This document shows positions 1 to 64,000 of a stretch of 64,000 nucleotides of DNA, piece after piece. How positions within the stretch are numbered: the stretch's first letter is position 1; each line of letters opens with the position of its first letter. A model generated the notes under the pieces. The model searched no databases and was not told the DNA's origin. It was given only the letters and a program-made list of their open reading frames with translations. Source of the stretch: Phaeosaccion multiseriatum (taxonomy: Eukaryota > Protista > Ochrophyta, other classes); the NCBI GenBank assembly GCA_965112735.1, contig OZ218965.1, positions 1,426,001 to 1,490,000 of the forward strand. The letters run 5' to 3'. The translations under genes were made by a program, and so were the position numbers.

Positions 1-1282
1 TTGCTTCTCGTGAGGGGAGAGGGCGTGTGCTGTGGTTCAAGCAGAGTCACGCTCGGACGCCATTCAGACACGCCTCTTGACCTCAGGCACACACACACAC
101 ACACACACACACACCAGCCACATCACCAGCTTCGCTGTCGTCTCACACCTTTGTTCAGCAAGTGTCTAGTCGGTCATAAATGCCGGCCGGGGAAACCGAC
201 TTCGCACCTTGGCGTTTGAGCTTTCCTCGGCATGGAACAGAAACAAAGGCCGAATGAGTGTGCGTAGATGAGTGCGAGGCTGGTGATGTGGTGATAAATG
301 GTTCGGTGGTGCGTGAAGAGCGGCTCTGCTTCAATCAAAGGTCATGGCAGGGAGGAAGAGGTGAAGCGTTTCGTGCAATACGTAGACCCCACCAACGAAA
401 CAACGGGCGAGATGGATAATATATGGGTTGTGTTTTGTCTTGTCGCCCAGGCAGGCCAGCGGAGAGACAGGGGAAGGAAGGAAAGGTGACGTGAGTACTA
501 CGAAGCACAAGTTAAAAGAATTGTGTGAATGAAGAGAAGTGTTGCTCTTGTCCCTTGGCACACCGTTCTCCTCCACAATGCGCACTGCGGAATCAGAAGC
601 AAGAAAAGAGACCGCTTCCACCGCGTAGCTTTCCCACGACGAGGTCGTAATGGCGTCAGGGGGTGCCCGGCTTGGGAGAACAGCTCCGAGAGTCGTACTG
701 TAGAGCCTCAGCGAGGCTTGGGCGTTGATGTACAACATTTAACCTATTATATCCTTATTGTATGATATTCAGACTATACAATTACAATTATTTATTACCG
801 TTGAAAAAGAAAAAAGCGCCCCAAGCAATCAATCGACTTGAACTCATCCGCTCATCCATCCCACACTCGTTCCGCATGCCTGCCTGCCTGGCCGCCTGGC
901 CGCCTGGCTGTCAGTGTCGCATCGTCCTTCCTTTCGTCCTCTACATGGATGTGGCAGAGCATTTGCTTTGCCAACATAGGCACGTCCAATCCAAGAACGA
1001 AAAGGGTTGCTCGTGCGACACACAGAGAGGGGAGCAAATGCCACGCATGCCCACTTGAGGGTTGCCCTTCCACCCGAACAGAATCAGAATGAATCCAATT
1101 TCTCCGGCGTCTCGCTCTCGCGTCTCCGCTACGACACGAAACAAATGGAGCAACACCGCCGCCAAGGGAGACTCGCCGCCTGACTCGCCTTCTTCCTTCT
1201 TCGCGTCCTCCTCCCAATGAAGCTCCGAGCAGACATCCACATCCCAGTCCATCCCCTCCTCCTCCCCGCTCCTTCGCCCTGC

Positions 1283-1817
1283 CTACCCGTTACCAGCAGC
1301 GGACACTCTTGGAATGTCATTGTGCTCCGTGCGGGTAGCGAGATCGGCATTCAGCATCTCGATACGCTCCTTGTGAGGTATCTTCACGGCCTCCTGGATT
1401 CGCAGCCTCTCCCTCTCCTTGGTCTGCTCCTTGAATCTCTTTTGCGCGGGCGTCAGGAAGTCGTCGATACTGAGCTCCTCCCCTTCCTCCCCCGCCCCTT
1501 TGCCTCCGCCCCCTCCCTCCCCGCTGCCACCATCCGACCCTTCCGCTGCCGCTGCGGCGGCGTCTCTCTCCTCCTTCTCCTTCCTGGCGGCCTCCTCCTC
1601 GCGGCCCCTCTTCTTCCTGCTCATTCGCATATTACACACACACGAAGGGGGGGGGGGTTGATGATTAGAGAGGGAGGACGGGCTACATAGTGCAGCGTGG
1701 TAGAGGCTGGTGAGACTGCACTTACCCCTTCTTCTTCTTGCTCTTCTTTGTGGCGAGGGAGCCGCCGCCCTTTAGGCTGAGACTCCCCCTCTTGAACGAA
1801 GTGTCTATTCCTGACAT
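1283..1817 (-). CDS. FAM32A: FAM32A/DUF1754-family small nuclear protein, 2 exons (1817-1726, 1616-1283)
   Basis: N-terminal GSLSLKG + Lys-rich stretch and C-terminal LTPAQKRF...HKERIEMLNADL...EHNDIPRVS match the family signature. A GTAAG donor and GCAG acceptor join the exons in frame. Confidence 0.85.
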
Positions 1818-2111
1818 TGTGTGTGTGGTGTGGCTGCAGGCTTCAAACTTTGATCGATGTGCCCCCTCCGAATCCCCCTCCTCAGCGGAAAGTTCTCTGA
1901 AGTCAATGAGAGACAAAATCGATCCGACTTCATCCGACTTCCGTTTCGCCACATCAATAACTTCGCCTCTTGCTAAAGCTTCCTTCTGCCCTTCCTCCCA
2001 TCTATTGACCTGTTTGTTCTCTCCTCCTCCGCCTTGAGAAGAGGTGAAGGGGAGAGGAGAGGGAGGGGAGAGAAAAGAGGAGAAGGAGAGAAAAAGGGAC
2101 CTCGAACCAAG

Positions 2112-6474
<4,363 letters not shown>

Positions 6475-7070
6475 GGAGGGGGAGGAAGAGGGTGAGGAAG
6501 GGAGCGAGCGGGTGAGGGAGGAAGCGAGGAAGGGATTGAGCGGGTGAGGGAGGAAGGGAGTGAGGGGAATGCGTGGAGGTGTGGTCGTGGTGGGCTGATC
6601 TGCGCATCTTTTCTGAGCCTCCACCGCCCATCCGTTGCCATCAATCACTTCATCGCCTATGCCAGCCTTTGGGCGGGGAGAGCCATGATGGGTAGCAGTA
6701 GTTGGTGATACAGCAGCAGTTGGTGATACAGCAGCAGCACCGCCCATGCCTGTCTCACAAGCAGAGACGAACCCGGACCGGTTTCATGGCCGCGGGGTTC
6801 CAAGAGAGAGGTAGGAGGGAAAGGGAAAGCCAACCCCGGGGGAGTGGCACAATTTAGAGCTACCAGTGCTATAGCGTAGTTGATAGTAACCTTACGTGTA
6901 CATTACGATTTTTACTAAGTACTTCGTAGTACGGGGGATGGGGGGAAGGGAGGGGGGGGTGCAAATGTCGTTCGCGCATTGGAATTCGATTTTGGCGACG
7001 CCTCCAGCCTTAACCGCTCGGCCCGGTACTATCCCCCTTCTCTCTGAGCCCCTGTTCTGCCCTCCCTCGT

Positions 7071-9224
7071 ATGAGGGGGGACAGTGGCGGAGGCCGGGTA
7101 CGAGGGAGGCCCAATGTGCCTCCCCTCGACCTCAGCCTCACGGTCTATCACAAGGTACATGCTACCGCTCACAAAAATCCAGACCAAGATCAAGATGAAA
7201 AAGACAATGCCACCGAGAAGCAGCAGCTTCAGCAGAACGGAGAGCATTCCCAAGGCGCCGCACTGCAAGACAAAGACCATCTACCCGAAGATATGGACAC
7301 GTTGGCGAGTGCATGCCTCACTCCTTTGTCCAAGAGCACGAGCAGCTGGGGCTCGGGGGAGTGTAGTGGGAGTGGCACGGGACAGGAGGAAGCAGAAAGC
7401 AGTCACGTTGGAAAAGTCACACCGCAGGCACAGCAGCAGGAGAAGAATGAGCTCCGGGAGCAGCTCCATCAGCAACACCATTTGCAACAGCAGCAGCGTG
7501 AACCACGACATGACACAGGAGTAGGCCAAGGGGGTGGAGACAAGGGTGGGACGGTAGGAGGTACCGCAGCAACAGCAGCAGCAGCAGCAGTAGGGGGGGG
7601 ACTCCGTACGTTTCGAGTCCGGTGGAAGAAGGGCAGGCACATTGGAAGCGGAAACTTTGGAGACGTGTACCTGGGAATGAAGTCCGACACAGGGGAGCTC
7701 ATCGCGGTGAAAGAGATACCAAGGATACCGGGCAGCAATATGACAGAGACGGTGAGGAGACAAAGTGACCAGCAAGCAAGTGTTTGCATTGCACGGTGGG
7801 TGGGGGCTCAGTTAGACTTGATGAACAACAGCGCGATGCCTGCCTTTCGCCGTCCCGTGTGATCCCATCTGTGGCACTGCTTTGTTTTTAGCTCTCCTTT
7901 GTGTCGGAGCAGTTGGGTGTGCTCTGTCCTGCTCTTTGGCGCCTCCTTCCTTTCCCCCCCTTGGCAGCAAGCAGCCTGTGGAGATGTGGACGCTGCTGCG
8001 CAAGACCCGTCTGACTCATCAAACAACGCGCCCCCCCTTCCCTCGGCTGCCGCGCTGCTGCCCACTTTGCTTGCTGTATCACCAACTGCCGCTGTTACTC
8101 TAGATGCGGGTGTACCAGAGAGAGATTGAGGTCGTAAACGGCCTCCACCACCCTCACGTCGTTGGCTTTCTCGGCACAGGTGAGGGAGTGCTCAGTGCTG
8201 TGGCGATTGCGTGAGGGAGTACTGGCGATTGAGTGAGGGAGTGCTGGCGATTGAGTGAGGGAGTGCTGGCGATAGAGTGAGGGAGTACTTGCTATTGAGA
8301 TGTCCACCTTCCCCAGGAACACATACGTACACAAACATCTCCACCTCCCCTTCTCCCTTCTCCCTTCTCCCTTCTCCCTTCTCGCTTCTCCCTTCTCGCT
8401 TCTCGCTTCTCGCTTCTCCCTTCTCCCTCCTCCCTTCTCCCTTCTCCTTTCTCCCTTCGCGCAAGCCACCCCACCCCGCCCCGCCTCTTCCTCCCTCAAC
8501 CCAACGCAGCACGCCAACGTTCCCACTTTCCTTTCATGTGCTGTACATATATAATACATACATACATGCGTACCAACACGCAACACACACCCACGACCAC
8601 TCACGCACGCACCCACCCACCCACACACGTGCACACGCACACGCACACGCACACGCGCACGCACACGCACTTGCTCGCACGTACCTACAGACGTGTCCCC
8701 GGACTCCCTTCGAATCTTTATGGAGTACATCCCGGGCGGCAGCTTGCGTGGCCTGCTCACAGACGTGGGGCCCATCCCTGAGGCGGTTGTGCGCCTCTAC
8801 AGTCGCCAGTTGTTGCTCGGTCTGGCCTTCCTGCACCACTGCGGCGTGGCCCACAGAGATGTCAAGGTAAGAAAAACTAGGTAACGCAGAGACGCAGGCA
8901 CACACACACACACAGACACACAGACACACACAGACACACACGCACGCACACACACACACCTACACCCCCCCCACCCTCACACACACACGCACGCACGCAC
9001 ACGACCACACACACACACACACACACACCCACATGCGCACGCACCTTCACAGGCGGCCAATGTGCTGGTGAGCCAAGAGGCGCGTGGTGAGGTGGTGTTA
9101 AAGCTCGCCGACTTTGGGAGTGCCAAAGACGTGTTGTCCGAGAGTAGCGCCTCTCTCTCGTCAAGATGGAGGCCCGGCCCAGGCACGCCCGTCTTCACCG
9201 CCCCGGAGGTAGGGTAGGGTAGGG

Positions 9225-9306
<82 letters not shown>

Positions 9307-10595
9307 TCTCTAGTCACTAATCCGCACGAAATATCTATCCGAAACTGAACACACCCACCCACCTACCCACGCACGCACCCACGCACCCACGCACCCACGC
9401 GCAGGTCATACGGCAGGAGATCAGCACCGGGGAGGAGTGGCGGCGAGCCGACGTGTGGAGCCTCGGCTGTACGGTGATAGAGATGGCGAGCGGACAGCCT
9501 CCGTGGCAGAGCTTTAGCAACCCGCACGCCGCGCTCATGCACATTGCCACGTCCAACGAGAGGCCTGTCATGCCGCCCTCCTTCAGGTGGGTTGGGGCGG
9601 TGTGTTTGTTGACATAATAGGAGTGAGTTGGGGCGGTGTATCACCAACTGCTGCTGCTGTAAGACCGACGGCTTGCTGCTACGGCTCTCCTTCTGCGCCT
9701 CTCTGGCTGCGTCTCTGCCCTACTGATAGCGAAGGCCCATCCTCCGCCCCTGCCCCCCCCCCTCTCCTCCTGTCGGTCGTCACCCATCTCCAACCGACCT
9801 TCCTACCCTATCCTCCAGCTCAATGGGGCAGGACTTCTTACGGTGCTGCCTGCATCGAGAGGCAAGCCGTCGTCTGACGCCGATGGCGCTACTCCACCAC
9901 CCCTTCGTGGACGGAGCTACCAACAGCAGCAGGAGCAGCAGGAGCAGCAGGAGCAGCAGTAGTAGGAGTGGGGGCGGTACGGATGGGCGAGACAGCAGCA
10001 CCGCCATCAGCACAGTGCTACAGCAGTTTGAGGCTGTTGATATCGTGGAGGGGGGGGCAAGTGTGACAAGCTCGTTGACGTTAGCCAGCGCATCATCACG
10101 TGCCCATGTGCTGCCAACTAGAGAGACGCTTATTGGTAGGGAGAAGGAAACGCGCGACTTCTCCTTCTGTGAGCAGGAGGAGGAGGCGGCGGCGGCGGCA
10201 GGAGGAGGAGGGGGAGGAGGAGGAGGAGGAGGAGGAGGAGGAGGAGGAGGACGAGGAGGAGAAGGAGAAGGAGAAGGAGCGGGAGGAGGAGGAGGAGCAG
10301 GAGGAGGAGGAGGAGGAGGAGGAGGAGGAGGAGGAGGAGGAGGAGGAGGAGGAGGAGGAGAAGGAGCGGGGGGAGGAGGAGGAGGAGGAGGAGAAGGAGA
10401 AGGAGAAGGAGGAGGAGGAGAAGAAGAAGAGGGAGGAGGAGGAGCGGTGGCGGCGGCTGTAGCGGGGCTGGAGAGGCATTTGACAGAGGCCCTGGGTAGC
10501 AGGAAAGGCAATGGCAGCAGCAGGCACGGCCGCAGCGACGTTGTAAGCGAGACGGACGCCGCCCTCATCCGCGCCGCGATAGCGCATCACCTCAA

Positions 10596-10630
<35 letters not shown>

Positions 10631-10635
10631 ACAGC

Positions 10636-10669
<34 letters not shown>

Positions 10670-10671
10670 GC

Positions 10672-10702
<31 letters not shown>

Positions 10703-12683
10703 GCAACAGCAACAACAACAACAACAGCAACAACAACAACAGCAGCAACAGCAACAGCAACACCAGCAACAACAAAGGAGAGAAGAGAGACAAGGAGAAG
10801 GACAAGGAGTCTTACCATGTCAACAAGGCCCAGAGCAGGGCAGGGGCCACCAGCACAAGCATCAACACCGCCCCCTCTTCTGCTCCCACCCGGTCTGACC
10901 TCCTTCAGCCTCACACGCTTCACGTGCCGCCTCCCCCCGACTCGTCGCGACATCGTCTTCAGAGCGCCTCGAGTGAACGTTATCCCAGTCCCTCGCCGCC
11001 CCAGCAACAGCTGTTGTTGCCTTTGCAAGGCTCTCCCCTGCTGTTTCAGAACCGTGGCAACGGCGGCAGCGCGAGCGTCAGCAACAGCAATGACCAGGTC
11101 AATTCCAGTGCGAGTGGTCGTGGTGGTGGTGGTGGTGGTGGTGGTGGTGGTGGTGGTGGTGGTGGTGGTGGCGTTGGTGGCGGTGGTGATGGTGGTGGTA
11201 TTGGTGGTAACAAACGCAAGTACTGTCAACGGCGAAAGACTGTCGACGGCGTTGTGGGAGGTGCTTCTCGGCCAAAGCCCTCGTCCAGCGCGAGGAGGGA
11301 GGATATGAATCACACAAGCGTTGCCATCTTGGCCCAGAGGGAGGGGCAGCAGCAGTGGACAGCAGCAGCAGCAGCAGTAGCAGCAGCAGCAGTTGGTGAT
11401 ACAGCAGCAGCAGCGGGAGCCTCTCCGCGTACAGTCGCCTCTGCCGGACGGGAAGGGCGACGAAAGAGAGGCAGAGTAGGAGAGGCGAGGGTAGAGTCGA
11501 CAGCAGCAGGCTTCGGAAGCGATAAGAGCTTACGAAGGAGTGCTTCAGCACCATCAGCAGCCCACTTCTTCCAAGATTGGGACGGCCCAAGTGCCATCCT
11601 TCCTATCGGGGGAGGAGGAGGAGGAGGAGGAGGGAGGATGGTGGCGGATGGAGGAGGAGGGAAGATGGCAGTGGATGGAGGAGGAGGTGCAGGGAAGGGG
11701 CCCCACAGCCGACCTCCGTTGCCCCTTCTCCGCTCAACAACACCGCGAGGAGACGAGGATCTCTCCGGCGGCGCATGGAACGGGCGCAGCCCCAGGGGGG
11801 CGTTGGCAGGAGGCGACGGTGCGGACAGACCGAGGCGGCACACGGTGAATGCCGCTGCCGCTGTATCACCAACTGCCGCTGCGGAAGGAATGGGCACTCT
11901 GAAGGTGAGGAAAAGCGCAGAGAGAGAGAGGTGTGGGTAGGAGTGGGGTTGAGCGGGGCCGGTCTAGTGCCAGAGACGGAGGCGGAGGGAGGGAGGGAGG
12001 CAGGTAGGCAGGCGGGCAGGCAGGCGGGCAGGCAGGCAGGCAGGGAGAGGGCGAGACATAAGGCGGGAAGGAGGGAAGGAGGGAGGGAAGGGGGACCGGG
12101 AAAGGGACGGAAACCGGGGAGGGAGATGCTTGCTAGTTTTCCGGTCTTTCTTTTGTCTTCCTCGCACACGCACGCACACACGCGCACTCATGCACGCACA
12201 CACGTACACTCACACCCGTCAGTCCCCGAGGGGGCTGGATATCGGACTGGCTTTTGTCTCCGCGAGGCGTAGAAGGGTAACTTCGTCATCCATGTCGCCC
12301 GTCACGCTCCACCGCCGCGCCCAGCCGCAACCGTTGGTGATACAGCAGCAGCAGCAGCAGCAGCAGGGGCTTTCCTCCTTGATAGCAGCGCCTTTGATGG
12401 TGGACGAAGCGCAGGGAGCAGCAGCAGCGGGAGAAGGACGAGGGGGAGGAGTGGGTGAGGAGGCCGGTCATGAGGAAGTGAGGGGGAGAAGACGTGAGCC
12501 ACGCCACAGCGGGAATGTGACGCAGTCCCTCTCCCCGAGGGTGCTTGCCTTCCGCAGCCGCTTCCCTTCAAAGTCACCAAGTTGCTCTGAGCGGGGCAGT
12601 CTTGCGAGCAGCATCGGCGGGAGCAGTCAAGATGGCTTCGGTGAAGCGCCGGCATGTGGGTTTACGGACAGTGAACAGCAGCA

Positions 12684-12730
<47 letters not shown>

Positions 12731-13856
12731 CCTTGCCCTCCTGCCATCGGAGGCAGCGGCGAAAGGAGCGACAGGAGGAGGCCAGGCGACAGCTTCGGCG
12801 AAGCAGCAGCGGTACTCTGAGCCTTCAGAGTCTGCAGAGCTTTGGCAGCTTTGGTCGAGCGACGAGCAAACAAGACGGACAAGGCGGACGGGAGGAGGAG
12901 GAAGGCGACGAAGAAGAAGAACAACAACAAGAAGAACAAGAAGAAGGAGGAGGAATGGACATATGGGGAGTCTCGTGTGGGACTCACCCTATCGCCGCTA
13001 CTGCTTCTGCATCTTCTTCTTCTTCTTCTTCCTCCAGACTATCGATTCGGCGACGGCCGTCCTTCGAAGCGGGGCAAAGCGCAGCAGCCGTAGCAGCAGC
13101 CGCATCGCTTGATTCAATGACGAGGGGCCCCTCCACATCAAGATCTTCGTCTGTGGAGTATCGCTCAGGCGCAGCACGGTCAGGCGGAAGCTTTCCTTCC
13201 CCTGCTGGTGTACCACCAACTGCTGTATCACCATCTGCTGCTGCTGCTGCTGCTGCTCGAGTAGAAATCAGAGAAGACCCGTCCAGTGCCATCGCCTTGA
13301 ACGTGGAACAAGGAGCGAGAGGAGAGGGAGGGGAGGGTGCTATGAAAGAGCTTGTCTCTCCGGTGGCGGCGGTGGTAGAAGACGACTCCTACGATGTTGG
13401 TGGTAGCGAGTACGGGAATAGGGGCCGAGCCGCGAGCAACTTGAGTAATTTTGATGATGTGGGCGATAATGACGAGGGGAGTAGCAACGACTACAGCGAC
13501 GGCGGTGATAAAGACATCAAGGGAGAGAACGTGCGACGACATGCACATCACCAACACCAACACCAACACCACCTCCAGCAGCAGCAGCAGCAGGAGCAGG
13601 AGCAACAGCCGGAGCTGTCTGTTGCGGGTATTGCACGAGGATGGCTCAGTGCGGCTCGCTTCCGACTCGACCCTGACCCTCACTGGGGCAGTGTCAGCAG
13701 AGCCGATGTGGAGGAAGTAGAGCACATCCAGCAGGTCTTCGTGCAGTGGAGGAACAGCAGGAATCGGGATAGGAGCAGGGATCGGAAGGGGGGGGGGAGG
13801 GGGGGTGTCCACCAAACTGAAATGGGAACTGAATCGGAACCTGAAACCAAAGCTGC

Positions 13857-13887
<31 letters not shown>

Positions 13888-16226
13888 GTAATTGTAACGG
13901 AGGAGGAGGGAGAGGATGAGCGGTACGCGAGACGTAGGAGTGGAGAGATGGAGGAGTCTGCTTCTTTGCTGCCCCTCACACTCACCTTACCTAGCGAGGC
14001 AAGTGCAGTCAGCGAGGGAGACACTGCTGCTGTACCACCAACAGCTTTGGCTTGTCCGGGCTTCCTGTCGTTGCAAGGGTCGCCGCCCTCTAAAGCACCG
14101 CGCTCGCCTGATGCACGTTCGATATCATCGCAGCAGCGTGAGCCGAAGCCTGATTCAGCTTCTCATTCCGGCCCAGAGTTCGGATCCGCGTCGGGGTCGG
14201 GGTCAGGGCCAGGGTCAGGGTCAGGGTCAGGGTCAGGGTCAGGGTCAGGGTCAGGGTCGGGTTCATGCACCCTCTCCAGTGGGAGTGAACAAGACTTTAC
14301 GGATGAGACGGACGAGGATGAGGATGAAGACGAAGACGAAGATGAGTACTGTGGCGCACCTCGCCTTGTGCGAGCAGTGGCACACTTCGAGGCCACTGAT
14401 GCCTCTGAACTTGCGCTCAGAGTTGGAGATGTTGTCGAGGTGAGTGAGAGGGTGAGTGAGTGAGTGAGTGAGTGGGTGAGTGAGTGAGTGAGTGAGTAAG
14501 TGTGAGCGTGAGTGAGTGAGTGAGTAAGTGTGAGCGTGAGTGAGTGAGGGAGCAAGTGAGGAAGAGAGTGAAGGAAGGGAGTGACGAAGTGGCGGAGTGA
14601 GTGAGTGAGTGAGTGAGTGAGTGGGTAAGTGAGTGAGTGAGAGGGTGAGTGATTGAGAGGGTGAGTGATTGAGAGGGTGAGTGATTGAGAGAGTGAGTGA
14701 GTGAGTGAGTGAGTGAGTGAGTGAGTGAGTGCGTGAGTGAGTGAGTGAGTGAGTGAGTGAGTGAGTGAGTGAGTGAGTGAGTGAGTGAGTGAGTGAGTGA
14801 GTGAGTGAGTGAGTGAGTGAGTGAGTGAGTCAGTGAGTGAGTGAGTGAGTGAGTGAGTGAGTGAGTGAGTGGGTAAGTGAGTGAGTCAGTCGAACATTGT
14901 CGACGCGGATGAAGAAGTGAGCGATGGACCGACCACCGCGATAGAGCATGTCACAAGTCACAGGGAATGAGTAGAGGACAAAGGGAGGGAGGGACAAAGG
15001 GGGGTTGGGGTGGCTTGATCTCATGCCTGAGGTAGTTTGCAGTTTGAATATAACCCACGCAACACGTAAGTAGTCTTGCTTTGACATACTTCAGTACTAA
15101 TGTTGTGGCCTTACGGTCGTCTTCTTTGTGTGTACCAAAATCACACCTTTGAGCACCCTTCTCCCCCACCGGCCAGGTGATTCGAGAAACCAGGTCTGGT
15201 TGGTGGCTCGGTGTTGTGCTGCCCACATGGAGTGGCGGTGACGGCAGTAGCGGGGCGAGTCGTGAGAAGGGGATGGGGGACGCCGGTGGTGGTGGTGGTG
15301 GTGGTGGTGGTGGTGGTGGTGGTGGTGGTGGAGGAGGAGAAGGAGGAGGAGGGGGAGGAGGAGGGGGAGGAGGAGGAGGAGGAGGAGGAGGAGCGGAAGA
15401 AGCAGAAGGAGGAGGAGGAGGAGGAGGAGGAGGAGGAGGAGGAGGAGGAGGAGGAGAAGGAGGAGGAGGAGGAGGAGGAGGAGGAGGAGGAGGAGGAGGA
15501 GGAGACAGTGTTAATGAGGGTATGAGCACAGGAGAGGGAGAGGTGGGAACGCAGAGGGGGGCGGGAGGGAGAATGGAAGAGGCAGGCAGGCAGCCGGGGC
15601 AGGTGGAAGAGGAGCAAGAGGAGGAGGAACAGGCGGGGGTGGGGGAGAGGGACCAATGCGGCGGCGCAGACAAGCAGCAGACGCAGACCCAGGAGCAGCA
15701 GTTGGGTGTACAGCAAAGAAATGAGGAGGAGGAGGAGGAGGAGGAGGAGGAGGAGGAGGAGGAGGAGGAGGAGGAGGAGGAGGAGGAGGAGGAGGAGGAG
15801 GAGGAGGAGGAGGAGGAGGAGGAGGAGGAGGAGGAGGAGGAGGAGGAGGAGGAGGAGGAGGAGGAGGAGGAGGAGGAGGAGGAGGAGGAGGAGGAGGAGG
15901 AGGAGGAGGAGGAGGAGGAGGAGGAGGAAGAGGAGGAGGAGAAGGAGGAGGAGGAGAAGGAGGAGGAGGAGGAGGAGGAGGAGGAGAAGGAGAAGGAGGA
16001 GAAGACCGAGGAGGAGACGGAGGGGGCCGTGGCAGAAGCGCGTCATCTGATGAAGGGGTGGTTTCCGTGCACTTTTGTAGAGTGGGTGGAGGACCCCCAA
16101 GCGCAGACAGAAGAGTGGGTGGACGACCCCCAAGGACAGGAACCGGGCAGCAGCGGGAGTAAGGAGGGGGGGGATGCGAGGACCGCGGAAGGTGTGCTGC
16201 TTTCATTCCCCTCAGCCAATTATTAA
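7071..16226 (+). CDS. STE11/MEKK-type MAP3K Ser/Thr kinase with long low-complexity region and C-terminal SH3 domain, ~8 exons
   Basis: [84 protein letters not shown]3 parts: [41 protein letters not shown]. Approximate exons: 7071-7751, 8104-8179, 8691-8866, 9053-9208, 9405-9586, 9819-11905, 12223-14439, 15177-16226. That kinase and SH3 belong to one gene is inferred from continuous splicing. Confidence 0.8.
14440..14888. repeat. (GAGT)n array starting at the splice donor
   Basis: Visible GTGAGTGAGT run beginning at the GT donor. Confidence 0.95.
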
Positions 16227-16343
16227 AAGAATAGAGCGAGCTTACAGCAAACACCACAGTTCTCAAGGCCAGTCCGTCTCTCTGCGTCCGATGCCCAACG
16301 AGCCGTCAATAGAAGCAAGTAAAAATCCAAAAATGGAGTTTAT

Positions 16344-16737
16344 CCCTAACCCTGAATTTATGGTCATAAAAATGAGACATTATTTTTTCGAAGGGCCAAA
16401 ATCGAGGTTTCCGACCGTCATTTTTTTGCGTCCTTGGAGTGAGCATTAGAGCTCATTCTTGACTACACCTCCACGTGCGGATGATGCAATCACTGGTCGC
16501 GTCGTCATTTGAGGGCGATGCCAAAAACAGGTTAATGTCATATTCTCGTCGGCGCCTCACACGACGAAGGCATCAGTGGATTGCATCATCCACACGTGGA
16601 GACGTAGTTGAGAGTGAGCTCAAACTCCAATTCTAAGGACGAAAAAAAATGACCGTCGGAAACCTCGATTCCGGCCCTTCGAAAAAAATAATGTCCTATT
16701 TGTATGACCTTAATTATGACATTAATCAGGGTTAGGG
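16344..16737. mobile_element. 394-bp foldback MITE, piggyBac-like (CCC...GGG ends, TTAT TSD), with telomere-like termini
   Basis: Long imperfect inverted arms, e.g. TTCGAAGGGCCAAAATCGAGGTTTCCGACCGTCATTTT versus AAAATGACCGTCGGAAACCTCGATTCCGGCCCTTCGAA. Ends are CCCTAACCCT / AGGGTTAGGG. TTAT at 16340-16343 and 16738-16741. Confidence 0.8.
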
Positions 16738-17121
16738 TTATAGAAGTCAATTCAATAAAATGAGCATGAGGGGGAATATGGTCAACTTCGTGTGGGGGCT
16801 GCGGAGGGCAAGAGCACATCGCATTTCCCTGCCTCCCCTGTCCCCCCCCCCCCTTAAGGCTGCCCTTGCCTGTCCTGCTGCAACTGTTACTGTTGGCGCC
16901 TCCTCCCTGCTCACTCTCCTTGCCGCCACCGGTGCAAACAACAACCCCCCTGTCCTCCCCCGGGCTGCTTCCCTTGAGGAGTCGAAACATCAATCCCACA
17001 GTAATAGCTCCTCCCTCCACCTCACGGCAAGGTCGTCCGACGTCTGCTATCGTTCTATTCTTTCCACCGTTCCATCGTTCCATCGTCCTCGCCTGACCGA
17101 CCTCCATCATCCCTCAGTCCC

Positions 17122-18564
17122 TCAGTCGGGGTAGTAAAACACCTCAAGCCCCTCGGGTAAATCTTCAGGCGGTGGTAAGCTCGTGAAGTCACTCGCGACT
17201 ATAAGCTCCGTCAGGCCGGCAGGTAGATTCTGTAACGGGCACGAGTAGTTCCGTCCCACCTTTAGCGCCCGGAGGGAGGCGGGCAGGTCCAGAGGGTGGT
17301 TAAAGTCATACCCCAGTTCCAACTCCTCTAAACCGCACGGAAGTACCAAGTGCTGATTAAACCGAAGGGTAAACACGATCTTCTTCAGCGAGGCAGGCAG
17401 GGCCAGAGGGAGGTTGAAGGCAGATCCCATCTTCACGTCCTCCACACCACAAGGAAGGACCAGGTGCTGATTGAACCTCGCTGCCGTGTTAAACTTGATC
17501 CTCTTCAGCGAGGAAGGCAGGTCCAGAGGGAGGTTAAAGGCACGCCCCATCTCTACCTCCTCCACACCACAAGGAAGGACCACGTGCTGATTGAACTTCT
17601 TGCCAAATTTGATCTTCTTCAGCGAGGCAGGCAGCGGGTCCAGAGGGAGGTCAAAGTCACCCCCCATCTCCACCTCCTCCACACCATCAGGAAGGACCAT
17701 GTGCTGATTGAAACTCGAGTCCCAGGCAAAACGGATCCTCTTCAGCGAGGCAGGCAGGTCCAGAGGGAGGTTAAAGTCACGCCCCATCGCCACGTCCTCC
17801 ACACCATCAGGAAGGGCGATGGGCTGATTGAAGTGATGCCAAAATTGGATCTTCTTCAGAGAGGCAGGAAGCTCCAGAGGAAGGTTGAAGCCACGCCCCA
17901 TCTCCACCTCCTCCACACCGCAAGGAAGGACCACGTGCTGATTGAAATCCCCGCCAAATGTGACCTTCTTCAGCGAAGCAGGAAGCTCCAGAGGGAAGTT
18001 AAACTCATACCCCATCAGCACCTCCTCCACTGTACTGGGCAGAGCTACGTCGGCCTTATTGAAATAGTCGGAGAAGAACACCTGCTTGACGGATGCTGGT
18101 AGCACCGCCAGGACCTTCGTCACAAGAGCCTCGTCGCCAGTTTTCATGTCCTCGTCCCTCGGATCTTCCCACCGGAGTCCAAGTTTCACAGCCGCCACGG
18201 CAAACGACCCTAGCCCCAATACAACTTCACTCTGCTCGTTCTGCTGCTCTTCCCGCTTCATCCGAATCCTCCCAGACCTTCGAGCCCCCTCCACAGCTGG
18301 TCTTCCCACCTCAGCTATAGTTGCAGCAGTACCACCCGCTCCCTCGGATAAGGAAGGGGCAGGACGACACCTCTCCTCTTCTACCTTTTGCTGCCTCAGC
18401 ATGCTCAGCAAACGAAGCTGAACACATTCAGGCATGGCGCCGCTCATCACCAGAGTGCGGAAGGTGCCCTCATCGACCTCCCTGCACACTCCCCACAGAG
18501 CCTTGTCCGAAGTTAGGCTCGCCACAGTTCTCAAAGCCGCTCTCGCATCCCTATGCTCAGGCAT
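17122..18564 (-). CDS. Intronless FNIP-like (LRR-type) repeat protein A, 480 aa
   Basis: About 14 repeats of ~19 aa (FNxxxxLPxxxxxxxxG) alternating FNQHVVLPCGVEEVEMG and FNLPLDLPASLKKIxF. Paralog at 23493-24950. Confidence 0.85.
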   Translation of the reverse strand: MPEHRDARAALRTVASLTSDKALWGVCREVDEGTFRTLVMSGAMPECVQLRLLSMLRQQKVEEERCRPAPSLSEGAGGTAATIAEVGRPAVEGARRSGRIRMKREEQQNEQSEVVLGLGSFAVAAVKLGLRWEDPRDEDMKTGDEALVTKVLAVLPASVKQVFFSDYFNKADVALPSTVEEVLMGYEFNFPLELPASLKKVTFGGDFNQHVVLPCGVEEVEMGRGFNLPLELPASLKKIQFWHHFNQPIALPDGVEDVAMGRDFNLPLDLPASLKRIRFAWDSSFNQHMVLPDGVEEVEMGGDFDLPLDPLPASLKKIKFGKKFNQHVVLPCGVEEVEMGRAFNLPLDLPSSLKRIKFNTAARFNQHLVLPCGVEDVKMGSAFNLPLALPASLKKIVFTLRFNQHLVLPCGLEELELGYDFNHPLDLPASLRALKVGRNYSCPLQNLPAGLTELIVASDFTSLPPPEDLPEGLEVFYYPD

Positions 18565-18656
18565 TGCTTCACGAGACTTGTCCGTGACATGTACTCAATT
18601 CTTCATTTATTTTCTTTTTTCTTTTTTATTGACGTCACAGCTGGTGAGAGGAAATT

Positions 18657-18722
<66 letters not shown>

Positions 18723-18729
18723 TCCTTCT

Positions 18730-18976
18730 TCGGCTCCAGGCGAGGTTTCTCGGGCTTTAGGGCCGTAGCCCCCTCCAGGCTTCGGGCTTCTGGCCGCAGG
18801 CCAGTGGTCAGGCTTCAGGCTTCTCAGGCTGGGAGAAAAACGGGGGACTTGGCAGGCTTTTCGCTACTTTCTGCAGGCTTCTGGCCGCAGGCCAGCCGCA
18901 GGCTTCTTACTTTCGGCCGCAGGCCGCCGCAGGCTTCTGCTTTATCGGGGGCCCGAGAAACCTCGCCTGGAGCCGA
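18730..18976. mobile_element. 247-bp MITE (copy 1) with perfect 26-bp TIR TCGGCTCCAGGCGAGGTTTCTCGGGC
   Basis: TIRs at 18730-18755 and 18951-18976, internal repeated AGGCTTC motifs, near-identical copy at 22764-23016. Confidence 0.9.
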
Positions 18977-18997
18977 CGCGCTGTCTGCCCTGGTCAC

Positions 18998-20086
18998 TCA
19001 GTCCTCGCACTCGCAGGGGTGACCATTGGCGTGCACCCACTGCTTCATCTCCTCAAAGGCGGCAGGGGGCATATCCAAGCAATCAGCATATTCGTTTTTC
19101 ACGACTTGTGGGCATGCCCTCCTATCCCAGGGACACATGACCTCCTCCGAGCGGAGCCACTTCAGGACAGAGAGGCTCTTACCGCCACGAACTGCTGCAG
19201 TAGTGACATCTTCATTCCACCCGCACAGCTCCCGTGCGTTTGCATGCAGCCACTGCAGCACTTCCAGATTGCCTTCCGTGGCCGCCCAGAAAGCCCCATC
19301 CCTCCACCCGCTGGAGTTACCTGCCGCCTCCATCTTAGCTCTGACCTTGGGATGGTGCACAAGCATGTCCAACGCGCGAATGCGCCCCGCTCGCACAGCC
19401 CCCACCCACATACCAGACTTAGGAGGGCCCTCAAACTCGTCGGACAGCAGCCACGTAAGAACCTCCACATGGCCGCACTTGCCAGCTTCGAGACAAATGA
19501 AGTGCTGATCCCACGGGGACCGCTCCTTGTTGGGCAGGTCCTCCGCTCGCAGCCATTGGAGGATGCTCAGTGCATGCCTTTCATTCCTCACCGCAGCTAT
19601 GCATACGGCCCAACCCCAGGCACACCCCATGCTGTGAAGAGCCTTGCAAATACGCAAGTCTCCGTACTGTGCCGCAGCCTCAAAAGTCTTCACACTCAGC
19701 TCATACCCGTACTTCCTGGCCCACCTCAAACGTTCCTCAGACTCAACCACACTCCTGATCCGGGTTGTCTTGGCCGGATGAAGACGTCTGTAGTGCTCCT
19801 TCCACTCCTTGCTCACCGCCGCTACGAACAAGTCGTGGCCCCCACCAGTCCACTCCATCACGCTACTGAGCAATACATCCTGGGCCAGAGCCTCTTCACA
19901 AGCTTCGAAGGTCTGAGCATCGCTTCCCTCGCCTCCAGCAAGGTCGGCGGGGCCGGTAGAAGCTACCACAGCGGCACCGGCACCACCGCCTCCATGCAAA
20001 GTCAGACATACTTCCCCTGCCGAGGAGTCGGTGGGTGGAGCTGGCTGGAGCCTTTTGCCGCCATGCTTTCGGCTCGGTACGTCCAT
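18998..20086 (-). CDS. Intronless ankyrin-like repeat protein A (GNLEVLQWL/CPW type) with F-box-like N-terminal segment
   Basis: AAQYGDLRICKAL, CGHVEVLTWL, EGNLEVLQWLHAN and LKWLRSEEVMCPWD motifs. The ORF is open to 20266; start at MDVPS (20086) is assumed. Confidence 0.8.
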   Translation of the reverse strand: MDVPSRKHGGKRLQPAPPTDSSAGEVCLTLHGGGGAGAAVVASTGPADLAGGEGSDAQTFEACEEALAQDVLLSSVMEWTGGGHDLFVAAVSKEWKEHYRRLHPAKTTRIRSVVESEERLRWARKYGYELSVKTFEAAAQYGDLRICKALHSMGCAWGWAVCIAAVRNERHALSILQWLRAEDLPNKERSPWDQHFICLEAGKCGHVEVLTWLLSDEFEGPPKSGMWVGAVRAGRIRALDMLVHHPKVRAKMEAAGNSSGWRDGAFWAATEGNLEVLQWLHANARELCGWNEDVTTAAVRGGKSLSVLKWLRSEEVMCPWDRRACPQVVKNEYADCLDMPPAAFEEMKQWVHANGHPCECED

Positions 20087-20676
20087 GTCTTCTGCGGTCC
20101 CACTCTGGATGACTGGTTGGCACGTATGATGTGCGGTGTGGGGCAGGTGATGGGGGGGAAGAAGCCTTTTAGCTTTCCTCAGCGAAGCCTGGTACGACGA
20201 GAGAAGAGAAGGGGGAGGGGGATTGACAGGACGGAAATGACACGCAGTGTGAGGAAAAGGCGGCATCGGTACCTCCCCTGCTGTTGGGCCTTTGCCGAGA
20301 CCCCCCCCGAAGAGCCGAAGAGAAGGGGAGGGGATGGAAGCTGAATTCGATGGACTCGATCACCATCTCTCCGCACGGCCTCGACTGCTCTAAGTCTCCT
20401 CCAGCCTGCACTCTTCAGCGCCACACTCCTACCTGCAGCTTGGTGGAAAACGGTGCGTGGAGAGTGAGTTGAGAGGGATACAAGGCAAGTTGGTCGTTCA
20501 GCGTCGGCCTGGTAGTGGACATCTGTAGTCGCCACACGACCCGAAGAGACGGAGCGAGCGCGGGGCCGGCGCAAACAAGGCCGCCATTGCTGCATGATGG
20601 CACAGAGAAGGTGGGGCCATTAGTCACTTCTTTGAAGCGCTGCAGATACTCTGGCGAAGTGGGCAACACACACGCC

Positions 20677-21711
20677 ATGGCAGAGGCAGAGGATGCCTCC
20701 AAGAGGCAGCGCCTGGGCACGGAGGAAGGTGTGACAAGTTGTACCGCGGAGACTGCCGAGGGAGAAGGTGCTGTGCAGGAGACCTACGTGGCCAGTGCCA
20801 AGGCCCTGGGAATGGAGGAGGTCCTGCAGAAAATCATGCCCCTTGTGGGGAAGGGCCGCCACGTCTTCACCGCCACCGTATGTAGGGAATGGAAAGAGCA
20901 CTACAGCGTGGCCCACCCTTCAGCCGAGACTTCCCTTGCAAGCGTGGTGGAGTCTGTCAGGTGCTTGCGGTGGGCCAAGGAGAAATGTGGGTACGAGCTG
21001 AGTGTGGACACTTTCAGAGCGGCGGCAGAGTACGGAGATGTGAGCGTGTGCGAGGAGCTTCACCACATGCACTGCCCCTGGGATACAACGGCCTGTAGGG
21101 CGGCTGTGAGGAATGCTAGGCATGGACTGCGTATTCTCCAATGGCTGCATGGACTGCGTTTTCTCCAGTGGCTGCGATCCGAGGACCTGCCCAACGAGGA
21201 GCAAGGTCCTTGGTCACAGGATTGGGTCGGGTACTCAGCTGGCGAGTGCGGCAATGTGGAGGCTCTTACGTGGCTGCTGTCCGACGAGTTTGAGGGCCCT
21301 CCTCAATATTATATGTGGAAGGGGGCTGTAAAGGGGGGGTGCATTCGCGCGTTGGACATGCTTGTGCACCATCCGAAGGTAGCTGAGATGGGGGCGGCTG
21401 TGGGATGGACGAGGGGGGCTCTCTGGGCGGCCCAGGAAGGCAATCTGGAAGTGCTGCAGTGGCTGCATGCAAACGCACGGGAGCTGTGCACGTGGGATGA
21501 AAATGTCACTACTGCAGCAACAAAGTGGGGGAGCCTCTCTGTCCTGAAGTGGCTCCGCTCGGAGGAGGTCATGTGTCCCTGGAACGAGCGCGCATGCCAA
21601 CAGTACTGGAAAGACGCATATGGTGATGACTGGGATATGCCCCCTGCCGCTTTTGAGGAGATGAAGCAGTGGGTGCACGCCAATGGTCACCCCTGCGACT
21701 GCGAGGACTGA
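20677..21711 (+). CDS. Intronless ankyrin-like repeat protein B, divergently oriented paralog of A
   Basis: Same motifs and a near-identical C-terminus (DMPPAAFEEMKQWVHANGHPCxCED). The ORF is open from 20515; first in-frame ATG is at 20677. Confidence 0.8.
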   Translation: MAEAEDASKRQRLGTEEGVTSCTAETAEGEGAVQETYVASAKALGMEEVLQKIMPLVGKGRHVFTATVCREWKEHYSVAHPSAETSLASVVESVRCLRWAKEKCGYELSVDTFRAAAEYGDVSVCEELHHMHCPWDTTACRAAVRNARHGLRILQWLHGLRFLQWLRSEDLPNEEQGPWSQDWVGYSAGECGNVEALTWLLSDEFEGPPQYYMWKGAVKGGCIRALDMLVHHPKVAEMGAAVGWTRGALWAAQEGNLEVLQWLHANARELCTWDENVTTAATKWGSLSVLKWLRSEEVMCPWNERACQQYWKDAYGDDWDMPPAAFEEMKQWVHANGHPCDCED

Positions 21712-22763
21712 CTGGCAGGAAGCGTTTCGAGATGGAGGCAGGACGGGTAGGAAGGGAGGCGGCCCTGAGAAGGCGGCGACAGCCTCTTCGAATAGGGGGG
21801 GCAACAAGTCGAGGTGAGCGGGGCGGATGGGAGTGCTCTCTGGCTTGGCGGTGCTTTCGAGGTTACCGAATGCCCATCTGCTGCTTGTTCTGCTGCTATC
21901 TGTTCTCTGATCCTCTTCCCTGCCCCCTTCCCCGCCTCTGCCTGCCCCCTCTTGCCCCGACCCCACAGCCCGTCGCCCAGACCGACCCAGCCCCCTTTGG
22001 CTGCTCCACTCGAGCAAGACGGTGGTGCTTCAGGGATGATGCAAGCACGGGGTACACACGTCAGATGGGGGCAGCGCGGGCGGGGCAGCTGAGCGAAGCC
22101 GCAGAGGAGATGAAGAAGGACGGGAGGAAGAAGGAGGAGGCGGAGAGGAAGAGGAATGAGGTCCAGGATGAGACTGAGACGGAGGGGGGACAGAAGCGGA
22201 AGGCAGTCTGTATGATAGGGGTGTTATTTTTGCAAAGTGGAGTTGGGGGTGGGTGAATAGTGGTGGTGCCCCACTATTGCTATTGCATGCGCTCCTCCAG
22301 AGCGTTTGGGAGTGGAGCAGGGCAGAGCATTGCGGCCCTGGCTTTGGGGAAGGCGCCCACCCGCCCGTGCAGAGCAGCGAGGCAAGCGGAATGGGCCAGG
22401 CCTTGTGGGGGCATGCGTGATTAGGGTTAAGGCAATGAAGAGCTCACACAATAGACTTCCTGCTTGGCGCTCTCCGCGGGGGGTTGAATAAGGGCAGCAG
22501 TAGAAGATGAGAAAGGGGAAGGGCGTTTCGAATAAGTCATTGGAGAGGGGTGCGTGGCACTGCTCGACCAAAGGCTTCGCAGAGGGAAAGGGCCAAGTCA
22601 AACTGTCTATATATTATACGTACGTGTTAAGCTTTATGGTATCCATTGATTCGGCTGGAAGAAGAAGCACACTTCTCACAAAGAGAGAGGGGCTGAAGTG
22701 AAGCCCCTTTCTATGGCACCGTGTGCGAAACAAGACGATGCTTGACGCAGGAGGGGCCGCGCT

Positions 22764-23016
22764 TCGGCGGCGAGGTTTCTCGGGCTTTAGGCTTCTGGGC
22801 CGTAGCCCCCTCCAGGCTTCGGGCTTCTGGCCGCAGGCCAGTGGTCAGGCTTCAGGCTTCTCAGGCTGGGAGAAAAATGGGGGACTTGGCAGGCTTTTCG
22901 CTACTTTCTGCAGGCTTCTGGCCGCAGGCCAGCCGCAGGCTTCTTACTTTCGGCCGCAGGCCGCCGCAGGCTTCTGCTTTATCGGGGGGGGCCCGAGAAA
23001 CCTCGCCTGGAGCCGA
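22764..23016. mobile_element. 253-bp MITE (copy 2), direct orientation relative to copy 1
   Basis: Differs from copy 1 by a 4-nt deletion (TCCA) in the left TIR, a 7-nt insertion, one C/T change and a longer G run. Right TIR is intact. Confidence 0.9.
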
Positions 23017-23492
23017 CCTTCTCTACAGATAGCAGTCTACCAATTCAAACACTGCTAACCAACCTCGCTGTGCACCATCTGCCCGCAGGGGAAGGGGGTG
23101 GGGGAGGCAGACCCGCAACAACCAGACAAGAGAGGGAGTGATCAAATATGCATCTGAGTCGGCGACCTTCGGTGCAGTGACGGATCAGTATGTATTGCCC
23201 CTGACTGAGCTGACTACCCTCAGCACTGCCAACATGCTTCACACGGAAACCTTCCCCAAAGGCTCACCCTATTCCTACTCAGACCAAAAGATAGAGGGGC
23301 AGACACGCACTTGGAGAAACCGCCGTGTCCATATGACAGGGGAGTGGGGCGACGCTCTTCAGGCAGGAAGTGCCCTGACTTGGCCAATCTCACTCCCAAA
23401 GTCCCCCTCCCCTCCTCCTCTTCTCGGCCCTGTCCTTCTACCGCCATCGTCCTCTTCCTCTCACCGTCCTCAGCCGAGTCGCATCATCCTTT

Positions 23493-24950
23493 TTAGTAGA
23501 GAAAGAGCTTCATCCCTTCGGGTCGATCTGCAGGCAACCGACATTTCCCCCCAACTGTGAGCCTCTTCAGGCCAGCAGGTAGGCTCTCCACAGGGCAGGT
23601 GTAATTCGGTCCGAACTTCAGAGCCTGCAAAGAAGCAGGCAGGGCCAAAGGGAGGTCAAAGTGACCCCCCATCTTCACGTCCTCCATACCGCAAGGAAGC
23701 ACCATGTGATGATTGAACTTCGAGTTCCAAGTAAAACGAATCCTCTTGAGCGAGGCAGGCAGGTCCAGAGGGAGACTAAAGTCACATCCCATCGCCACCT
23801 CCTCCACACCGCACGGAAGGACCACGTGCTGATTGAACCTTGCGCCAAAAATGACCTCCTTCAGCGAGGCAGGGAGATCCAGAGGCAAGTTGAAGTCATC
23901 CCCCATGTGCACCTCCTCCACACCGCACGGAAGGACCACGTGCTGATTGAATCTCGCGCCAAATTTGATCTTCTTCAGTGAGGCGGGCAGGTCTAGAGGG
24001 TGGTTAAACTCATACCCCATCTCCACCTCCTCCACACCACAAGGAAGGACCACCTGTTGTTTGAACCTCCCGCCAAACGTGATCTTCTTCAGAGAGGTAG
24101 GCAGATCCAGAGGGAGGTCGAAGTCACCCCCCATACGCAGCTCTTCCAATCCAGAAGGAAGGACCACGTGATGGTTAAAGTGAAGGCCGAATTGCACCTT
24201 CTTCAGAGAGGCAGGCAGTACAACGCTTCGGTTGAACACCCCCCCAAATCGGATCCTCTTCAGGGACGAAGGGAGGTCCAGAGCGCGGTCAAAGTTCCCA
24301 CCCATCTCAAACTCCTCCACACCACAAGGAAGGACCATGGGCTGGTTGAATCTCTCGCCGAATTTGACCTTCTTCAGCGAGGCAGGAAGCAAGACCTTCT
24401 TATTGAAGGCTTCTCCGAACGTGATTTCTTCCACTGTGGCAGGTATACACACGTTGCGCTGATTGAAAAAGGCGGAGAAGATCACACGCTTGACTGATGC
24501 TGGCAACAGCGCCAGTACCCTTGGAACAAGCGCCTCGTCTGCAGTTTTCATACCCTCGTCTTTCCGATCTTTCCAACCAAGGCCAAGCTTCACAGCCGCC
24601 ACGCGAAAATACCCTACCACATTCACCTGCTGGTCCTGCAGCTCCGCCTGCTTCGCCCGAATCCGCCCAGACCTTCGAGCCCCCTCCACAGCCGGCCTTT
24701 TAGCCGCAGCAGCAGCACCCGCTCCCTCGGATAAGGAAGATGCTGGAGGACGACACCTCTCCTCTTCTCCCTTCTGCTGCCTCAGTCTGCTCAGCATACT
24801 GAGTTGAACACATTCAGGCATGGCGCCGTTGATCACCAAAATGCGGGAGGTTCCCTCATCGACCTCCCTGCACACTCCCCACAGAGCCTTGTCCGAAGTT
24901 AGGCTCGCCACAGTTCTCAAAGCCGCTCTCGCCGACTTGGGCTCAGGCAT
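23493..24950 (-). CDS. Intronless FNIP-like repeat protein B, 485 aa
   Basis: N-terminus nearly identical to paralog A (ARAALRTVASLTSDKALWGVCREVDEGT), followed by about 15 ~19-aa repeats. Confidence 0.85.
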   Translation of the reverse strand: MPEPKSARAALRTVASLTSDKALWGVCREVDEGTSRILVINGAMPECVQLSMLSRLRQQKGEEERCRPPASSLSEGAGAAAAAKRPAVEGARRSGRIRAKQAELQDQQVNVVGYFRVAAVKLGLGWKDRKDEGMKTADEALVPRVLALLPASVKRVIFSAFFNQRNVCIPATVEEITFGEAFNKKVLLPASLKKVKFGERFNQPMVLPCGVEEFEMGGNFDRALDLPSSLKRIRFGGVFNRSVVLPASLKKVQFGLHFNHHVVLPSGLEELRMGGDFDLPLDLPTSLKKITFGGRFKQQVVLPCGVEEVEMGYEFNHPLDLPASLKKIKFGARFNQHVVLPCGVEEVHMGDDFNLPLDLPASLKEVIFGARFNQHVVLPCGVEEVAMGCDFSLPLDLPASLKRIRFTWNSKFNHHMVLPCGMEDVKMGGHFDLPLALPASLQALKFGPNYTCPVESLPAGLKRLTVGGKCRLPADRPEGMKLFLY

Positions 24951-25278
24951 TTATGCTTTTGTGCTAAAAAAAAAAGAGGAATCACCTGAGAACTGAAACT
25001 GAAAGTGATAGAATCCCATGGGGTGGTTCACAGATGACAATTGTCCGGCGGCTGAAACGTCTTCAAATATCTCCTCTTTTTCTCCTACTTCGAGCGAAGA
25101 AGTAGTACTTTTCGTCTCTTCTTGCTCTTCTCCCACAGACTTAAGTGTAACTGGGAATGGCTCTTCTCCTTATAAGGCTCTTCAAGAGACAAGGCCTGGA
25201 CAAGGAGCTTCTGTTGGAGCCACACGTGCGCACTTGATTGGTCTAACAAGCCTTTGTTTTTGTTCTTTTCTTCTGGCC

Positions 25279-44995
<19,717 letters not shown>

Positions 44996-45352
44996 GAAGC
45001 CGACGGACTGTGGCCTTGCTTCCAAGGCGGTGTGTGTGTGTGTGTGGGTGGGTGGGTAGTGGCTTTGGAGCTTGGAACCTTTGACTTGCCATCGACTCTC
45101 CTTGGTGCGAGCGTGTGCCTTTTGCTGTCAAGTGTGCTACTACTCGCTCCTGTGAGTGAGTGAGTGAGTGAGTGAGTGAGTGAGTGAGTGAGTGAGTGAG
45201 TGAGTGAGTGAGTGAGTGAGTGAGTGAGTGAGTGAGTGAGTGAGTGAGTGAGTGAGTGAGTGAGTGAGTGAGTGAGTGAGTGAGTGAGTGAGTGAGTGAG
45301 TGAGTGAGTGAGTGAGTGAGTGAGTGGGAGGGGGGGGGGGTGGGGCTCTGCA

Positions 45353-45479
45353 GGGGCGGTAGACCCTCTCTCTCTCTCTCTCTCTTAGACCAACAGCTTT
45401 TACGCCAAGGCACACAGCGGGGCGGTAGACCCTCTCTCTCTCTCTTAGACCAACAGCTTTTACGCCAAGGCACACAGCT
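45353..45479. repeat. ~60-bp direct tandem duplication
   Basis: GGGGCGGTAGACC(CT)nTAGACCAACAGCTTTTACGCCAAGGCACACAGC occurs twice. Confidence 0.85.
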
Positions 45480-45845
45480 GGCTCTGTTACGTACTACTTG
45501 TACGAAGTATGTGACCAAGAGCGCAAATCTTACCGAGGTCCCAGACGGTCCTCGTTTTCCCTCCTCCTGCACACGCACGTAATACTACGAAGTACACATA
45601 AACCATTGCTAATGTTTACAAAGTCTGTATCGATAAAGTCTATTATTACAAAGTCTATATTGATGACCGGCTTAAAATCCCATAAATACAAATAATTACA
45701 CCCACCGAGCAAGTGTTTGCAGCGCCCTTTCTTTCCCTACCCGGCAGCTAAGAGACTGCCTCTCCTGAACGCACTCACGCTGTTGAAGCCCCCCATGACT
45801 CCATCCACGTGGTGATCCCCGCCCTTCCCTTTCCTCCCCTGCTCT

Positions 45846-46047
45846 TCGGCTCCTGACATACTTCTGAGACAGGCCAGCCCAGAAGCAGGAAGCAGGCCGG
45901 CTGGCGCCGGCCAGAAGCAGGAACCAGCCTTGGCCCTCATCATTGCCTTATTAAAAGGCTTTCCCCCAGAACCTGGAACCTGCCTGGCCGGCTGGCGCCG
46001 GCCAGAAGCAGGAAGCAGGGTCGCCTCAGAAGCATGTCAGGGGCCGA
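45846..46047. mobile_element. 202-bp MITE, 23-bp TIR (TCGGCTCCTGACATACTTCTGAG, 2 mismatches), 6-bp TSD TGCTCT
   Basis: TGCTCT at 45840-45845 and 46048-46053. Shares TCGGCTCC.../...GCCGA termini with the 18730/22764 family and has internal GGCCAGAAGCAGGAA repeats. Confidence 0.9.
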
Positions 46048-46091
46048 TGCTCTCGAAGCGGTGCCCTCCACGTGGATACCGTGACGAGTGA

Positions 46092-46818
46092 TCATCGCTT
46101 CATCATCCCTGCCCCTCCTTTTCCTCCCCTCTCCAGCTCTCGTATGACTCTGTCCACATGACCACGCTGACGCATGAGGGCATGGCCTGCGTTTCTGTTG
46201 AAGGCCTCTTGCTGTATCACCAACTGCTCCGCATCCCTCGCCTCCTCAACAACAGCAGGAGCAGCAGTTGGTGATACAACAGCAGGTGGCGGGACGGACG
46301 GAGGCACAGCAGCACCACAAGGAAGGGGCCCACTCGCTGCTCGACGATGCGACGACCCCGAGGGAAACGGCGACAGCCCTGGGGCAGAGACACGAGAAGC
46401 CGTAGCAGTTGGTGATACAGGCGTCCGGGCCTGCCGCGGACCAGCGAGGGTACACAAGAAGTTCTTCTGCGCCACAGTGAGATTCTTATTCTTGCGAGTC
46501 GAGGAATGCCTTCCTTGTACGTCTGCCGCGGAAGCCCTCTTTCTGTGGCTCCTGCTGCTGGGCTCCACCTCATCGCCCGCTGAAACTACCGCTACTTCTC
46601 CTCCTCCTCCTCCTCCTCCTCCTCTTCCTCTTCCTCCTGCTGCAGCAGCAGCAGCTCCGGTGGACTCCTCCTGTTTGTGGGCGCGGCTTGATCGTCCAGC
46701 CCCTCCTGGAGTGGTGGCCTTCCTTGCCTCATCATCCTCTCTGTCCCTGTCTCTGCTCCGCGTCTCCCTTGCCTCCTGCTCTTGCCGCTGCTGCCGCCGC
46801 CGGAGAGAAGGGTCGAGC

Positions 46819-46850
<32 letters not shown>

Positions 46851-46942
46851 ACTACCAGCGATCGGACCATCACCCAGACCACCACCTCCCCTCTCTCCAG
46901 GCCCTCCAGCTCCGTCCCCCCGTCCTTTCCCTGCAGCGGCAG

Positions 46943-46977
<35 letters not shown>

Positions 46978-49049
46978 GTGGTGGTGGTGGTGGAAGTGGT
47001 GCTGCTCCTCCTTCCCCCTTCATGTGGCACCGTCTGGGCGTGCTGCTGCTTCAGCGACTGGTGGGAAGGCGGGAAAGGCTCGGACGGCGGCGTGGGCTGA
47101 GCGCGGCTGCTCCATCTCCCGCCACTACCGTCTGCCGCTGCCCCTCGGCGTTTGGCCCTTGTGGCTACTACGGATGATGATACAGAGGCTGACAGAGGCG
47201 AGCCTGTATCACACACGAAGGGGTGTTGGAGAAGCTCCTTCGTCCCTCGCCCGCCCTGAGGAGGTGGAATTTTCAAGTTCATTTGTATAGCACAAGTTCA
47301 AGTTCGGAGTGGTCACGGGGAGTTGGTTCCCAGAGAGAACAAGGCCATGAATACCGCAGGGAAACAAGCACACGTCAAAGGAAAGACCAGCAGAAGCAGC
47401 AGAGAAGTAGTGGAGTAGTTGGTGATACAGCAGTAATCCTGTGAGGCAAGGCTGTACCACAGAGGGTTGGGGTCTGATTCCTCACCGTGAGACACGCTGA
47501 GACGAACTGCGCGGCGGAGGGCGGCAGGTCACGGGTGGAGAGGCTCTCCGCCAAGGCCGCCATTGCCTGTGGTGTGGGTACCCACTGACCACTGTCATTG
47601 TCGGGCGGCTCAGCACCTCCTCCTCCTCCTCCTCCTCCTCCTCCTCCTCCTCCTCCTCCTCCTCCTCCTCCTCCTCCTCTTGCACCTCCTCCTCCTCCTC
47701 CTCCTCTTGCACCTCCTCCTCCTCCTCCTCCTCCTCCTCCTCCTCCTCCTCCTCTTGCACCTCCTCCTCCTCCTCCTCCTCCTCCTCCTCCTCCTCGTCC
47801 TGCTCCTCCTATTACTGCTGCTGCTGCTGCTGCTGCTAGTCCTGGTGGCGAGGAGCTAGTCTCCTTCGGCGCCATCATGTACGCAGCAAGGTGCCCCAAA
47901 CAGCGCACATCCCATTGCTGAGCCTTGGCAAGGTCCACGGAGGATGGCCTGTGTGGCCCGCCCTTCCACCCCTGGAGCACGCCATCTGCGCCCCTGTGGA
48001 CCACCAACCCCTCCACCGAGGCCCAGTAGTTGGTGAGCTTCAGCACCCCCCTCCGCTTCACGTAAATCTAAGGCGCGAAAGCAGTGCGTGGAGCTTTCAT
48101 AAGTTTGTTTGATAGTTGCAAGCGAATTTCGGCACGATCGAAGGGAGGGGTCGGTGGGCGAGGTGGTGTGCGGTCTACTCCACAAGTGTCTGGCTGGGGC
48201 GGAGGTAGAGCAACATCATGAGTGGTGGATCTGGCTTGCAGACACCGCGCAAGTACTCACTCACGCACTCACTCACTGACGCTCTCACTTGCCCACTCAC
48301 TCACTCAACACACTCACATTGGCCGCTGAAACGGATCCGTGTGCGACGCCCCTGTTGTGTAAGTAGTGCAGACCTTCCAGCAGCTGCGGGTAAAGCAGGT
48401 GACAGGCCAGAGAGGGTCGTCAAGTGGAGTGAGCCAGACTAGAGGCAGCCCACAGCAGAGGAGGTAGGCAGCTTCCTTCTTCGGACAGACAGAGTGTCCT
48501 CCCCAGTTTCTCCGTACACTCCTGTTTCCACAGGAAGGAGAATGATGCTGCTCCCTGCTCCTCCTCTTGCTGCTGCCACTGCTGTTACGGACTCACCTGT
48601 CGTGTGAAGCGCTGCAAGAGGGCTTGAGGCAGCGCCCCCCCCCACTGGGCCAGCAAGTCCCTCAGCGGCTCTCCCTGCAACATCTCTCCAAAGAGGTAGC
48701 CCAACGGCTTGCCCTTGGTCTCGTCGGCGCCGGCACCATCAGCAGCAGATCCAGGCCCTAATGATCCTGTGTGTGCCCTGCTGCTCAGCTTTCCCGTGCA
48801 GTCCCGCCCGCTCCTCGCAGCAGGCTCGTAGCCAAGGTACTGATGCAAGTGCGCGTGGCTCAAACTCGAGAGCTTGCTGGCGTTGCTGTGTTCCAGGCAG
48901 TGGCTAATTCCTGGCTGGTGTACCTCATTCACCGACCACATCGCCCCCGTTACCATGTCCATCGCTCTGTAGGTGGCATCCTGTCCTTCAACGTCAAGGG
49001 GCGTCTCTCCTCTCCTCCACTGTCCAGGAATGGCCAATGTGCTCGCCAT
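46092..49049 (-). CDS. MAP3K-like pseudokinase with low-complexity C-terminus, ~4 exons
   Basis: WRRGE start, LSHAHLHQYLG, LLQRFTRQ/LLEGLHYLHNRGVAHGSVSAAN, GVLKLTNYW, DVRCLG, LLQHPFV. Catalytic motifs are degenerate. Confidence 0.7.
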
Positions 49050-49455
49050 TGGCCACTACTTACACCCCTTCTCCCTCTCTGCTCCTGCATTCTTCGATCC
49101 TCTCTTCTCGGTTGTTTGCATGTTTGTTTTGTTTTGAGTCAACCGCTCGAAAAAAAGTTTGGCCTTGCGCGGCCTAGCGAGCGCTTTTTTTTCTTTTCCG
49201 GCTGGCCTGGGGGGAACGTACACATCCAAAGGAGGGAAGGAGAGATTTTATTTAATTAATAAGGAAGGGGGGGGGGGGAGGGTTATTGTGCTCAATGTGA
49301 AGCATTTATTTGACGAAAGACAGAAAGGAAGGCTGGAAAGACAGGCAGACTTTGCTCCGTTGTGGGGACGAGAGAGGGGGTAGAACAACGCAGGAGCACG
49401 ACCTAGACGCAAGAAGCGGCAGCAGCAGCACAGCAGCAGCCGCCGCGGCAAGAAT

Positions 49456-51836
49456 ATGGCAACGGGCCACCATCGCCGAGGTAGCGCGAACTTCGAGATG
49501 GTGGTCGAGGAGGTGTGGGAGCTGCAGCAGTGGCTCCCGTTCAAAGGGTGGAGCGCTCCCCTCCAGAACCCTCGCTTTGTCGACAGCCACGAGAGGAAGC
49601 TGGAGCATCATTCGAGGTGAGAATAATTGAGTGAGTGCGGGAGCGATAATGTCGTCTTCACCGCCTCTCGGAGAGAGCTTTGACTTTAGTCCGCACGCAA
49701 GGATTTTCCACAGCACGTCCACACCACAAGGCATCCCCCCACCTTCTGGTCTCAGTAAGCCCATGTCTGCACTCTATACAACCTACAACAACCCCACCTT
49801 GTACGAAACTAATCTCTGTCGACTCTACTGCTGCGCCTTCATGCCTCATCTTCGCAGGGGGGGCTCCTCCGGTGTTGGGTTTGACGACCCTCCTCTGCCC
49901 CCAGGTTGGAAGTGGGCGCCAGAGAGCAAGTGGGCATGGGACACCAGCTGGGGCCCTGTCGACCCCGATGGTGGTTGGACGTACGGCACACACATGCAGC
50001 AGCTCAGGGACCAAGCCCTTGCCGGTGCGTATTGGGTGATGTATCTTTGCTATTGCCTCATCGGGCAGGCCCTTCCCCATACGTTTCTTTGTCTCACCAC
50101 TCTCTCTGTGTGTGTGCCTATCTGTCTCGTCCTCTCTTCTCCTCTCAGGCAATGCACAGGGCGTGAAGGCAACCACCCACTTCTTGAGGCGACGAAGATG
50201 GACGAGGTAGGTAGAGGAGCAAGAGGGGGAGGAGGGGCATTCAAGTGCCCTTCAGCAACTGGACAACACAGCGCGAACGGAGCGAAAATGTCCGATTGTG
50301 AATCACCAATCCTTTGAAGTGTTCGGGGACACAGACTCTCTTCTTATCCCTCTCTTCCCACTCTCCCTCTCTCTTCATTCCCGTCTCTTCCCTCTCTCTC
50401 TCTCTCTCTCCCCTTCTCCCGGACTCCCTCGCCCGTGTCTCCGACCCCTACCCCCCTTTCGTGCTTGTCCTCAGAGTGCGCGTGTGTGCAAGTGCTCGCA
50501 CGAGGGGCAAGGCCAAGCGGCACCTCTCTCGCATCGCCCACGTCAAGCACAGCCATGAGGAGCACATCAGGAAGAAGCAGGTGAGCACAGCAGAAGTCCC
50601 TCCCTCTGTCTCACTTCCCTCTTTCTCTATCCCTCTCCTCCCCTCTCTCTGTGTGTATGTGGAGGTGGAGGTGGGTCGCCACAGTAGCTTTCCGGGAGAG
50701 AAACAAAACATGGCAAGGGACCAACCACTGCCGATGTGTATTTTCTCTCTTCATGGCATTGCCCTTACCTCGTATCCCCCCACCCACCCACCTACCTACC
50801 CCACCCACCTACCCCACCCACCTCATTCCACACGCACCCCACCGCACTCCAGGCGTGGTATCAAGTCATGCACGCCTTTGAAGAGGAGAGGGCCATGGTC
50901 TCACGGGAGAGCAGACAAAGCATCCGCAAGGAGGTGCTTGCCACTGTCGAGGACATGGCAGTCCTGGCCGAAGACCTTCAGCACATGGGGGCCTTCTTGA
51001 GAGAGCAGGGGCAGCTGGACCTCGACTTCTCCGCCGGGATGCATCGCTTTGTAGAGCGGCAACGAGCAGCGGCCTGGGCAGCCAAGGAGAGGGCAGCGCA
51101 GGCGGAGGAACGGCGGCAGTCGGGAGAGATTTCACTTCCGGGAGTGGGAGCGGGCGGCGGTGCCTGGACTGGTGGGAGTGGTGGAGGAGGAGGAGGAGGA
51201 GGAGGAGGAGGAGGTGGTGGAGTGATGCTTTTATCTCCCAGGTCGCCTTCCACCCTGCCTCCGGCTTTGCCAGCTCCCACAGATGGAAGTACAACAGGCT
51301 TGATGAGCCCCGAGTCCATGGGAGACAGCCCACCCATGGGGTCGGGTGGGGGAGGAGTAGGAGGAAGAGGAGGAGGGGGAGGAGGAAGAGGAGGAGGAGG
51401 AGGAGGAGGAGGAGGAGGAGGAGGAGGAAGGGGATATCGAGGCAATGTGTCCGTGACGCCGATGGGGAATGGAAAGAAGGTGTGCTTTTCTCCCTCGACG
51501 ACACCGCCAGCCCAACCCCAGGACTTGAACTCCGGGATGGGTGGTGACGACGGGGCAGCAGTTGGTCATAACGTAGCAACAGGAGCAGGGGTGAGCCCTC
51601 CGGGACGGCAGAATTCGCCTCCAATTCCAACGGAGACGACACTGCAGCAACAAGAGGCAGAGTCGGACGCTAAGGGGGGGGGAGGAGAGGCAGCTGTGCA
51701 GCAGGCGGTTCGACCAGCGAGCCCCTTCTATGGGCGCTGGATTGAGACCATGCTCTCTGCGTACGATAGCGCCGCTACGGTCATGGGATCCTTCGGCAAG
51801 ATGGTACGGGTGTCCTGCACCACAGATTGCGTACTT

Positions 51837-51867
<31 letters not shown>

Positions 51868-52822
51868 AGAGTTTCACCCACTTTTTTTTTTCTTCTGTAC
51901 GAGTAGTAGTGCTTATTTGCGAAACTTCCTTCCCTCCCCGTGTGCATACGCGTGTTTTGCGTGTGCGCGTGTGTGTGCGTGCGTGTGTGTGCGTGTGTGC
52001 GTGCGTGTGTGCCTCTCAAACAGGTGGGGGTGGATATGGTACATGACGTTGCGCTGCTCCATCAGGACGCGCAGGCACTGCGGCAGGTGAGAGAAGCATC
52101 AGAGCAGCCAGACAGAGAGAGAGAGAGAGGGATACGGAGACAGAGAGAGGGAGACAGAAAGAGATGTAGGTAACAGACAGGGAGACAGACGGGGAGACAG
52201 ACGGACTGACTGACTGACTGACTGACTGACTGACTGACTGACAGAGTGCACTTTCTCAGTCCGTCATTCAAGGCTCAACACGCCCTCCCCATGCCCCTGT
52301 CTCTCTCCTCCTCCTCCTCCTCCTCCTCCTCCTCCTCCTCGTCCTCCTCCTCTTCTTCTTTTTCTTCTTCTTCTTCTTCTTCTTCTTCTTCTTCTTCTTC
52401 TTCTTCTTCTTCTTCTTCTTCTTCTTCTTCTTCTTCCTCTTCCTCTTCCTCTTCCTCCTCCTCCTCGTCCTCCTTCTCCTCCTCCTCCTCCCCCCTCTCT
52501 GCTCCTTCTTCCTCTTACTCCTCCTCCTCCTCCTCCTCCTCCTTTCTCCTCTTCCCACCTCGGCACCGCAGGCACTCGAGATCGAAGTTTCCGCCCTATG
52601 GAGAAAGGTTCGACAGAGCGAAGAGAGCACTCGCCTCTCCTTCGCCTCTCTGTCCACCTCTTACGAGGACTCCTGCCTGGCGGGGGCGCGGGAGATTCAG
52701 CATCTGACGAATCAGCTCGCGGATCAGGTCGAGTTCGGAGTCGTGGACAAGGCCTCCTCCAGCGGGTGAGAGATCGCAGAGACAAGAACGGGAGGGAGGG
52801 AGGAGTCAAAGTAGTAGTAGTG

Positions 52823-52856
<34 letters not shown>

Positions 52857-54596
52857 CAGCAGCAGCAGTAGGTGTTTGCAAGTTTGCACCCGCGTTGGCG
52901 ACTCCTGAACACCACCTCTCCTCCTACCTTGCTCCCTCTCTCTCTCTCGCCTTCCTCTCTCCCTCTCCCTCTGCCTCTCCCTCCCCCCCCCCCCCCCCAC
53001 ACACACACACGCGCGCGCGCGCAACGCAGTGGGGCGAAGTTTCACTCCGATGTGTGGGTCGAGGAGCAGCGGTATCGCTCTCTGGTGGGCTCGACATACA
53101 AGCACACCAATCGATTGGCGTGGAAAGTGGCGGAGCTTGTGAACGGCGCCAATGAGCTGCAAGGGAGGATGGAACGCTGTAAGGATGCCATGCAGGCGAG
53201 GCTGGGACAGGACCAGACGCAGGTGTGGAGGGATCTTTTCAGCATCATGTCAAACGCTGGCGCCCACTCTCCCATCCGGGCTACTTCTGACAGCGTTGGA
53301 GAAGGAGAAGGAGGGGGAGGAGGTGTGGCTGGTGGAGGGGGAGGTGCCGAGGAGAGGGCGAGCCAGCAAGCGCAAATTGCCGCAGCCTTTGCAGCGCGCT
53401 TGGCCCCGCCTGTGCTGCCCCCCCCCCCATCGGCGTTGGAGGTGATGGAAGGGGAGCTTCTGAAACTGTCAAGCAAGACGCAGGTCAGAGAGGGGCGAGG
53501 GAGGAGGGGAGGAAGGAAGGGAGGGAGAGAGGGAGGGAGGGAGGGAGGGAGGGACGGAGAGAGACGGAGGGAGGGTGGAGGGAGGGAGAGGTAAGGAGAG
53601 AGAGGGGGGTGGGGGAAAGGGAAAGAGAGAGAGAAAGAGAGAGGAGAGAGGGCCGACAGCGACAAACCGACACGGTATCGCATTTCCTTTCCTACACAGT
53701 CACGAGCGACGATCTCTCACCCCCGCTCTACCCCCCCCCCCCCCGTCCCTCTTTCTTGTCTTTGCCCCCTTCCTCTCTCCCTCTTTTCTCCCTTCGTGTT
53801 GCATTCGTGCGTGCGTGCGCAGGAGTGGGAGAAAGTGTTCGCCTTGGTGACGAGAGATCGCTTCCTGCACATTCTGGGAGAGAACAAGCGACGGTCACCG
53901 ACTCTTTCCTTGGACATTTCACGGACGGAAATTTCCGTAGATCGCGATGCCGGTGTGTTTGAGCTCACGGCAACCGCGTGGAAGCAACTAGCAGGGTCGG
54001 GGGGGGGTGCAGCAGGAGGGGCGGCAGCGACGTTGTTCGGGATACGACCTGTGCTTTCGAGTCGGACTGTGAGGGTTCGCTTGAAGGTGCCTTTGAACGA
54101 GGAGGAGGGGGTGGGGGGGGAGGAGGCGAAGGCGCTGATGGAGAAGTGGATGGCCTGTTTGCAGTACCCTGTCACGGCTGGCGACGATGGCCGGATGGCG
54201 GGGGAGGAGGAGGAGGAGGAGGAGGAGGAGGAGGAGGAGGAGGAGGTGGAGGAGGAGGGGTGGGTGAGGTCGGGAGTTGTGGAGGAGAAGGGGAGGGGAG
54301 GGGAGGGAAAGAAGGTATGGGGGGCAGAGGAGGAGGAGGAGGAGGAGGAGGAGGATGTAGACTTAGACTTTCAGGGAAGGGCAGTCGAGAGGATGTCCAT
54401 CATCACGGAAGCGAGCGTAGAGAGCGTAGAGGAAACCTCGGTGGAACCGATTTTAGAGGAAAAGGAGGGTAAAACTTCCGCTGACAAGGAGGAGGGAGGG
54501 GGGGGGGATACACCTTCCGGTGAGGACAAGGACAAGGAAGGGGGAGAAGCAGACGAGGAGGAAGATGAGGAGCAGGAGATCTCCTTCTCCCTGTAG
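49456..54596 (+). CDS. DysF (dysferlin/Pex24-type) domain + coiled-coil (F-BAR-like) + PH domain protein, multi-exon
   Basis: EEVWELQQWLPFKGW, LPPGWKW..W.WD, DPDGGWTYG and FLRRRRWTR (DysF); helical middle region; MEGELLK..EWEKVFALVTRDRFLH...MEKWMACL (PH). Confidence 0.7.
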
Positions 54597-55014
54597 GTAC
54601 GAAGTATCATTTAATTTATCACTTGTCGTTTTCGTGCGGTCTTGGCATAAGGATTCCAGGAGCGCCGTACTCGCCTCTCTTCCCGGGGGAGTCACACACG
54701 CACACACACGCACGCACGCACACACACACACACACATAGCCAGGCCGCTTTGTAAGTCAATAAGTAATTCCCCCGGGGAGTCTGCCCATATGCCTGGAAA
54801 TTACCCCCTCCTCCCTGCGCTGCTTTACAACGCAACGCACCACGAGGCGGCGGCGGCGGCGGCGGCTCTTCTGTCCAACTCTCTCCCATCTCATCTCCTC
54901 ATCCTCCTGCTCCTACTTTTCCTACCACTGGTGGTGGTGTGGCGGTATTGGTGGTGGAGGCGGCAGCGGGCCCAACGGGAAAGAGCCCCCCCCCCGTTTT
55001 TACCTCAGAGGAAC

Positions 55015-55274
55015 ATGCCCCCTGCAGTCGCCGCACAGGCTGCAACCCCCTTGATCGTGTCTCTGCCCGCTGAGCTTCTCACCAACATCGCGGCGAGGAA
55101 CGAGCATAGGAAAGGAGGAGGAGGGCCAGGCGGAGGAACGAGGAAGAGAGGGCGGAGAAGGGCGAGGCAGCAGGAGCAGCACCAACAGAGCGGGAATCGG
55201 CAACGCTCGCCACTTGGGGCATTATCGACCCCTCCTCCTGTGATAGACTTGACTGGAGGTGGAGAGCAGCAAGA

Positions 55275-55317
<43 letters not shown>

Positions 55318-55859
55318 CAACAACAGCAACAGGGAGAGGAGGCACGAGCAGCAGGCAAAGAGAGCAAGGGCAAGACCAAGGGAATGTACAGCCACATTAC
55401 GCCTCACGCCAAGAAGAAGCGGAAAGCTCAGCGGAGGACAGCACCGGATCAGCAGCAGCAGCAGCAGCGGGAACAGCCCCACAGTCTCAGCCAGGAAGGG
55501 TCGGCCCGGCAACAACACGCCCCGCAAGAGGCCATGCTAGGGCATCAGCTGCATGCTAATCAGCAGCGAGATCAGATTCATAGGCAGCAGCAGCAGCATC
55601 AGCGGCAGGCCCTCTACACACCACCACCACCTCCACTAGTACACCAGCAGCCGCCACAGCAAATACAGCAGTGGCAGCAACAGCCGCAGCAGTACCAGCA
55701 ACAGCCATGGCCGCTGCAGCAGCACGGGCAGCCGCAATACCAGCAAGGGCAGCATGCAGCCCCACAACCTCAACAGCAACAGCAGCAGCAACCGCAGCAG
55801 CAACAGCAACAGCAGCCGCAACAGTATGATCATCACCCACCACTAGCGCCATCACAACT

Positions 55860-55901
<42 letters not shown>

Positions 55902-56186
55902 TTCGTCGTCGTCTCCTCCTGTCTCACCACCACACTCAGCCTTGATGACGCCCGAGCAGCGCACGCACCCACACCCATCAGTTGCGAGAGCAGCAGCAGC
56001 ACTGAACCCTCCAGCTTGCTTCAGCCCGATTGAAGACGAAGACTCAGAGGCCCAGGTCAGCGCCGGGCAGTGGGGCGTGGCTGGGGCTGATGGTGATAAG
56101 GTAGCGGTAGTAGACCCCAGAGCAGAGAGGATACGACTGAAAGGCGAGGGCAAGACACTGAGAGTGGCCTTCGCCGCCTCGGATGT

Positions 56187-56224
<38 letters not shown>

Positions 56225-56982
56225 GCGGCGCTAGCGGTAGTATGGGGGGGGGGCAGGGGGGGGCGCCATCCAGAAAGAGGGCGCTGGGGGGTGAGTGGCC
56301 GCACTCCTTCAAGTACAAAGACGACCTTACCGTGCCATGTCAGGCCTGCCAGCGCAAGTTTGTGCGAGCGTGCACCACGTGCAAAAAGTGCAAGGAATGT
56401 GCGGATGAGAAGGAGTGTGTGGAGGTGACGGAGTCATCTCAGCAGCGAAAGTCTACTCCCGTGGGTCAGGTGTTGGGGGCGAGGATGGACCGGGCCATCT
56501 TCAATGCCTTTCAGGGGGGGGGTAAGGGTGTGGTGGTGGCCCCTCCTGTACCTCCTACTCATGTTGTGCCACCTCCGTCATCTTCGTCGCCAAGTGTTGG
56601 TAGTGGTAGTGGTAGCGGTGGTGGTGCGACAGTCGGTGATACAGAGGGAGGAGTGGTAGCAGGGGAAGTAGGCAGCAGCAGTCAAGACCTCGGCGTGATT
56701 ATGCGCCGCACAGACAGACCCGACGAGTTTGACCCCATCTTGGGCCTCTTGGCCCAAGGAGTGGATCCTGACTTCCGGAGAAAGGCCCTGGGGGAATCGG
56801 CCATGCATGCGGCAGCCTATACGGGGAGGGTGGATGTACTTGACGCCTTGGTAAGGGCAGGGGCAGATCCGGGCATTCGTGACAAGCAGGGTAACACCCC
56901 GTTTGCTCTGGCCAGGATGAGGAATCAGCCGAGTACCATGGCCTATCTGCAGGAGAGGGGCCACGGGACCGTCTCACTCTGA
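55015..56982 (+). CDS. Gln-rich protein with a Cys cluster (CQAC...CTTCKKCKEC) and C-terminal ankyrin repeats
   Basis: Long ORF. GESAMHAAAYTGRVDVLDALVRAGADPGIRDKQGNTPFALA is canonical ankyrin. The start is uncertain (alternative ATG at 54790). Confidence 0.7.
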
Positions 56983-59026
56983 GATTCTCTGAGTGTGTCT
57001 TGCGCTACTTGCGTACCCTCGTAGGGTCATGAGAGTGACTAGCGGTGTGTTTCCGGGTTTTGCTTGCGTCTTTATTCGGGGCTGGTGACAAGAGGTAGTT
57101 TTTGAGTGCCAGTTTGGGCAGTTTGGTAGGCATTGGGGGGCGGAAAAGGTTTGGTAGAAAAGGGTTGAGGGAGACGTTGCGCGTGCTTCTCTGCTTGCGT
57201 GCATGCGTGGTTGCGCGTGTGTACCAACCAGCCTTGGCCGTGCTCCTCCCGTTGGTTGGACAAGGATGAGGGGGTGTGGCAGGATTAGTTTCCAGTTCCA
57301 GTTTTCTCACCGGTCCAAAAGTAAATATAGAGAGATCAGAGAAAGCCACAATGCATTCGTTAGAGAGCTCCAGCAAGGGCTAGTCGCGACGCCCCCCCCT
57401 TCTGAAGGCTCCTCGCCTTGAAAGGCATACACACGGCGTCGGCTTGGCTCTTTCAAGAAATCGAGGAGAGATGCATGGAGGGAGGGGTTTGCAGCAGGAG
57501 CTAGCCAGAGGGACGAGCAAGAAGAAGAGGAAACACCACGACAGACGTGGAATGTCTCGGGATAATGAAGCCTCGGAGTAAGCGTCCTTCTGTGGTAGAC
57601 TCTTTCATGTTTTGTAAAGGGCCCTCCTTCACGGCAAGGAGGGCTGCCCCTGCTGGAATAAGGTGTGTGTATTTTAATAGTATCATGGAGCGGTGCTCGA
57701 GCAATGAACAGCATGAGCTGCATCTTCTGGGGAAGGAAAGAGAGGCATTCATGGGATGAAAGAATTTGTGGTGAGGCTGCGTTTAATCACCCCTTCCCTT
57801 TTTGCCATCCTGCACACCCTGACACGCCTTGCCCTCACCCCACGCCCCCCCTGACCGGCAAAGGTATGTATGGGTAGGGAGGATAATGACGGCAGGCACA
57901 TGGCCGGGCACAAGAGGGAGGGCGGCACGCTATCAGCGTTGACATGTGCCGAGAGCCATGGGGTCATGGGGCGTAGATTGATGTAAAATGGACAGCCCTT
58001 TGGACAGGCCGACCTCGCTCGGCGTGAGCAATTGGGCCATATTCGCCCCTTGGATGCCCCCAACAAGCAAGGTCCTCCGGCAGCAAGGTAGCTACGCAGG
58101 TCCAGCTTTCGGCCGGCGCCAGCCGGCCCAGCTTCACAGACCTACCAAAGTCGACGTCGATATGCACAAGTCTCGATGCGAGGGATATTGACCTCGACAT
58201 CAGCTTCCAGCTTCAGGAAAGCGTCAGGCGCTTGATGGGCAGAGGAGACAGAGAATTTGCCGGGAGCGGTGCCTTAGACAGCGGGCACGGCTTTCGAATA
58301 TGGCAGTAGCGCGGCTGTTGCTGTTTCACGGAAATTATTGCGACACGGAGCTTGGTTGGCGACAGAGAAGGATATTCACAAGGCTGCTTAAGGGACTGTC
58401 TGGGTGCCTTGTTGGCACACCAGTAAACACATTGACAAATGCCCACATAATATTTTTTTTTATTTTTTTTTTTAAATTAAATGAATACGAGTACTTACGC
58501 ATGTGGGGCCGCTGCCTCCCTCTGCCTGTGAGTAGGAAGGTACCCCCAAGCTGAGCGCTGCGTTCCGGTCCCAAAAGGAGAGAGTGACGAGAAGTGATGC
58601 TAAGACTGAGTGTATTCAAGACTGAGGCTACTCCACCCAGAGACCCTGGAAGCTTCCTTGTGTTGAAGGAAGCTTTCTACTTGGTCTTTATGGGTCCGGA
58701 GATGAGGCAGGGGCCAGCCAGCCCCAGCCAGGCTCCGTCACGCCTTTTTGACACGTACATTCTACCTATATAGTACCAAGTACAAATCTCGGCTCCACCA
58801 CACGCAATTGAGCCCATCCCACCCTTCACCAAACTACTGTACATGATACCCCCTCCCCTTCCACCACCTGCCAACTCATACGCGTAACCAACTCGTCAAT
58901 GCCCTGTCTCCCTTACAGGCCTATACCGCCCCGGCGGTGTCGGGCTCACTTAACCATTTGCCAAATCATACGCAAACATGTAGTATGTCAATGCCCCCCC
59001 CAATCTACGCTTCTTGGGCTTGGGCT

Positions 59027-60548
59027 TCATTTCGCAGGCGCCACCTCAACGGCGCTGTCCTCGGCTTCCTCGTCTTCCTTGTCTTCTTCAATGGAGAGCA
59101 TCCACGGTTCAAACGCATCGCCAAACAAATCCAGCAAGCCATCATGGAGTTTGTTAAAGTTGGTAGTCGAACGCATCACGACCTCCCACTCCTTCATTTC
59201 CGCGTCGGTAAGCAAGCAGGCGTCCAGAGTACTCTCTAAAAGAGCCTGATCGAGTCCCGCGCCAATAAAGACGATTGCTTGACGTCGATCACCCCATTCA
59301 CCAACCCACGCCTTCTTGATGCCGTCACGAAGCTCTGGTTCCCAGTCTTCTTCAGGCCTGCAGGCGTAAAATGTGTGACCAGCACGCATCGTCAACATAC
59401 ACCCAGCTTGAGACCATAGCCCGGCGGCCATAGGGCGCGTTGCAAGCCAGAAATTTCCCTTGGAACGAAGTACGGGTCCAAACGACTTGTCCTTCCTTTT
59501 CGCCTCAATGATTTCCTGTGGCGTGGCTTGATGTATGTCGACGGGTTCATCTTCATCTTCGCCTTCGCTTTCTTCCTTGTCATCTTCCCCCTCCGAGTCT
59601 TCCTCCGCCGCGTCTTCAGGTGGAGGGTCGTCTTGCATCATCAGAAAGCGAGAGTCAAGGAGTCCCCCCAGACGCATGGGATGGAACGGGCGTCTTCGTG
59701 CATAAACGAAGCTTGTGATGCCGTACTCAACCGTTTCGGGCACCGGGGCTCTCTTCCCATTACTAAGGGTCGTCATCTCTCCCAAAGAACGTAACCATCC
59801 TGCAGAGAGAGAAGCGGTTTCGAAATCGAACTTGCCCGTGTTGAGAATCTTGTCCAACGGGGCGACCGAGTGTTTGGTTTGGAGGACCTCGGCAACAGGG
59901 TTCAAAGACTTGACGATCGCACTGATTTTGTCCAACACCTTCTTGGAGACCATATCGGTCTTGTTGAGGAGAATTACGTCGGCAAACTCGATCTGGTCCA
60001 CCATCAAGTTGGTAATCGTACGCTCGCTTCCGTCGTCAAGGATTTCGCTGGACTCGAAGGTATCCAAAAAGTTGAGCGCGTCAACCACCGTCACGCACGT
60101 GTCTAGACGCGCAATCTTGTTGATTCCACCAAGCTCAATCAACGCGTCATACGTCTTCTTGAATTGCTGGTCTTCCTCCGAATCGCCGTGTTCAATCGCG
60201 TCCTGAACAAATTCCGTTGTAAACGTCTCGGCAACTTGCATTGGCTCCGAAATCCCGGTGGATTCAATGATGATGCAGTCAAACGAGCCCTGCTGTACCA
60301 GGTTATAGACTGCCTCCAGCAAATCACCACGTAAAGTGCAGCAGATGCAGCCATTCTCCATCGATACCAACTTTTCCTCCTTCTGGACCATGTTCGTGAC
60401 CAAACCCGCGTCAACATTAAGGGCAGCCATGTCATTCACGATAACCGCACATCGATAGCCATGGTCCTTGGATTGGAGAATGTATTTCAGCAGTGTCGTC
60501 TTGCCGGCACCGAGGAAGCCACTGAGAAGGGTGATCGGGGAGGACCAT
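59027..60548 (-). CDS. COG0523/CobW-family G3E P-loop GTPase (zinc metallochaperone), intronless, apparent 1-nt frameshift near the start
   Basis: PITLLSGFLGAGKTT, NGCICCTLRGDL, IIIESTGISEP, DQIEFADVILLNKTD; CobW_C motifs RPFHP, LRSKG, WSQAG, WGDRRQ. Confidence 0.9.
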
Positions 60549-60784
60549 GACTTTTGCGAAAAGTGAAAATATGAAATCATCCGTGCCACTCCAAACCACT
60601 ACCCCGGTGGGTAAGCACGCGCAAAAGTAAAGATTCATTTAATATTCATATCTTACGGTTACAGATTGTGGGAGGGAAGTTGGGGAAGGCTGGGGGAGGC
60701 CATGGGGGAAGAAAGCAGGCAGGCAGGGAGAGTAGGGAACAGGGAAAGACTGACTGTGAAAGATGCCGGAGGGGGAGGGGGGGG

Positions 60785-61430
60785 GTGATGTGTGAGCTCT
60801 TCTCCTGCCCCCAGAGGCCAGCCACCCCCCTGCGTCCGCGGCAGGCAGGGCCTGGAGCTGCAGTCTGTGCTTGCCCATCATGTAACCATATATGCTGTGG
60901 CCTACCGCTTGCCCCTGCGCTGCCTTGTGCACGCTTCAGAGATGGTGCAGAAGCCAAGGGTGTCCAACGGCACTCCAACGGCAAATGGCAGGTGTGTACC
61001 GACCAGCACAGTGCCGCCTGCCTCCTGTCCGCTCTTCTCCCACCCTCCTCCTTCCTCTCGTCTCCTTCCCACTCCCCTCTTCTTCCCTCTCCTCTTCTTT
61101 CTTGCTTCCGCCGCCCTATAGCTACTCAATGAGACGGGGAGGTAGATGGAAGGGTCGTGATGTATGAGCTCTTCTCCTGCCCCCTCTGCCTCCCCCGCGC
61201 CTCCTCGGCGCGCCTGGCTGAAGTTGCTTACCCATGCATGTACCCATGTATGCTATGGTCTGGTCCAGAATCCAAGGTAGTCCAACGGCACTCCAACGGC
61301 AAGCGGCAGGTGTGTACCGACCAGCAGAGTGCCGCCTGTCCGCTCTTCTTCCACCCTCCTCCTTCCTCTCGTCTCCTTGCTTGTTCCCACTTCCCTCTTG
61401 TTCTTCCCTCTCCTCTTCTTTCTTGCTTCT
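60785..61430 (+). repeat. Imperfect tandem duplication (~370-bp period) containing an exon-like [12 protein letters not shown] segment
   Basis: GTGATGT.TGAGCTCTTCTCCTGCCCCC and GTCCAACGGCACTCCAACGGCAA...GGCAGGTGTGTACCGACCAGCA each occur twice. Confidence 0.75.
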
Positions 61431-62961
61431 GTCTGTCTCTCTGTCTCTCTGCCTGTCTGGCTGTGTGTCTGTGTCTCTGCCGCCTGCCTGCCTGTCCGTG
61501 TCTCCCTGTCTGCCTCTCTGTCAGTGTGTCTCGGCCTGTGTCTGTCTGTCTGCCTGTGCATCTGCCTGTCTGGTTGGGTGTCTGTGTGTGTGTCTGCCTG
61601 CGTGTCCGTCGGTATGTGTGGCTGGGCCTGTATGCCTGTCTGACCATGCATGTTCTTCTCTCTGTCTACCTGTCTCTCTTGTCTGTCTGTCAGTCTCCGT
61701 ATTCTCTGTTTGCCTGAGTTATGCTTAGCTGGTCTGCCTTCTTGGCTGTCTACCCCTGCCTGCCTTGCTTGTACTGCCAGTCCATGCATGCTAACTGTAG
61801 CCACCCCTCTCTCCCTCGCTCCCCGCTTTCCACGCCGCATGAACAATGCTGACACTGTCGTCGAAGATCATCATGGAGGGTGTTGGTGCGAAGTACGATG
61901 AAGGCTTTTCGCACCCAATGTATCCGCTGGCGAAGGTGGTCACCAAGCTCATCAAAGGCACCCTGGAGACCTAGGAGCGGGCTGAAAAGGAGCAAGTAGG
62001 CGCCGGATCGGCTAGAGGTGGAGCACGCAGCGTAGCTACGTAGTTGCGCCCAATCACTCCGCGCCCCAGCGTTGTGGCCTCTCTTTTTATTCCATTGTGG
62101 TTATTCCTGCAAAAAAAAAATCAATTGAAAGGCTAGATTAAAAAGGTGCTAAGTAAGGCAGGCTTAAATAAGAAAGGGGGTTTCATTAAAGGCCGAAAAG
62201 CCTCTAATTTACGATTGGTGTTGTGTAGCGCTATTTTGGCCGATTTGAGGCTTTTCGTTTTCATCTGGCGGGCGAGGGCGGAGCTGGCATCCCTAAATCC
62301 AGCTAAATATGCCCACGGGAGGCCCATATTCGATTTTGGGTAAGGGGGTATGCTTCCCAGCCAAGAGTGACCTATTTGGGAGGGGGGGGGAGCAGGTAGC
62401 TAAGGGTAGCTGCTATGCCTCCCGAGGCTGCCCGTGGGAGTGCATGCATACCCTACCCTGGCGAGAAGTTGTAACCCAGCGGGCAGGGTAGGTGTGAAAG
62501 AGTGCATCCATTGGGCATAGTTAGCTAGGTGGGTGCATTCGGGAAGGGGCGGGGAAGTGCCAAGGTCACCAAGGGGGGAACGCTTCACAAATTCTGACCT
62601 CCCTCCTTATAGAGGAGAGGCAAGCTTCTGCGGATATGCGACTTCGTACACTTGGCTGGACCTTGTTGTATTGAAGTACTTTGTACTACAAGTAGTATTT
62701 AATGTTAAATAATGTCGTCTTCTTTCTTTTCTGCTTGGTTCCATGCCGCACTCTTGCATGGGCAAAAGGGGGGGGTCAGAGTGATGAAACGCTCACGCTC
62801 AAACGCCGAATCTTACAATTTCTCTTTTTTCCCTCTTTCCTCCTTCTTGCTTCGTAGTACCTCACATTGCAAGAGGAAAAAACCGTGTACGATGGTGCGT
62901 CTTCCCCCCCCCGATCACTCTCTCTTCTCCGAAGCGTACACTACTGTAGCACGCGAACAGC

Positions 62962-64000
62962 ATGATGAAGAACGTGGCATTGGTTGTTGCAGCAGCAGCG
63001 ACGGCTTACGGTAAGTGGGCGAGCGAGTGAAGTGGTTGGGAGCCCTTCCCTCGCTCAGAAGAGATACCTGAGGGAGGGAGCGAAGGAGAGCAGCAGGGAT
63101 GGAATCAAAGGCCACGTGAAGTGGTGGCGGCGGGCACTTTTTCCCCTCCCTCATCATCTGCCTGCTTCTTTCCCTCCCTCACCGTCTGGCACACCCGTTC
63201 TCCAGCGGCCCCCTTGTGCCCTCTTGACAGCCCCGGCAGTGGGAACAATATTTTCTTCAACCCGAACTTCTTCGACGACTTGGCCGGTTGGTCAACGTTC
63301 ATAAAGGGAGAGGAAACCACCCTAGAGGGCAGCATCACCAGTATTGCGGGAGGCGGAGCCTTGTTCGAGGTTGAAACCGCTGGAGAAGAGGCATGGCACA
63401 TGCAAATCTTCCAGGCGTTTGACATCCCCGTCGCAGGAGAGACGTACACGTTGGTGTTTGATGTCGAAGCTGTGGATGACGTCGGAGGGGAGGCGATTTT
63501 GTACATTCAGCAAACCGCCTCCCCATACACCTTCTTTGGCAGGGAGGCGTGCGTTGTGGATGACGAGGGTACGATCACGACGTGCAGCGTGACCGCTGTC
63601 ATCGATGACATAACCGCCCCTGTCAAGTTCGGCATTGAAGCTGGGGCAACAGAGGGTCTCTTCCTCATTACGGGGGCCGCGACGTGTTTGGCCCCAGCAG
63701 CAACGCCATCCCCTGTACCGGCTGGCCCGCCCGTCCCGACGTGTCCCGCTGGTACCGTCAACCTTTTCGCCAACCCAGGCTTCGACGGCGGCCTAGAGCC
63801 GTGGGGTACCTTCGTCAAGACAACCGATACCTCCCTCGTGGGGAGCATCACCGACGCTGGCAGCGGAGCCTTGTTCGATATCGAGTCTTCTGGCCAAGCG
63901 GATTGGCACATGCAAATCAGTCAGATCATCCCCGTGCCCGTTGTAGGGCAGAGCTACACTCTGACGTTTGTCATGACTGCCGAGGATGGGGAGGGAGGTG
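62962..64000 (+). CDS. Secreted protein with tandem CBM4/9-like carbohydrate-binding modules (runs off the window)
   Basis: Signal peptide MMKNVALVVAAAATAYA; intron 63011-63205; two modules NIFFNPNF..W...WHMQIFQ...GETYTLVF and NLFANPGFDGGLEPW...WHMQISQ...GQSYTLTF joined by a Pro-rich linker. Not in the supplied ORF track. Confidence 0.75.

Follow-up and report, generated by a model that had tools for sequence, protein, structure and literature searches.

How does a pair of complete genes come to lie between two copies of a non-coding MITE whose flanking hexamers have been exchanged? This question is raised by a 4.3-kb MITE-cargo-MITE block of Phaeosaccion multiseriatum, which we analysed within the stretch of 64 kb that contains it (the window; Table 1). 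Copy 1 of the MITE is bordered by CCTTCT on its left and CGCGCT on its right, and copy 2 by CGCGCT and CCTTCT, so that the flanks are reciprocally identical at six of six positions while the two flanks of any one copy do not match. Both copies and all four hexamers had been reported in the initial annotation and agree with the sequence base for base, including the identity of the outer pair, the identity of the inner pair, and the missing self-TSDs.

Table 1. Coordinates of the swapped-flank unit and of the sister element within the 64-kb window.
Feature	Position	Strand	Properties
Outer left flank CCTTCT	18724-18729	.	Identical to 23017-23022; one TSD copy of the whole unit
MITE copy 1	18730-18976	+	247 bp; no own ORF; 26-bp TIRs perfect, starting TCGGCTCCAGG; CAGGCTTC motif six times on one strand
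Inner flank CGCGCT (left)	18977-18982	.	Identical to 22758-22763; 15 bp downstream of the gene A stop codon
Cargo gene A, ankyrin-repeat protein, intronless	18998-20086	-	362 aa; Pfam Ank_4, E=2.8e-8
Divergent (head-to-head) intergenic region of genes A and B	20087-20676	.	
Cargo gene B, ankyrin-repeat paralogue, intronless	20677-21711	+	344 aa; Pfam Ank_4, ~3e-8
Non-coding 3' flank of gene B	21712-22757	.	Purine-rich low-complexity tract
Inner flank CGCGCT (right)	22758-22763	.	Identical to 18977-18982
MITE copy 2	22764-23016	+	253 bp; seven AGGCTTC motifs; perfect outer (right) TIR, inner (left) TIR lacking 4 bp
Outer right flank CCTTCT	23017-23022	.	Identical to 18724-18729
Sister TIR element	45846-46047 (with flanks 45840-46053)	+	202 bp; TCGGC...GCCGA ends; perfect 6-bp TSD TGCTCT

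The two repeats have the traits of MITEs, namely TIRs, a TSD of fixed length (6 bp), small size, and the absence of coding capacity. Inside, they consist of arrayed CAGGCTTC and GCCGCAGGC motifs. Because the six CAGGCTTC motifs per copy are all found on the same strand, the copies are direct repeats. The outer TIRs of the block (18730-18755 and 22991-23016) are complementary over all 26 bp. Compared to copy 1, copy 2 lacks 4 bp in the left (inner) TIR and has an additional 7-bp motif, three more G, and one substitution, which amounts to one substitution and three indels in total. The window contains only these two copies of the family and neither a transposase nor an autonomous element. An LTR retrotransposon, TRIM, or LARD has been rejected because the repeats start with TCGGC, end with GCCGA, and carry 26-bp TIRs instead of the TG...CA ends. 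The primer-binding site of LTR elements typically starts with TGG, which is not the case for the CGCGCTGTCTGCC following copy 1, and the interior consists of two opposed host-type genes. In addition, an LTR-type model would leave the match of the inner CGCGCT hexamers unexplained. A Pack-type (transduplicating) element has also been rejected, since both MITEs are complete and so are both genes, which have an intergenic region of their own, and not gene fragments directly enclosed by the TIRs of a single element.

The cargo spans 3.8 kb and comprises two intact, intronless ankyrin paralogues in head-to-head orientation, both matching Ank_4 at about 3e-8, as the earlier description of two intronless ankyrin-like genes had suggested. 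Gene B shares 61% of the amino acids and 75.6% of the nucleotides with gene A and contains a 27-bp tandem duplication at 21120-21173. By eye, the N-terminal region of gene A appears F-box-like. The unit is located outside any intron in the intergenic spacer between two FNIP-repeat genes, whose limits are a stop codon at 23493, belonging to a minus-strand FNIP gene, and a start codon at 18564, belonging to the paralogue of that gene. The unit lies 165 bp upstream of the latter ATG and adjoins a (GT)n tract, and without it the paralogues would be about 0.9 kb apart. The proposal that removing the unit restores an intron-like string is not supported by this position between FNIP genes, and a plus-strand gene across the unit is not evident. 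The cargo and both flanks occur only once within the 64-kb window and thus the cargo is foreign to the FNIP spacer.

The exchanged flanks are not a product of chance. A control scan of the window yielded 194 TCG...CGA pairs with a TIR complementarity of at least 12/16, and flanks identical at six of six positions were found only for the pairs 18730/23016 and 45846/46047, all others matching at four positions at most. Two hexamers from the window are identical with an empirical p of 0.0012, and both flank pairs jointly with 1.5e-6. CT is the ending shared by all three TSDs of the window, which differ from each other in positions 1-4. With the TSDs restricted to CT endings, p rises to 0.016 for a single pair and to 2.7e-4 for the two pairs jointly. 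CGCGCT itself is present only six times in the 64 kb. The swapped-flank geometry is thereby shown to be non-random. A TSD length of 6 bp is found at the whole unit, at the inner pair, and at the element at 45846, which provides a calibration of this length independently of the unit. The latter element had been introduced as evidence for 6-bp TSDs of the same family; its TGCTCT duplication is indeed perfect, but it has only the first eight terminal bases in common with the swapped-flank MITE and therefore belongs to a sister family.

The geometry shows that the entire block entered one CCTTCT site in a single insertion, and that the donor was circularly permuted and carried a single MITE with a CGCGCT duplication. 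The initial annotation had read the locus as a cointegrate of a circle with the chromosome. The topology of this reading, a circle or circularly permuted copy with one MITE joined at CCTTCT, holds, but the replicative route of the IS6/Tn3 type is not demonstrated and is not the most likely one. Eukaryotic cut-and-paste systems are already documented to reach this product in two ways, by an exchange of TSDs in ectopic recombination, with hybrid-element insertion as alternative (Galileo), and by composite insertion and macrotransposition (maize Ac). Altogether, there are at least three routes that yield exactly this product.

We tentatively regard a homology-driven route, either by integration of a circle or by two-ended copying, as the most likely of these. 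It would start with an earlier insertion of a single MITE at the donor place, where CGCGCT would have been duplicated 15 bp beyond the gene A stop codon, and the two present MITEs would be the two sides of that one insertion. Because the donor MITE insertion has been split to both sides, the donor DNA would have arrived circularly permuted, so that what once followed the donor MITE on its right is now placed to the left of its left-hand sequence. A resident MITE with a normal duplication would already have been present at CCTTCT, and a circular copy of about 4 kb of a donor region at a presumed donor locus may have recombined with it via the circle's own MITE. In an equivalent variant, a break in the resident MITE would have been followed, on either side, by outward copying from the donor MITE and then by end joining. 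In either case, the 250-bp MITE would serve as homology arm only. The donor junction is not seen and would most likely be placed in the 3' flank of gene B. In principle, the direct repeats could recombine again and free a circle with one MITE.

This homology-driven route is supported by the reciprocal flank identity without self-TSDs, the low probability of its occurrence by chance (1.5e-6 to 2.7e-4), the 6-bp TSD of the sister element, the direct orientation of the copies, and the cargo being foreign to the FNIP spacer. It is further supported by precedents, because exchanged TSDs are an accepted signature of ectopic recombination between copies of Galileo, a member of the P superfamily (PMC2775673), because permuted duplicates generated via circular intermediates have been documented in eukaryotes (PMC7450558), and because gene circles formed through repeats have been documented in Leishmania (PMC4028189). 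Galileo of Drosophila buzzatii shares with the algal unit the reciprocal matches, the missing own TSDs, the short TSDs of 6-7 bp, and also the choice between hybrid-element insertion and recombination, which is decided by the chimerism of the copies. However, the Galileo copies are inverted and their product is a chromosomal inversion, whereas in the alga directly repeated copies go along with an insertion, which needs a circular or permuted partner. The reintegrated circular DNA and segmental duplications (PMC7450558) have in common with the algal unit that donor DNA is inserted elsewhere as a circularly permuted copy, and the Leishmania circles (PMC4028189) that dispersed short repeats are the recombination substrate for circles with whole genes. 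In those cases both the donor and the circle have been observed, whereas an algal circle is inferred only; in the algal unit, the repeat is a TIR element and both TSD pairs have been preserved. Neither a single-MITE allele nor the circle-junction string or a donor locus was found in the 64-kb window or in viral/metagenome collections. Recombination is expected to generate chimeric copies and one-donor models are expected to generate identical ones (PMC2775673). The two MITE copies differ at four sites (one substitution and three indels), and the window does not contain a third copy of the family by which these could be polarised.

Against recombination, the content of the window fits a transposase-driven composite insertion equally well. 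Here, a cut-and-paste transposase would have used the outer ends and inserted the block at CCTTCT with a fresh 6-bp TSD, both MITEs having been derived from one donor MITE. This could be accomplished by a tandem duplication of a MITE-containing segment followed by a move as macrotransposon. Alternatively, hybrid-element or sister-chromatid transposition could have moved the left end of one sister chromatid jointly with the right end of the other into target DNA that was still unreplicated, whereupon the flanks would have been replicated a second time and the ends joined, as for the composite insertions of maize Ac. We consider a composite insertion a real possibility that ranks second. The two outer TIRs are both perfect while the damage is restricted to an inner TIR, as would be predicted by composite mobilisation too, the TSD of the whole block has the length of the family, and the MITE copies are near-identical. 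For P elements, hybrid-element insertion is known (cited in PMC2775673). In maize, composite insertions are blocks with transposon ends, a TSD, and an end-joined internal junction, and some have later been excised and reinserted as macrotransposons (PMC4270019; PMC9910405). The maize Ac/Ds and the algal unit share a eukaryotic cut-and-paste background and a block of host DNA with outward transposon ends at both borders and one family-length TSD. The maize interior consists of sequences that once flanked the donor element, and the block is able to move later as a unit. However, in maize the ends belong to two adjacent elements (Ac and fAc), and both progenitor and internal junction are known, whereas the algal block has a full copy of one and the same MITE at either end and a single TSD divided between its inner flanks. 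A composite insertion would also require either two steps, a tandem duplication and a macrotransposition of 4.3 kb, or a rare replication-coupled event. Neither donor, footprint, nor internal junction is visible in the window, which also does not contain an autonomous element, and the pairing of the MITE with a transposase is putative.

In the third route, a circular donor with one MITE would have been fused to the chromosome by replicative (copy-in) transposition, with both the MITE and the CCTTCT target being duplicated. In bacteria, cointegrate formation by IS6/IS26 and Tn3 elements duplicates element and target in this way, and cut-and-paste enzymes can result in replicative products if the cleavage of the second strand fails, as in Tn7 TnsA mutants. 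Such a cointegrate would fit the geometry and the near-identity of the copies exactly. Nevertheless, it is improbable, given that to our knowledge no eukaryotic TIR-transposase family forms cointegrates, that a pre-existing circular donor would still be required, and that it does not predict anything beyond the simpler routes. We also know of no copy-in or targeted conservative chemistry for the presumed transposase family of the algal MITE. The closest bacterial counterpart is IS26, whose cointegrates and translocatable units generate direct element repeats around a gene cargo with an identical flank pattern, and for which a unit of one element plus cargo is able to join beside a resident element (PMC4196232). 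The algal copies are likewise direct with reciprocal flanks. However, IS26 encodes its own transposase of the IS6 family performing copy-in or targeted conservative reactions, whereas the algal MITE, in a eukaryotic host, encodes nothing.

It is very improbable that the unit is an artefact of the assembly, in which a separate repeat-containing piece would have been threaded into the chromosome via the 250-bp repeat. Both types of junctions are exactly as expected from a mis-join at a repeat, but such a piece of 3.8 kb with a MITE at both ends would itself have to be a real circle or tandem, the four differing sites demonstrate that the copies have not been collapsed, and a repeat of 250 bp is probably short for modern long-read assembly. 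Finally, it is hardly credible that two MITEs inserted independently at the same CGCGCT or a strongly preferred target and so formed an ordinary macrotransposon, the inner match being coincidental, because the common CT ending indicates some target preference but CGCGCT is rare, the TSDs differ in their first four positions, and the identity is unlikely even among CT-ending hexamers.

The swapped-flank unit is a real and clean example of events that are already known. With only one case and no donor locus, it extends the list of such events but does not uncover a new mechanism. Because both TSD pairs have been preserved, it is an unusually clean natural record of how a cassette of whole genes reached a new locus via a MITE of 250 bp. 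In Phaeosaccion multiseriatum, MITEs can thus bring complete genes to new places and duplicate them, acting either as portable homology or as the ends of composite transposons. It is rather doubtful that this MITE family routinely makes and moves circles of one MITE plus genes, by a putative trans-acting P-like transposase or by very efficient MITE-MITE recombination. Such circles would then be a eukaryotic counterpart of the IS26 translocatable units and would shuttle members of fast-evolving adaptor gene families (ankyrin, FNIP, F-box-like) between loci. If the placement of genes through MITEs were systematic, it would provide a natural test of recombination versus alternative transposition beyond maize and Drosophila, and a direct handle on the spread of large, fast-evolving families of repeat proteins.

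The stretch from 18500 to 23300 was read directly and both repeat copies were aligned together with their flanks. The four hexamers and the two MITE copies bracketing the cargo (copy 1 and copy 2) are present to the base as described in the initial annotation. The 26-bp terminal inverted repeats (TIRs) of copy 1 are perfect, and its left end is 100% complementary to the right end of copy 2. According to the alignment four changes separate the copies: relative to copy 1, copy 2 has a 4-bp deletion in its left, inner TIR, one additional 7-bp motif, and three additional G, and there is a single substitution. The interior of the MITE is non-palindromic, with six CAGGCTTC and five GCCGCAGGC motifs that all lie on the same strand. 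This gives the MITE a polarity and shows the two copies to be genuine direct repeats. Further copies of this MITE were not found in the 64-kb window.

Features of the MITE-bounded unit, its cargo genes, and the neighbouring genes
Feature	Position	Strand	Size	Remarks
FNIP-repeat gene	17122-18564	minus		paralogue of 23493-24950
Outer left flank CCTTCT	18724-18729			read directly, copies aligned with flanks
MITE copy 1	18730-18976		247 bp	
Inner flank CGCGCT	18977-18982			
Unique sequence between inner flanks			3775 bp	
Gene A	18998-20086	minus	362 aa	intact ORF
Gene B	20677-21711	plus	344 aa	intact ORF
Inner flank CGCGCT	22758-22763			
MITE copy 2	22764-23016		253 bp	
Outer right flank CCTTCT	23017-23022			
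FNIP-repeat gene	23493-24950	minus		paralogue of 17122-18564

The swapped-flank pattern is real and not due to chance. Across the whole window we scanned all TCG...CGA pairs at most 12 kb apart whose first 16 bases are complementary at 12 or more positions. Only two of the 194 pairs have flanks identical at six of six positions, namely 18730/23016 and 45846/46047, while flank identity in the remaining pairs does not exceed four of six. Two hexamers taken from the window are identical with an empirical probability of 0.0012, which puts both reciprocal matches together at about 1.5e-6; under a strict CT-ending target rule these values become 0.016 per pair and 2.7e-4 jointly. With no more than six occurrences of CGCGCT in the 64 kb, it is hard to believe that two independent MITE insertions at this hexamer produced the inner match by coincidence.

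The second of these pairs is the sister element (45846-46047, 202 bp), which has TCGGC...GCCGA ends and is flanked by a perfect 6-bp duplication, TGCTCT. It calibrates the TSD length of TCGGC...GCCGA elements, as had been proposed, but it does not belong to the same family as the bracketing MITE: the two have only the TCGGCTCC terminus in common, and the internal motif of the sister element is a different one (GAAGCAGG, five copies). The TSDs of the TCGGC-ended elements at 18724-18729, 18977-18982, and 45840-45845 (CCTTCT, CGCGCT, and TGCTCT) all end in CT, and these three cases hint at an asymmetric target preference, NNNNCT.

Because the outer CCTTCT hexamers match, the whole block of MITE, cargo, and MITE has the form of a single insertion into one CCTTCT site. 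The match of the inner CGCGCT hexamers means that the two MITEs hold the two halves of one earlier CGCGCT duplication, and therefore that the donor, the presumed origin locus of the cargo with one MITE, is circularly permuted in the insert. Judged from the flanks, these three statements together are very probably correct. Several simpler events do not lead to this geometry. Unequal crossing-over between two chromosomal MITEs would leave a middle element with mixed flanks, and an inversion between inverted copies does not apply to direct copies whose flanks are not reverse complements. An LTR, TRIM, or LARD element would have other termini than the 26-bp TIRs found here and would leave the inner match unexplained. 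Pack-type capture involves a single element instead of two full ones, and the cargo is not a transposon inside a MITE or a MITE dimer, having no TIRs or ends of its own between two complete MITEs. Neither the empty site nor the predicted circle junction was found in the window, where the one junction-like match, with three mismatches, is the right border of copy 1 itself. Viral and metagenome contigs contained no exact match to the TIR or to the junction predicted for a circle, and no other assembly or haplotype on record was retrieved when the four proteins encoded by genes A and B and by the two FNIP neighbours were looked up by exact match. An artefact of assembly is very unlikely.

How could such a unit be built? 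Our tentative first choice is homologous recombination: the donor region would have been present as a circular copy, and the MITE on this circle would have recombined with a MITE resident at CCTTCT. An equivalent product is expected if a tandem donor took part in a double crossover, or if copying proceeded outward from the donor MITE at both ends and the ends were then joined. We give this route its weight because it needs only a circle and 250 bp of homology, and DNA circles are common in eukaryotes (PMC7450558, PMC4028189). A transposase-driven composite insertion is a possible second choice. Either a tandemly duplicated donor would have moved as a macrotransposon, or, in a manner documented for maize Ac, re-replication and end joining would have completed a hybrid-element or sister-chromatid event. 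A composite insertion accords with the outer TIRs being perfect and an inner one damaged. In maize Ac, such insertions have transposon ends and a single TSD at their borders and the donor flanks joined internally, and they are able to excise and reinsert at a later time (PMC4270019, PMC9910405). The unit shares with Galileo, a Drosophila element of the P superfamily, the dilemma between recombination and hybrid-element insertion; for Galileo, the former is expected to result in chimeric and the latter in identical copies (PMC2775673). Copies 1 and 2 differ at only four sites, and the window holds no third copy to polarise them. The initial annotation had proposed that a circle-like donor was fused through the MITE, preferably by a replicative cointegrate. 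Its topology is sound in view of the outer and inner flank matches, but the chemistry is not the one to be preferred. To our knowledge there is no eukaryotic enzyme for such a reaction, and fusion of donor and chromosome in the manner of IS26 or Tn3 would explain nothing beyond the other routes. A replicative cointegrate is therefore improbable and ranks last among the viable routes, its precedent being the IS26 cointegrates (PMC4196232).

The cargo is an ankyrin gene pair, as had been supposed. Genes A and B are arranged head to head, and both are matched by Pfam ankyrin models (Ank_4, about 3e-8). They are 61% identical at the protein and 75.6% at the DNA level, with an overall Ka/Ks of 0.41. 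Ks is saturated in the 5' third but has a value of 0.19 in the 3' third; close to the stop codons the DNA is 88-90% identical, and farther inward about 70%. Such a gradient suggests that the inverted paralogues are still undergoing gene conversion. The MITE copies differ by a single substitution, so the MITE event is far younger than the gene pair. Only 15 bp separate the MITE border from the stop codon of gene A, and a second copy of the cargo and its flanks was not found in the window. The closest database relatives, obtained with gene B as query, are only about 30% identical and comprise ankyrin or F-box-ankyrin proteins of Tribonema, Chloropicon, Chrysoparadoxa, and virus-like metagenome contigs. 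Gene B also contains a 27-bp tandem duplication (21120-21173) that repeats a nine-residue stretch of an ankyrin-like helix (HGLRILQWL / HGLRFLQWL).

The unit is intergenic. It is located between two FNIP paralogues (62% amino acid identity; Pfam FNIP 3e-44), 165 bp upstream of the FNIP ATG at 18564, and adjoins a (GT)n tract; the suggestion that its removal restores an intron thus finds no support. Both FNIP genes are intronless and share a 114-nt repeat period and a conserved N-terminus. Their homology ends exactly at the ATG, so that the upstream regions are unrelated. Just downstream of the FNIP gene at 17122-18564 there is a foldback-type element of about 310 bp (16379-16691), whose arms of about 109 nt are 84% complementary and whose border is T-rich/A-rich (CATTATTTTTTCGAAGGGCC...). 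It represents another family than the TCGGC elements, although GAGGTTTC is found near its ends. The purine-rich tract at 22104-22188 attracts hundreds of spurious BLAST hits, which stem from very long pure trinucleotide tracts at 15177-16226 and 25797-27305 that read as poly-Glu, poly-Gly, or poly-Pro depending on the frame. Elsewhere in the window, an apparently intronless gene (59027-60589) encodes a CobW/G3E-family GTPase of 520 aa; fungal proteins with about 50% identity are the best among the matches listed, which include no closer relative.

In general, events of this kind have been described before in maize, Drosophila, bacteria, and eccDNA biology, and the structure adds a clean new example to them. 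Its interest would grow if matched inner flanks were to recur across the MITE family.
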